Part shown: positions 1 through 64,000 of the stretch, in pieces
Layout of the letters: every line of letters starts with the position of its first letter
Position numbering within the stretch: position 1 is the stretch's first letter
Assembly: GCA_024679065.1 (NCBI GenBank)
Contig: JAGIQG010000017.1
Span: forward strand, 32,116,001-32,180,000
DNA: 64,000 bases
Direction: 5' to 3'
Origin: Sphyrna mokarran
Lineage: Eukaryota
Position numbers and translations under genes: made by a program
Notes under the pieces: model-generated
What the model was told of the DNA's origin: nothing
Database searches by the model: none
Seen by the model: only the letters and a program-made list of their open reading frames with translations

Positions 1-374
1 TGTCCTCCTTTGCTGAATATTGAACTTCTCCCAGTCTTCTAGCTTGCTACTTTTTTGAGCAATGTTATATGGCTCCTCTTTGGATTTAACATAATACTAA
101 TTTCTTTTATAAGCCATGGTTGGGCCACTTTTTGTTTTTTGCCCCAGAAAAGAATATATAGAAAGACAATTAGATGAATATTTTGCCCCTGTGTTTGCAG
201 TAGATTCCATAATGATGGGGTTCAACTTGAGAGTATTAACACTGTTGTCTGTAGCGTAACTTTCGATATTTCCCATTCACTCATGCCCTTGTACTTGATG
301 TCCTGTATTGGGTTCAGTTAAACAACACCTTATTTTAAAATTCTTCTCCTTGTTTTTAAATTTTTCCATATCCT

Positions 375-610
375 TGCCCATCCCAATCTCCGTAATTTTC
401 TTAACCCTACAATCTTTTGTGATAACGATATACTCTGATTTTAGGTGCAGCACTAATGATGGCTGTGCCTTTAGCTGTCAAGCCATATCTCTGGGCTCCT
501 CCACACCACACCCCTCTTTCCTCCTTCAAGACACTCCTGAAAACCTGCCTTTTTATCTGCCCTTATATTTCCATATGTGGCTCAAAAGTTTTGTTTGATG
601 ACACTGTTTT
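375..610 (+). mobile_element. L2-like LINE 3' remnant
   Basis: DGCAFS..., LW and SSFKTLLKTCLF words, typical of the L2 ORF2 C-terminus. Confidence 0.55.
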
Positions 611-3164
611 AAAGTGGATTTATTTGTTAAAGATACTCTATAATATGTTGTTCTTGCAACAATAATGACTTGTATTTGAGCCCAGTGATTATTGATAGTG
701 CAGAAATAATCTGTTAGAGTACAAGTTGACAAGTTAAAACTTTCCATTATATGCTCCTACGATCTGAGCACAGATAATGTTTAAATTGTATAATTGTACT
801 TTTTTATAGAAAGCATAGAATTTTAGGTGACATAGTGTAGGCGGATTCTACAAAAAGAATTAGTAGTACATAAAGTTTTATTTTTGGCTGAACATGCAGC
901 ATGCTTATAAACCAAATTGGTGAATGAGCAATTGGTAATTGTCATTGATGGTATTTTAAAACACTGCTGCGCTGGCAATGATGCAGGGACAGCCTCTGTC
1001 ACAGAGCTTTGTACAAGTCATTCCTCAATCAGAAGGGCAGGGAAATATTCTTCAAACTTTTAATAGTATATGTGGCCTTTAGAAAGAATCAACAGCTGGG
1101 ATGCATTCATTCCATACATCTTTGTGTAGTTAACATCACAGACTAGTTGAATCTACAGAATTTGTGTCTCATTCTCTGCATGTCATTACGCAGCTCCTGC
1201 ATCCACTCTTGAGTGATGACACATATATATTTCTACTGATTTACAAAGAAGCTCATGCAAAGAGGTCAAAAGCTTGACCGAGCAGAGCAAATTTAGTCAA
1301 TGGATTTCTCCATTCTGTGCTCATGACCTGCACTAAGGGAACTCTTAGATGTGGACAGATATCTCTCACTGCTGGAACTCAGTTATTGACTCAAGGTTTT
1401 GCAATCCTGTCCAACTCTGCATGATGTTTCAAGAAGGCAGCTCACCACCATTTTTTCAAGGGCAACAAAGGATGGGCATAAGTATTAACCACCCAGTAAT
1501 GCCCATGTCCCACGAATGAATGAAAAAAAAAACAATTGTGGCATTTGAACCGTGCCCTTCTCACAGTGACACAGCTTCTTACAGCAGCAATCACCTCCAA
1601 CCATGTCTCCTTTGTTTGGTTGGATGGCCTTCTGCTTTTAGAGAAAAGTATGCTTCTTTGGCCTCCAAAAATGACTTAGGGAGGCATCAGAAAAACAGGA
1701 GTATCTTCACGAGTGCCTGCTGGCCCACAGTCTACTTTATCTTCTACCTGTTAATGAAATGGCAAGCACCATAGTGGCAGCTATTTGTTCTTTAAATCGG
1801 GCCTATTCTTGGGAACTACTGGCTCCTCATGCTGCTACTATCAGTTCAACAGCCATTTTGTAGTCTTTTTTAGTAAAATCACATTATATATCCAGTTTGA
1901 AGCCATGAGAGGCTGTGTTCCACAAGTTCTCCCAACCCAGAATGAAAATCCAGCTCTATATTTCTACATGTGCAGAGTGTGGATGCCAGCTAGACTGCTT
2001 GGCAATTAATATTTCAAGCTCACAACTCTTGCTGTGGATTTCTTCCACGTTAAATTGAAATCTCTAAGACGAGTGGTATTCTGCTAGGAGCATTGCAACA
2101 TGATTGTACTTACACGTCTATTTCAAGGATATTCTGTCCGATCCAGATATTTCAGCTCAATGTATATTTATTCACCTTTGTTCTGTAGCAGAAATTCAAT
2201 ATTGCAAATCTTACTGCTTTTGAAAATCATTTTCCAATTTTATTCAAAATTGAAGAATCTTGCAGCCTTTCCATTTGTGGATGACTTTTTCTTAGTTTTG
2301 CCTAGATCTCTATCCTGCTTGCTGTTTCTTAATCATATATTCGGAATTTTCTGTCATGTTGAGTGGTGACCTATCTGACATTTGCATACTTCACTTTGCC
2401 TGAACGTGCTGAGTGGAATTGAGATGAGTAGAAATCAAAAAATGTTTGGAATAACAAAGAAAATGCTATATTCTCAGATGTAAGGTTAGAGATTCTTGAT
2501 CATCATCTTGTATAGCCTCTGAATGTTGTGCTTCATTTGCATAATTGAAGAATAACACAGGAATAGCTTGTGTGCCTCCAACTTGAACTTTGTGCAAACA
2601 GAATGTAATGTTCTGTAAAATTGCTATTCTTAATGCCACGTAGCTAGATAGTTTTTGACACGCACAGCATGTTATATTAATAGTAATTTGTAATTTAAAA
2701 GTAGATAGTAGAAAGAATACTATTTAAGTTTATGCTTTGTAAGCTGAATTAAGATTTTTTTGCACAAATTATTGCATCAGATAAAAAAAGGTTTTCTTTT
2801 AGCTGAAATGTTAGTTAACAAAATTCTGTTTCCATAATAGATAATTGAAATTAATAGATTGATGCAGCAATTGTTAAAGTCACCAACAAAGGAACACTTT
2901 GGTCTGTTCTCAATTTTTCGGGATCAAACTTTAAAGCATGCTTGTAAAGCATTGTGTTACAAATCATATTCAGATAGGTTGTTTTTGGCTGGCAGATCAA
3001 CTTGCTTTACAGCTTCTGTCTTGTAGGATATACATGCTTGATTGTTTGCAATTTTTTTGAATTTTTTATTTCAGTTATACAAATTCCTGATTGCATTACA
3101 GATTGTTAACTTCAAAGGTACAACACTGTTTAACTCTGTATGTAGATATAGTATGACTTGTATA

Positions 3165-3720
3165 GAAATGGGTGGTTTCTGCATCATACCCTTCACCCTT
3201 AACCCATGTCCTCCAATTTTATCGTCCTCTAGCCTCAGTGGAAAAAACCTGCTTGCATTCACTCTATATCCCTCATAATTTTATACACTTCTATCAAATC
3301 TCCCCTCATTCTTCTGTGCTCTAGGGAATAAAGTCCTAACCCAATCAACCTTTCTCTGTAACTCAGTTTCTTAAGTACCGGCATCAAGTACCGGTAAATC
3401 TCCTCTGTACTCTTTCAACCTTATTAATATCCTTCCTCTAGTTAGGTGACGAAAACTGCACACAATATTCTAAATTCAGCCTCACCAATGTCTTATACAA
3501 CCTCACCATAATATTCCAACTCTTATACTTAATACTTTGATTTATATAAGCCAATGTACCAAAAGCACCCTTTGTAACTCTATCTATCTGTGACGCCACT
3601 TTTAGAGAATTATATATCTATATTCCCAGATCCCTCTGTTTGCCTGCACTCTTCAGTGTCCTACCATTTACCTTGCATGTTCTACCTTAGTTTGTCCTTC
3701 CAAAGTGCAATACGTCACTT
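3165..3720 (-). mobile_element. CR1 LINE 3' fragment
   Basis: GGHGLRVKG plus cccctcattcttct and actgcacacaatattc, typical CR1 antisense words. Confidence 0.8.
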
Positions 3721-4362
3721 GTGAAGGTGCAAAAGATCAAGGCAATTCAAATGCAATTTGTGTTTAAAATTCTGTGATCTTTTGAATTGGTGTGGTCAAC
3801 AAATCATGCCAAAAAAAAAACACAACCACGCGGAGTTTCCTGGTCAGTGCCTTTACACTTAGCCTACCATATAATCAAAATGACTTATTAACTGTTGTCA
3901 AGGATTTTCACATCATGCTAATGCAATACTCAGTCAAATTTGAGTTATTCATTTGTACAAATCAGTACTTTCTCACAGGCCACTGAACCAGACCCATCTA
4001 TAGGTTCTGTAAAAATAAATCCAATAAAGTATGAAATTTAAAAATGGCAGTATTTTCATCTTGATTGTTCAATGTATTTTCTTGTACGTGCACAGATCAA
4101 TAATCCCACCCCCCACAGTAAAAAAAATTCCTTACAATTTTTGCATGTTTTCCCAACCTGAATTGTGCCTGCAATCATGCAACCAACTTTGTTGTTTGTT
4201 TCTTGCTGTGCATTTTTGCTCATTCATTTCTTTCCTTGGGATCTTATTTGTCTTGATCAGTTTCCTTTTGCCTCCCAGTATCTTGCCTAACTCTTCAAGA
4301 CTGAATTTAACTTGGGAGAATTCAGAATAAGCAGGATGCAAGCTGCAGAACACTTCCCCGCA

Positions 4363-4386
4363 CCCCCCCCCCCCCCCCCCCCCCCC
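4363..4386 (+). repeat. Poly-C tract (24 nt)
   Basis: Direct read of the sequence. Confidence 0.95.
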
Positions 4387-4711
4387 AAACACATTGCAAA
4401 GTCCTGAATATTTTAATTCATGGGCCTTATTTCACCCACCAAAGTCACAAGGATTGAAATCTGAACCAGCAAATGGAAGTTGAAAATGAGTCAGGAAGCA
4501 AATGAGTCCAGCAACATTAAAACAAAACTCACTGGTGCTTTTTTTTTTGGCACCATGCTGATGGTTGCAAGCATTTGATGGCACTTCAGCACCAGGTTGG
4601 CTACCCAATGTTGCTAAAATCTATTTTATATTACCTATCATGTTTCAGTTTATCAGCACCATTGATAATACCCAGATTTCATGATGGAATAGGCAACTTC
4701 ATATTACTGTT

Positions 4712-5160
4712 TAAAAGTTTAAAGGGAATATTGTGGGGGGCTTCTTCACACAGAGAGTGGTGGGAGTGTGAAATGAGCTGCCAGATGAAGTGATAAATGT
4801 GGATTTACTTTTAAGAAAAACTTGGACAGGTACATGGGTATAGGTAGAGTGAATGCAAGCAGGCTTTTTCCACTGAGACTAGGGGAGAAAAAAACTAGAG
4901 GACATGGGTTAAGAGAGAATGGGGAAGTTTAAAGGGAATATTAGGGTTTTTTTTTCATACAGAGAGTGGTGGGAGTGTGGAATGAACAGGCAGATAAAGT
5001 GGTAAATGTGGACTCACTTTTAACATTTAAGAAAAACTTGGTGAGGAGGCGGGTGGGGAGGTGCAGGTCAGTGGGATTAGGTGGAAAAATGGTTCGGTAC
5101 AGCCAAGAAGAGCCAAAAGACCTGTTTCTGTGCTGTAATGTTCTAATGTTCTATGGTTCT
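4712..5160 (+). mobile_element. CR1 3' end with an internal tandem duplication of about 210 bp
   Basis: aagtttaaagggaatatt...cagagagtggtgggagtgtg...taagaaaaacttgg occurs twice (about 4715 and 4925). ttctaatgttctatggttcta tail. Confidence 0.75.
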
Positions 5161-6631
5161 AAATGCAGCAATAGAAGTTACATTTGACCACAAAATTAGC
5201 CACATCTAGTTTGTAGACCTTTGACAAAGCTCTTACAGTTAAGCTAATGATTTGTTGTTAATTGTTTATACTATAGCCATAGTGGAACCATTGACATTGT
5301 TTTGTACCTTTTCTGGGTTTCTTCAAGCCTCCCTCAGTTCACTTGAATATCTGTTTTTACTTTTTCCTTTTCTGTTTTTACCCTTAATATCTTCTTCAAT
5401 TGCTGCTAGAACATAGATGTGATTTCTTTGTTTTCAATGTCTATATTTGGTTGTCTTTCTTTCAACATCTCTACTTAGTAATCCTTTTGATTCCTCAACT
5501 CGTGAATTTGGATGGAAGGGTTGAACAGTGGGGAGGAGAAGTTCAGCATGGGGGTAATTGTTTGATCTGCAATGTTTTCTTTTGGGAAAAAAAAGGAAAC
5601 ACCCAATTTTTCACAGGCTTTACTTGCAGTAGCAAACAATCCTGATTAAGCCACAATCGCCAACAGGAAAAAAAGAGTGAGGATTCAAAGGGGCTTCACA
5701 ACTGTTAATATTTAGTTTGAACTCGAGGGCTGCCATTGCTGGATTGGAGCTCAGATTCTGCCACCTTGTCTCATGGCACCACCAGGGGTCATAACCCACA
5801 GTTTAAGAAGCCCTGCTGTAGCTGTTCCTTTGCTCTGGCTATGAGAGCATTGTCACATACATATCTAAGATTCCATATGCTGCAACCTTCTATGATGTAG
5901 CCACATTTCTCTGGCTAACCCTTCCTGCACCCGTTCTTATTATCATTTCTCCCACAGCATTGAGAAGCATGGTTGACAGAAGATACCCTCCTTGACTCTG
6001 TTCTTAAATTGGAATTGGTTTGTTGTTGGGTGCAAGTAGGAAGTTATAGAAACTTCTGGAATATAAATTATTTTTAATTTACTGAGAAACTGACTAGTTG
6101 GCACCAATAAAATTAGCAAATATGTAGTTTTTGGAGTCATTTTCAGTTATCTAAAATCAAGTTACTCACTGGTGATGGAATACACACTCTAATTTGAATA
6201 TTGGGCAGAATTCTCCCTGAAAAATTTTAAGTATTGAATTTGTGGAAAAATGAGGGTAATTCACACAGCTTTTTTCAGTGGGAGTTCACACTAGAATCTG
6301 TGCAGAGGCCACCAGTGTGAATATTATTAGATTTCTGTGGCAGGGCCAATTCCTGACCTGGAGGCTAAAACCAACAATTTAAAAATATTTTAATGCTAGC
6401 CCTGCCTCCCCACCAGTTTCTGGTGTGGAGCAGACTGTGCTGAAAATCCAGTGCTGGGAAATGCTAGCAAGACAGAAATAGGAATCCTGCAAATCACCCT
6501 ACCATGATTCTCCCGGTCTGCTGTGCTAAAAAAATGATGGGGTGGGAAAATCGCCCCCATTATTTCTCTGCTTATGGCCATTCATGAACTTCTATGTTGT
6601 TATGAGTATTGATGTTTTCCACCTTCCTGTG

Positions 6632-6905
6632 TTTGATTTATTATTGTCACATGTATTGGTATATTGTAAAAGGTATTGTTTCTTGCGCACAACATAAAGC
6701 ATACTGTTCGTAGAAAAGGAAAGGAGAGAGTACAGAATGTAACGTTACAGGCATAGCTAGGTGTAGAGAAAGATCAACTTAATGTGAGGTAGGTCCATTC
6801 AGTGGTCTGATGGCAGCAGAGAAGAAGCTGTTCTTAAGTCAGTTGGTACACGTCCTCAGACTTTTGTAGCTTTTTCCTGATGGAAGAAGATGGAAGAGAG
6901 CATGT
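6632..6905 (-). mobile_element. Rex1/Babar LINE 3' end
   Basis: Antisense of the R..LKNSFF.AAIR C-terminus and the (aatca)n tail. Homologous to 47335-47587 and 9650-9792. Confidence 0.7.
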
Positions 6906-8098
6906 CAGGGATATTAAAGATGAGCAGATGGTGGGATTCTTGGCCAGAATGAATTCAGTCAGTAAAGGTTGAGTTCATGGTCGTTTTCCTTTGAGCATTT
7001 GATGAAGTCTGCATTAAAATTTAACATTTTTATCATGAAATCTTCACGGAGATCCTAAGTAGCATTGACTCACAGAAGTAATAGATTTATGTTTGCGTTA
7101 TATCAAGTTTTACCATGAAAATCGGAACAAAAAACTTCTTGGTTTTGTTTATATTTTGAGATTCCATTATATTTTGAGCATTGTATTGTGCTGATAGAGT
7201 CAAACAATTGAATGGTATGTTACTCTTCCAGTAAAATTTCCTTTTATAAAGTTATGTCTTGATTGAGGTCCGTTTTGATTGCAGTCACAACACAGTTAAA
7301 CTGCATACTGTATTGTCCCTTCCCTGATCTCATTTATCCTTTCATTCTCCCATCACTGATCTTTTATCACACTAATTTTTCTCCCAGATTTTCTTCTATT
7401 CTCCCTTTACTCATCCCTGTACTCATCCCTTTCGTGAGATCCAAGTGCTGATTTCTCAATCCAACACCTGACTACTAGTTCACTCTCCTACTTCATGTTT
7501 GTTGACATTTTTCCATAAGCGGTATTAAAACCACCGTATATTTCTGCTCAAACTCTCCTCATTCAACCATCACCTTCATCTGTAAATTTATTTTCATTTC
7601 TTAAGATTTTTGGGCATCTTGGAGCCTCCTAGCTCCATGCTCATGTCTAAATGCTCCCCTTGAATCTGGCTTAGCACGTCAAGACCCTGCTAACTAAAAT
7701 CACAAATTATATGTGATGTTATCATTGTGCCTTCTCGTTTTCCTTAATCTTTTTGCAGTGGTCAGTTTTCCAAACTATCCAACCAGCCTCAGCATACCCT
7801 TTTTAATGTTTTCTTCTAAAGAGCATTGAATGTTTTTCTTACTTAAAATGCTGCAGAATGCAAATAGTTGTCAAGTAGATTTAAATATAAAATTTTTCCC
7901 ACTGATTCTATTGTGAATAAGGAAATAGAATGATTCTTAAATAATGCAAACTGTAATTGCAGACTATTGCTTGGTGAGTTTATAATCTTGAAAGATCATT
8001 CCAAGCATATAAAATAATAATACTGAAGTATGAAACAATACATGTTTAGTTATTGAACACTTGTCATATATACGTCATGTAAAATTAACCATTGTTGG

Positions 8099-8368
8099 CA
8101 TACTTTGACATGATGTAAAGATGCCGGCGTTGGATTGGAGTGGTAAGAACTCAGTAAGAATTTAGCAACACCAATTATTAATCCAACCGATTTATTTGAT
8201 AGTAAAAAAGCGAGCTTTCAACACTCCCGTGTCTTCATCAGGCAAGTCACTGCACTTGCCTGATGAAGACACGGGAGTGTTGAAAGCTCGCTTTTTTACT
8301 ATCAAATAAATCGGTTGGATTAATAATTGGTGTTGCTAAATTCTTACTGAGTTCATACTTTGACATGA
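8099..8368. mobile_element. Fold-back (palindromic) PLE-type element with a hammerhead motif in each arm and a 15-bp TSD
   Basis: Perfect inverted arms 8147-8247 and 8254-8354 around a 6-nt loop. Direct repeat catactttgacatga at 8099-8113 and 8354-8368. Unpaired tail tgtaaagatgccggcgttggattggagtggtaa on the left. Confidence 0.9.
8258..8291 (+). ncRNA. Minimal hammerhead ribozyme motif (mirror copy on the minus strand at 8210-8243)
   Basis: GC-CUGAUGA-A-GACAC-GGGA-GUGUU-GAAA-GCUC-GC: intact core, 5-bp stem II with a GNRA loop, palindromic AGCU mini stem III. Predicted cleavage after C8289. Stem I is only 2 bp. Confidence 0.65.
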
Positions 8369-8816
8369 CAGGAATATCATTTTAGTGTGATATTTTCTGG
8401 TGTTATCAAAATAATCACAGTAAATTAGTGTCATTATTAGAATAGATAAGTTCTATACCAGTTCTTTATTAGTATCTGGGGAAGGTTAGATTTACGGGTG
8501 GTGATTTGAATTTTTAAGCTTTAAGTTTTCATATCCTCTCATCATTCTGAGGTAATACATTTTACCTACTTTAGGATCCATAAATTTGATACTTAATGGT
8601 GCATTATGGATTGTTCTAGTTTGCTATGAATTGGAAATAGATAATTCAGTGTATTCTGAGTTGTGTTTAATGAGAGACCTAAAGACAATCGGCTCAAGCC
8701 AATGGTAGAACCATAGAATGGATTCACGGAACGGCTACAGCCAGTGCTGGTCCTCTGAAGGACTTTTCCCTTTGCAATACCTTTCCTTTTCAGATAATGA
8801 TCCAATTCTCTTATCA

Positions 8817-9198
8817 CGCAAACTCAATTTACAAAATAATGGTTTGAAATGTGAGTCTTTACAGGTAATCAAGTCTTAAAAAAATACAGACAGTGTGAGT
8901 GGAGAGAGGGTTAATCTCAGGTTAAAGAGATGTACATTGTCCCCAGCCATTCTGAAGACAATAAACTAAAAGAGACAATAAAATAAAATAACGACCTGCA
9001 TTCCAGCCATTATTTTGTACACTGAGATTGCATTTTTATATGCCCTGTTTGTGAACAGAACTCCCACTTACCTGATGAAGGAGCAGTGTTCCAAAAGCTA
9101 GTGGCTTATGCTACCAAATAAACCTGTTGGACTTTAAACTGGTGTTGTGAGACTTCTTACTATGTTTACTCCGGTCCAATGCCGACATCTCCACATCA
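8817..9198 (+). mobile_element. PLE-type terminal fragment with inverted 5' part and decayed hammerhead
   Basis: 8817-8858 is the approximate reverse complement of 8993-9033. Core CTGATGA-A-GGAGC-AGT-GTTCC-AAAA-GCTA-GTG at 9072-9103 has G12 changed to A. The 3' tail ccggtccaatgccgacatctccacatca is related to the tail of the 8.1-kb element. Confidence 0.75.
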
Positions 9199-10194
9199 TG
9201 GCCAAGTAACAGTCAGCCAGTATGAATCCTGGCTGGACATGGATCCTGCGCCGACAGTGGGGTTGGAGCTTGGGTAGGTGTATGGTTAACTCGTGACATT
9301 GGAAGAAAATAAAAAGAGGTCAGGCAACTGGAAAAAAGGTGCTCGGAGTTGGAAGGATGGAACATGGAGCTAGTCAAAGCACCTATGAAAAGTGGACCTT
9401 AAAATGGCCTCTGCACCAGGTGAGAAAGGCAGGCCTGCCAGTTTAGATGAACATTCAGCCCCTTGCTTCACCGACGACAGTCTGCAGCTGTGCCACAGGC
9501 AGGGAGTGCCTAATATGATGTTCTAATGCAATACAATGGAAAGAGGGCATGGACTGCAGTTACGTACAAAGCATCATACCTGCTCATCAGTGCAGCCATC
9601 GCAGTTGATGCACTTTATATGAAGTTGACGTTTCTCTTCATCCTAACAATGACTGCCACACTTCATTCTGCACCCTCACCTTTTCTTCTTTCCTATGTAC
9701 TCAGTGAATGATATGCTTTGTCTGTATAGCATCCAAGGAACAATAGTTTTCACTGTATACCAATACATGTGACAATAATAAATCAAATCAAATTAAAAGA
9801 TACCCAGCTGCCTTTGTACATCACCATTTCCTAATCTATCAATTAAACATTATATTTTCACGTTTCACTGCATCGGCCATATATTTTCCCACTCTCACAA
9901 TTGTCTAAATCACCTTGAAGCTTCCTTACATTCCCCTCAACACTCACATTCTCAACTGTCTTATGTTGTCAGCCAACTTGAAAGTCATACATCTCTCCCT
10001 GACTGCAAATGATTGATACATAATGTATAGCTGCAGCCCAAGCACTGATCCCTGTGCTTCCCCACTCGTCACCACCTGTCACTCTGGAAAAGACCCGTAT
10101 ATTCCTACACTCTATTTCCTGTTTACGAACCAATTCTCAACCCATGCTGGTATATTACCCCCAATCCAATCTTTCTGAAGTCTTCCTGGAATAC

Positions 10195-12900
10195 TTTAGG
10201 ATACTTCCTAATGACTTTGCATAAAATGTCAATACCCAATTTAAAGACCTAAGGCCAACCAGGTGAATTTTCTGTAATCAGTCCCTTCCCAAACAGTTGG
10301 GCCTGGGTCCTTACACCATTGTTAGGGAAGATAGATTTTCTGTTGCATAATTAAGGTTGCAATTTTCCTAATAATACGTATGGGCCCACCAGTATATGTG
10401 GCCAATCTAGTTTGGATGCTATGGGCTTAAAGGCAAGATGCCCAATTGGAGTCAGCTAAAATTTTACTCCCGAGTAGTAGATACAGTGACTCTTGTATCT
10501 ATCTTCATATCTTGGGATTGACTATTTATCTGGAATTTAATTTTGATTGGAGCCAATTTGCATTTCTTCGAAAATGTGACTGAACACATTGACGAAGGAA
10601 GAGCGGTGGACGTAATGTACATGGACTTTAGCAAGGCGTTTGATAAGGTCCCCCATGCAAGGCTTCTGGAGAAGGTGAGAGGGCATGAGATCCAAGGGGC
10701 TTTGGCCTCATGGATCCAGAACTGGCTTGCCGGCAGAAGGCAGAGAGTGGTTGTGGATGGGTCTTGTTCTGCATGGAGGTCGGTAACCAGTGGAGTGCCT
10801 CAGGGATCTGTTCTGGGACCCCTGCTGTTTGTCATTTTCATAAATGACCTGGATGAGGAAGTGGAGGGATGGGTTAGGAAGTTCGCTGACGATACAAAGA
10901 TTGGTGGTGTTGTGGATGGTCTAGAGGGATGCCAAAAGTTGCAGCGGGACATAGACAGGATGCAAGACTGGGCGGAGAAGTGGCAGATGGACTTCAACGC
11001 AGATAAATGTGTATTGGTCCATTTTGGCAGGAATAATGGGATGAAGGAGTACAATATAAGGGGTAGGAGTCTTAGCTGTGTTGTAGAGCAGAAGAATCTC
11101 AGGGTCCGGGTCCATAGGACTCTTAAATCGGCCTCACAGGTGGAGGAAGTGGTCAAGAAGGTGTACGGTGTACTGGCCTTTATTAATCGAGGAATAGAGT
11201 TTAGGAGTCAGGAGGTAATGATGCAGTTCTATAAGACTCTTGTCAGACCCCAGTTGGAGTATTGTGCGCAGTTCTGGTCGCCTCACTATAGGAAGGATGT
11301 AGAGGCTATTGAGAGTGCAGAGGAGATTTACAAGGATGCTGCCTGGATTGGGAGGCAGGCCTTATGAAGATAGGTTGAGGGAGCTGGGACTCTTCTCACT
11401 GGAGAGACATAGGTTGAGAGGAGACCTGATAGAGGTTTATAAAATGTTGAGAGGAATAGATAGGGTGGACTCTCAGAGACTATTTCCCCGAGCTGAAATG
11501 GTCACTACGAGAGGACACAGATTTAAGGTGCAGGAAAGCAAATACAGAGATGTTAGGGGTGAGTTTTTCACTCAGAGGGTGGTGAGTGAATGGAATCGGC
11601 TGCCGTCAGAGATTGTTGAGGCAAACTCGCAGGGGTCTTTTAAAAGACTTCTGGATAAATATATGGAAACGAATAGGATAGGGGGTTATAGATAGGTCTG
11701 TGGATTGGTAGATGTGATCAGCGCAACTCGTGGGCTGAAGAGCCTGTTTGTGCTGTATTGTTCTATGTTCTATGCATATAATTTAGCTGTATCAATTCGT
11801 CATTCTCGAGCTGGTTTACCTGTAAGGCCCCCTGTTCAAAGGTGGCTTGTTTCTTTGGCCTGTGCGGACACACTTTGCCTTTCCTGGTAGCCTTATCTCG
11901 GGCAGACCCTATGACTACAATTGCAGCATGGATATGCTCTCTCCTCACTAAATTGTGAGGAGACTTCTCGTCTAGTTCTGGAATCTTGCAGCCTTCAACT
12001 CCAATTTCCCTTTTTGGCAGCAAATGGAAAATGCAAGGGCTATCTGCTGGGGACTTGTTTCTGTTGTATGCAGGTTGTCCAAGGCTGAGGATAGTACCAT
12101 CTATGGACCCATGAAGCTTCTGGACTTTTTCCATCTTTTCACAAGAAAAAGCTAATTGTATGGCTTTTTTGAGGTGCAGAGTTGACTCAGCCAGCAGATT
12201 TTTTTGGGTTGCAATATTATCAATTTCAGAGACCAAATGATCCTATAACATTTCCTGAAGTGTTGACCTGTACTCAATGTTACACCAATTTCCATTGTCG
12301 CATAAGAATTCAGTGACCATTCCCCAGGAAGTCTATTTGGCGTATTAAACCTGTAACTTTGCTGTATAACAGTTTAAGGTTGTAGTGGTCCAATACCATA
12401 TCTACCAATTTGTCAAAAGATTTTGAATCCAAGGCTGCCAGGAAGGTTAAATGCTTTATGATGTTGAAAGCTGGGGCCTCTCAGACGGTCAGGGGAATGA
12501 CGTTTTGCTAGTCATCCCCTTCTATTCTGCTTGCCCAGAAGAAATATCTCATTCTTTTGTCATACTGGGGCCAATCCTCGCACCCACATCGTAAGTTTCT
12601 AGTATCCCAAACAGCAACATTTTCAAAATCTTCCATCACTGTCTTGAAAGGCAAGGCAAGATTATCCAAAATTTTTTTTGTTCCTGGTCGCCAATTGACT
12701 CAAGAAGCTTGACTGGAAAGGTGCATTGTTTATTATAGAATGCAAATTAAAACTTTGTATACACATACTTGTCCCTTCCTGGGACTACAGTTCAGCATGA
12801 CAGGGCCAGCCTTATAAAAGGTCCACATAATGATGTTCAGCTGGCAGTCTAACGTCTGTTTACCAGGGGAATTTGTCCATCAAATAGTGATCCCCATGGA
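10195..12900 (-). mobile_element. Degraded Gypsy LTR retrotransposon (PBS, gag, protease) interrupted by the CR1 insertion
   Basis: Minus strand has TCAat TGGCGACCAGG at 12683-12693 (tRNA-Ser-type PBS, 1 mismatch). Gag-like KSFDKLVDMVLDHY and QKNLLAESTLHLKKAIQLA. Protease-region MKIDTRVTVS, LATYTG and GRD*LQKIHL at about 10260-10510. Confidence 0.75.
10561..11774 (+). mobile_element. 5'-truncated, young CR1-clade LINE (RT C-terminal half plus tail)
   Basis: YMDFSKAFDKVPH, GVPQGSVLGPLLF, KFADD, RVQRRFTRM, TRGH and FFTQRVVSEWN motifs. One frameshift near 11310. (TTCTATG)n tail. Confidence 0.95.
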
Positions 12901-13859
12901 CCTCATGGAATGATCACAGTGATATTTTGTAATACAAATTGTCCAACTTAAGTAGAGAAAGTTTCAGCCCCTTCTCACAAATTTTTGGGATACTATACAA
13001 ATGAAAATCAAAATGGTTCATGTTTTGAATGCCCTTTGTAATGGATGCATTTATGTGGGAAGCCTGTTTCTTTAGGGAGAAGAATAAAAAATATATTTTG
13101 TTACCTTTTCGGATTTGGTTCCTTGTCATGGCAGGTGATTCCTCTCATTTTGCTTGAAATGGCAAACAGGAAATCGCTTTCCCCCGTATGTATACCTAGA
13201 GCAAAAGGGTTCATTATTATTGACCGATGGGATGTGGGCGTCACTGACTGGGCAGCATTTATTGCCCATCCTTAATTGCCCTTGAACTACATGGCTCGCG
13301 AGGTCATTTCAGAGGATATTTAAGACATCTGGATTCACATGTAGGCCAGACCAGGTATGGATTTCTTCCCTCAAAGGACATTTGTATTACAATGGTATGA
13401 GAAGTCATACTCCAACTGGTGATTGTACAGGTTTAAAAACAAATGTTAATGAGCTAAATATTCCAGTTGCTTAAAAATTAAAGCTCTCTAGAGATTTAGA
13501 TTAAAACACGTGGAAATAGAAAATTGTTTAAAATTAAATACAGATTTTTGAGGGACAATAGTTTTAAACTTTAGGTCAATTCTTGTTTTCAATTAATATT
13601 TAATTCAAATATTTGGTTTGCTCCAGGTATCTCATAATTTTGATCTCCAAAATAATCATGTACTTATATTCTCAAAGGTATAATGATGAGCCATTTTTAA
13701 AAAATAAATTCTAAGTCTTCAAAATTAATATAAAATAAAATATTGGTTTCAAGGACTACTTAAATTTAATTTACAAATTAAAACAATATTGAAATTTATG
13801 TAAAATTTGTCATTTGTTGTAATAGCATTCAAAGATAAATGTTAAAATAATTTCCCAGC

Positions 13860-15082
13860 AAGATTAAACTACATAAATCGTGATTTATTTAATCAATTTT
13901 TACAGTTAGACAGTTTCATATGTATACTGTTCAATATATGCCTGTTGTATTACTTTAGCTTAATATTTGCTTTCAATTGACTCTTAAAACTTTTCAAGGA
14001 AACAAAGTTTTTTCTGTAGTGCAAAGTACTTGTGAACTCTAAGGTATATGTGTAATAAATGCTATTTTAAGTGTTCTGTGAGGTTTCTTCATAACATTTA
14101 GTTTTATAATATAAAGCAATATAGCTCTTAATCCTGTGCAATCATATCATTGTTTATATGTAGTTTCATATAATGTATTTATGTTATGCACAGATCTTTA
14201 AAAACTGTTTTTAGGTATTCTTCTCTTCCTTTCCCCTTGGAAAAACAAAATGCATACATTTATGATCGATATTTCCAATCAACATGATTTTCAAGTACAG
14301 TAGATTAAAATTTTCCTAATGGAGAAAAATATACTCTGCACTCAGAGCTATCAGCTGGAAATGATTAAAGATGTGTCACTGCTTGTGCATTTAGGCATAG
14401 TTCAGATTTTTCACATGGATCATACATAATGCAGATTTGGGAAAGCGTTATATGTATTAAAGTTAAATGTGATTCTATTTTGTAAGCAGATTTGTAGGGT
14501 TATCACTTGGCAAGTAAAAACCTTCTGACAATCAGCACTGACATTTATCACCAATGTGCCTATTTGAAGAATTGTGCTTTTACCTCCCTAATCTGTAATG
14601 TGCTTGAAAATGTTAATTTCATGCTCTTGACTTAAGGTTCTTGAATTAAACATAACATTAATTAAACACAGAGTATAACTTTCTCTGTGTTTTTGTTGTT
14701 TTTTAATGGTTGAATGTATCAGAATATCTTGCTTATTAGCAAAGTGAGATGACAGCTTGACATTAACAGGCCAAATCATAGTATTTGCAGGATTAACACA
14801 AATAATGTTTGAATACATCCGTTTAAATTATTATTTTACTCTCCATCGGTGACCTGTAAAAAAAAAACCGTACGTTATTTCATGCCCCTGCGTCGTCGTG
14901 ATTTATAAGAACGAAAATCTTTTGAAATGGATCATTTGAACTGAATGCTGCCTTGTGCATATAATGACTTGATGGCTGACTTTAAACCCTTGAGTATTGA
15001 GAATTCAGCTTATCTTCTAAACAGTCAAAAAGGGGTCACTTCAAATGAATGGAATTGACATTTGGAATCTTTAATAGTTTAG
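13860..15082 (-). other. Probable INSYN2A 3' UTR
   Basis: Repeat-free AT-rich block directly after the stop codon. Candidate minus-strand AATAAA at 13884-13889 (tttatt on +). The true end cannot be determined from sequence. Confidence 0.4.
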
Positions 15083-15272
15083 TTAAAGAAACCACAGTTT
15101 CCATTTTCCATGCTTTTTAGATTCAGTCTTGTTAGGTTTTTGCTTTTGGTAGGCGGATGAACAGAATTCTTGTGAGTAAGGCAGGGTTGAAATCTGAGTT
15201 TCTTCAGTGGGATGTAGTTTTCTCATAACAGGCTGGAACTTGTCCTCTTGTTGCTTGAAGTCCAATTCAACG
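15083..15272 (-). CDS. INSYN2A: INSYN2A last coding exon
   Basis: Acceptor tctcctag|C GTT GAA TTG GAC gives (S)VELDFKQQEDKFQPVMRKLHPTEETQ...KTESKKHGKWKLWFL*, the characteristic INSYN2A C-terminus. Confidence 0.95.
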
Positions 15273-16280
15273 CTAGGAGATAATAATACATGTAGTTTTA
15301 AATCAGTTAAAGGGTGACTGCACTGTTAATCTTACATTCTAACAATATGTAAATAACATCCATTGTGTGCACTAGGTCAGACTGAATATAAAATGCTCCT
15401 GCACAAAGTTAACATTAAACTTTAACATTAACTTTAAACATTAGTGAAGATTTATAACCAAATTAAATCTAAGTTAGAAATATATTTTCCTTTCAACTTA
15501 AATTATTCCAGGACCATCAGGATTTTTCATAATTTTTCTGTTCATTTCAAATCCATGTGACATGACTGGAGGACTGTATTGTTTCTGTATGTTCATGTAT
15601 GTTGTCAAAAGACATTTTAATCAAATTCTATACCTCAAGATGATATGTTGTCTTATTATCTAAATAATTTAGTAATCCACATGATTTGTTTCCAGAATAT
15701 ATCTTAATGCAACCTGAATTAAAACAGAGTTGAATGCTTATCCAATGATTTATTGTATGCTCAAAGAATTGTAGGGCTGTACTTTAATGAAGCAAAAGGC
15801 TCAATTTAATTGAAATTGACTAAGAATATTTTGTGGGGAATTGGAATAAATAATAAAAAATAAGAGTATATGAGATGAGCAAATAAGTGGAGTTAAGTAG
15901 ATACCTCCAGATGGATTATTGGCACCAGTATAAACTTGATGGGCAGAAAACCTATTCTATGCTGTAGATTTCATTGAGAGGAATACTTTACAATTTCCTC
16001 TCAGATTCTAGTATCTATTGATACACCGATTTGGGGAATTATTTCTCATAATTCTATTTTACTTGATTTTAATTTTTTAGAGGCTCAGAATAGTTCCTGA
16101 GGTATAACAGACACTCTTTTCAACAGCAGAACTTCTGGTAGAAAGAGACAAGCATTATGGATTAAGGCAGTTACATTGAGCAACACCTTTTCCTTTCTCC
16201 AGGAGAATGTATACCAGAACAAAACCACTAGTCCAGCATGCAAATCATTTGGTTTAAAATAATAAAGATTGTAAATATTA

Positions 16281-17312
16281 ATAGAACATAGAACACTACA
16301 GCACAAACAGCTGCTCTGATCATATCACTACCTACCATTGAACTATCTGTAACTCCCAATTCCATTAAATCCCATGTACTCATCCAGAAGTCTCTTAAAA
16401 GACCTCAACGAGTTTGCCTCTACCACCACTGATGGCAGCTGGTTCCATTCACCCATCACCCTCTGGGTGAAAAACTTACCTCTAACATCTCCTCTGTACT
16501 TGCCCCCTAGCACCTTAAACCTGTGTCCTCTCATAGCAAACAGAAATAGCCTCCGAGAATCCATCCTCTCTATTCTTCTCAACATCTTATAAATCTCTAT
16601 CTCAACCTTCATCTCTCCAGGGAGAAGAGACCTAGCTTTCTCAACCTATCTTCATAAGGCATGCCTCCCAATCCAGGCAACATCCTTGTAAATCTCCTCT
16701 GCACCCTCTCAATAGCTTCCACATCCTTCCTATAGTAGTGAGGTGACCAGAACTGCACACAGTACTCCTAGTGGGGTCTGACAAGGGTCTTATAAAGTTG
16801 CAGCATTACCTCCCGACTCCTAAACTCAATTCCTCTATTAGTGAAGGCCAGTACACCATATGCATTCTTGATCACATCCTCCACTTGCGGGGCAGATTTA
16901 AGAGTCCTATCGACCTGGACCCCAAGATCCTTCTGCTCCTCAACACTGCCAAGACTCCTACCCTTTATATTATACTCCATCCCATTCGTCCTGCCAAAAT
17001 GGACCACCACACATTTATCTGCGTTGAAGTCCATCTGCCACTTCTCCGCCCAGTCTTGCATCCTATCTATGTCTTGCTGCAACTTCAGACATACCTCCAG
17101 ACTATCCACAACACCACCAACCTTCATATCGTTGGCGAACTTACTAACCCATCCCTCCACTTCCTCATTCTGGTCATTTGTGAAAATGACAAACAGCAAG
17201 GGTCCGAGAACAGATCCCTGGGGCACTCCACTGGTGACTGACCTCCAAGCAGAAAAAGACCCATTGACAACTACTCTCTGCTTTCTGCAGGCAAGCCAGT
17301 TCTGGACCCAGT
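16281..17312 (-). mobile_element. 5'-truncated CR1 LINE, same subfamily as 10561-11774
   Basis: PQGSVLGPLLFVIF...LQQDIDRMQDWAEKWQMDFNADKC and RGHRFKV...FFTQRV. Tail catagaacatagaac on the + strand. Confidence 0.95.
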
Positions 17313-17437
17313 TGTTAACTAGTAACCCTTCTGGTATAAAGCATCAGTTCAAGTATCCCAGTGAGATTTATTATGCTTCCATCTATGCTAATGCTTGATC
17401 TCAAATTGTACTGAATAGAATACCTATATATCATGAG

Positions 17438-17651
17438 GATCTGATTGTATACATTAATTCATATTAACTGTAGCTGTAAATAAATAGAGGAAAATATTCA
17501 ACAGCACATATATGATATTTGAATTGGAATTTTATACCCATTTTCTAAAGGCACTGAAAACTGCTCAAGTTGCAGTCTTGTTTTATTTAACTGGAAATCC
17601 TCTATTTATTTACAGCTACAGTTAATATGAATTAATGTATACAATCAGATC
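17438..17651. repeat. Perfect 54-bp inverted repeat with a 106-bp spacer
   Basis: gatctgattgtatacattaattcatattaactgtagctgtaaataaatagagga (17438-17491) and its exact reverse complement (17598-17651). Confidence 0.95.
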
Positions 17652-20600
17652 TGATTGCAGTTAATGTGGCCTAACTAATGATAAAGAGAATTATATTCAT
17701 TTTAAGGAGATGCCACGTGCCCCATTATGGTAGAATTTGTAATTCTGGACATTTGTTTACAACTGAAGATGTTAAACAATCCTGTAATTTTCCTTTTAAA
17801 ATCTTGTAATGTTTAAAATAAAAAATAGTTATTTGTTGGAAGTGGGATGTTGCAATTGACCTGTTTTTTCAGTCTAGGGACAGATGCAAATCATGCCAAT
17901 TTCCTGTTCCATGATAGATTATTTGAAAGATGTGTGTATTTATGTAATGACACCAGAATTAACTGGGACTGCAGAAAATGGGTTCGCTCCCATCTGTAGT
18001 ACTGCATTTGATTTTGGGCAGCACAGTTCATGAAGAATATTTTGGCCTTGGAGAGAGTACAACATAAATCCACAATAATATCTGGATTAAAAGGGTAAAA
18101 TGAAGAGGACAGGTTGCATAAATTTGGTTTGTGTTTCTATGAGTTTCAAAGACTGAGAGATCTAATTGACAAGTTTAAACTGATAAAAGGATGTATGTCA
18201 GATGCACAAGGATGAGATGTCCTCGTGGGAGGCATCCACAATGAGAGGGAATTGTCTTAAAATTATACCATACAGATCTTGCCAAATAAAATTGATATTC
18301 CATGTATTTTCCTCTTCAAGAAAAATAATTAAAATATCTAAAGCTATTTTTGATACAGAGGTAAACCATGATGTACAAATTATACAAACTACTTATTTAC
18401 ATAATATTGGCCTAGATCTTCAGTAGTGATGATTGGATTTCTGTAGCTCAAAAAATCCCCTGCCTTGATGCTGCTATGCAGTTCTTCTGGGGTTTTTTGA
18501 GTCTAGCTTTCACAGACCATGCCATGCAGTGTCCCATCGGGAAACTCCTTTGGAGTGGAATAGAGTTGGGTGGAGACAGGACACAACTTTTATACAGCAC
18601 TCTTTGCCATATGGTAAATTTAAAGTTCTAATTTGAATGTTAGTGAATGTCTGGTTAAATGGGTGTTTGGGTGCGTGAATTGTTTGATGGTGAAGTGGGT
18701 AGGGGGTAGATGGGCAAATGGCTGGGAGTTGTGGGGTGGTTAGGAGGATAGATTGGAGGGTGGGAGGTGTCAGATTGGAGGGAGTGCTCAGATCATAGGG
18801 GTGGTTAGGTTGAGAACGTAGATATATGATTGGGAAGGTAGTTGGAGGGTAAGTAGTTGGGTCTGGAAGGGAGGGTTGTCAGAGATAATTGGGAGGAGTA
18901 GCCAGGTATGATTGGTTTTGAAGTTACCCAGTTGTAGACTAAATTTTAATCACTCTAATATTTCCTGGATAACTATCCAGCTAAGTACCATAGAACTGCC
19001 CAAAGTCTCTGACTCTAACTCAGAGTAGAAGACATTTGCACAGGGTCTTGAGGAGCAAAGATATTCCCTGGAAGTTGAAATTTCCCAGGCAATTCTCATG
19101 TAGGTCCATGTGCCAAGTCATCCACTGGATCTTAGACTTGCACCTTTGTTCATATGTCCAATCACTTATGATTGGAAGATTTGACCTATTGTATTTAGAG
19201 AATTGAACTGTAAAAATTGAGAAGTTGATAACATGCTTGCTCTATCCACAAATAATTTTGATATGCTCCCATCTTGTGAATTTAATGTTTGTGATTTTAA
19301 AGCTATCCTAAGGACTTAAACAATTTATTGTTCGAACCACTGTTTTTCAGTTGAGATGTGAAGCTAAGGCTCCGTCTTGCCTATTCAGGTTGACAGGAAA
19401 AATTTTATCAGATCAAAACAGATAAGGCACTTCTGAAATGCTGGCCAAGATTCCTCCCTTTCACATCAACAAAAACAAATTCTCTGTTTATTTTTCTTTT
19501 GTGGAGCCTTATTGTGTAGTCTGCATTTTTTTTGCATTAATTGACCGAAGGTATGAGACAGGGTTCACTGGGTTGACAAAACACAGATTAAAAAAGATGC
19601 TCAAAGATTAAAAAAATGCACCAAAGAAGTGTAAAATAATTAAAATTTCCTGATGTGCATGCCACAATTAATTTTTCATTATAAACATTCCTCCTTTAAA
19701 AAACATTCTATATCATTGTTTTGCCCCTGTGGAACATTGATTTGGTTAAGTATTAAATCATGACACACATGCACGATTCATACACTACTATTATAAATGT
19801 TCTCTGTGGTTCATGTGCAAGGTCATTGGATTTCAATTTTCATACAAGCACATTGAATTAAGGATTCTAATTCTAAAACATGAATACAAATATTAATGTC
19901 TGTTTTTTTTTACAGTAGCCTTGAAGCAGTGTAAAAAGCTTTTCTTCAGGTAGTTGTTCAGTATTTTTGAAACTGTTAAGTCAACTTTTTAAGTTGGCAG
20001 ACAAGTTGCCAGCATCAAACTCTAACATAAGAAAAGCTCTGAATGTATTTGCATTGTGGTGCAAATTTTATTTTGACTTAGGTAGACAACTTAAATTTAA
20101 AAGAACCAATGAGATAGTCAGAGGCTTCCTTAATTTGTTAAAATGAAAATGATCTCATAGCCATGCTGCAACAACTTGCATTTCAGTGGAGGAATCTAAT
20201 GTGACTGTAATAAATCAAAGCTGCTAAGTGGGATATAAATAACAAGCATTTGGCACTCCACCATTTTCTTCAGAATTATAATAAGCTATACATTAACATA
20301 ATGAAAAACTTGACTTGTTTAAAAAAAAAATCAGTAAACCTTTTACTTTGGGGGAAAATAGTGTGTCTCTTCTGGCTTCTGAAAGATTTGTGACTCCTAC
20401 TTGAATGAAGTTAGCATTTTAAGGAAATCATGAATTCTGTTGTATTTATTTCATGCAGGCCGTTGGGTGATCTCAACCTTGACCTTCTTGAAGTCTGCCC
20501 AAAATTGAACACATTGATCCAGTTGTATTGATTTAGCATGACTTTCTTGCTTTTGTACTCTGTACTGCTATTTATAAAGCCTAGGATCTGCTTTGCTTTA

Positions 20601-21539
20601 TTAATTGCTTCTTTGATCTGTTGTTTCACCTTCTAATATTTGTGCATAATCATGTTCAGGTCTCTCTGCTTTTGCACCCCATTTATAGTTATACCATTTA
20701 ACTTTTTTGAATTTGATTTGCCAATTGGCAGTCCATTTGGACAGGCTCTCTGTGTCCTTTTGAGATCCATTGATACATTTCGTATTGATTCCTTACTGTA
20801 TCAATTATAAATTTCAAAATTGTGCTCAATATTTCCAAGTCCCAGGTGGAATTTTCCTGTCTCACCTGCCACAGGAATTGCAGTGGATGGGACGTGGACT
20901 ATGCAAAGGTCCATTGACCTCAGGTGGGGCTTTTGGGCAAACATTGCCAGAAAATCCTTCCCCAATCCTTAATCTATATCAAAACAGCAATAGTCTTAGT
21001 GCTAATCCCTGGGGAATATCACATACCTGCTCCAGTCTTAAAAAAAACAGCTATTCACTACAACTTTCTGTTTTTAATTGTTTAGACAATTTTGTATCTA
21101 TTTTATTTCCCTGTTCCTATTTTTCCTTTCATTCCATGGACTTCAGTTTTGTTAGCAAGGATAATATGGACTGCTTTATCAAATGCTTTTTGGAAGTTTA
21201 TATATCACTATCAACTGCTTTGCCCTATTGTCTGTAATCTCATCAAAAAATGGAAATCAAGCTTTTCAAACATGATTTTCCCTTAACAAATCCGTGCTGA
21301 CTCTCATTTATTATTCCTCACCCGATTTATTCTAAATAGTCCCCCCACTGCTCTCTCAATGTTTTAATTGTGACTTCTGAGAGATAGCTCTGCTTGTTAT
21401 TCAGATAGATGTCTTTCTCTTTGACTGAAATTTCAATTGCCTGTTTATCTGGAACTCAAAATGCAGCTACTGATCTCAGGCGGACAGTGGAAACAACAGA
21501 TTACATTGCTTCATCTATGACCTAATCTTCTTCAAAAGG

Positions 21540-22885
21540 TCAGAAGTGGGAAAATTCACTGATGATCGCATAGTGTTTAGTACCTATTATGACTCATCTG
21601 ATACTGTTTGTGTCTTTAGGCAGCAAGACCTAGCAACATTCTGCCTGGGATTGCTAAATGGCAAGTAATATTTATGCCATACAAGTGGAAGGTAGTGACC
21701 ATTTCCAATCAGAGAGAATCTAACCATCATTCACTGGCATAACCATCACTAAATCCCTCACCATCACATCTGGGGAAACAGGTTCAACTATATAAATGCA
21801 TTGGATTTTTTAAATTCATTTGTGGGATGTGGGCATTGCTGTCTGGGCCAGCATTTATTTCCCCCCTCCTAATAGCCTTCTGTTTCTGGGGCACTTAAGA
21901 GTCAACTACATTGTGGTTGATTTGGATTGCATGTAGGCCAGATCAGGTAAGATGGCAGATTTCCTTCGCTACAGTACATTAGTGAACCAGATGTTTTTTT
22001 TTACAACAACTAACAATGATTTCATGGTCATTATTTGATTGGTGCAATTTCAGATTTTAATTGAATTCATAATTTACCATTTGCTGTGTGATTTGAACAA
22101 AGGTCCCCATATCTTGCTGTGAGTCTTTGGAACGGTCTGTGTGGGGTTTGCACATTCTCTTCATGTCTGTGTGGGTTTCCACAGGGTGTTCTGGCTTCCT
22201 TCCACAGTCTGAAGCTGTGTGGGTTAGGTTGATTGACCGTCCTAAAATTATCCCTTAGCATCGTGAGATGCATGGGTTAGAGGGATTAGGGATGTGGGGG
22301 TGGGACTTGGGTGGGATTGTGGTTGGTGCAGACTCAATGGGCCCAATGCCCTCTTTCTGCACTGTAGAATTTCTGTGATTTTGTGATTACTAGTCCAGTG
22401 ACAATACCACTACACAGCTACATGTGTAACTCAGAGATTGGGAATTCATTCGTCTGGTCATTCTCTGACTCCCTAATGTGTCCACCAGCTATATGGTCTG
22501 AGTATAAGGGATTTTGGCCCCTTGGCAATAGCATTCAAGATTCTTGCAACATCCAGGACGAAGCAATCTGCTTGGTCAGTACCTGGCAGAGCAATTCAGT
22601 CAGTCTCGTTCTCCCAATCTATATGCAAGTTTATTCTTTCAAGTGACCAACCAATTTCCTTTAAAATCATTGATTAGTTTCTGCTTTCACGTTAAGCATT
22701 CACTCCCTCTGCCACTGGCACGTAGCGGTAGCAGTGTGTAAAAATATACCAGTGTGTAAAAACCTACACCAGATGTATGGTTCTAGAAGGTCGCTCATTA
22801 CCACCTTTTTAAGAGCAATTAGGGATGGGCAAGAAGTGCTGGTCTTGCCAGTGATTTACGCATGCCATGAAAGCAAAAAAAAAAT
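21540..22885 (+). mobile_element. Second CR1/L2-type LINE relic with nested antisense SINE and HE1 fragment
   Basis: FTDD.. / QQDL / KWQVIFMPYK at 21555-21690. Tail gcaattagggatgggca...aaaaaa at about 22815-22883. The same tail word recurs at about 1435-1530, 13225-13390, 45000-45300, 49610-49690 and 63890-64000. Confidence 0.55.
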
Positions 22886-22899
22886 TGACAGACCACTGA

Positions 22900-23710
22900 T
22901 AATTTTGCAGAATGGACAAACAAGTGGCAAATGAAATTCAACATGGATAAATGTGAACTTACACAATTTGATTGGAAGAATAGAGATGTCATGCATCGGA
23001 AGTTTAAAGTACAGGTGAGGTAGAGAAACAAAGAGTTCTCAGAGGACAAATACACCAGTCACTAAATGTTACATCACAGGTTAGCAAAGTTATGTATTTT
23101 TTAACAAAACAAACCATAGGCTTCAATTCGAAAAGGATAGAATTGTGATATAGAGTTTATGGTAAGCTTGTACTGAACCTTTGTTAGACTAACTTTTGAG
23201 TACTAATTGGCAGTTCAGGTTGCCATATTGCTAATAGGATAGAGAACACTGGAGAGGATGCAGAAAAGATTTACAAGGATGATACCAGAAATATTTAAAT
23301 GTACATAACAGGAAAGAATTGACAGGCTGAGTTTTTCTCTTTGCAAAAGAAAGTTGAGGGATTGCCTGTTGTCTTAAACTTGTGAATGGTTTTGATAGAG
23401 AGAGTATAATGAGAATGTTTCCTCTCAATGGGGAAAAACATAATTAGAGACTATCGAATAAGATAGTCAACAACAAATCCAGTAATAATTGATTCAGGAC
23501 AAATTTCTTTACAGAAAGACTGATGATGTGGAACTCACTGTCACAAGATATGGTTGGTGCAAATAATGTAGATGCAATTAAGGAAAAGCCAGACAAACAT
23601 ATGAGGGAGAAGGGAATGGCGATATAGATTTTGATTTGGTAAGTTGGGAGGAGGCTCGAGTAGAGCATACACAGCAGCATGATTGGTCTGTTTCTATTGT
23701 GTACATACTA
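22900..23710 (+). mobile_element. Old CR1 LINE 3' fragment
   Basis: W.DKWQMKFNMDKC-like start, LERMQKRFTRMIP, and FFT-R---WNSL-like words. Confidence 0.75.
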
Positions 23711-25684
23711 TCAGAAGACCGCATTGTGGTGGTATTTTGTTGATAATGGAAGAGCATTAATGTAAGTAACAAATTATAAACATGAGAAATATTATATGTT
23801 GCACAAGAATTATTTGAAGGCGTGTTTTAAATCCTTATCCCTGGCATATGTATGGAGATTATAGTGTTCAAGTTATTTCCCTGTGCTGTTGTATAAATTG
23901 ATCCTGTGTAAATGGAGGAATTGTTGAATTACTGTAACTTGCATTTCAATGCTTTTGTGACCAGAGCAGAAAATGAGTTTAAAAAAAAAGACAGGACAAG
24001 TATTTCAACAGCACTGAGATAAACTATTACAATTTACCTAGTTTAATTTCCAATGCATTGTGCAATATTATGGCAATTTTATTAAATGCACCGAACTGAA
24101 CAGAGTTAATATCAGGCTTAGAAGTATTTTCCTTTAATACATATTATGTGTATGTATTACATTGATTTAAATGTATGTGAAAAGATTTCTTATTGTTCAT
24201 CAATGTCAAGGGAAGCATTGCTGGATCAATGAGAATGATGATAAACAGATATTGGATAGTTCTTTTCCAGAAGATCAACTTGTTCGCATATGATTGCTGA
24301 CATTAAGCATACTGAGTAAATGTATATGAAAAATATTACTCATGTAGCAAAATGATGTGTGGAAAAACTTGTTCCTTTGTAAGAAAGACTTTCAATCTGA
24401 TGCCCATGAAATGATCCTGGGATACTTTAAGAGAATCTGAATTTTAACTTCACTGTATTTCTTGGCTTTTTAGCGCATTATTTTTGTTGCTATATGTAAA
24501 TAATACATTTTCTCTAATCAAAGTCCTGTTTCCTTTTGATAGCTGACCTTTTCTCTAAGAAGTTAGGTCAAGGTGGGGATGACAGAAAGGAAGGGAATCC
24601 ATAATGTTAATAGTATGTTAATTGTATTGTTTATATTGTCAAGAAAAACAGGTGAAGGGCATTGCTTAAGTAAGTGCTTTGATCATATAAATAGGAGACA
24701 GCTGAGATATTGGGGGTTGAAGGAAGGGTATGAGATTGGACAAAGTCAATAAATCGACTCGGTGAAGAAAAGCTGTGTGTTTTGATTTTGACTTCACCAA
24801 CTGACTTGAATTCTGTTAACATTGGTATCAAAGAATAGTTGGCTAAAGTTGAAGATTGGAAATTAAGACTTAATTTCAGACAGAAAATTTTAATTGGAGT
24901 TACTTTTGGAAAAGAACAGCTGAAACCAAGAATAAAGTATCAGAGCGTGATTTTCCATAATTGTTCTGTGAAGCAGAACCTTATGCCCAATGGAAGAATT
25001 AAGTGGATATGTGGACATGGGTTACATCCTCACCAAAGAAAAAGCTAGCTTTGGACTTAGCACTTTTACTTCCCAACAGAAGCAGGATCACTGCAAAATA
25101 TTTTTGGAGCTAGAGGCTTGTCAGTAGGATATGGAGGGAGGTTTGGATAAACCCTCAAAATTTAGGGATAAAATTGAAAAGAAAGATGATCTATTAAATG
25201 CACACAGGGAAAGATGAGACTTTGATAAATTTGGAAGGATGGATGGTTATTCCATAGAAGACTATGTCATAAAATTTAACAAGTTATTTGCAAGATTGCA
25301 GAAATTCTTTTTTGAGATTCCTAGTTCAGTGCTTGTTTTCAAATTGTTGGATTGTGCTAAAGTATCGAACATGGATAAGCGCCTAGTTTTGTCTGGAATT
25401 CGATTCTCAGAAGGAGATATGCATTTGGAATATCTGAAGGTTAAAAAAAAAATCTGGGGATACACTTGTGTCCAGCACTTTCATGGCACCAATGAGTTAT
25501 TCAGCAGTAACACAAAAAAATGAAGGATTTAATGGGAACACAGCATTAGTATGAATGAAGAACTATAAAAAAAAGAAACGAGAACAGAATCTTTTGGTAA
25601 CTGTACATGTCAGGAATTGGGTAATTGTGAGAATGAACCCTAGGTGTAACCAAGGAGCAATAAATAGGTGGCTAATCTTCTAAC

Positions 25685-27225
25685 TCAACAGTCTGATCCC
25701 ACGTTCTCTTCCACCCACTCTCCCCCCGCCAATCCTTTGATCTCCTTTGTCTTAAGTGCTAATTGCTTCTTGAAAACATTCAATCTTTTGCCCTTAATTG
25801 CTTTCTGTTGTAGTGAATTACATGGACTGACCACTCTCTGGGTGAAGAAATTTCTCCTCATCTCTGTTCTAAACTGTCTAACCTGTATCTTCAAACTGTG
25901 ACCTCTAGTTCTGAACACCCCTCCTACTGGGAAAAGTTTTCTTGCATCTACCGAGTCTCGTCCCACTAAAATGTTTTAGGTTTCTATGAGATCCCCCACC
26001 CTACCCCAATGTTCTGAATACCAGTGAATACAATCCTAATTGACACAATCTGTCCTCGTACATCCTTCCTCAGATAAGGAGATCAGAACTGCACACAATA
26101 TTCCAGGTGTGGGCCTCATTAAGGCCCTGTATAATTCATCAAAACACCCTTGCTGCTGTCATCAAATCCTCCCACTATGAAGGCAAACATAGCATTTGCT
26201 TTTTTTTTAACTGCCTGAACAAGACCGAGGTCTTGTCTAATTTCTGGCCATTCAGATAGTAATCTCCCTTCCCGTTTTTGCCACCAAAGTGGATGATAAT
26301 CTCTCAGTTATTCAAATTATACGGCATCTACCAATCATTTGCCCACTTATTCAATTTATCCAAATGACACTGATGATGGATTTCTAAATCCTCCTCGCAG
26401 CTTACTCTCCCACCCAGTTTTGTGACATCTGCAGATTTGAAGATATCACATTTATTTCCCTAAATGATCAATATATTTAGTGAATAAGCTGAAGTCCCAG
26501 TACTGATTCCTGTGGTACTTCACTAGTCACTGCCTGCCATTTGGAAAGTGACCTGTTTATTCCTACGCTGTTTCCTGTTTACCAACCAGTTTTCTATCTA
26601 ATATGTTATTCCTGATCCTATGTGTTTTTACTTTCCATGTTAATCTCTTATGTGCAACTTTTTTGAAAGCCCAAATAAACCACATCCATTAGCTTCTCCT
26701 CATCAATTTGCAGAATTCCACTAGATTTGTCAAGCATGATTTTTTCTTTCATTAATCTACGCTGACTCTGTCCAAACCTGCTACTGTTTTCCAATTTACT
26801 ATAAAATCTTTGATAATGGACGGTAGAATTTTCCTACTACATTAGATTTAATGGTTTATAATTCCCTGTTGTCTCTCTACTTCTCTTTTAAAATAGTAGG
26901 TTTACATTAGTGACCCTTCAATCTGTAGAAATTATTCTGTAAAATATTGGAAGATGACCACCAATTCATCCAATATTTCTCACAGGCCACATTTTAAGCA
27001 CTCTGGGATGTAGATTATCAGGCCTTGGGGACTTATTTGCTTTCAATCTCATCAGTTTCCCTAACACCATTTCTCTACTGATTACTGATACTATTACTGA
27101 TCTTCAGTTCCTCTCTCTCATTAAGTGTTATATTCCCCAACATTTCTGGTATCTCATTTGTGTCCTCCTTTATGAAACCAGAACCAAAGTATGTTTTCAG
27201 TTGACAACCATTTCTTTGCTTCCCA
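25685..27225 (-). mobile_element. CR1 LINE fragment
   Basis: RTRGHSLKI...RRNFFTQRVVSPCNSL with degraded RT sequence upstream on the minus strand. Confidence 0.85.
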
Positions 27226-27228
27226 TTC

Positions 27229-27540
27229 AGGTGGCACAAAGGAACATTGTTGCCTCACAGTGCCAGAAATCCAGATTCATTTCTGGCCTCGGGTAACTGA
27301 CTGTATGGAGTTTGCACGTGGTCTCCATGTCTGTGTGCATTTCCTCTGAGTGCTCTGGTTTCCTCCCACAGCCCAAAGTTGTGTGGGTTAGGTCGATTGG
27401 CCATCCTCAATTGCCCCATAACATCACAGAGATTAGCAGGGTAAATATGTGGGATTATAGGATGGGGTCTGGGTTGGATTGTTGTTGGTCCAGGCTCAAT
27501 GGGCCAAATGGCTTCCTTTTGCACTGTTGGGACTCTGATT
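27229..27540 (+). mobile_element. HE1-like V-SINE
   Basis: tRNA-like head (gcctcacagtgccag), V-domain ggagtttgcac...ctctggtttcctcccacag, and a CR1-derived tail. Confidence 0.85.
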
Positions 27541-30040
27541 CCCTGTTTCTGACTGTAAGGGACCTACATTTGTCTTTACCAATCCTTTTCTCCTTGCACA
27601 CATGTAGACTTCAGTTGGTTGAAGCTATAGTCCATATTAATTAATTTTGTAGGAAAAATCCAAAAATACCTTTGGTGATGTAAGATCATTCCCAGCCCTT
27701 GGATGGGAATTGCAATTAGCCCCATTTTTTCTAAGCAATTGAATGCGCTGCATGCAGTGCAAAGGGCAGTTATCAAGGCAAAAGTTTCAGAGAAAGTTTA
27801 GCAAAACTTATAAGGCCATTAGAAATAAATTATAATCCAGGGACATTATATATTACAAAAGAGAAGGGGCAAAAATGGGGAAAGGCCAGGTAAGTTTATA
27901 GGTCATGATGGAAAAATTTTACATTGTAATTTTACAATATAGCAATCAGTTCAGTTAAGGCTACATTCTTTGGGGCTAATTAGCACTGATTATACATGTT
28001 TGAATCTGAACAAACACCATGCACTTCATGTAAGCATATGTTGTAAAATTATGAGGAACAGAATATGGCATATAAGAGGCTGACTACATATGGACAAAAT
28101 GATACTGAAGTATAGAATAAGTTAATTCCTCAAACTTGGCACTAGAGCAACATCTATGCCAGTAAGGGATCAGTGATGCCACCTTTATTGGGAGAGCAGG
28201 AGAAGTCACTGGCACATATTAAACATTTGCCAGATATGTGAAATGAGGGACAGAAAGTAAGGCACATGGATTGGCAAAATGAAGAAATGATGTGGAATGC
28301 CAGAAAACGCAGGGAGAGTTCTGAAACTGGATAAAGTCATACCATGGGAAACATTTATGGATTTGTAAAAGGGATTCTGTTTTTCAGACAGAATTCATGT
28401 AGCAGTTGACTAGAAGCAATTAAGAGAGTCAGTAGAGATCATAATTTGTTTGACATGAACAAGGGCCATAGAATATGCATGGAATGGAACTGGAAGCATA
28501 AGCCCTCATTTTCAAGAGGTTTTAGTGGCTACTACAAGTTAGAAGATAAGTTAATAAAGGATGCCAAACAAAAAGAGAGAGAATTTGACATATACACTGA
28601 AATACCAGATTGGGCCAGCCAAACATATCATGCAGGTGGATATGTGCAAAAAAGGTATAAAAAAATAAAAATTATCAAACTCATGGATATACACAATACA
28701 AGCAACTTTCCTTGCACTGGTCTCAGCCTTCCACAGTTCTGCAAAACCATGTTCCCTCCGCACTGCTTACTAGATTTGTCTGTTCCTGTACCTCACTTAA
28801 GTCCTCAATACCTACATGACCATGTGATCACCCAGGATTGGTTGAAAGGAATTAAGGGTTATGATGAGCAGACAGGTAAGCGGAGCAGAGTCCACAAAAA
28901 GATCAGGCATGATCTTATTGAATAGTGGAGCAGACTTGAGGGGCCAGATGGACTACCCCTGCTCCTAATTCTTATGCTCTTATGAAAACTCTTAGGTAAC
29001 TGCCATTTTTGATTAACTGGCACTTATTCCCCATTTACATCAAGTAATGAAAAATTTACTGTACTTGTGATCTTAGACAAAATTATTTGCAGTAGCATAT
29101 TTTCCCACTCCTGTATAATGTGCTCAAAAGCTCTATCTTTTCTCCCTCTTATTTTTTATTTACATGATGCCCTTTGGCAACAGTATCCAAAGATGTTAGT
29201 TTCAACATTTACACTGATTATGCACTGCTCAGCCTCGCCACCACCCCTCTCGGCTATGCCTAAGTTGTCTGACTACTAGTTTGATGTTTAGTACTGGATG
29301 AGCAAAATGGTCCCACAATTAAGTATTGGGAGGCCCGAAGGCATTATCTTTGTTGCCCATCACGTACTCGTTTCCCTAGCCACCAAGTCCATCCTCTTCC
29401 TGGCAACTCACTGAGCAGCTTGGACTGTTCCCAATCTTGGTGTTATATTTGACAATCACATGATTGCACCATTGCAAAGACTGCCCATTCCCAGAATAAA
29501 AATGATAGCAATTACCCCAAGAATTAGGGCAGAAAAAAAGATTTTTGAGAAATTGTATTAGATTTTGTCACCTTTAAAAATCATTAGTTCAAGGGATATC
29601 TAATTTTCCATTTGATGTTGTGCACGCAAAGGTAGGGAAGCAAAGTTCAATCTGCAATAATACATCTGTGGAGTAGTTCATAGGAAAAGTTGAAGTAAAA
29701 AGAAGTGAATATTTTTAGCATGCAGACTTTCTGAATAGATAAAAAAAACCCGATGAAATGTAGCTGCACCAGCACTTATCATTATTTGGGTGATTGTGGC
29801 CTTGTATTGGGCTAATACTGTTATCAAATTTGTCTAAAATTGCATAGTTAGCACAGTGATGGTCTAATAGGTTAGAAAGGCCATTTGGAATCTCAGAGCT
29901 TTCTCTGCCCTTTTAAGAGTAGCCCTTCAGGCCCAGGCAAGCTCCAATATTCCGGGTTAATGGTAATGGCCAATGGCAAAAGTAACAAATTTCTAGTGAT
30001 GGCTGAAGGGCTGGAAACTGCAAGGCCAATGATAATGTAC

Positions 30041-30280
30041 ACATGGAAGATTTTTCAGGAAGAGGACTTATGTTTTCACGAAGGATGCATAGAGAGGACA
30101 GTGAGGAACTACTTCATGTCTTTTTCCTAATCATGTTATTTTGAACATGGAAGGCTCTCAAGAAGAGGACTTACGTTTTCATGAAGGACATATAGAGAAG
30201 ACAAAGAGGAACTACTTCATGTATTCTTTTCCTAATCATGATGCTCATTGATCATTGATGTTGAACATGGAAGGCTGTCA
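30041..30280 (+). repeat. Tandem duplication, unit about 104-120 bp, about 2.1 copies
   Basis: acatggaag...gaagaggactta.gttttca.gaagga...gaggaactacttcatgt...ttttcctaatcatg starts at 30041 and 30145, and again (partial) at 30265. Confidence 0.9.
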
Positions 30281-31026
30281 TGAGCAAATAAAGAGGAAAG
30301 CTCAGGATCTTGAGACATGCAGAAATATATGGTAATATTATAACATCATTCACATAGCTCCCCTGAAGAAATCATGCTTGACCTTCTCAGTTTCCTACCT
30401 TCATCAGTGACCTGCACATTTGTGATATGTTTGCCTAAAACAACACCCAGTCTGAAAGTTGAGTAGTAATTGAATTGCTATGAGTACTAAGAAATAGATT
30501 TAGTCTGGGGCTAGTTTTATTTTATAATTTCATTGAAAAATAATGATTACAAATCCGTGATCATACTTACTCAATCAAAGTGTTATGATTTTATCTTGTA
30601 ATGCAGTTTACTCTACATCTTTAGCTTAGTAATCTTTGCCAAGATAAAGACATCTCCTAGATTTCTGGGAACACTACAAGAAGAATGGGATTCTTTAAAG
30701 CTACTGCTAAATTAGCACTTTCCAATCTTCCCCTTCTTCTTGAAAATCCTCCATATGTATTTACATGAAAACATTTTTAGATCATCAGTCATAAATTCAC
30801 TAGTTTACAGGAGCATAGATTTGAATATCTTTGCAGTAAATACATATGTTTATGTAATTATGGAATTGTTTATGGTTTTAATTGTTTGTGTCTGTCGTTA
30901 GAGTATTGTCTCAGTAAAAGAGTTTTTTTTAAGTAGTTGCTGAATATTCTAAGTGCATCAAATGCGATCTTTTTGTTGTTTGTAGGGTACAGGGAAGAAC
31001 ATGGTTCTCATACTTCATCCATCATT

Positions 31027-31345
31027 GGGTGGCATGGAAGCACAGTGATTAGCACTGCTGCTTCACAGCTCCATGACCTGGGTTCGATTCCTGGCTTGGG
31101 TCACTGTATGCGTAGAGTTTGCACATTCTCCTGGTGTCTGCATGAGTTTCCTGCGGGTTCTCCGGTTTCCTCCCACAGACCAAAAATGTGCGTGTTAAAA
31201 TTGCCTTAGTGTCCTGAGATGCGTAGGTTAGAAGGATTAGTGGGTAAAATATGTAGGGATATGGGGGTAGGCCCTGGATGGGATTGTGATCGTGCGGACT
31301 TGATAAGCTGAATGGTCTCTTTTTGTACTGTAGGGTATCTATGAT
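31027..31345 (+). mobile_element. HE1-like V-SINE
   Basis: gggtggcatgg..cacagtgattagcactgctgcttcacag...gggttcgattcc (B box)...ctccggtttcctcccacag. Confidence 0.88.
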
Positions 31346-31649
31346 GATAACATTTAAAATGTACATTTCTAAATAAAAGAGACATGAAATGGCAGCAATG
31401 TTAAAGATCACATTTTTACAATTATCACTAAAGAGCAGGATAAAATTGCAGTAAGTATTGCAGAACTCACTCACAGCCAAAGATATAGAAATACCCCAGC
31501 AATTGCACAATTTCATCTGCAGATGATTTCAAAGTGCAATGTTAACAGAAAGGTAAATTAAATTCTTCCAAACTCATATCTTAAAAAGTTCATAACAATT
31601 GTCAGGAAAGATAACAGACCTGATTGAATCTCTGTATAAGTCTATTTAT

Positions 31650-31821
31650 GTTAAACTGGGGTGGGCACAGTAAGAAGTCTCATACTAGGTTAAAGTCCAA
31701 CAGATTTATTTGGAATCATGAGCTTTTAGAACGCTCACCTGATGAAGGAGCAGCACTTCGAAAGCTTGTGATTGTAAATAATCCTGTTGGACATAAACAT
31801 GGTGTTGTGAGGCTTCTTGCT
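31650..31821. mobile_element. Diverged fold-back PLE-type element with a hammerhead core in the loop
   Basis: Imperfect arms at about 31668-31726 and 31761-31821. TCAC-CTGATGA-A-GGAG-CAGCA-CTTC-GAAA-GCTT-GTGA at 31735-31771 gives a 4-bp stem I and a 4-bp stem II. Confidence 0.75.
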
Positions 31822-32859
31822 ATCTTTTGTATGATGAACATAAAGAACGGAAGCACATCTAAAAGAAAATTAAAGTGTTGCTTTGTGACTGAAAATGTTA
31901 TATCACAAATAAAGCAGTCAAAGCTTGGGCAATGAGACTACAAGGAACCCACTCTCTGAGAAACATTATTTGCAATTCATTATGAGCTTCATGTTTATAA
32001 TAGCTCTTGGGCTCGTAGATCAGCAAAGATAAATCATGTATGATTACACTATTTAGCAGACAATCCTATAATGCAACTATGTAGAATTGGAGAACCACAA
32101 GATTAAATGATACATAAAAAGAAAAGGTCAACCTTTAAATTCCCAGTTATTTTCAACAATAGTAATTCTTACTGTCATTCGATTTTGCTGAACGATTTTT
32201 TTACAAATCTACATTTTTTCTACATTTTTTTCTTACTGTAATGTTTAAGTTATTTTTCTCGCTCACCTTGAAACTTAAATGTTCAGTTTACCATCATAAT
32301 CCTTCAGAAATATTCTTGGCATTTTATAAACTACATCACAATGGAAAATGATTGAACAAATTGTATTACAATGACTGTAAAACATACATTATTTCACAAG
32401 AATATAGCTTGTATTATGGCTGAATAAACTTGGCAATGCAAGATAATTTCATATTTCATTGCTAATTTTGAAAAGGATTATGTGCTCAAGATTCAGCTCC
32501 TCCATGCTATCAAACTAAACACTATAATGTAGTACAGCTAATTTGAATAGGAATCTATTAAAAACCAAATATTGTGAAGATGATGTTATAATTGCTGAGG
32601 GACAGTGTGTAACACAGCTCACAACTTTAATGGAATGCATTGTAAGAGTAGTAGGAAGATTTATATTTGGTGAGACTAGGGAGTCAGTGCAAGATATGTT
32701 TGTATATGTTTGAGGCAGTAAACATTTAAAGTTAGGAATGTATAATTAATATTTTAAAAATTAATTTCAACTAGTTAAACAAATGAATTTTAAAACACTA
32801 TCTAAAGCACACAAATTATAATTATATACTAAAGATGGGTAGTTAGGAATAGTAATGCA

Positions 32860-33960
32860 GGAGATGTGCTACATTTGCTGCATGCTGTAGTTTGCGAGAG
32901 CAGCGTGATCCATGGCACCTGCCTCAAGTAAGTATGTACAACTGGAGGAATTTTGTTTGAGTTGTTGAGTTTGAGGTGTAGACGTTGTAGTGCATTAGGG
33001 AGGGGTGGAGTTTGCTGATAGTTTTCTTCGAGGAAATAGTTACATCCCTTTAGTGTGGTTGTGGTTTAAGTTAGTTTGTAGTTAGGGAAAGAGTGACTGC
33101 ATCTCGGAGATAAGGGGCCTGAAGATGCATTGACAAAGGAGCTTTGGCCTTTGCCATTGTCCAACTTGGATGAGATACCTGCTACTCGTATGGAAAAGAA
33201 TAAAGATTGCAAGATGAATGGGCAAATGAACCATAGCACCATGGTGCAGGAGTTCACTTATGTTGTAATGTTAGAGATCAGTATGGTCAAGGAAATAGTA
33301 CCCAGTACTAGAGTTAAGGGCATCTCCTCATGGCTGGAAAACTTGAAGACGTGTGAAGGATCTAACTGTTGAGATTCACATAGAAACCAATGAGTTAGGT
33401 TTAACTATGAATGAGGTTCTGCTGAAGGAGCTTGAGCAGCTAGAATCAAAATTTAAAAGCAGAACCTTAAAAGTAATAACCTTGGTTCTGGAGATACTGT
33501 TCTGGCGAATTGAAGAACTGGCCTGGAATTCAGACTCTAAATTGATTTAAAGGGGGGAAAAAAAAGTTTGAATAGGAGGTCAATTTAAAAGTCTGAAGAG
33601 AGAAGTCAAATATGTAGAGAATGGTAGCAATTGGGGTAAAATCAACAGAAAGTAGCAGGAGGTGGAATGCTTACTGCACTTCTGTCAATTTCTCGAGATG
33701 AGCCACACCGTGTTCCGTGCTGCTGCCCATTTGTGATGTAGCTACGCAAACGAGTTTTTCCCCCAAAAGTTTAATAATGGTAATAATGCATTGGAGACTA
33801 AAGTAATGTCAGGAAAAATTGTAAAAAAAATTTAAAGACCCTATATCTGAACTACACAAGCATTCATAACAAGATTAATGAATCTTGATCCTAGAGGACC
33901 ATAGAGAAAAATGAATTTGATTTATTATGTGTTACTGAGACATAGTAGCAAAGTGAAGGT
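32860..33960 (+). mobile_element. Degraded CR1 5' region (ORF1 esterase-like domain and start of the ORF2 endonuclease)
   Basis: PLSN, PSTRVKGISSWLE, VEIHIETNELG (compare VVHVGTND), KFKSRTLKVI, and LYLNYTSIHNKINE at about 33841. Confidence 0.65.
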
Positions 33961-34049
33961 TGGGAACTAAGACCCAAATTTTTGCAGAGTATGGTTGATT
34001 CCACAAGAATTTAAAAATGGTGGGCAGGATCCGACACTCTGATTTCTGC

Positions 34050-34165
34050 CTCAATTTTTTATGATGTAAAGATGCCGGCGTTGGACTGGGGTAGTAAGAA
34101 TTTAGCAACAATAAATCGGTTGGATTTAAAATTGGTGTTGCTAAATTCTTACTCAATTTTTTATG
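34050..34165. mobile_element. Short derivative of the 8.1-kb fold-back element, with a 14-bp TSD and no ribozyme core
   Basis: ctcaattttttatg at 34050-34063 and 34152-34165. Same tail atgtaaagatgccggcgttgga. Perfect 18-bp inverted arms 34093-34110 and 34136-34153. Confidence 0.85.
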
Positions 34166-36604
34166 CCAGCAGTTTTCATTGGTGCGTAACAAGGGTGAGA
34201 GTAGTAAACATCCATTCAGATCAGTTCCACTGCATCTTGTTGCTTACCACCCCCATTTCATAAATTTTTTGTGATGTTGGGCAAGCTTTTGAATGATTTG
34301 TAATTCATTGCCCCCAAAGGAATTGTGAACCATAGTCTGGACTTAGGAACCTTCTGAAAGAAAGATTAAAGGTCTTATCCATGCCCCTGTTCCCCTTTGT
34401 GCCTTCAGTTAGACTTGTATCTCTGATGTCCACTTACCATATGTACAATATAATAAGAGTATCAAGTCCTGAAATGTTGAGGAAAATAAAACACCCACTT
34501 CGAAATCTACTTCGAAAGTATTGCTGTTCTTATAACTCTATAAAAATGTCAATCATACAGAGGCATTTATTATCCCAATACCAGAAGCTCTCCCTTACTT
34601 CATACCTTTTAATGCATTCCAAATAAACATACATTACTTGACAAAACAGAACAAAGAAATACTACATTTTCTATAGGTATCTTTGAGGTTACAATCAAAG
34701 CAAACATTCCACTTCCACTCGACCAAAACAGAACCTTTGCTAAGCAAATCTATTTGTGAATCTTAAGAGTTTAGACAAACATTTATAATGAGGCTGTTTG
34801 GAATAACATACACCTGGCCATCTTTTTTTGGTGATAAAATTCCAAACAGCTATGTCTCATTGATAGTTTTATAGGGTTGTCAGAACAGCAATCAGTTTTC
34901 AGATTTCCGAATTGGTGTTTTCTTTAAGCATTTTAGGACATTTTATTGGATAATTCAATGGTTCTGTACATCACGCATACATGGTGACTGGGCTTGAGGG
35001 GCATGAGAAGTGAGTGAAGAGTGAACGTTAGAGGACTATTTAAACAATTGGAACAAAACCTTGAAGTGGGCCTTCCAACCAACCTGACCTCATAACTGCC
35101 ACTGATCTGCTTCCAGGGCTGATGGGCCTGATTTGGTCCTGCCCCTCCTCCCTTGGATCAAAAATTGTGTGCGCGTGACTGGGCCCTTTATATCTGCCAA
35201 GTCAGAAGATTTCTGACTCAAAACTACCTTCAGTAGTGAAAATCTGGCCTTAAATATGCTATGGAATGTGACTTTTGGAAATGGTAAACTAAAAGGAAAG
35301 GGAGAGGTGTGGAGCAAAGTTAATAGACCAGCATGTAGCTAGCAGAATATTTAAGGTAGAACATAGATTTAGTATATTTGGATTTTCAGAGTGGACATTT
35401 AGGGACTGGGATTTTAGTTTCATTTTTTAACAAAGCTTACCAGTGCATGAATTTTATTTATTAGATGATTACATGAACTTACCAACTTGATGGGCAAGGT
35501 CCGGAATTGATATAGTGGCATAGTAAATAACTGTCAGCTTTGTGGACTGTCTTTCTCTCACTTAGTTGTCTTGTGGCCCTTGATCCCACCAAACAGCCCA
35601 ACCCAAAACAGGCAGGACCTGAAATCCAGCATGGACTTAGACCTATGGTTATCTTCTTTGAGATATTATACCATATGTTAAGCCTATATCTGCAATGATT
35701 TGAATTTTATATCTCGTGTATAAATCTGTCCAGGTGGTATCTCTTTCACTAACAAAAATGTTGAACTGTATGTTAAAACTAACATAAGTTGGCAATAAAG
35801 GAGAGCTTTAACTTTGAAACATTCCATACCTTGGCATATTGAGTTATCTTCGAAGTGTTAACCAGTTTTTCGACAAACCATCAAACTATAGAATCCCTAT
35901 AGTCCTGAAAGAGGCCATCTCATCACTGATTCTGTACTGACTCTTTGAAAGCATTCCATCCAGGCCCTTCCTCTATGCTTTATCTCTTTAACCCTGCACA
36001 TTTACCATGGCTAATCTATCTAACCTACACATATGTTTTATCATATTAGTATTCAAATTGTCTAGAGGGAAAATTAATTAGTTTAAGAATTCTAAGCACT
36101 GCTTTATCATTTATTAAGGGAACAGACTGATGTACTTGAACAATCAGCACAAAATTGATACACGTGTGCTGCAGCTTTCATTCTGTATCACTTGAAGTAG
36201 TTGACAGTGCTGTAAGAGGGATATCAATTCTTGGCAAGTTTCCTTGATCCTTCCAGTTTTAAAATTAACTGCTTCATTGCATTTCTCATTGAAGTTCTTA
36301 GATTTGTTACCTGCACTCGCGTTGTATCATTGCTTTTCAGTTAACTTCCATACTGAAAAACTGCATTGATTAAGCCTCTTTCAGCATGTTAGATAACAAA
36401 AATCACAGCTTAGTGGTATCAGTTTGAATGGGCAATCGTTTACATGTTGAGTTCTTTATGAGGACTGACCATGAACACAGATTAGGCATTATAAATTAAT
36501 TATTGATTGCTTTATTGCAGCCTTTTGTGATCATGTTATTTGCAGGAGAACTCAAGATCATTAGAAATGGGACTTTCTTTCCACACGAGGAGTATCGAGC
36601 TATA

Positions 36605-36798
36605 ACTACCCCTGACACTAATGAACAATTTAGCATGACCAATAACCTAATCTGTACATCTTTGGACTGTAGGAGGACACCCATGCAAACATGAGGAGAG
36701 TGTGAAAACTTCACACAGACAGTGACCCAAGGCCGGAATTGAACCTGGGTCCCTGTCACTGTGAGGCAGCAATGCTAACCACTGTACTACCATGCCAT
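36605..36798 (-). mobile_element. HE1-like V-SINE (partial)
   Basis: Reverse complement of the same head: ggaattgaacctggg...gtgaggcagcaatgctaaccactgt. Confidence 0.8.
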
Positions 36799-37661
36799 CT
36801 CAATATGTTTTCTGCTTCTACTGTCTTAGACAGAATGAAATAGTTTGTCAGAGCACAGTAGTATTATGTGTAGTTCGTACATAAAACTAAAAACACCATG
36901 ATCCTATCCCTCCACCCTGTCATTTGGGTTTCTCTCTAATGTTCCTTTCCAAAGTTGAAATTTTTTTTTTGTACTGTGACAACATAGCTGGAAACAGTAT
37001 TTTAAGTGAGGTCACACAAATGATTTATAAAGTGGCAGGATTACCTCATTATCTCAGTTCAGTATTGACCTTGTACCGCATCTCAACAACATTGCTGCAG
37101 ATTATTTATAATCTGATATTTACAATGCAAGAGCATTTTTAAATTATTCTTATTCCAGAGAGACTGTGGCTTTCGTTTCAGCTTATGGTTAGGAAAAATG
37201 ACATGGAAAGCAGTGATTCATGTTGTAGCAAATCACCATTTTTCCAGTATTTTTAAATAATTATTAAGAGCAGAAAGATAGCACTGGATTTTATAAACTG
37301 TGTAGGGATGGGCTGGGAAGCAGATGAGTCTGTAAAATGGCATGGGATATTAGAGTTTGAAGTGCCCTTGCTATCCTGTCAGTATAGCATTTTACAGTGA
37401 TGAAGGTGAAGGACTACCCTCCTATCAAGAGGTCTAATTGCATCACTTGTTATAAATATCTAAATCATAGTTCATGTTAATATTTTAGAAATAATGTTTT
37501 GGCAAGATTAAAGTTTAACTGTAGAAAATGGGATAAATGCAAATAACTAGTTTGGAGACTATTACAGTCAAAAGGTGAGGTCATGTTGACTTAAGGGATT
37601 AACTGCGAGAAGGGTAAGATCCTAAAACAGGTGTGCTTACTTAGCTAAAGAGCTAGAAATG

Positions 37662-37790
37662 TGGGGGCGAATTTTGACATTCCACTCTCTCCAGGAATCG
37701 TAGTGGGCGAGGGGAGGACCATGGAAAGGTCCATTGATTTCAGGCAGGATTTTCCAGTTTCAGGACGAGCGTGGCCGGAAAATCCCACCT
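37662..37790. mobile_element. Short MITE-like element (GGG(C)GxAxTTT...AAAATCCCxCC termini)
   Basis: gggggcgaatttt...ggaaaatcccacc. A similar body (aaaggtccattga) is at 20843-20963. Related termini at 6203-6558, 40139-40262 and 61878-62082. Confidence 0.55.
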
Positions 37791-40700
37791 ATGACGTTTT
37801 TGCTGCTTGCAAAGAAGTGTAGTCCGAAGAGTTGTTTGTTTTGGAATTTGGTGCTAAGTTAGTTTAAAATCATTCAGTCAACAATGAAATGCTACACTAC
37901 CCTGGAGATGATTGGAATATAAGGTTCTTTGCTTTCAATATATCAGTGTATTTTCTGAGCATTTTGAAGCAGGTGAAGGGGTGCCACACTAAAAATGTGC
38001 TGCTGTTAGCAGGCTGTAGGCAGTTAGAGCACAGAATAAGATTTGGGAACATTTGGTAAGGCTGTTAATTGCAATTTGGACTTTGTGTGGTTTGCAGCTC
38101 CCAAAGAGGCCCTGGGAGCTGATCTGTGCGGATGTGGTTCAAGGGAATTCCTGGGGAGTTGACAGAGTGGTAGAAGTCTATTCAAAGCAGTTAAGACTCA
38201 TTGTTGTAACTGAGAGACTGAAGTTCATAAAGATCCAGTGAATCTAGAGAATCTAAATAATTTAAGGTATACTGATAATTGGAGGTGGGAGTGCAGCTTC
38301 CTGAATCCGTCTCAAGAGATGAAAGTGAAGCATTGTGAGTTGAGCAGTCCTTGATGAATTGAAGTGGCTTTTGAATAAATTCAGAGGCCAGATCTTTGAA
38401 AGTGAGGATTTGATGTTTTGTGAAAGTATCTCCTGTATTTCAAATGTCTTGGGCAAATTTCTGCTGCTTCTAAAAAGCTATAAATTCATTTGTGAGGATA
38501 ACAGAGTTTGAATAAGACATTGTGACTCTCAGTGATCACTGATGTCTGGGAGGGTTGCTGAGAAAATGGGATATGTCTTGGTTACTTTTGCCATTTGATG
38601 TGCAGTGTGGGTTTGACCATGGTTTGCCTGTTTACCCATGATTACCTCTTGTTTATTCTGAATGTTAGAGTATAATAGAGATTGTCGATTGCTTTACTTT
38701 TCAGATTTGTAAAGATTATTTTGTTTGTTTAAAACCATAGAATCTTGTGACTTTATTCTTCCAGTGGGTAACTGATAATTCTCTATTTTGAACAAAATGT
38801 CATTTGTCTGTATTAGAGTGTAACATTCTTAGGTGGCCAATTACAGGTTTCTTCTCAGCACCTCTAGCATTTTATCAATCTGCTTTGTGGAGAGACAGCC
38901 TGGTGAGTCTCAGCAGCCTCTTTGTGGGTTTAATAATTCTTAATCAGACCCATGCTGTTCACCTGGCATTGGCTACCTTTGCAGCTACATGCTATCTGAC
39001 TTCACCAAACATCCATTCCCATCTCCTGCCAGACCTGCCTGATTGACCTCTGCAATTCAAGATTTCACTCTCATACTTATAAGAATGACATCCTCTCCAC
39101 TGAGTGCACTCCCAGCCTCGGCCAGCATTTTCATTGGTGAGGATAACTTCTTTCCCATTGGGTGCAGGCTGAGCCTTGGGTGTTGATGAGACTGAAGAGC
39201 TGCCTGCCTTCTGATTGGTTGGCAGTTGTTGGAGATAGATTCCCGTCTTTTAAAGAGATGGGAGTCCCAGTGACAACTAACTGGTTGTTAGATTGCCTGA
39301 GGTATCCTCAAAGACTTAAATGGTTTCCCATGTCATTCTGGCTGTTTAGGGGAGTTTTGCCATGCTGATTAAACCCAGCCCACAGTTTTAATAAAAAGAC
39401 TGAGGAGGAGAAATTTGTTTGAGTAGACTACTCAGACATATCTTAATTCTCATGTGGAACTGGGCCACTACCTGTGTAATTCACATATACTCTCCATAAG
39501 TATTATTGGAAAAGCCCATGAGAGCTATAGCCATGGAGCTGCTTATCCTGGTGAACCAATGTTAAATCTGGAGTGAACCAAGCTTAAGTCTGCATTGTGC
39601 TACTCTAAGTGGCACAATGTGAAGAAATTTTTTCCAGTTGTTTTTTGGATCAAAGCCTGCTTTCAAATGTGTTATCTATAGGACGGGCATGCTAAAGCAA
39701 TAATAATGCCTCTTTTTAAAAAAGATCAGAAACAATGTGATGAACATGACATGGCCTTATTATTTTCCTTTTTAATCCAAAATGCAGTAAAACCATACTG
39801 CCAGGTTGTTTTATAGAGCAATGACAAACCTTACTTACATTTTAAATAATTCCACAGGTACAAAAAACAGGAAGATAATGACATTGATAGAATTCATGAA
39901 ATGCTAAACTAATTTAGGCAGAACACATTTCTTGCACCCTCAGATATGTTGAAAGGCTTTTGGTGACAGGTTTTTGACTTTCAAATGCTTTGATTTTTGT
40001 GTGGGAGAAGAGATATCCATACCTATTGCACACATCTGAAGTGTTGAAATGCTGGGTATTCTTATCAGGGTTAAGATGCAGCCATATGAATTGGGCCTAC
40101 CACTTAGAACTGATAAAATTCCACAATCAACTCATACAGGCAGGGATTTTCTGATCTCATTTACTCTGCCACTGCTGCCTGCAAGAATATATAATTTGAA
40201 ATTTAGCTAAAACTCCGTTCACAGAGAATCTCAGCCTCAGGCGGGGTTGAAGGATTCTGACCACTGGCACTTTGACTGTCTTTCAGAGCAAGAGAGGCTA
40301 CCAGATGCAAGGAAAGGAGCTTTATCAGTCACCTCATATCTTTTGAAAAATAATTATTGTACATTAGTATAAATGCATTTCAAGCATAATCACTTTATTG
40401 GAAACCAAACCACCTTGTACATTTAATTGTGGAATTTCTAAATGTTGTGTTGTTACCTTTCCAAATGTACAGGATTCCTCTAAAGGTTGTGATTCCGCTT
40501 GCTGCTGGCAGGCACCCAACTTCCTGCTGAATTGGACATTCCCGCTGAGTGGCAAAATCACTCGGCCTGCCTCCTGACCCCAATAAGCTTCCTGTCCCAA
40601 CCTGGCAGAAACACGATAATTATGCAAATCTATTGATTTACATTCCATTAGTGGGCTGGAAGCCGATTCAGCGCCTAACTCCCCAGCCAGAAGTCACACA

Positions 40701-41639
40701 GTTGTGATTTGGTAATGTTTCTGAAATGGGATTCAGGGGGAGTAAGATCGCAACTGGCCTGCTTTAAAGTCTTCTGCATTGCATAGGGAGATTATGCATG
40801 ACAACTAGGAGTAGTGGGTTTGTGCTGGAGGGAAGGAGAGGAAATCACGGGCTCCCCTTACCCAGGATGGGGGGTGCCTTGGCTGTCCAGTTTGACGCTG
40901 TGTTTATTCCTAGATAGGCATTTAACTGATAGAGGTTCTTTCTTATTTATGCCCTGTAACAGCTGTGAGGTCTTATGTTCAATGCCAACTTCATGCAACT
41001 TGGTTATCTGGACCCGTGCATACTTGAATCAGCAATCTAGTCTAAATCTGGCCTAATCCTGGTTTTATTTAACAATCCCCAACTGGTGGCAGCCCTATTT
41101 CAACACCTCTCAGTCGCAGTATATGTTAATCGACCAAGACCTCTTCCCCCTTGTAAGTCCAAATGAATGTAAGCTGATGGCACATCTTCTGAAACTCCCT
41201 TCATTGACACTTCCACAATAAATGAGCAAGGGGAATTGCCGAGGCTAGTGGACATGAAAATCAGATGCCCCAGTTGCAGCTGTAAGATGTACTGGCAGAC
41301 AGCCAATATTACATCAAGAACCTCATTGTTGAAGCATACAGTGAACATTCTCTTAAGTCTTATGCTCTCTATCCCTGCCCTGCAGCTGCTCCCTTTTGTC
41401 TCATCCTTATCCTACTGCATAACATTTGTAATCTTGGAACTGTTCTGAAGGTCACTTAGAGTTGATTTGGGTGAGTCGTGTCCCATGTACAAAGCATCAA
41501 GCAGGAACAGTCAACATAATTTGACCCAGCCAAATCAGCGCAGCCAAGTTGCAAGCTGAAGATATGGGCACTGAAAACCCTAGTAACAGCTTTTCTTTGA
41601 ATTTATTACCAAACCTTACAATTATGCCCTATTTCTTCA

Positions 41640-41721
41640 ACGTTGATGGTTGAGTGATTAAAATGTTGGACTTGAAATCCAATGAATTCTCCCCATGCAG
41701 GTTCAAACCCTGCTCACTGGA
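41640..41721 (+). pseudogene. tRNA-Ser(UGA) pseudogene
   Basis: gatggttgagtgattaaaatgttggacTTGAAatccaatgaattctccccatgcaggttcaaaccctgctcactg aligns with vertebrate tRNA-Ser-TGA. Anticodon stem ttgga/tccaa and T-arm gcagg/cctgc are intact. The acceptor and D arms are decayed by CpG-type changes. Confidence 0.8.
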
Positions 41722-41732
41722 AATCAATATTT

Positions 41733-41925
41733 GGGGGTCAGTTTAGCTCAGCTTACTGGACAGCTGGTTAGTGATGCAACGTGACATCAACTGTGTGGGT
41801 TCAGTTCTCTTACTGGCTGAGGCTATTCATGAAGGCCTGCCTTCTCAACTTTGCCTCTCACCTGAGGTGTGATGATCCTCAGGTTAGATCACATCCAGTC
41901 ACAGCCTATGGTCATCTGGAACTTT
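41733..41925 (+). mobile_element. tRNA-derived SINE
   Basis: A-box-like tagctcag..tgg and B-box-like gggttcagttc, followed by the body cctgaggtgtgatgatcctcagg. Confidence 0.6.
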
Positions 41926-42623
41926 TACCTTTATTTCTTCAAGAGGCCGAACAACTGCAGATTGATGTTAAGATTGCTTACTATGGATGAATTTACCTAC
42001 ATTGTTTTAAAAAGAAGTTCACTTTCCATACTTAGACTACCCGCCCAGTTTAGCCTTAGTGTGAGTTTTGATTTGTATCATTGTTTCTGCGACATTTTAG
42101 CATTCTTGTTGCTTCCTTGAACCTTGTTACCATTACTGCCAAAGAATACAATACCTACCTAAAATAGAGGTATAATGCACCTGTGTATTTGCCATGGTTA
42201 TTAATTTTTCTCCTCTAGCTTGACTTTGCAGATTTGCCCCATTGAAGTAACTCTTTCCTTTCAAAGTTAATGTGATGATTACTTGAGTGCAACAAATTCT
42301 GTTTTTTCTAGTGATGCCCACATCCCTTGAAAGAATTTTAAAACCTACAAATGTAGTTTTGATTCAAAGAACTTGTGTGGCAGTTACCATTGCTAGTATT
42401 CCAAAGGATGATGTCTTGGGCTTTCTTGCATTAATTGAGAAGGCATTATTTATGGAGACTTAAATACATTCAAACAAAAAATAATTAATTGAAAGAAGGT
42501 CTTTGTTACCATTAAGTAATATTTAAAAATATACTTTTTTGAGACAGAACAAGAAACTTGAATTTCTAAGGAGATGGTAGGTTATCAAAAGTGATCTTGT
42601 TTTTATTTTGTTCAGTACCTTAC

Positions 42624-42695
42624 CTATAAATAATGCACGCACTGTTTCGGCAGGTGTCACAATTTGCAGTATCCTGTCCTGTTCGATAGGAGAGC
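42624..42695 (-). CDS. INSYN2A: INSYN2A 72-nt middle coding exon (not in the ORF track)
   Basis: Minus strand reads ttatag|G CTC TCC TAT CGA ACA GGA CAG GAT ACT GCA AAT TGT GAC ACC TGC CGA AAC AGT GCG TGC ATT ATT TAT AG|gtaagg = (G)LSYRTGQDTANCDTCRNSACIIY(S). Phase 2-2 is compatible with both neighbouring exons. Confidence 0.95.
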
Positions 42696-43257
42696 CTATA
42701 ACGATAAGAATGCACATTATATTGCAAAAGTAAAATTAATTAGTTTTGAGGGAATAGTTGAAAAGTAATTGGGAAATTTTTACATATTTGGTTTTTGTTT
42801 TTCAGTTAGCATTGACTTATTAAATTACCAGCATTTAATTGAGTGTTACTTTTAAAAGTTTCATTTTAACTTAAGTATTTAAATTGATTGATCAAAAATA
42901 TCTCTTTCCATTTTCAGCTTAGAAAAATAACCTTGACATTTGTTTTTCAATAATAACATTTAATTTGTCTTTTATGCCATTAACATGGAAAACATGTTGA
43001 TGTTAAAACAATTTCAGGCAGAATTTCCTTTGACACTCAGTGTATTGCACGTCAATATAATCATTGTAACATTTTTAAACATTAATATTGATGTCTATTC
43101 CACCAATGTATGACATAGCTCTCCAGTGCTCTGCAGCCTTTCACCAAAATGAATCTTTGTAGGTGCATGGTTGTTGCACTTTCCCATCAAGGTTGTAGAA
43201 AAGGTATCATAAATAAAATGCAGAAAGGATATACTTATTTAAGAATAACAGAGAAAG

Positions 43258-43465
43258 TGTGCAACATTGCACAACGGTTAGCACTGCTGCCTCTGAATGC
43301 TAAGGACCCAAGTTTAATACCGGCCTTGGGTGACTGTGGAATTTGCACGTTCTCTCCATGTCTGCGTGGTTTCCTCTGGTTTCTTCCTATCGTCCAAAGA
43401 TGTGTATGTTCGGTTGATTGGCCACTCTAAATTGCCCCTTAATGTCCAAAGATGTGTAGGATAGG
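43258..43465 (+). mobile_element. HE1-like V-SINE (partial)
   Basis: ggttagcactgctgcctc...ccttgggtgactgtggaatttgcacgttctc...ctaaattgcccctt. Confidence 0.8.
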
Positions 43466-46400
43466 TGGAATTATCCATCATAAATGCACAGCGATACAGG
43501 GATTTCAGTTGATTTTTTTGACTCATCATTTGCCTAGTATCTGACATATAATTAGAATAAAGATTTTTGATCACACTGATGATATATCTGATGCACTTGC
43601 TTAGGCTGCTTGAATGGCAGATATGTTAAGTCTATAATTAACAATTAGAACCACTATATTTTATTAGCAAAACGGAGAAGCAGTTATGATTTCCTTTGAT
43701 TGTTGGCCATTTTGTTGTATGTGGTTTGAAAGAGAAGCTCTTTCATTTTTATTTCAGATTGTATTTTGGAATTGCTCCAAAACCCAATACTTTCCTCAAA
43801 TGACATGCCTTCAGAATTTTCAAAATCTATCTCCAGTAAGCAATTGCTGTAGTTTTAGCCATTCCACTAATCTTATCAGTTGAAGCTTGATCACAAAAAG
43901 CAATCATTCTCAGTTCAGAGCTTTGTTGCCTGATCAGATACTTTTTCCAAGTTATTGTTCTCTTGTCTCATCAAAAAATATTTTTGGAAGGTAAGTAGTT
44001 ACGAGATCATCATATTGTGTCTGAAATAAAGTACAGCCATTGGGAATATCATCTGAATTGATGCCAGTTGTACGAGATTTTGGGTAACCATTTTACTGCT
44101 TTTAAATAAGGCAAGAATACTAAGACTGAAAAGGATGAGGAGAAAAGCTATCCTCACTTCCAACAAGTCCAAGGACCTCAGATTTTTTTCAATTTCAAGA
44201 CAGCTATTATTCATTTAGCTTCCACCCTACTATAAATTCAGATCTTTTGCAGCTATCTTCTCAATTTAGTAGGTTCAACAGATTGTGATCTGAACATCTT
44301 GCTTCTGTAGGAATTGACAATTTTCAGTATTAAACGTATAATAGCTCTGATGTAGCATTTTCTTTTATTTTTGTTCTCTTTTCTGTCATTCTTTGTATAT
44401 TGTGTTTATTAATTCAACTTTTAATTATAACAATTACATTCTTATTCACTCTTTAACCATGAGTATTTGATTGATATGGTCTGGGTATTTTGTTGCATCT
44501 CCCACCCCTGTGTCAGCAGGACTGTTGAAGAAGACTTGTGACCACCAGAATAAGAGAGATAAAGGAGGGATAAAGGGATCTGATTTGGTTCATTTGATTG
44601 ATCCTAGTGCTCTTCATGGAGGGATAGTCATTCAAAAATGAATTTTTATATATCATTTAATCTGTATGCTACCTAAAGCTTTGAGTCATAGAGGACTATT
44701 ACTTCCACCCATCGGCGCAAGGTCCTGGTGTGCTGGAATAAAGGAGTTCAAAGTGCACTGACCTGCTCTGGTAAACTTTGTTTAAACCACTGCTGAATAG
44801 AGCTGCTTGAAGCCTGCAGAGAAAGAGTTTCTGCAAGCCACAGTATGATGCAACTCCATCGAGCACAAGGAGGCCAAGTCTCTTTTTCTATGACACTGGC
44901 TGCCGGAAAGCAGATTGGTTTAAAGAGCCCAGTGAAATTGAGCAGCCAGGGAGAAGGTGCGTGATCAGGTAAGTAATTTTATTTCACAGGATGTTCCTGG
45001 CTGAGGCAGCATTTACTGACCATCTAGAACTTCCCTCAATTTCAAAGGGCATTTGTGAGTCAATCACATTGTTGTGGATCTGAAGTTACTCATAGACTAA
45101 ACCAGGTAAGGATAGCAGAACTAAATGGGTTTTTAGAAAATTGACAATGGTTTCATGGTCACCATTAAACTTATTATTCCAGGTTTTTATTGAATTCAAA
45201 TTTCACCATTTGTTGTGGTGAGATTTGAACCCAGATGCCCAGGTCTTGCTCTGGATCTCTGGATGACTTTGGATTACTAGTCCAGTAATGATACACTGCC
45301 TTCTCTGAATGGAATTTGACTGATCTGGGAAGGAGAGAGGGCATTGGGGGCAGGGCAGATCAGAGGGAGAGTTGAATATTACAAGATGCGGCTGGGGTTA
45401 GAGGAATCCCTCAGGGTGGGAGGCAGATGCATTGGGAATACTCTGGGGATTGGAGGATTCAGATTGTACGGGCATATTCCATGTAGGTCTTGATCTGGGT
45501 GTTTAAGATAGTTACGCTGAAATTAGAATTGTTTTTATTTTTTCTAATTCTTTCAGAGTAACTTTGGTTTAAAACTGGTATAAAAATTCCCAGTGCAGTG
45601 CAATTGCCCAGGTGATGTTAAAGCCTCTGACCAAATGCTGCATAAAGCCTTACCTGTGAACTTCCAAGAGGGATTCCTCAGTGCATCTTTGGGGTACCCC
45701 CCCAAATCCGACACTGGGGAGCCAGGAAGTTACTGGCCAAAGTCATTGCAGCACAGAAGGAGGGCATTCAGCCCATTGGGTCCATGTTGGCTCTCGGTAA
45801 GGCAGTCCAGTCAGTCCCATTGCCCAGCTCTATCCAGGTATGAATGGTTAGGAAAAACCTAATTAAAAAAAAACTAGAAGGAAGCAGTCTTCTTTGACAA
45901 AGCAAGATTTTGGCTATAACTCAATTTTATTTTGAGCTATTATGTGCTTTCAAGTGAAAAACAAGCAGTGTGCTTTTTTTTCTGGTAAAGGATCCTAAAT
46001 TAAAGGATAAAGAAAAATTCAATTGTTTTTCCAAGTAAAAAGCAGGGGTGCAAAAGTAATTCTACATGTCAGGATTCTTAAGTTAGCTTCTATTCTCCAT
46101 AGCACAGGAATTTTTATTGTTGGAAATTGAAAACAATTTCCCCAAAGAAATAGTAATATCAGAAGCAATATTGCATTTGCAATTTGTATTGTCCCTCAAG
46201 CAGCAATGAAACTTAAAGATTTTAGAAATGTTGAAAATTGCTAACAGCAAAAGATAGCTATAATGTGTATTTTGAAAGAAACATTTGTATTCCCTATAAT
46301 GTTATTGTAGCAAAAATAGTTCTCAATATAATGACATCCTGAATCCTTGTAGTTGTGCCAATATTGGTTTCTAGTTCAAAGAGACCAAGAGTGTTGTTTG

Positions 46401-47334
46401 TCTAGAAGCAGTTAGTACATTAGTGCAAAAGCCAAAAGGTTTACTATAAAGTGTTCTATATTGTAAATTAAAGTCTGTGAGATTCTTTATATAAATTATA
46501 AAGCTGCAAATTATATGTTTCTGCAAGAAAGCAGCACTCTTTCAGTATTGTTCTGAATGTAAACAATATTTTTTTGGCCTGGGTTTTCACTCTTGGGTGG
46601 GGAGCACAGGTTGGAGCATTTCTCAGCTTCTCAAGTTTGATCTGGAAAAAAGTTGTTCCAGGGTGGCAGGATTCTCTGGGAGTCACACAATTTTGCAAAG
46701 GTGAAAAGGCTGGCTGGTTGGAAGGCCTCCCTATGCTCTGGCACTGTGTTGACGGTTTAAATAAAACATAAAATAGCCCTCCAGTTCACACTGCTGCAAA
46801 GCCTCCCAACGCACTTCCAAAGCCCATTCATGCCATCCCCATGCCCCACCCACCCTGATGGACGCTCATACACTCCATACCAACACAAATTCCCTCTCTG
46901 TCTACTCTATGGCCTTTTAGAGCCCTGTGCCAAATTAGTACTAACTTTGTGACCAGATGCCCTGACAATCAACTTTATTCTTTCATACTCACTCATGCCA
47001 GCTCACCCAGCATCTGTCATGGACATACTCAAAAACCATGTTGAGATTAAATAAATAAAGTTATATTCATTGATGAATTCACTATTTAGTAATAATAGTA
47101 ATAATTCATGCATACCCATTCAGCATATTTATATTCCAAAATCTTATAAAAGCAAGTATTTCATTCAAGTGTTTAATCCCCAAGTAGAAACAAACGTTCG
47201 AATTTATGGTCCCACTTCAAAGGTTTATAGTCACTTGGAGCTATCAATAAAGCTGTGAAATGGAAGGCAACCTTCTATGAAAATGGAAGGTTGTGTTGTA
47301 AGTCTGCAGCATTAATCTGGTAATGTAAGCCTTC

Positions 47335-47587
47335 AGGCATATATGTCTGAGGACACGTATTAACCAACTCAAGAACAGCTTCTTCCCTGCTGCCATCAGA
47401 CTTTTGAATGGACCTACCTCACATTAGTTGATCTTTCTTTGCACCCTTTGCTATGACTTTAACAGTACCTTCTGCACTCTCTCCTTCCCTTCTCTGTGAA
47501 TGGTATGCTTTGTCTGTACAGTATGCAAGAAACAATACTTTTCACTGTATACCAATACATGTGACAATAATAAATTAAATCAAATCA
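47335..47587 (+). mobile_element. Rex1/Babar LINE 3' end
   Basis: ctgaggacacgtattaaccaactcaagaacagcttcttccctgctgccatcagacttttgaat = LRTRINQLKNSFFPAAIRLLN. Tail aaatcaaatca. Confidence 0.75.
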
Positions 47588-50500
47588 GACAAAGCGAAAT
47601 AGCAAGTTTTTTTAAAAAGTACTGCAGTTTTTTCAAAGATTTATGGTACAGGAATTTTAAATGCTTACCAGTTTGTTTGTTGCCTTTGACAGTTCATTTT
47701 GACATTGAGTTTGACAGTAAAGAAATTTATTTTTTTACACACATTCATTCCTACTTCAATTTCTAGGGATATCTGACCTCCTCCAAAGTTTGCCCATGAC
47801 CATCTCCAAAAGGGTGCCCCACTTCTGTTTAAAAAAAAAAACACCTACCCAAATAACTCTCCAAAGTTCAGTCCTACTCCAACTAGGTCAAACTTGTGCT
47901 TGTCATGTTTCACACACTTGGCTCCCCAAAAATCACGAATGAATGGAAGCAGTTGCTGATTTAAATGGGCAGTTGCCTCTGTGAAATTGTAAGCGCACAC
48001 CCTGACCCAGGCCCATTTCCGCCTCCATGAAAATGGTAGGTGCTGGGTTCAGGGTTGGAACTTCTGGATTTTAAGCTCACCCGTCATTTTTGCCACGATG
48101 CCATCGCGAAAATCTAGGGCTTTAACTTGCTTTTGCTGCTGCCTGAAATTGCAATGTGATTCACAATTTTTATGTTCTAATTGTATGCAATGCTACTGAG
48201 CAGTTGCATGCCTAATTAGATAATCCACTTATTTTCAGACTTTGGCATATATATTTGTGGATCGAATTTAACATTTTCCTCTTTATCTTCACCGCTCCAA
48301 AAGAACAAATAGGGAGGCAATCAGACCTTCTCATCCTACCGGTCAGTGGATGTGGCAAATGGTAAGGCCGCACAAGAGATGAAAAATTGGGTTCATGCCC
48401 AGTTTCTCACCTCTGGTGATCATACTGGGCTGAAATTTCTGGCAATATCAGCCTTAGCCCTAGCTGGGTGTGAGGCTGACTTCAGTATTTATACCAATGT
48501 TAATGCTGATTCAGATGTTATCAATAATACCGGAATGCTATCATACAGCTCACTTGCCTTAGCGGCGTCACCAGTGAATGTTCTCACTGGTGAAGGTCCT
48601 CACTAGCGAGAATCATGTATGGTCCCCATCAACTGGGACTTGATATGATAGCCTTGTAGGTAGGACTAGAGGCCATGGAGGCCCTCAGGGAGGTTGGGGG
48701 CAGGAATGGGCAGTGCCCCATGGGCAGTGTCAGCTGCCATGTCACTGACACTGCCCACTGGGCACCCTGGTTCTGCCAGCCTGGCACTGGGCACTATGGA
48801 GTGTCAAGCAGGCAGGACCTGTCGGGTGGACCCACAGGAAAAAGATGAGAATGTGATCAGGGAACACATAAGGGGAGGGGGGCGAGATGAGCTGCTCACT
48901 CTACAACTGTCTGTGGGGCTGATTGACTGGGCCAAGTGGAGCCAGCTGTGCTGATGGGGTGGATCAACTGGGCTGGGAGGGAGAGGGGATATCTAAAGGA
49001 GTGAAGACGCTAGCGATTGAAGAGGGGGGTGGGGGTCAGCCCTTAGCCTTGCCCCCTCTCCTACTGGTGGAAATAGATTGTGCATCATTTTTTTGCGCAA
49101 AGTGATATAAAATTTCATTTGTGGCCTCACTGAAAATACGAATCTGAAACTTCCATTTTCACACTTTTTTGGCACTTTTAAAGGCCACATTCCATTTATT
49201 ATGCAAAGCAGGATCACATGCAGCAGGTTTTTTTTAAATCTTTAAAGTAATGATAGTGTCCACAATCAGTCTTAATATTGTTAGGCTATCTTAAACATTA
49301 TTTTGTTCACATTCAATCTTATTCATATAGCCATACTATAATAGTGAGGGTTCAAATCTCACAATGGATGTTTTAAGTTTTTAATTGAGTTTAAATGCTA
49401 GTATCGGTAAAAAGTATCCACTTGTCAGATTGGCAGTAAAACTCAACTGATGCATGAATATCTCTTATGGAAAAACACTTGACTCCTTTACCAAATCAAG
49501 TATGGATGTGGCTCCTGGCCCACACTGTATGTTGACTCTTATTTCTTGTTTTATTGTAAGCCACTCTGATGTATCTTCACTGTATTGACTAAAATGATTC
49601 AAGAAGAGGCCCACCATCACCTTCTCAGGGCAACCAAACATGGACAATAAACAGTAGCCATAACACCTATATTTCTGAATGAATAAGAAAAGGTTTGCTG
49701 CAATTTATGAACTATTGAAGATCATTCAACCTCAAGAAAGGCTGAATTTGAGCCGTGTGGGACGTTAAAGTCTTAAATCTATTTCAAGCTTCCCGACTTC
49801 CACTTTTAATGGAGGCAGGATGAGGGCAGACAACCAATCTGCTCCCAGGAGGTGGCACACTCCTTTTAATATTATAATGAGGCTGTGTGGCAATGCATCC
49901 ATGTAGCTCAGTGTTAATGTTGCTCCTTTTCCCCATCTCCTCCATTTGCAATTGCCCACCATTCTTTTTTCTTTCCAATCTATCCCTTTTTCCCTCCTTT
50001 ACATTCCCCAGTTACAATCTTTGAACTCTCTCCTATTCTTCTGTGCATCCTAACCACAAAATAGCATTTACCCTACTCCCTCCCTGCCTTCAAACTAATA
50101 CTAGGGCAATTATTTCCAATCATGCAATTGAAAACAAAGACCACATATTAAGGCTGATAATAATTTAATAAATAAAACTCTTAAAGGGAGCAAATAGGCA
50201 TTATGGTATTGAGGACTTCCATGAATGTAAATACATTAATTGATTAGAAAAGCCATTTGTACAGCAGCTAAGCACATAAAGCCATCATTGTTCTTTTTTA
50301 GTTGGATGATATTCACATCAACATAGGTCTAATTCTTTACAATAAATTAAATATATTTTAATAAAATCTGCTTTTTGCATAATGCAAAAACATTATTTTC
50401 ATTTAGTTACTTGAATTGTTTGATAGCTTAATTTCAACTATTTCCTAAATCAATTATTGGTAACTTAAAAGCTGAAGGCTGAAAAACGTTGATTGTTTGG

Positions 50501-51961
50501 AAACATTTGTCAAGGTTACTGTTCACACCAAGGTGACTATTGCTGTTTGTTGAATAATCGATCATGATGACTTGGATAGAATACATAAAAGACTAGAAAT
50601 TACTCTATTAAAGGGTTAAAATACAGGAAGAAAGAATGTTATATGATAACACTAATTGCTTGCCCACTAATAACGGCAACAGTAATTTCTTACCTACTGC
50701 CTCATATAATCAAATATTAATAAGATATAAATTGGATTAGTTTCAAAAATGTAAGTGCTTCCAAATGTATATCAAATTTACCTTATGTTTTAATTTTTCC
50801 TTTATAATTCACTTCTATCAAATATCGCTCTTCCTTGACTAGCCTATTAAAATCCTATATGACTCTTAAAATATATTCTGATGTATTTTTTTCAAAATTG
50901 CTGGTTTGGATATTGTTAAAATGGTCTCAGTTGTGTTTCTAGCTTACTTAAGTTTTAATAGACTTGTTTTATTAATTTTCCCATTTTGGTCCTCACCTTC
51001 TAATTTGTGGAATTTTAATTTTTTTTTGTTCGGATTGCAAATCTGACTACTTTTTAAAATCAAAAATAACACAATTACTTATAATCTGAGAACTTCAGAT
51101 TTAATTCACAAATCAATTTTGTAAGGATTTTTTAAAGGCATTTAAACATTATTTACAGATTGAATTAAATTAAAAAGGAGTTTGTTATCAACTCCTCCCA
51201 GTGGAACTTCATTCAGCCATGTGTATATAACTTATGTGCTTTATGTTGATGCTGCTTGATCAAATAGAGATGAAGTGTCACCTACATCAAACAAGGATTG
51301 TAATTGTTTTTACAAACGTACCCTAGCAAATTTTGCTTAATTTAGGAAGTGTGGTGGAATGTAACTGACATACTCAGTGTACTTTCCTCATATCACTATC
51401 TCAGTCTTTAGTTGTGAAATATAATAATCCTTCAGGAAATCATTTTATATCACTTACAGTTCTCACTGGCTGTAGTATAACTCTGACCAGAGGCATCACT
51501 AAGTGAAAATACTCCAGCTGGTCCAGAACTTTCTGGGGGACATTGAAATGCAGTGTCACATGAGCAGAACTTTGTGCATTTATTTGACAGGGATAAGAAG
51601 AGGTTATTTCATCAATAACCTCATTGTAACCTGCAGTAAAGTGCAACTGGCAGTAGAACTATTGGTTGTGTATTGCGCTTTGCCTCTTGATCTAAAATGT
51701 ATAAGTGCAGTTTAACTTATTATCGGAAGGATTTAGAAATTTGTAGAATCCACATTGAATTTTACTGATCAATATATTACAATTGAATCATCTGTTTTAT
51801 GCAATATGCATTTCATTAATAATCTTGACATTTATTCTTATCTCCCATTTTCTAGATAGTAATGTAACAGTACTATTCCTGACTTCTGTTATTTGGACAT
51901 TCATTTTTAAACTAGTATATATATGTATACCTTTTCATAAAACAATTTTTTGTGATCTTAC

Positions 51962-53127
51962 CCTTCTCTGAGGGCTTCACCTTTTTCTAATTCTTGAATA
52001 ACCCCAAGTAACACCTTAATGGTTTCCTGACTGGAACTGATCAGGTTTTCCATTATTTGCAGCTGTGCTTTCAGATCCACCGCTTCTGTAAGAGGCATGA
52101 TTTGCTGATTTGTCTCCATTACAGATACTGCTGTCTGATTAGACTGACTTTGACTTTCATCTCTGGGTGTAATGTTTGATACAGTGGATTCAGAGGGCTC
52201 TCCTTCACTTTGTGGGAACTGTAATGAACAGGCTTGACTATTCACTGGCAGAGAATGCAGACTGGTTGGATGCAAAGTTCTTTCATGTACTTCCCGTGCT
52301 GTCACGTTTTGTGGGGAGTCCTGTGTAAAAGAATGAGAAGAATCAAGCTGTTTAAGTTCACAGTTGGCTTCTGTTAAGTGGAAGGAGGAGCACTCCGTTA
52401 GCTGCAGTTCACATAGCGCTGATTGATTAAAGTTCTGATTTTCTGATGCCCCCTTATCATATTTTGCCATATTGCACAACTGGTAATTTTGCTCAGTTGG
52501 GTCAGAATCTGTCAACGTTAATACATGAGAAGGCTCTTCTGGATCTTTGCTGCTTGAGTCACCAAAACTGTCACTATCAGCTTGTTTATTCAGTTTGATG
52601 AAAGTATTATTTGAGCTGATATCTGGGTTCTTTTGATTTCTCCCCTCTGCACTGCAAATAGTGAGTGCTCCTGAGTCTTTATTGAGCTTACTATTAACTG
52701 CCCAATCATTATTTTGTCGCCTGAATGTGTCAACTGTTGGAGCAATTTTAATGACATTCACTTTCTTCCTTTCCAAAGGGAATGTCTGATATCGCTTTTT
52801 GAGATCAGGTGATGTCTGCACACCTGTGCTTCTGGTTACATTTGGGATTGACCTCCGTGCAGGCACTGTCATGTATTTGCAATATGCTGCCTTATAAGAA
52901 ATAGCTTTCATTGTTTTTTTGTCCAGTTGCTGTGCTGCAGAAAGTCTCTTCTCTTGTTCGTTCTGAGCTTCCCGAATATCTTTAAATCTCACCTGTAGGG
53001 CTTTATTTCTTTTTCTAATCTGCCTATTTGGATCCAGTACATACTTCATTTCCAGAGTTTGGCAAGCTGCTTGCTCAGCTTCATTCTCTGTACTGAGTTG
53101 GCATTTGCTTGGTTCCTTACTCACCAT
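51962..53127 (-). CDS. INSYN2A: Inhibitory synaptic factor 2A (FAM196A), first and largest coding exon
   Basis: The ORF MVSKEPSKC...MKYVLDPNRQIRKRNKALQVRFKDI...YMTVPARRSIPNVTRSTGVQTSPDLKK...DLKAQLQIMENLISSSQETIKVLLGVIQELEKGEALREG matches the INSYN2A sequence I recall. Donor GG|GTAAGA at 51962/51961 (phase 2). Acceptor TTATAG| lies 7 nt upstream of the ATG (exon start about 53134). Confidence 0.96.
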
Positions 53128-54338
53128 CTTTTACCTATAATTGACAACAATGGAGATAATTTTTAAAACACAGTTTGTAATGTGCCACAAACTTAAAGGA
53201 TAAACAGCTTTGTTGCAAAATTATTATTGAACTGATACAATGAATTTGTCTCCACAACAAGATGTTATAATTTAAAAATATTAGTGGTAAACACCAATTT
53301 CAGATCACACCTATTTAAAAATGCTAAGTTTATACATACATAAACAAAAACTTGCTTTCTAACCCAAATTCCTCCAGCACTAATAAACATGTTTGCAAGT
53401 TACTCAAAATTAATCTTAGGCTATGTAATTCATTTCTGAATTCATCCATCCCTCTCAACTCCATCCCACTGGCCTACTGACAGATTTCACTAGATAATAT
53501 TCTGCTCCTGAATGCATTACAGCTTAAACATCATGGCAAAACTGGAAAAACATAATTTTGTAAATCTGATGCTTTTGCTAGTCTGTGCTAGGCCACTATT
53601 GTTTTGGAGCAAGACTGGCTTGTCTCAAGATGAGAGATCAACTGAAAACTATCTAAAGTTTCTATCAATACACATGACAATATTAAGTCAAATCAAACAA
53701 ACATCTAATTCTTGAAAAGATATTTCAGAATATATCATCGCAGTTGTTCTTGTTGGTATTTCATTGCAATTAAACTTTTTATAACAGTATGTATTTACTA
53801 TTTAGAATGGCTATGGTGCTGGAAATTAAGCAATAGACCTTTCCAAGAAATATATAATCTTTGATTTGAGTGAATGCACAAGCTAAGTAGAAGCAGGTGC
53901 TGATGAATTCATTCAGAGAATCAGCAGGCAAAAGCCCCTTTAGCAGCTTCAAAAGTCAAGTATTGTCAATTTGACAGCAAAGATGTAAATGCGTGACTTA
54001 AAAAAACACTTTATATTTTTATCTTTATTGAACTATGTTTGAATAAATCTGAACTTTCGCTACTGAGAATATTCATTTAACAAGACTGGTTTGCAGTAAG
54101 AATGCGGTCTCCTTACAACAGAAAGGTATGGGATGCATACCAGAAAGGATATTTGGTCTAAAAGGAAAGATTAGAAATCTTATTTTTCTAAGTAAACTTG
54201 ATGGGGATAACAGATGAAGTTTCACAAGCAGCTTAAATGTGATGAATTATTTTGTTTCAACAGCCGTTGACTTTATTTTACATTAGAGTTTAATTATTTT
54301 GTTTTAGTCTTTAAATAGGGATCATTTTAACTCTGTGA

Positions 54339-54520
54339 AGAGAGAAACTGAGTCAATTTTGTTTGAGTCACTCTAACTTCTTCAGAGCTCTGAAGAAGTG
54401 TCATATAGATTCAAAACTTTAATTCTGTTTCTCTCTCCACCAGATGCCACCAAACTTGCTGGATTTGCTAGCATTTTGGTTTTATTTCAGATTTGCAGCG
54501 TTTGCAGTATTTTGCTTTTA
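54339..54520. mobile_element. Second-family fold-back element with a degenerate hammerhead (CTGAAGA core)
   Basis: Palindrome centre acttcttcagagctctgaagaagt at about 54376-54399. Outer inverted match agagagaaac / gtttctctct. Decayed stem II and GAAAC (gtcatatagattcaaaac). Confidence 0.6.
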
Positions 54521-55254
54521 TATTGAATCTACCATTAGTCTGGTATCTCAACACTTTTTAAACTTTATATCTGGCTGAGCTTCACATAGGAGACTCCTGA
54601 TTTCTTGCCCTATCTCTGTCCCAATATGTTTAATCCTCGCTCAATGGTAACATCTTGCTGCAAGCATTTAAGTGAAACCTAACGATGAAAACTAATTAGG
54701 CTTAGGCCAGTTCCAACGGGTCAGTGGCAGACTTGCATTGCCCAACAACAGAAGTGTATCCCATAATTAAAATGATGAAACTTTTGAAATGTTCTATTGA
54801 ACCTTCATATCTTTTTTAATGTTTGGATGTTGTTCTACTGCAGAATGATTTATGATATTCAAATTCTATTTACTTTCTTTAAGTCCAAAAATTAGTGCAT
54901 TAACAAATATAAAATAGATTTTGTTAAAAACATTACATTTGCAACCAAGCAGCACAACATAAAGAGATATTGTTTCCTTTTAAACCTGCTATAGGTGAAT
55001 TGTCTTGTTACAGTTATAAAAAAAACTCTACTTCAGATAACACTGAACAGCTGAATAGAGTTTACCATTTCCAAAATGAACATTTTCCCTTTTATCTTTC
55101 TTAACTTCATGTATCATAGCAACAGCCATTGTATTGTTCACATGTATTGTACAACCCTTTTACTCCTACGTTCTTCATTCTTTTATTCAGTTCTTTATTT
55201 TCATAGTACAATTTATGGCAGCTAAAAAGAAAAAGAAAGACTCTAATTGTATTG

Positions 55255-55635
55255 TACCTTTTAGGTCCTCAGAGGCACCAAAGGACTTTACAACCAGGGA
55301 GGTACTTTTGAAGAGAGGTCACTGTTGTGCTGGAAAAACAGCATCCAATTTGCACACAACAAGCTCCAACAAGCAGAAAAGTTATTATGACTAGATAATA
55401 TTTTAAAAATGTTGGTTGATGGATAAATATTGACCAAGACACTGAGGATACTCTCTTACTTATCCATCTTAGAGAGGAGACAGGGCCTTGTTTTAACATC
55501 TGATCCAAAGGAGGACAATTCCAGCAGTCAGTGCATCCTCAGTATTACACTGGTGTATCAGTATAGAATTTTGTACACATTGTGAAGTAGTACTTGAACC
55601 CACACCCGTCTGACTCAGAAGTTAGAGTTCTACCA
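55255..55635 (-). mobile_element. DeuSINE (SacSINE1/AmnSINE-like)
   Basis: tRNA-like head gctgtggttcagttggtagaactct...gggttcaag on the minus strand. Deu-domain-like gatggataaatattgaccaagacactgagg and gacagggccttgttttaacatctgatcc. Confidence 0.7.
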
Positions 55636-58614
55636 ACTGAACCACAGCTGACACAACATTAGGTCAGTAATAGATTATAAAAAAGGAGCTAATTTAAGAG
55701 ATAATAAAAGTGATGCAGGGAAATTTAGTATAAATATTGTGCTGACAATAATTTGTTCTTTTGACTTCTAAATTCTGTGTGACATCAATAAGAAATGTCA
55801 AAGGCAGAAATGCCTTGAAATTGGAAAGTACTTGTAATTTTGCACAACTGTTTCCTAACAGTTATGCATCATTGTTATGTAACTCATAATTCATGTTGTG
55901 GACAAATACCACTGTAGTTCCAGAATAATACTATCTTTTCACCTGATCCAAAGGCAACCAGTTGGGATGTGTTGGAAGATACAATTTGAAAATCTTGAAC
56001 TCCATATATTACAAGACCATTAAATGTTTAACATACTTTAAAGATATTTTAAAATTTAAAATGTGATGAACCTGTGGTGTAACTGTTTGAAGGATTATGT
56101 CCTCTCAGCTGTCACATAATCCTCTTACTTTTTGAGGTCTTTACTTCAAAATTGTCTCTTCTGCTTCCTACTATTTTTTTTATTTGGCATGTAACATGAT
56201 ATGGGTTACTTCCTGTTTAATATAAAGTGATTCACAAAGAATTTTCAAAAGTCAAAGATATAAAATATTAATTGTTAATGATTCTGATTTCTCAATTTTT
56301 AATTGGTTTGGTTTACAGTTCATCCTTAATGAACACACTTATTAGCTTTCAAACAGCTATTTGATTATGCTATGATGTTCACTATTTATCATATATACTG
56401 GATTATATTTCATAGTGTGGATAATTGGAAATTTGACTTTTAAAATAAATAAAAATGCAGTCAAGATATAATGAAATTCATGAAATTCAGTATAATTTGG
56501 TATGGTGACAACAATTTTTAAAGAAAAGCAGAAAGTTTGTGGCATTTATTTGAAGTGGGATTATGCATTATAATTGTGATGTTACCTTTGGGTTACAAGT
56601 TATAATCCTTTCATATTTTATACCTAAATGATTCTTTTTCAGTATAAATTTAAAAAAAAATAATTTCTCCACTTTACCTGTACCAAGAACAGATTTTTAC
56701 CAAGAAATGCTATTTGAAATTGTCATGTTTCAGTGCATCTAATGTAAATTTAGCAATGACAAACTGACCAGGGGCATACTCAACTGAATCAATTATTATG
56801 TAGATTCCATCTGCAGTGAATTCTATATGCATATCAGTTCCAAATTGAAAAAGATCACAATGCATAAATTTCTTTCAACAAATAAGTTTTAGTTAAGGAT
56901 CAGTCGAATCTTTAACAGTATTTTACAGCTCTAGTTAACAAAAGCAGGCACCTTTTTAAAACCTCATTTAGAGCTTCCAGTAAAAAGTATCCTTAGCAAG
57001 GAACATGAGATGTAAATTCTATTTAATTCTTGATATTATTCAAAAACATTGGACAATAAATGCTTTGCTGTTATTTTAATTTTTAAGTCTACTAACTCTA
57101 AATCAAATTCATGAAAAGCTGGCGTGAATTGATGGAATTCTGTCTAATAACAATATGATGAAAAATCTTAAGGTTTTAGTTTTTAAAACTTTCAAATAAA
57201 TATACTATGTTAGCACTGAGATGATATATCTCTAATTTTATTGACTGTGTACTTGACCATTAGTAAAATGCTAATAATAGACTTATTTTTTCTCTCAAAT
57301 TACTGAGATTAAAAGAAATAACTGAGTTGTCTCATCATACATTGATTACTTGATCATAACACTTGCTTATAAGTTAGATAATCAATTTTAAATACCACAG
57401 AGTTTCTTTTTTCATCATTTTTTGGGCCTAATTAGTTTTTTACTATGTATTCTTAATTTTAAACCTTCAGTGTTAATTGTGTGAGCTACCTATTTTTCAG
57501 AAAATAACTTTAGTTGTTTGAGCTTTCTATTTATTTCCCGGACTAAGTCAATTAATTCATATAAAATAATGTAAATACCTATAGATGCTGACACATCTAG
57601 CCGTTAAGAGATATTGGTCATGTTTGTTAGATTGGTAGATAAGTCTGATTTAACTGTCTGACTTTGGAATGCTCAAGATGGTTCTATAATCATTTAATAT
57701 TAAAGATGGGAAAACAAAAATAGCATCCTCACAATCCATCAGCAAACTTCATCTTATATAACATTAAAGTTAATGATCAAATTACCCCTTAAGGAGGAAG
57801 CGAAGGGTTAAAATGAAGTAATCCTTTCCATGCTGCAAGCCAGAGGTATGAAACAAAATGGTAAGATGGGCTGCTGTTCACTTGAGCCTAACTATTTGTA
57901 AGCCACTGTAGCAAGCTCAAAATTGACATTAGAGATGTTATTTCCAGATTGTTGCTCGCAATGTAGAAAAATAATTTATTTTTGTGAAGTTGTGAAACTG
58001 AGGAATATTTTCATGAATGATTTAAAAGCTATGAGAGTATTATTTATCATCTTTTCTGCAACATAGAGCTATGGTGCGTTGCTTTATCTTTAAAGGGGAT
58101 TTCCAGGGTAACAGACACACAATAAAAAGCAAGCTGTACTATGAGTACTCTGAAATGTTCTTATTATTTCACATCTTTGTCTTGTAGCTTCTACTTGTCA
58201 TCGTTGACCATTAGGTCTCACTAGACAATGTATTACAGAAGGTTTTTTGCTTGCCTGTTCTCTAAATTATTTCTGTCAAGCAGACACTTATAAATTATTT
58301 GATGATAGAAAAACTACTGCATTGGGGTTGCAGGTGAAAAAGCTCGTTTGGTTTGGATGTTTGTACAAGATTCTGGTTGACAGATTTCTTAAATTGAATG
58401 CAATTATATTCAATGTGAAAGTATTGTACACTTTACAGTTACAAAGTCAAGTAAAACATGATTTTCCTTTCAAGATAATCTATTAAGGATGCTGCATTTA
58501 AGGTCTGTATTGTACATGTTCAGCAGCTGCATTTTTAAATTAAATCTATCAGAAATTAATTTAAATATTTGTAGTGGGAAATGAGAGAGTTCTAAAATTA
58601 TAATAGAAATGATT

Positions 58615-59970
58615 GCTTACCTTTGGATAAATTAGAAATGAGAGCACAACGCCTGTATGCTGCGTCTGTTGTAAAAATCCATGTGTATGTGGAGTAGATT
58701 TTCAGTAATGATCCAGCAGTGAAGAATATGAATTGTTAGATTACTTTCCAGGCTGCACGTTAAGCTATTGCTCAAAGTTCCCTCTCGTCCACAGTATTTA
58801 GTCTGCACCTTTCTCTTCATAACAGTGAGACATTTAGCCAGCTGTGACCAACGATGCTTTCGCTAGAGGCAGCCACGCACTTATGAAATTTCCTCTTACT
58901 GAGTTGCCGTGTGCAAGCTCTCCAGGCTGCTGGGGAAGTCCAATTTCTATCAGCTGCTACTGGCAAGCTGTGTATGCAAAGCAAGACCTCGCCTCCTTAT
59001 CATCTTGGCTGAGATGTTTCTACAGTGGATACATGCCAGCAAGCTATTACACAAACTGAATTCTAGGCTTCTTGAAGTGAGTGAAAAATGATATTTTGCT
59101 GCAGTTTTTTTTTTAATTGGATGTTTTTTGCCCACATGTTCCATGCTGACATTTGAGAGAAAACAATCAATTCCTGTAGTATTGTAGGCTGCTGGCTCCC
59201 CACTAGGGAGAGTTAGAATATAACTGATTTTAACCCCTATTCAGATGTAGGTGAATTTGATGAATTTGTTGAATCTGATACTCAGACCATTTTATAATTA
59301 TGTACTAATATGTAAATTGATCATTAAACAAAAAACTCCAAAAATATAACTTCAGTTAATGTTTTCTAATCTTTGAGCTTGTCATACTGTTGAGCTCTAT
59401 TGAACCATTAGTTTTAACTAAAACTGCATGGGAATTGAGTTAATTATTGCTTTCTCCTGCCACTTAGTGACGGAACATTCACATTCTAAAGAATATTTTG
59501 CCGTATAGATTCTTTCTAAAACTCATTTTTTTAAATTGAAGCTACTTCTAGTGTCTGAATTTTATTGCATCCATTTTAGCCAAAATTCAAAAATTCATAC
59601 AATTAATTTGCATTCAGATAAAATATAACATAATATTTTCAAAGCTAGCGCTGTCATGTGAGAGCAGTGCATACTGAAAGTTGGCAGCTTTTATTTAATT
59701 GCGAAGGGACTGCTGTCTGCATCAGTTGACGCATATAGCGTTGAACTGTTGGGAGTCGTTCATCAGTTTAGTCAGTTGGGAGCACTACCATCATTAGTTG
59801 GTGAGCTAAAAGCAATTCTTTTCATATTGCTGCATCTTCAATGACATTAAATAGGTCACTGCTCTTAGACTTGTAATGTGACTCTGGAGATTTTTCTTAT
59901 TGGGGAATCATAACATACAGAAACTGCAGATGCATTTCATTTGAACAGTCACTTGTTAGTACTTACCCCT
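58615..59970 (-). promoter_or_regulatory. Candidate INSYN2A non-coding 5' exons / conserved non-coding block
   Basis: Strong minus-strand donors CCAAAG|GTAAGC (58621/58620) and GCAGGG|GTAAGT (59967/59966) in repeat-free sequence with some retained CpGs, upstream of the first coding exon. Confidence 0.4.
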
Positions 59971-60484
59971 GCTTAGATGTATGTGAAGCTAAATTATGCA
60001 TGTTGCCCAAGAAAATCATCTTTCTGTATGCAATCATTCAAATGCCATTTTTTTTGTCCAGGTTCAGAATTTTTATGTAATATCCTTTCAAATGCATATC
60101 AACTTATGAATAACCTATTATTATATTTCATTGCAATTTACCATTTCAGTTTGAGTGACCTAAAACTTAATTACTATTTTATTTAACAATAAAAATGGTT
60201 TGTAAGTATTCAGCTGTACTAAACTGGCTAATATGAGTTGCAAATGTTTATAATTTGAGTCAATAGAGTTTAGTTTTGTAGAGCACTGAAATGTAATTTG
60301 ATAGATGGGCCAAAATTACATTTAACGTTTAGCATAGGCACTTTTTATGTCTAAGAATCATTTGAGCTTGTCATTGTTACTAATGATTTGTGTCTATAAG
60401 GGTCTTATTGCTTGCATTCCTGAAGGTTTTAATGTATGTGCGGGTTATAAAGTTTCCTTAGGCGATACATTTAAGAACGTTATA

Positions 60485-62275
60485 ACATGAGCAGAAGGGA
60501 TTATGAGGGTGGTTAAAGAACTGAAGGATGCATGTTATCAGAATATTGTATTGAAAGTGTTCAAATTGCACTTTGTCCTCTACAAGATAGTTGCAGACTT
60601 TAGCGCATACAGTGTTACATTCTACGTTCCCAAACTGAGCTCTCTGTCCCCTGAAAAATTTGACGTGATGACATTGTGCCAGTAATGCATGACATCGTTG
60701 AGCCTTTCTCCCAAGTTGGGGAAGGTGAACTGGTGTGGAAATCAGTAGGCCGTCTGCCATTTCAAAATTGTTAATTAAGAAGCAATTAAGCTTATTAATA
60801 ACCTAATCATCTGTAATTTTTCATAGCCTGCATTTTTTGGGTGAAGGACAAACAAACATCTTTTAAGCCTGCTGAAAGGGGACAGGGTAGTAGAAAATAT
60901 CTGCCATGGGACCTTGTTTAAATGTACCAGCACATTCTGCTGGGGAAGGTGATGTAGCACCTGTGATTATTAATGACATATTTTGTTTTTTGAGCTTTCA
61001 GTACAGAATAAAGAATGTTTCTGAAGAGCAGGGGGCATTTACATTTCCAATCATGACCGACTTCCTTTTCACAGAAGTGCTGCTCTGCCACATGATGTCG
61101 CGGCCCTATGGTATCAATTGGGCATGGAACTTCGCTTGCACCTATAATTGACATCCTTCCAACTGGATGATCATTAGATAGTCATCTGACACTTAATTGA
61201 ATTAACAGAGACAGTAAAGTTGGGAGTAAACGGATCACTCAGTTCCTGTTCCATCTTCCATGTCCTGCCAAGAAACATAGCATCCATCATGTAATTTTTT
61301 CCGGTGCACTATTTCTTTGTCAATATGTTGTTTTTAGTTTGTTCTGTTCCACACACTATGGAATGCCACTTCAAGATGATACATAAAGTACTGCAAACAA
61401 ACTTATGCTCTCCTTAACATATGTTATTAAATTTGTAAGAAAATTTGGGAATGAGAATATTGTAGCTAATTGATTGACATGCATCATTTTCACATTAACA
61501 GAAACAAACTAGGTGTAAAAAGTATTGTTTTAATATTTTTCCAAAAAGTATAATGGTACCTGCTGTGGCTAGTTTCATAAGCAAAAACAGTGTGATTTGT
61601 CAGTAATGTGCTTCCATTGTTCACAATTTGCCATACAAAGTATTGCTGTGCCTAAAAATTCTCTACTAAAGGTAAAGATTGCTAAGCCATTCTGAAAAAG
61701 CACATGGATTATTCCTGCAGGAGCCACAATATTTTACTGATGTACATGTTGGTAATTGGCATGGTAGCAGCTTGTGGAGAGAGAAAGGTGATCTATGATG
61801 CTTGGAAATAAAGACCATTTGAAAGGGAGAATGGGAATTCAATGCATGGAGTATTCAAATAGGGGAAAAATAGACAACTGGTACGATTCTCTGGACTCCC
61901 ACCCATGTTGTCCTCAGTGGGAGAGGTGTGGCATGCTGTTCGCTGGCAGCAATTTTCTGGATTTTCTGGTTCCGCTAGTGTCAATGTGAAGGCATCCCAT
62001 GCCGCCAGGAAACCTGTGGGTGGGGAATGTGTTCCGGTGTGATTAAAGAATCCCAGTATTGTTATTGGCCGGAGAATTGACATCATGGCATGCACGTCAA
62101 ATTTTTCAGGGGACAGAGTGCTCAGTTTGGGAATGTAGAATGTAACACTGTATGTGCTAAAGTCTGCAATGATCTTGTAGAGGACAAAGTGCAATTTGAA
62201 CACTTTCAATACAATATTTTGATAACATGCATCCTTCAGTTCTTTAACCACTCTCATAATCCCTTCTGCTACATG
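60485..62275. mobile_element. Putative non-autonomous DNA element with 178-bp terminal inverted repeats and a 5-bp direct repeat ACATG
   Basis: Arms 60490-60667 and 62093-62270 have 7 mismatches by my count. Termini are AGCAGAAGG...CCTTCTGCT. ACATG at 60485-60489 and 62271-62275. Confidence 0.7.
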
Positions 62276-62429
62276 GTGAGATTTTGTGTATAAAATTGCA
62301 TTTGCTTTTTGTATGCATACCATTGGTGTGAGCTGAGCTAGGTGCCTTCTTGATGAGATAGCTTTTGTGGATGTCAGGAACTTGGAGCAGAAATATGCAG
62401 AATTGTCTGATCAAGGTATCAGTTTGCAT

Positions 62430-63010
62430 TTGGTGCTAGTTCAACTATAGGGGTGTCATTTTCGACTTCAGTGCTCTTGCTAATGGCCTCTCCTCTCGCA
62501 CAGCCAGCTATGTATTCAGCAATAGGAAGAAGGAATGCCCACCACTTTTATTTAGTTGGATAATTGGTTGCTGATTTATTTCTGTGAGATGTTGTTAAGT
62601 TGGTCTGGTTTGTACTTCGTTGAACTTTGTCGACAGTGGTGTTGCATTTTGTGACAGTCTTCTCTCTTCAAAAATTCTATTCATGATTCTTGATCTCAGT
62701 CATGCCTGCTGTAATTTCCATCTGTCTTGATTTGTATCATCAAGAAGGGTTAGGGCAGAGATAATGCAAAGATAGACATGCTGATTGGAAAAACAGAAAA
62801 AGGAGGAACGGAGTATTCTCAGTAGGAGACCATGTCCACCCCAGCTCTTCAATAAGTGTTCTTTCATCTTAAACTTAACGAAGAGAAATGTTTACAGTAT
62901 TTCATTTTATGAAGGAGGTGTTCACTGAAATGCGTCACATGTTGCAGCCAGACTTTTGGCTTCGGGGTAGAATGAGGTGATGCTGCAATGGCTACGAAGG
63001 TAATGAGAAT
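62430..63010 (-). mobile_element. Possible highly degraded Penelope-like RT fragment
   Basis: AIAASPHSTPKPKVWLQHV resembles the PK.W.RYVDD context of PLE reverse transcriptases. The downstream sequence is only weakly interpretable. Confidence 0.3.
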
Positions 63011-64000
63011 GGCCAATTTCTTTACATTTGGATCTTTCCATGCTGAGAAAGCTAATACCTCCCATATTCCCACCTGTGCTCAATAAAATGGGGTGGGGGG
63101 AGGTGATTGAATAATAATGCGCATCTCAGGTGATAGCATATGTTACATTGTATCTTTCCAGGGATGAGCAGGTGGATTGTGTTTGGAACTTCAACAGATT
63201 AGAAGGATTCTCCATAGTGTAGGGTGTTATTTGCTGCATATTTTGCTTATCAAATGCTGCATCTAAACGTAGAGAGATATCAGAACCACATAGGCTTCCA
63301 CAACTTGAATGTGCGTTTCAGGCGCAAATATATCCAGCACAGTGTACAGTGAATGCTCGGTGTTCTGTTAGTTATCATGATATCTTTATTCTGCATTATT
63401 CTGCTGGACCATCCTTATTTGAACTCTCGAGCCTTCTGTCAGACGATGGCATCAGAGAGCTCTGTCTCTGTCTGCTGCGGGCATGACAGCGTGTTCGAGC
63501 TCTGGCCTGGCACTAATGCTGCCACTCAATGCCATTCAAGTGCCCCTTTTTTTTCAGTTATCGCTTGCAGGCTCGCTGTGGGCTGCGCCAAGCTGGAGCT
63601 CCACTGCCATGTCAGCAGGAGAGCATTTCTTGCAGTCCAGGATCAGACAGCCTCTCTGAAGACCCGAACCAAAACCTGGTACAACTCCTAGCGGTGGATC
63701 ACTCAGCTCGTGCATCAATGAAGAGCGCAGCTAGCTGCAAGAATTAATGTGAATTGCAGGATGCATTGATCATTGACACTTTGAATGCACTTTGATCATT
63801 AGGTGTATGACTACAGCAAATCAACCACACGTGGGTAGCGTGCATTTTATGAGAGCCAAGTTGTTGCCATACAATTTTATTGTACGTCATTCATGGGATG
63901 TGGGCATTACTGGCTGGGCCAGCTTCCCTGGGGACATAAAACAGTCAACCACATTGTTGTCGATCTGGAGTCAGTGTAGTCTAGATCAGGTAAGAATGAC

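Follow-up and report, generated by a model that had tools for sequence, protein, structure and literature searches.

The perfect hairpin at positions 8099-8368 of the window, as we call the whole 64,000-nucleotide stretch of Sphyrna mokarran DNA analysed here, is almost certainly a dead-end insertion product of a Penelope-like element (PLE). Judged by its sequence, the parent is a canonical EN+ PLE with RT and GIY-YIG in a Neptune-type layout.

The whole insertion has about 240 bases and folds as a single hairpin (-184 kcal/mol, z = -33). Sequence comparison in the window gives perfect inverted arms of 101 nt each, with the 6-nt spacer CACTGC between them (Table 1). The preliminary description had this anatomy exactly right, including the 33-nt one-sided tail, the 15-bp TSD and one motif per arm. 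Its 6-nt loop is correct in length and position but not as a separate loop: it is family sequence immediately 5' of the ribozyme and has the same sense as the tailless arm. We number the family from the first C of CCTGATGA as 0 (8259, plus arm), with the predicted cut between +30 and +31; the 5' ends of the arms then lie at -5 (tailed) and -11 (tailless). TSD and element share 5 nt at the tailed end and 1 nt at the other end, and the final 5 nt of 8099-8113 (TCATG, minus strand) match the element template up to the ORF start codon too.

On the evidence of the letters alone, the palindrome is not an assembly artefact, because it has a TSD and there are 644 similar structures with differing junctions. 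The sister copy noted earlier at 34 kb is also a real fold-back. The insertion had been called recent, its lack of arm mismatches being one of the reasons given. The copy is indeed young, but zero arm mismatch is ordinary here (21/36 short pairs have none), and the window copy is therefore young but typical.

Table 1. Coordinates of the hairpin and of its sister fold-back in the window.
Feature	Positions	Strand	Remarks
TSD, left copy, 15 bp	8099-8113	.	identical 15-mer at 8354-8368
One-sided tail, 33 nt (at most 38 nt counting the ambiguous 5 nt)	8114-8146	-	absent from the other side
Tailed arm	8147-8247	-	begins 5 nt upstream of the CC preceding the ribozyme core
Hammerhead motif in tailed arm, C3-C17	8212-8241	-	mirror of 8260-8289; predicted cut 8212/8211
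Apparent loop	8248-8253	+	family positions -11 to -6; belongs to the tailless arm
Tailless arm	8254-8354	+	extends as far as the second priming zone (about +95)
Minimal hammerhead motif, tailless arm	8260-8289	+	from sequence and column counts; predicted cut after C8289
TSD, right copy, 15 bp	8354-8368	.	identical 15-mer at 8099-8113
Sister fold-back, related subfamily	34061-34153	.	tailed minus arm and tailless plus arm, TSD-bounded, without ribozyme

Positions 8110-8247 are identical over 138/138 nt to the ends of the ORF-bearing copies L031, L032 and L035. This confirms the Penelope-like origin proposed earlier and supplies the autonomous RT plus GIY-YIG partner with shared ends. The 30-nt motif pattern has 2419 exact matches in the genome, against 0 for the reversed control. 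Among the 100 matches listed (of 2419, counted by eye) there are 30 facing motif pairs, 5 bp to 3.8 kb apart, and the long pairs hold an RT frame with a C-terminal GIY-YIG frame. Six ORFs were scanned with Pfam: RVT_1 is above the cut-off in five, and GIY-YIG appears in five with E-values of 1.6e-4 to 3.6e-4 and 21.2-22.4 bits, just below the Pfam cut-off of 22.6. No GIY-YIG match was reported by Pfam for the ORF of L035, though the YIG letters are present in its frame. This open frame of 893 aa also has DKG and YIDD, and the linker CHSNLCKTC at residue 755. A PDB sequence search with the ORF gave nothing at E <= 1.

Partial tandems forming pseudo-LTRs are present in L043 and at 120 exact tail-to-ORF junctions genome-wide. 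In such copies the tail leads directly into the ORF ATG, and the tail sequence is the stretch between the pLTR end and that ATG. The order of RT and C-terminal GIY-YIG, together with a CX2-5CxxC linker, is common to the Neptune clade in the available sections of PMC8557442 and PMC3846280; the linker motif is shared by Nematis. In Anolis Poseidon and Adineta Pen2a the tail lies inside the ORF, whereas here it ends at the ATG.

The genome contains 644 short fold-backs in which both cores are present and the gap is at most 30 nt, and their junctions are of many kinds. Their abundance speaks for the earlier proposal of a tiny, independent non-autonomous fold-back retroelement, copied as a unit and having its ribozyme blocked by the antisense arm. 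So does the recurrence of some junctions, and so does L249, which equals the window copy in junction, alleles and tail side. However, L249 is the only other occurrence of the window junction, junctions vary widely, and two copies per junction is close to chance expectation. The recurring junctions sit on micro-palindromes (-8/-8, -2/-7) with the tail on either arm. Arm lengths grade from the short fold-backs up to the full ORF, sister fold-backs such as the 34-kb copy have no ribozyme, and a 101-bp duplex would hide one priming zone. From a junction found twice among 644 and a facing spacing of 5 bp to 3.8 kb, we therefore place the hairpin among the insertion products of the autonomous element, as a member of their shortest class. 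The independent element is very improbable and already largely refuted. A MITE or DNA fold-back element is ruled out by the asymmetric ends and the RT parent.

Elsewhere in the window, older hammerhead-bearing ends of other PLE-type families lie at 9065-9208, 31660-31820 and 54330-54440, and those at 31.7 kb and 54.4 kb resemble decayed fold-backs. At 17438-17651, two perfect 54-nt inverted copies flank a 106-nt spacer; unrelated to the arm by BLAST, they are possibly a young MITE-like insert. A degenerate 5.8S rRNA copy (63683-63838) and a tRNA-like copy (41640-41721) are probably pseudogenes or SINE heads.

For the family as a whole, 106 loci of contig C1 and the window were mapped and yielded 111 insertions: 57 simple head-to-head pairs, 47 single arms and 7 other multi-piece insertions. 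These loci were drawn from the first 100 entries in each of two pattern listings, so the sample is biased towards intact motifs. L034 was left out as a duplicate of L033, and 56 pairs were kept. Within this sample, which covers one contig and was partly picked for an intact motif, exactly one tail is present in 57/57 head-to-head pairs. The TSD measures 11-15 bp in 56/56 kept pairs. Tailed ends gather near the ATG, between about +127 and +137, and all but three tailless ends between +85 and +100. At 46/56 tailed and 44/56 tailless ends the first 1-6 letters of the TSD continue the template, compared to 30% for shuffled TSDs. The tailless arm extends at least 4 nt further 5' in 15/56 pairs, including the window copy, and neither arm therefore contains the other there; the tailed arm extends further in 21, and 20 pairs are within 3 nt. 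Among L001, L081, L098, L100, L144, L146 and L287, several share the target TAATCTATAGCTAT in a host repeat and others GCTGATAG, which suggests preferred target sites.

The two arms of a pair tend to be alike. Arm alleles, counted on the same contig and partly motif-picked sample, are concordant in 34/45 pairs (shuffles 10) and differ at subfamily sites in 11/45, with L129 discordant at five linked sites and L091 and L136 at two. Mismatch between arms at non-subfamily sites is 0.65%. The two arms also tend to fall in the same length class (37 short/short, 18 long/long, 1 mixed; p = 9e-14), and the 5' ends fall within 3 nt of each other in 19/37 short pairs (shuffles 7.7). Allele-discordant pairs are as symmetric in their ends as the remaining pairs; symmetry therefore does not require a single template. 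A separate case is L043 (G000:C1:37774000-37776300), an internally deleted derivative with the ORF start joined to -219. Its deletion is present in both arms, and both therefore come from the same kind of template.

Such pairs probably form by twin target-primed reverse transcription, with short arms running off the 5' end of a short RNA. The endonuclease would nick both target strands 11-15 bp apart, leaving two 3' ends as primers for reverse transcription. Copying would begin in two start zones separated by about 38 nt, one for each primer: one cDNA would start at the tail end, the other in the zone upstream of it, and the two would be joined head to head. For the window copy, one cDNA would have run to -5 and the other to -11, short arms ending by run-off at the RNA 5' end. 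This scheme draws on the identity with ORF copies, the one tailed and one tailless arm, the 11-15-bp TSDs, the microhomology at both ends and the pile-up of 5' ends. With the Anolis PLE in vitro, both strands are cut and extended, and two start sites bound the tail (available sections of PMC11167929); the scheme would tie these two start sites to the two arms. We consider two priming events per insertion quite likely. The discordant arms imply that some insertions, at least, used two RNAs, and on balance we favour this reading. Against twin priming on two RNAs stand the allele concordance of 34/45, the coupled length classes and the near-symmetric short pairs, all predicted more simply by self-priming or a single RNA. 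Microhomology could also come from end-joining instead of priming, and allele discordance from gene conversion.

The position of the 5' ends adds a further constraint. About a third of the arms stop 1-20 nt upstream of the ribozyme, at a wall at -19. Between -21 and -1 begin 71/167 mapped arms (3-4 per base), and between -40 and -22 only 3. With genome-wide probes, 3577 arms reach -8 (a probe that undercounts one subfamily with a variant base), 2953 reach -18, 2465 reach -30 and 2422 reach -42. Arm loss per base thus falls about tenfold, from 1.5-1.9% to 0.15%. Single arms behave likewise, 12/47 beginning between -25 and -1. From the 120 tail-to-ORF junctions 82 were mapped, and 65 were kept after removing 14 array matches, one duplicate and two unmapped. 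Of the long-ORF tandem copies that extend to -8, just 1/24 ends short of -30 (p = 0.0016 vs 31%), and 4/6 short-ORF copies reaching -1 stop in the wall zone. Long-ORF copies pass the zone, which is therefore no general block to RT.

The wall could mark where a short-leader RNA begins, its transcription starting within the pLTR; on this reading we are evenly divided. In Drosophila Penelope, transcription begins inside its pLTR (PMC2377424, available in part). For the wall only, an RT stall at a local 5-bp stem (-23..-19 with -9..-5), or palindromes losing their centres after insertion, would be another source. The stem is present in the predicted fold, and centre deletion is consistent with the symmetric ends. 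Even so, 23/24 long-ORF copies pass the zone, the wall is seen in single-arm insertions too, and the region is no better folded than shuffles (z = -0.6), which makes both variants unlikely. We ruled out -19 as the start of the template of full-length copies, as long-ORF copies do not stop there. A splice acceptor at -19/-18, where both end peaks fall on CAG, was rejected because the ends have no common upstream exon. A cap-G signature at arm ends is indistinguishable from templated G or microhomology. Among L250-L319, long-ORF copies mostly end within about 370 nt past the tail-ORF junction (5' ends +115 to -258, 42/47), and three end at about -211, as if copying stops soon after one full unit.

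Self-priming, in which a nucleic acid snaps back and is copied into the second arm, with the tail lost on one side at resolution, would explain the likeness of the arms directly. For head-to-head PLE palindromes it has been put forward with an antisense template (PMC3846280), and it has also been invoked for the tail (PMC8557442), both sources being available in part. Concordant alleles (34/45), coupled length classes, near-symmetric 5' ends and the junctions recurring at micro-palindromes (-8/-8, -2/-7) all agree with it. What makes it improbable are the multi-site discordant arms of L091, L129 and L136, which are equally symmetric, and the unpaired spacer of up to 2 kb in long pairs. The window spacer is in sense with the tailless arm, and microhomology is found at both target ends; these also count against it.

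Still less probable is twin priming with one RNA as the only template, in which the first cDNA is displaced by the second primer and discordance comes from later gene conversion. The strict one-tail rule, the length coupling and the concordance would then follow without extra assumptions. However, conversion from an ectopic donor would be needed in about 1/4 of young pairs, although facing arms should homogenise each other, and L129 differs at five linked subfamily sites. Twin priming, sometimes with two RNAs, is the reading that we favour.

As for the ribozyme, each arm reads CTGATGA-A-GACAC-GGGA-GTGTT-GAAA-G-CTC, that is, CUGAUGA, an extra A, a 5-bp helix II, GAAA, the palindromic AGCU and CUC. 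It was identified by reading the sequence against the description in the available part of PMC4209133; an Rfam search of the window gave no hammerhead match, and for the hairpin only sub-threshold miRNA hairpin hits. Column counts over about 151 arms bear out the earlier assignment to the minimal type I hammerheads with palindromic AGCU at helix III. The CUGANGA and GAAA cores, the NUH, the extra base after A9 and the palindromic 15.2-16.2 are all there; core columns are invariant or nearly so, and N7, loop 2 and the loop 1/distal helix I side vary. Among the matches listed, one homologue from another organism has compensatory changes in helix II (C-G to T-A, A-T to G-C), and the same homologue has a G-T to G-C change. 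GAAAG-CUC, described before as unusual, is ordinary, because AGCU is the palindrome expected at 15.1-16.1; the palindromic 15.2-16.2 arrangement is described in the accessible text of PMC4209133, and GAAAGCU occurs also in a second PLE-type end of the window, at 31739.

The published minimal metazoan PLE hammerheads (Cervera and De la Pena 2014, PMC4209133, in the sections available) have the core, the extra A after A9 and the palindrome in common with ours. Like ours, they are without helix III as monomers, and opposite-strand head-to-head pairs were noted there. Our motif departs from them in a G.U at 10.1-11.1, where G10.1-C11.1 is highly conserved in that source, and in a helix I of only 2 bp (window allele). 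In the 11.1 column, U is found in 149 and C in 3 of 152 arms, so that G10.1-C11.1 is not the pair of this family.

No clear genomic footprint of ribozyme cleavage was found among the truncated ends of sampled negative-probe matches (100/492 sampled, 69 truncated). Eight ends at first fell at +31, four of them from a single microhomology junction and one miscalled. After dropping the four microhomology junctions, the miscall and one internal deletion, 4/59 ends lie at +30 to +32 (p = 0.29). The excess at +31, which had at first suggested a cleavage footprint, does not outlast the removal of the recurrent junction ends. An excess of ends lies at the U-run +33 to +36 (14/59), partly from permissive allele scoring.

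In the available part of PMC4209133, the published minimal PLE hammerheads show no activity as monomers and weak activity as dimers. The Anolis hammerhead, in the accessible sections of PMC11167929, cuts only with protein and is dispensable for insertion in vitro. The ribozyme here is a passenger of the pLTR, probably weak and, in the parent RNA, probably in need of a dimer partner or a protein. Dimeric cleavage of PLE hammerheads was reportedly described by Lunse et al. in 2017. If the window hairpin were transcribed, its ribozyme would be fully paired off in the single predicted hairpin, as first proposed; this antisense lock is a by-product of head-to-head joining.

The architecture of the hairpin, with its inverted truncated copy, one-sided tail and hammerhead, is already known (PMC8557442, PMC3846280 and PMC4209133, each available in part). 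Canonical EN+ PLE insertion units consist of a 5'-truncated copy and an adjacent inverted copy with a 30-40-bp tail and a TSD (accessible parts of PMC8557442 and PMC3846280). The inverted truncated copy, the tail at one end, the TSD, the pLTR hammerhead and the partial tandems are common to canonical EN+ PLEs (Craig et al. 2021; Arkhipova et al. 2013) and to this family. In contrast, here both arms are only about 110-140 nt, the tail is strict (57/57) where the available printed text has 'often' or 'optional', and the 5'-end wall at -19 is sharp. The strict tail rule, the both-end microhomology, the mixed-allele arms and the wall were not found in the literature searched, and older PLE papers or supplements may hold them.

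Poseidon PAc of Anolis carolinensis (Frangieh et al. 2024, PMC11167929) likewise has two RT starts bounding the tail, cutting and extension of both strands and a protein-assisted hammerhead, in the sections available. Its starts have no homology to the cut DNA there, whereas here about 80% of ends have 1-6 nt of microhomology. The same sections do not tie its two start sites to two arms. Non-LTR retrozymes (Li et al. 2026, 10.64898/2026.07.22.740005, available in part) are likewise short non-coding pLTR derivatives with type I hammerheads; they form head-to-tail tandem arrays, while the window hairpin is head-to-head.

Small head-to-tail arrays occur in this genome too. L280 (G000:C749:36342000-36344600) has a 155-nt unit running from +34 through the tail into the ORF start, with about seven units in one arm, a shorter inverted arm and one tail, all TSD-bounded. 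Its unit starts 3 nt past the predicted cut and is without ribozyme, and L253 and L176 share the unit junction; the array may come from rolling copying of a small circle. L281 (G000:C905:25586500-25588500) is retrozyme-like: in its 166-nt unit the hammerhead core is retained, and a deletion follows directly on the cut site. L282 has a 142-nt unit.

LINE-1 twin priming likewise starts from both target strands and leaves an inversion between TSDs. There the two pieces derive from different stretches of one RNA, whereas the two arms here represent one and the same region.

The window copy itself is ordinary, and the family is the useful object: a young PLE with intact ORFs and thousands of near-identical ends. 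From it, the formation of head-to-head PLE insertions can be studied statistically at the level of single bases, a question that the available parts of the literature leave open. The one-tail rule, the mixed-allele arms and the -19 wall each offer a direct test of mechanism. A more tentative extension, which we hold rather doubtful, has a dimeric enzyme with two RNAs, sometimes from different source loci, primed from the two target strands at one start zone each and copied to the RNA start at -19, with AGCU helping to pair the RNAs. If true, the palindromic AGCU of the hammerhead would gain a job other than cutting, and the stubs would be a record of the Penelope integration reaction. Lastly, inverted repeats of Drosophila Penelope are reported as a source of dsRNA against the element (PMC3681739, in the part available). 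By analogy, we predict that the hundreds of perfect 100-bp hairpins in this genome would be a dsRNA source against their own element.
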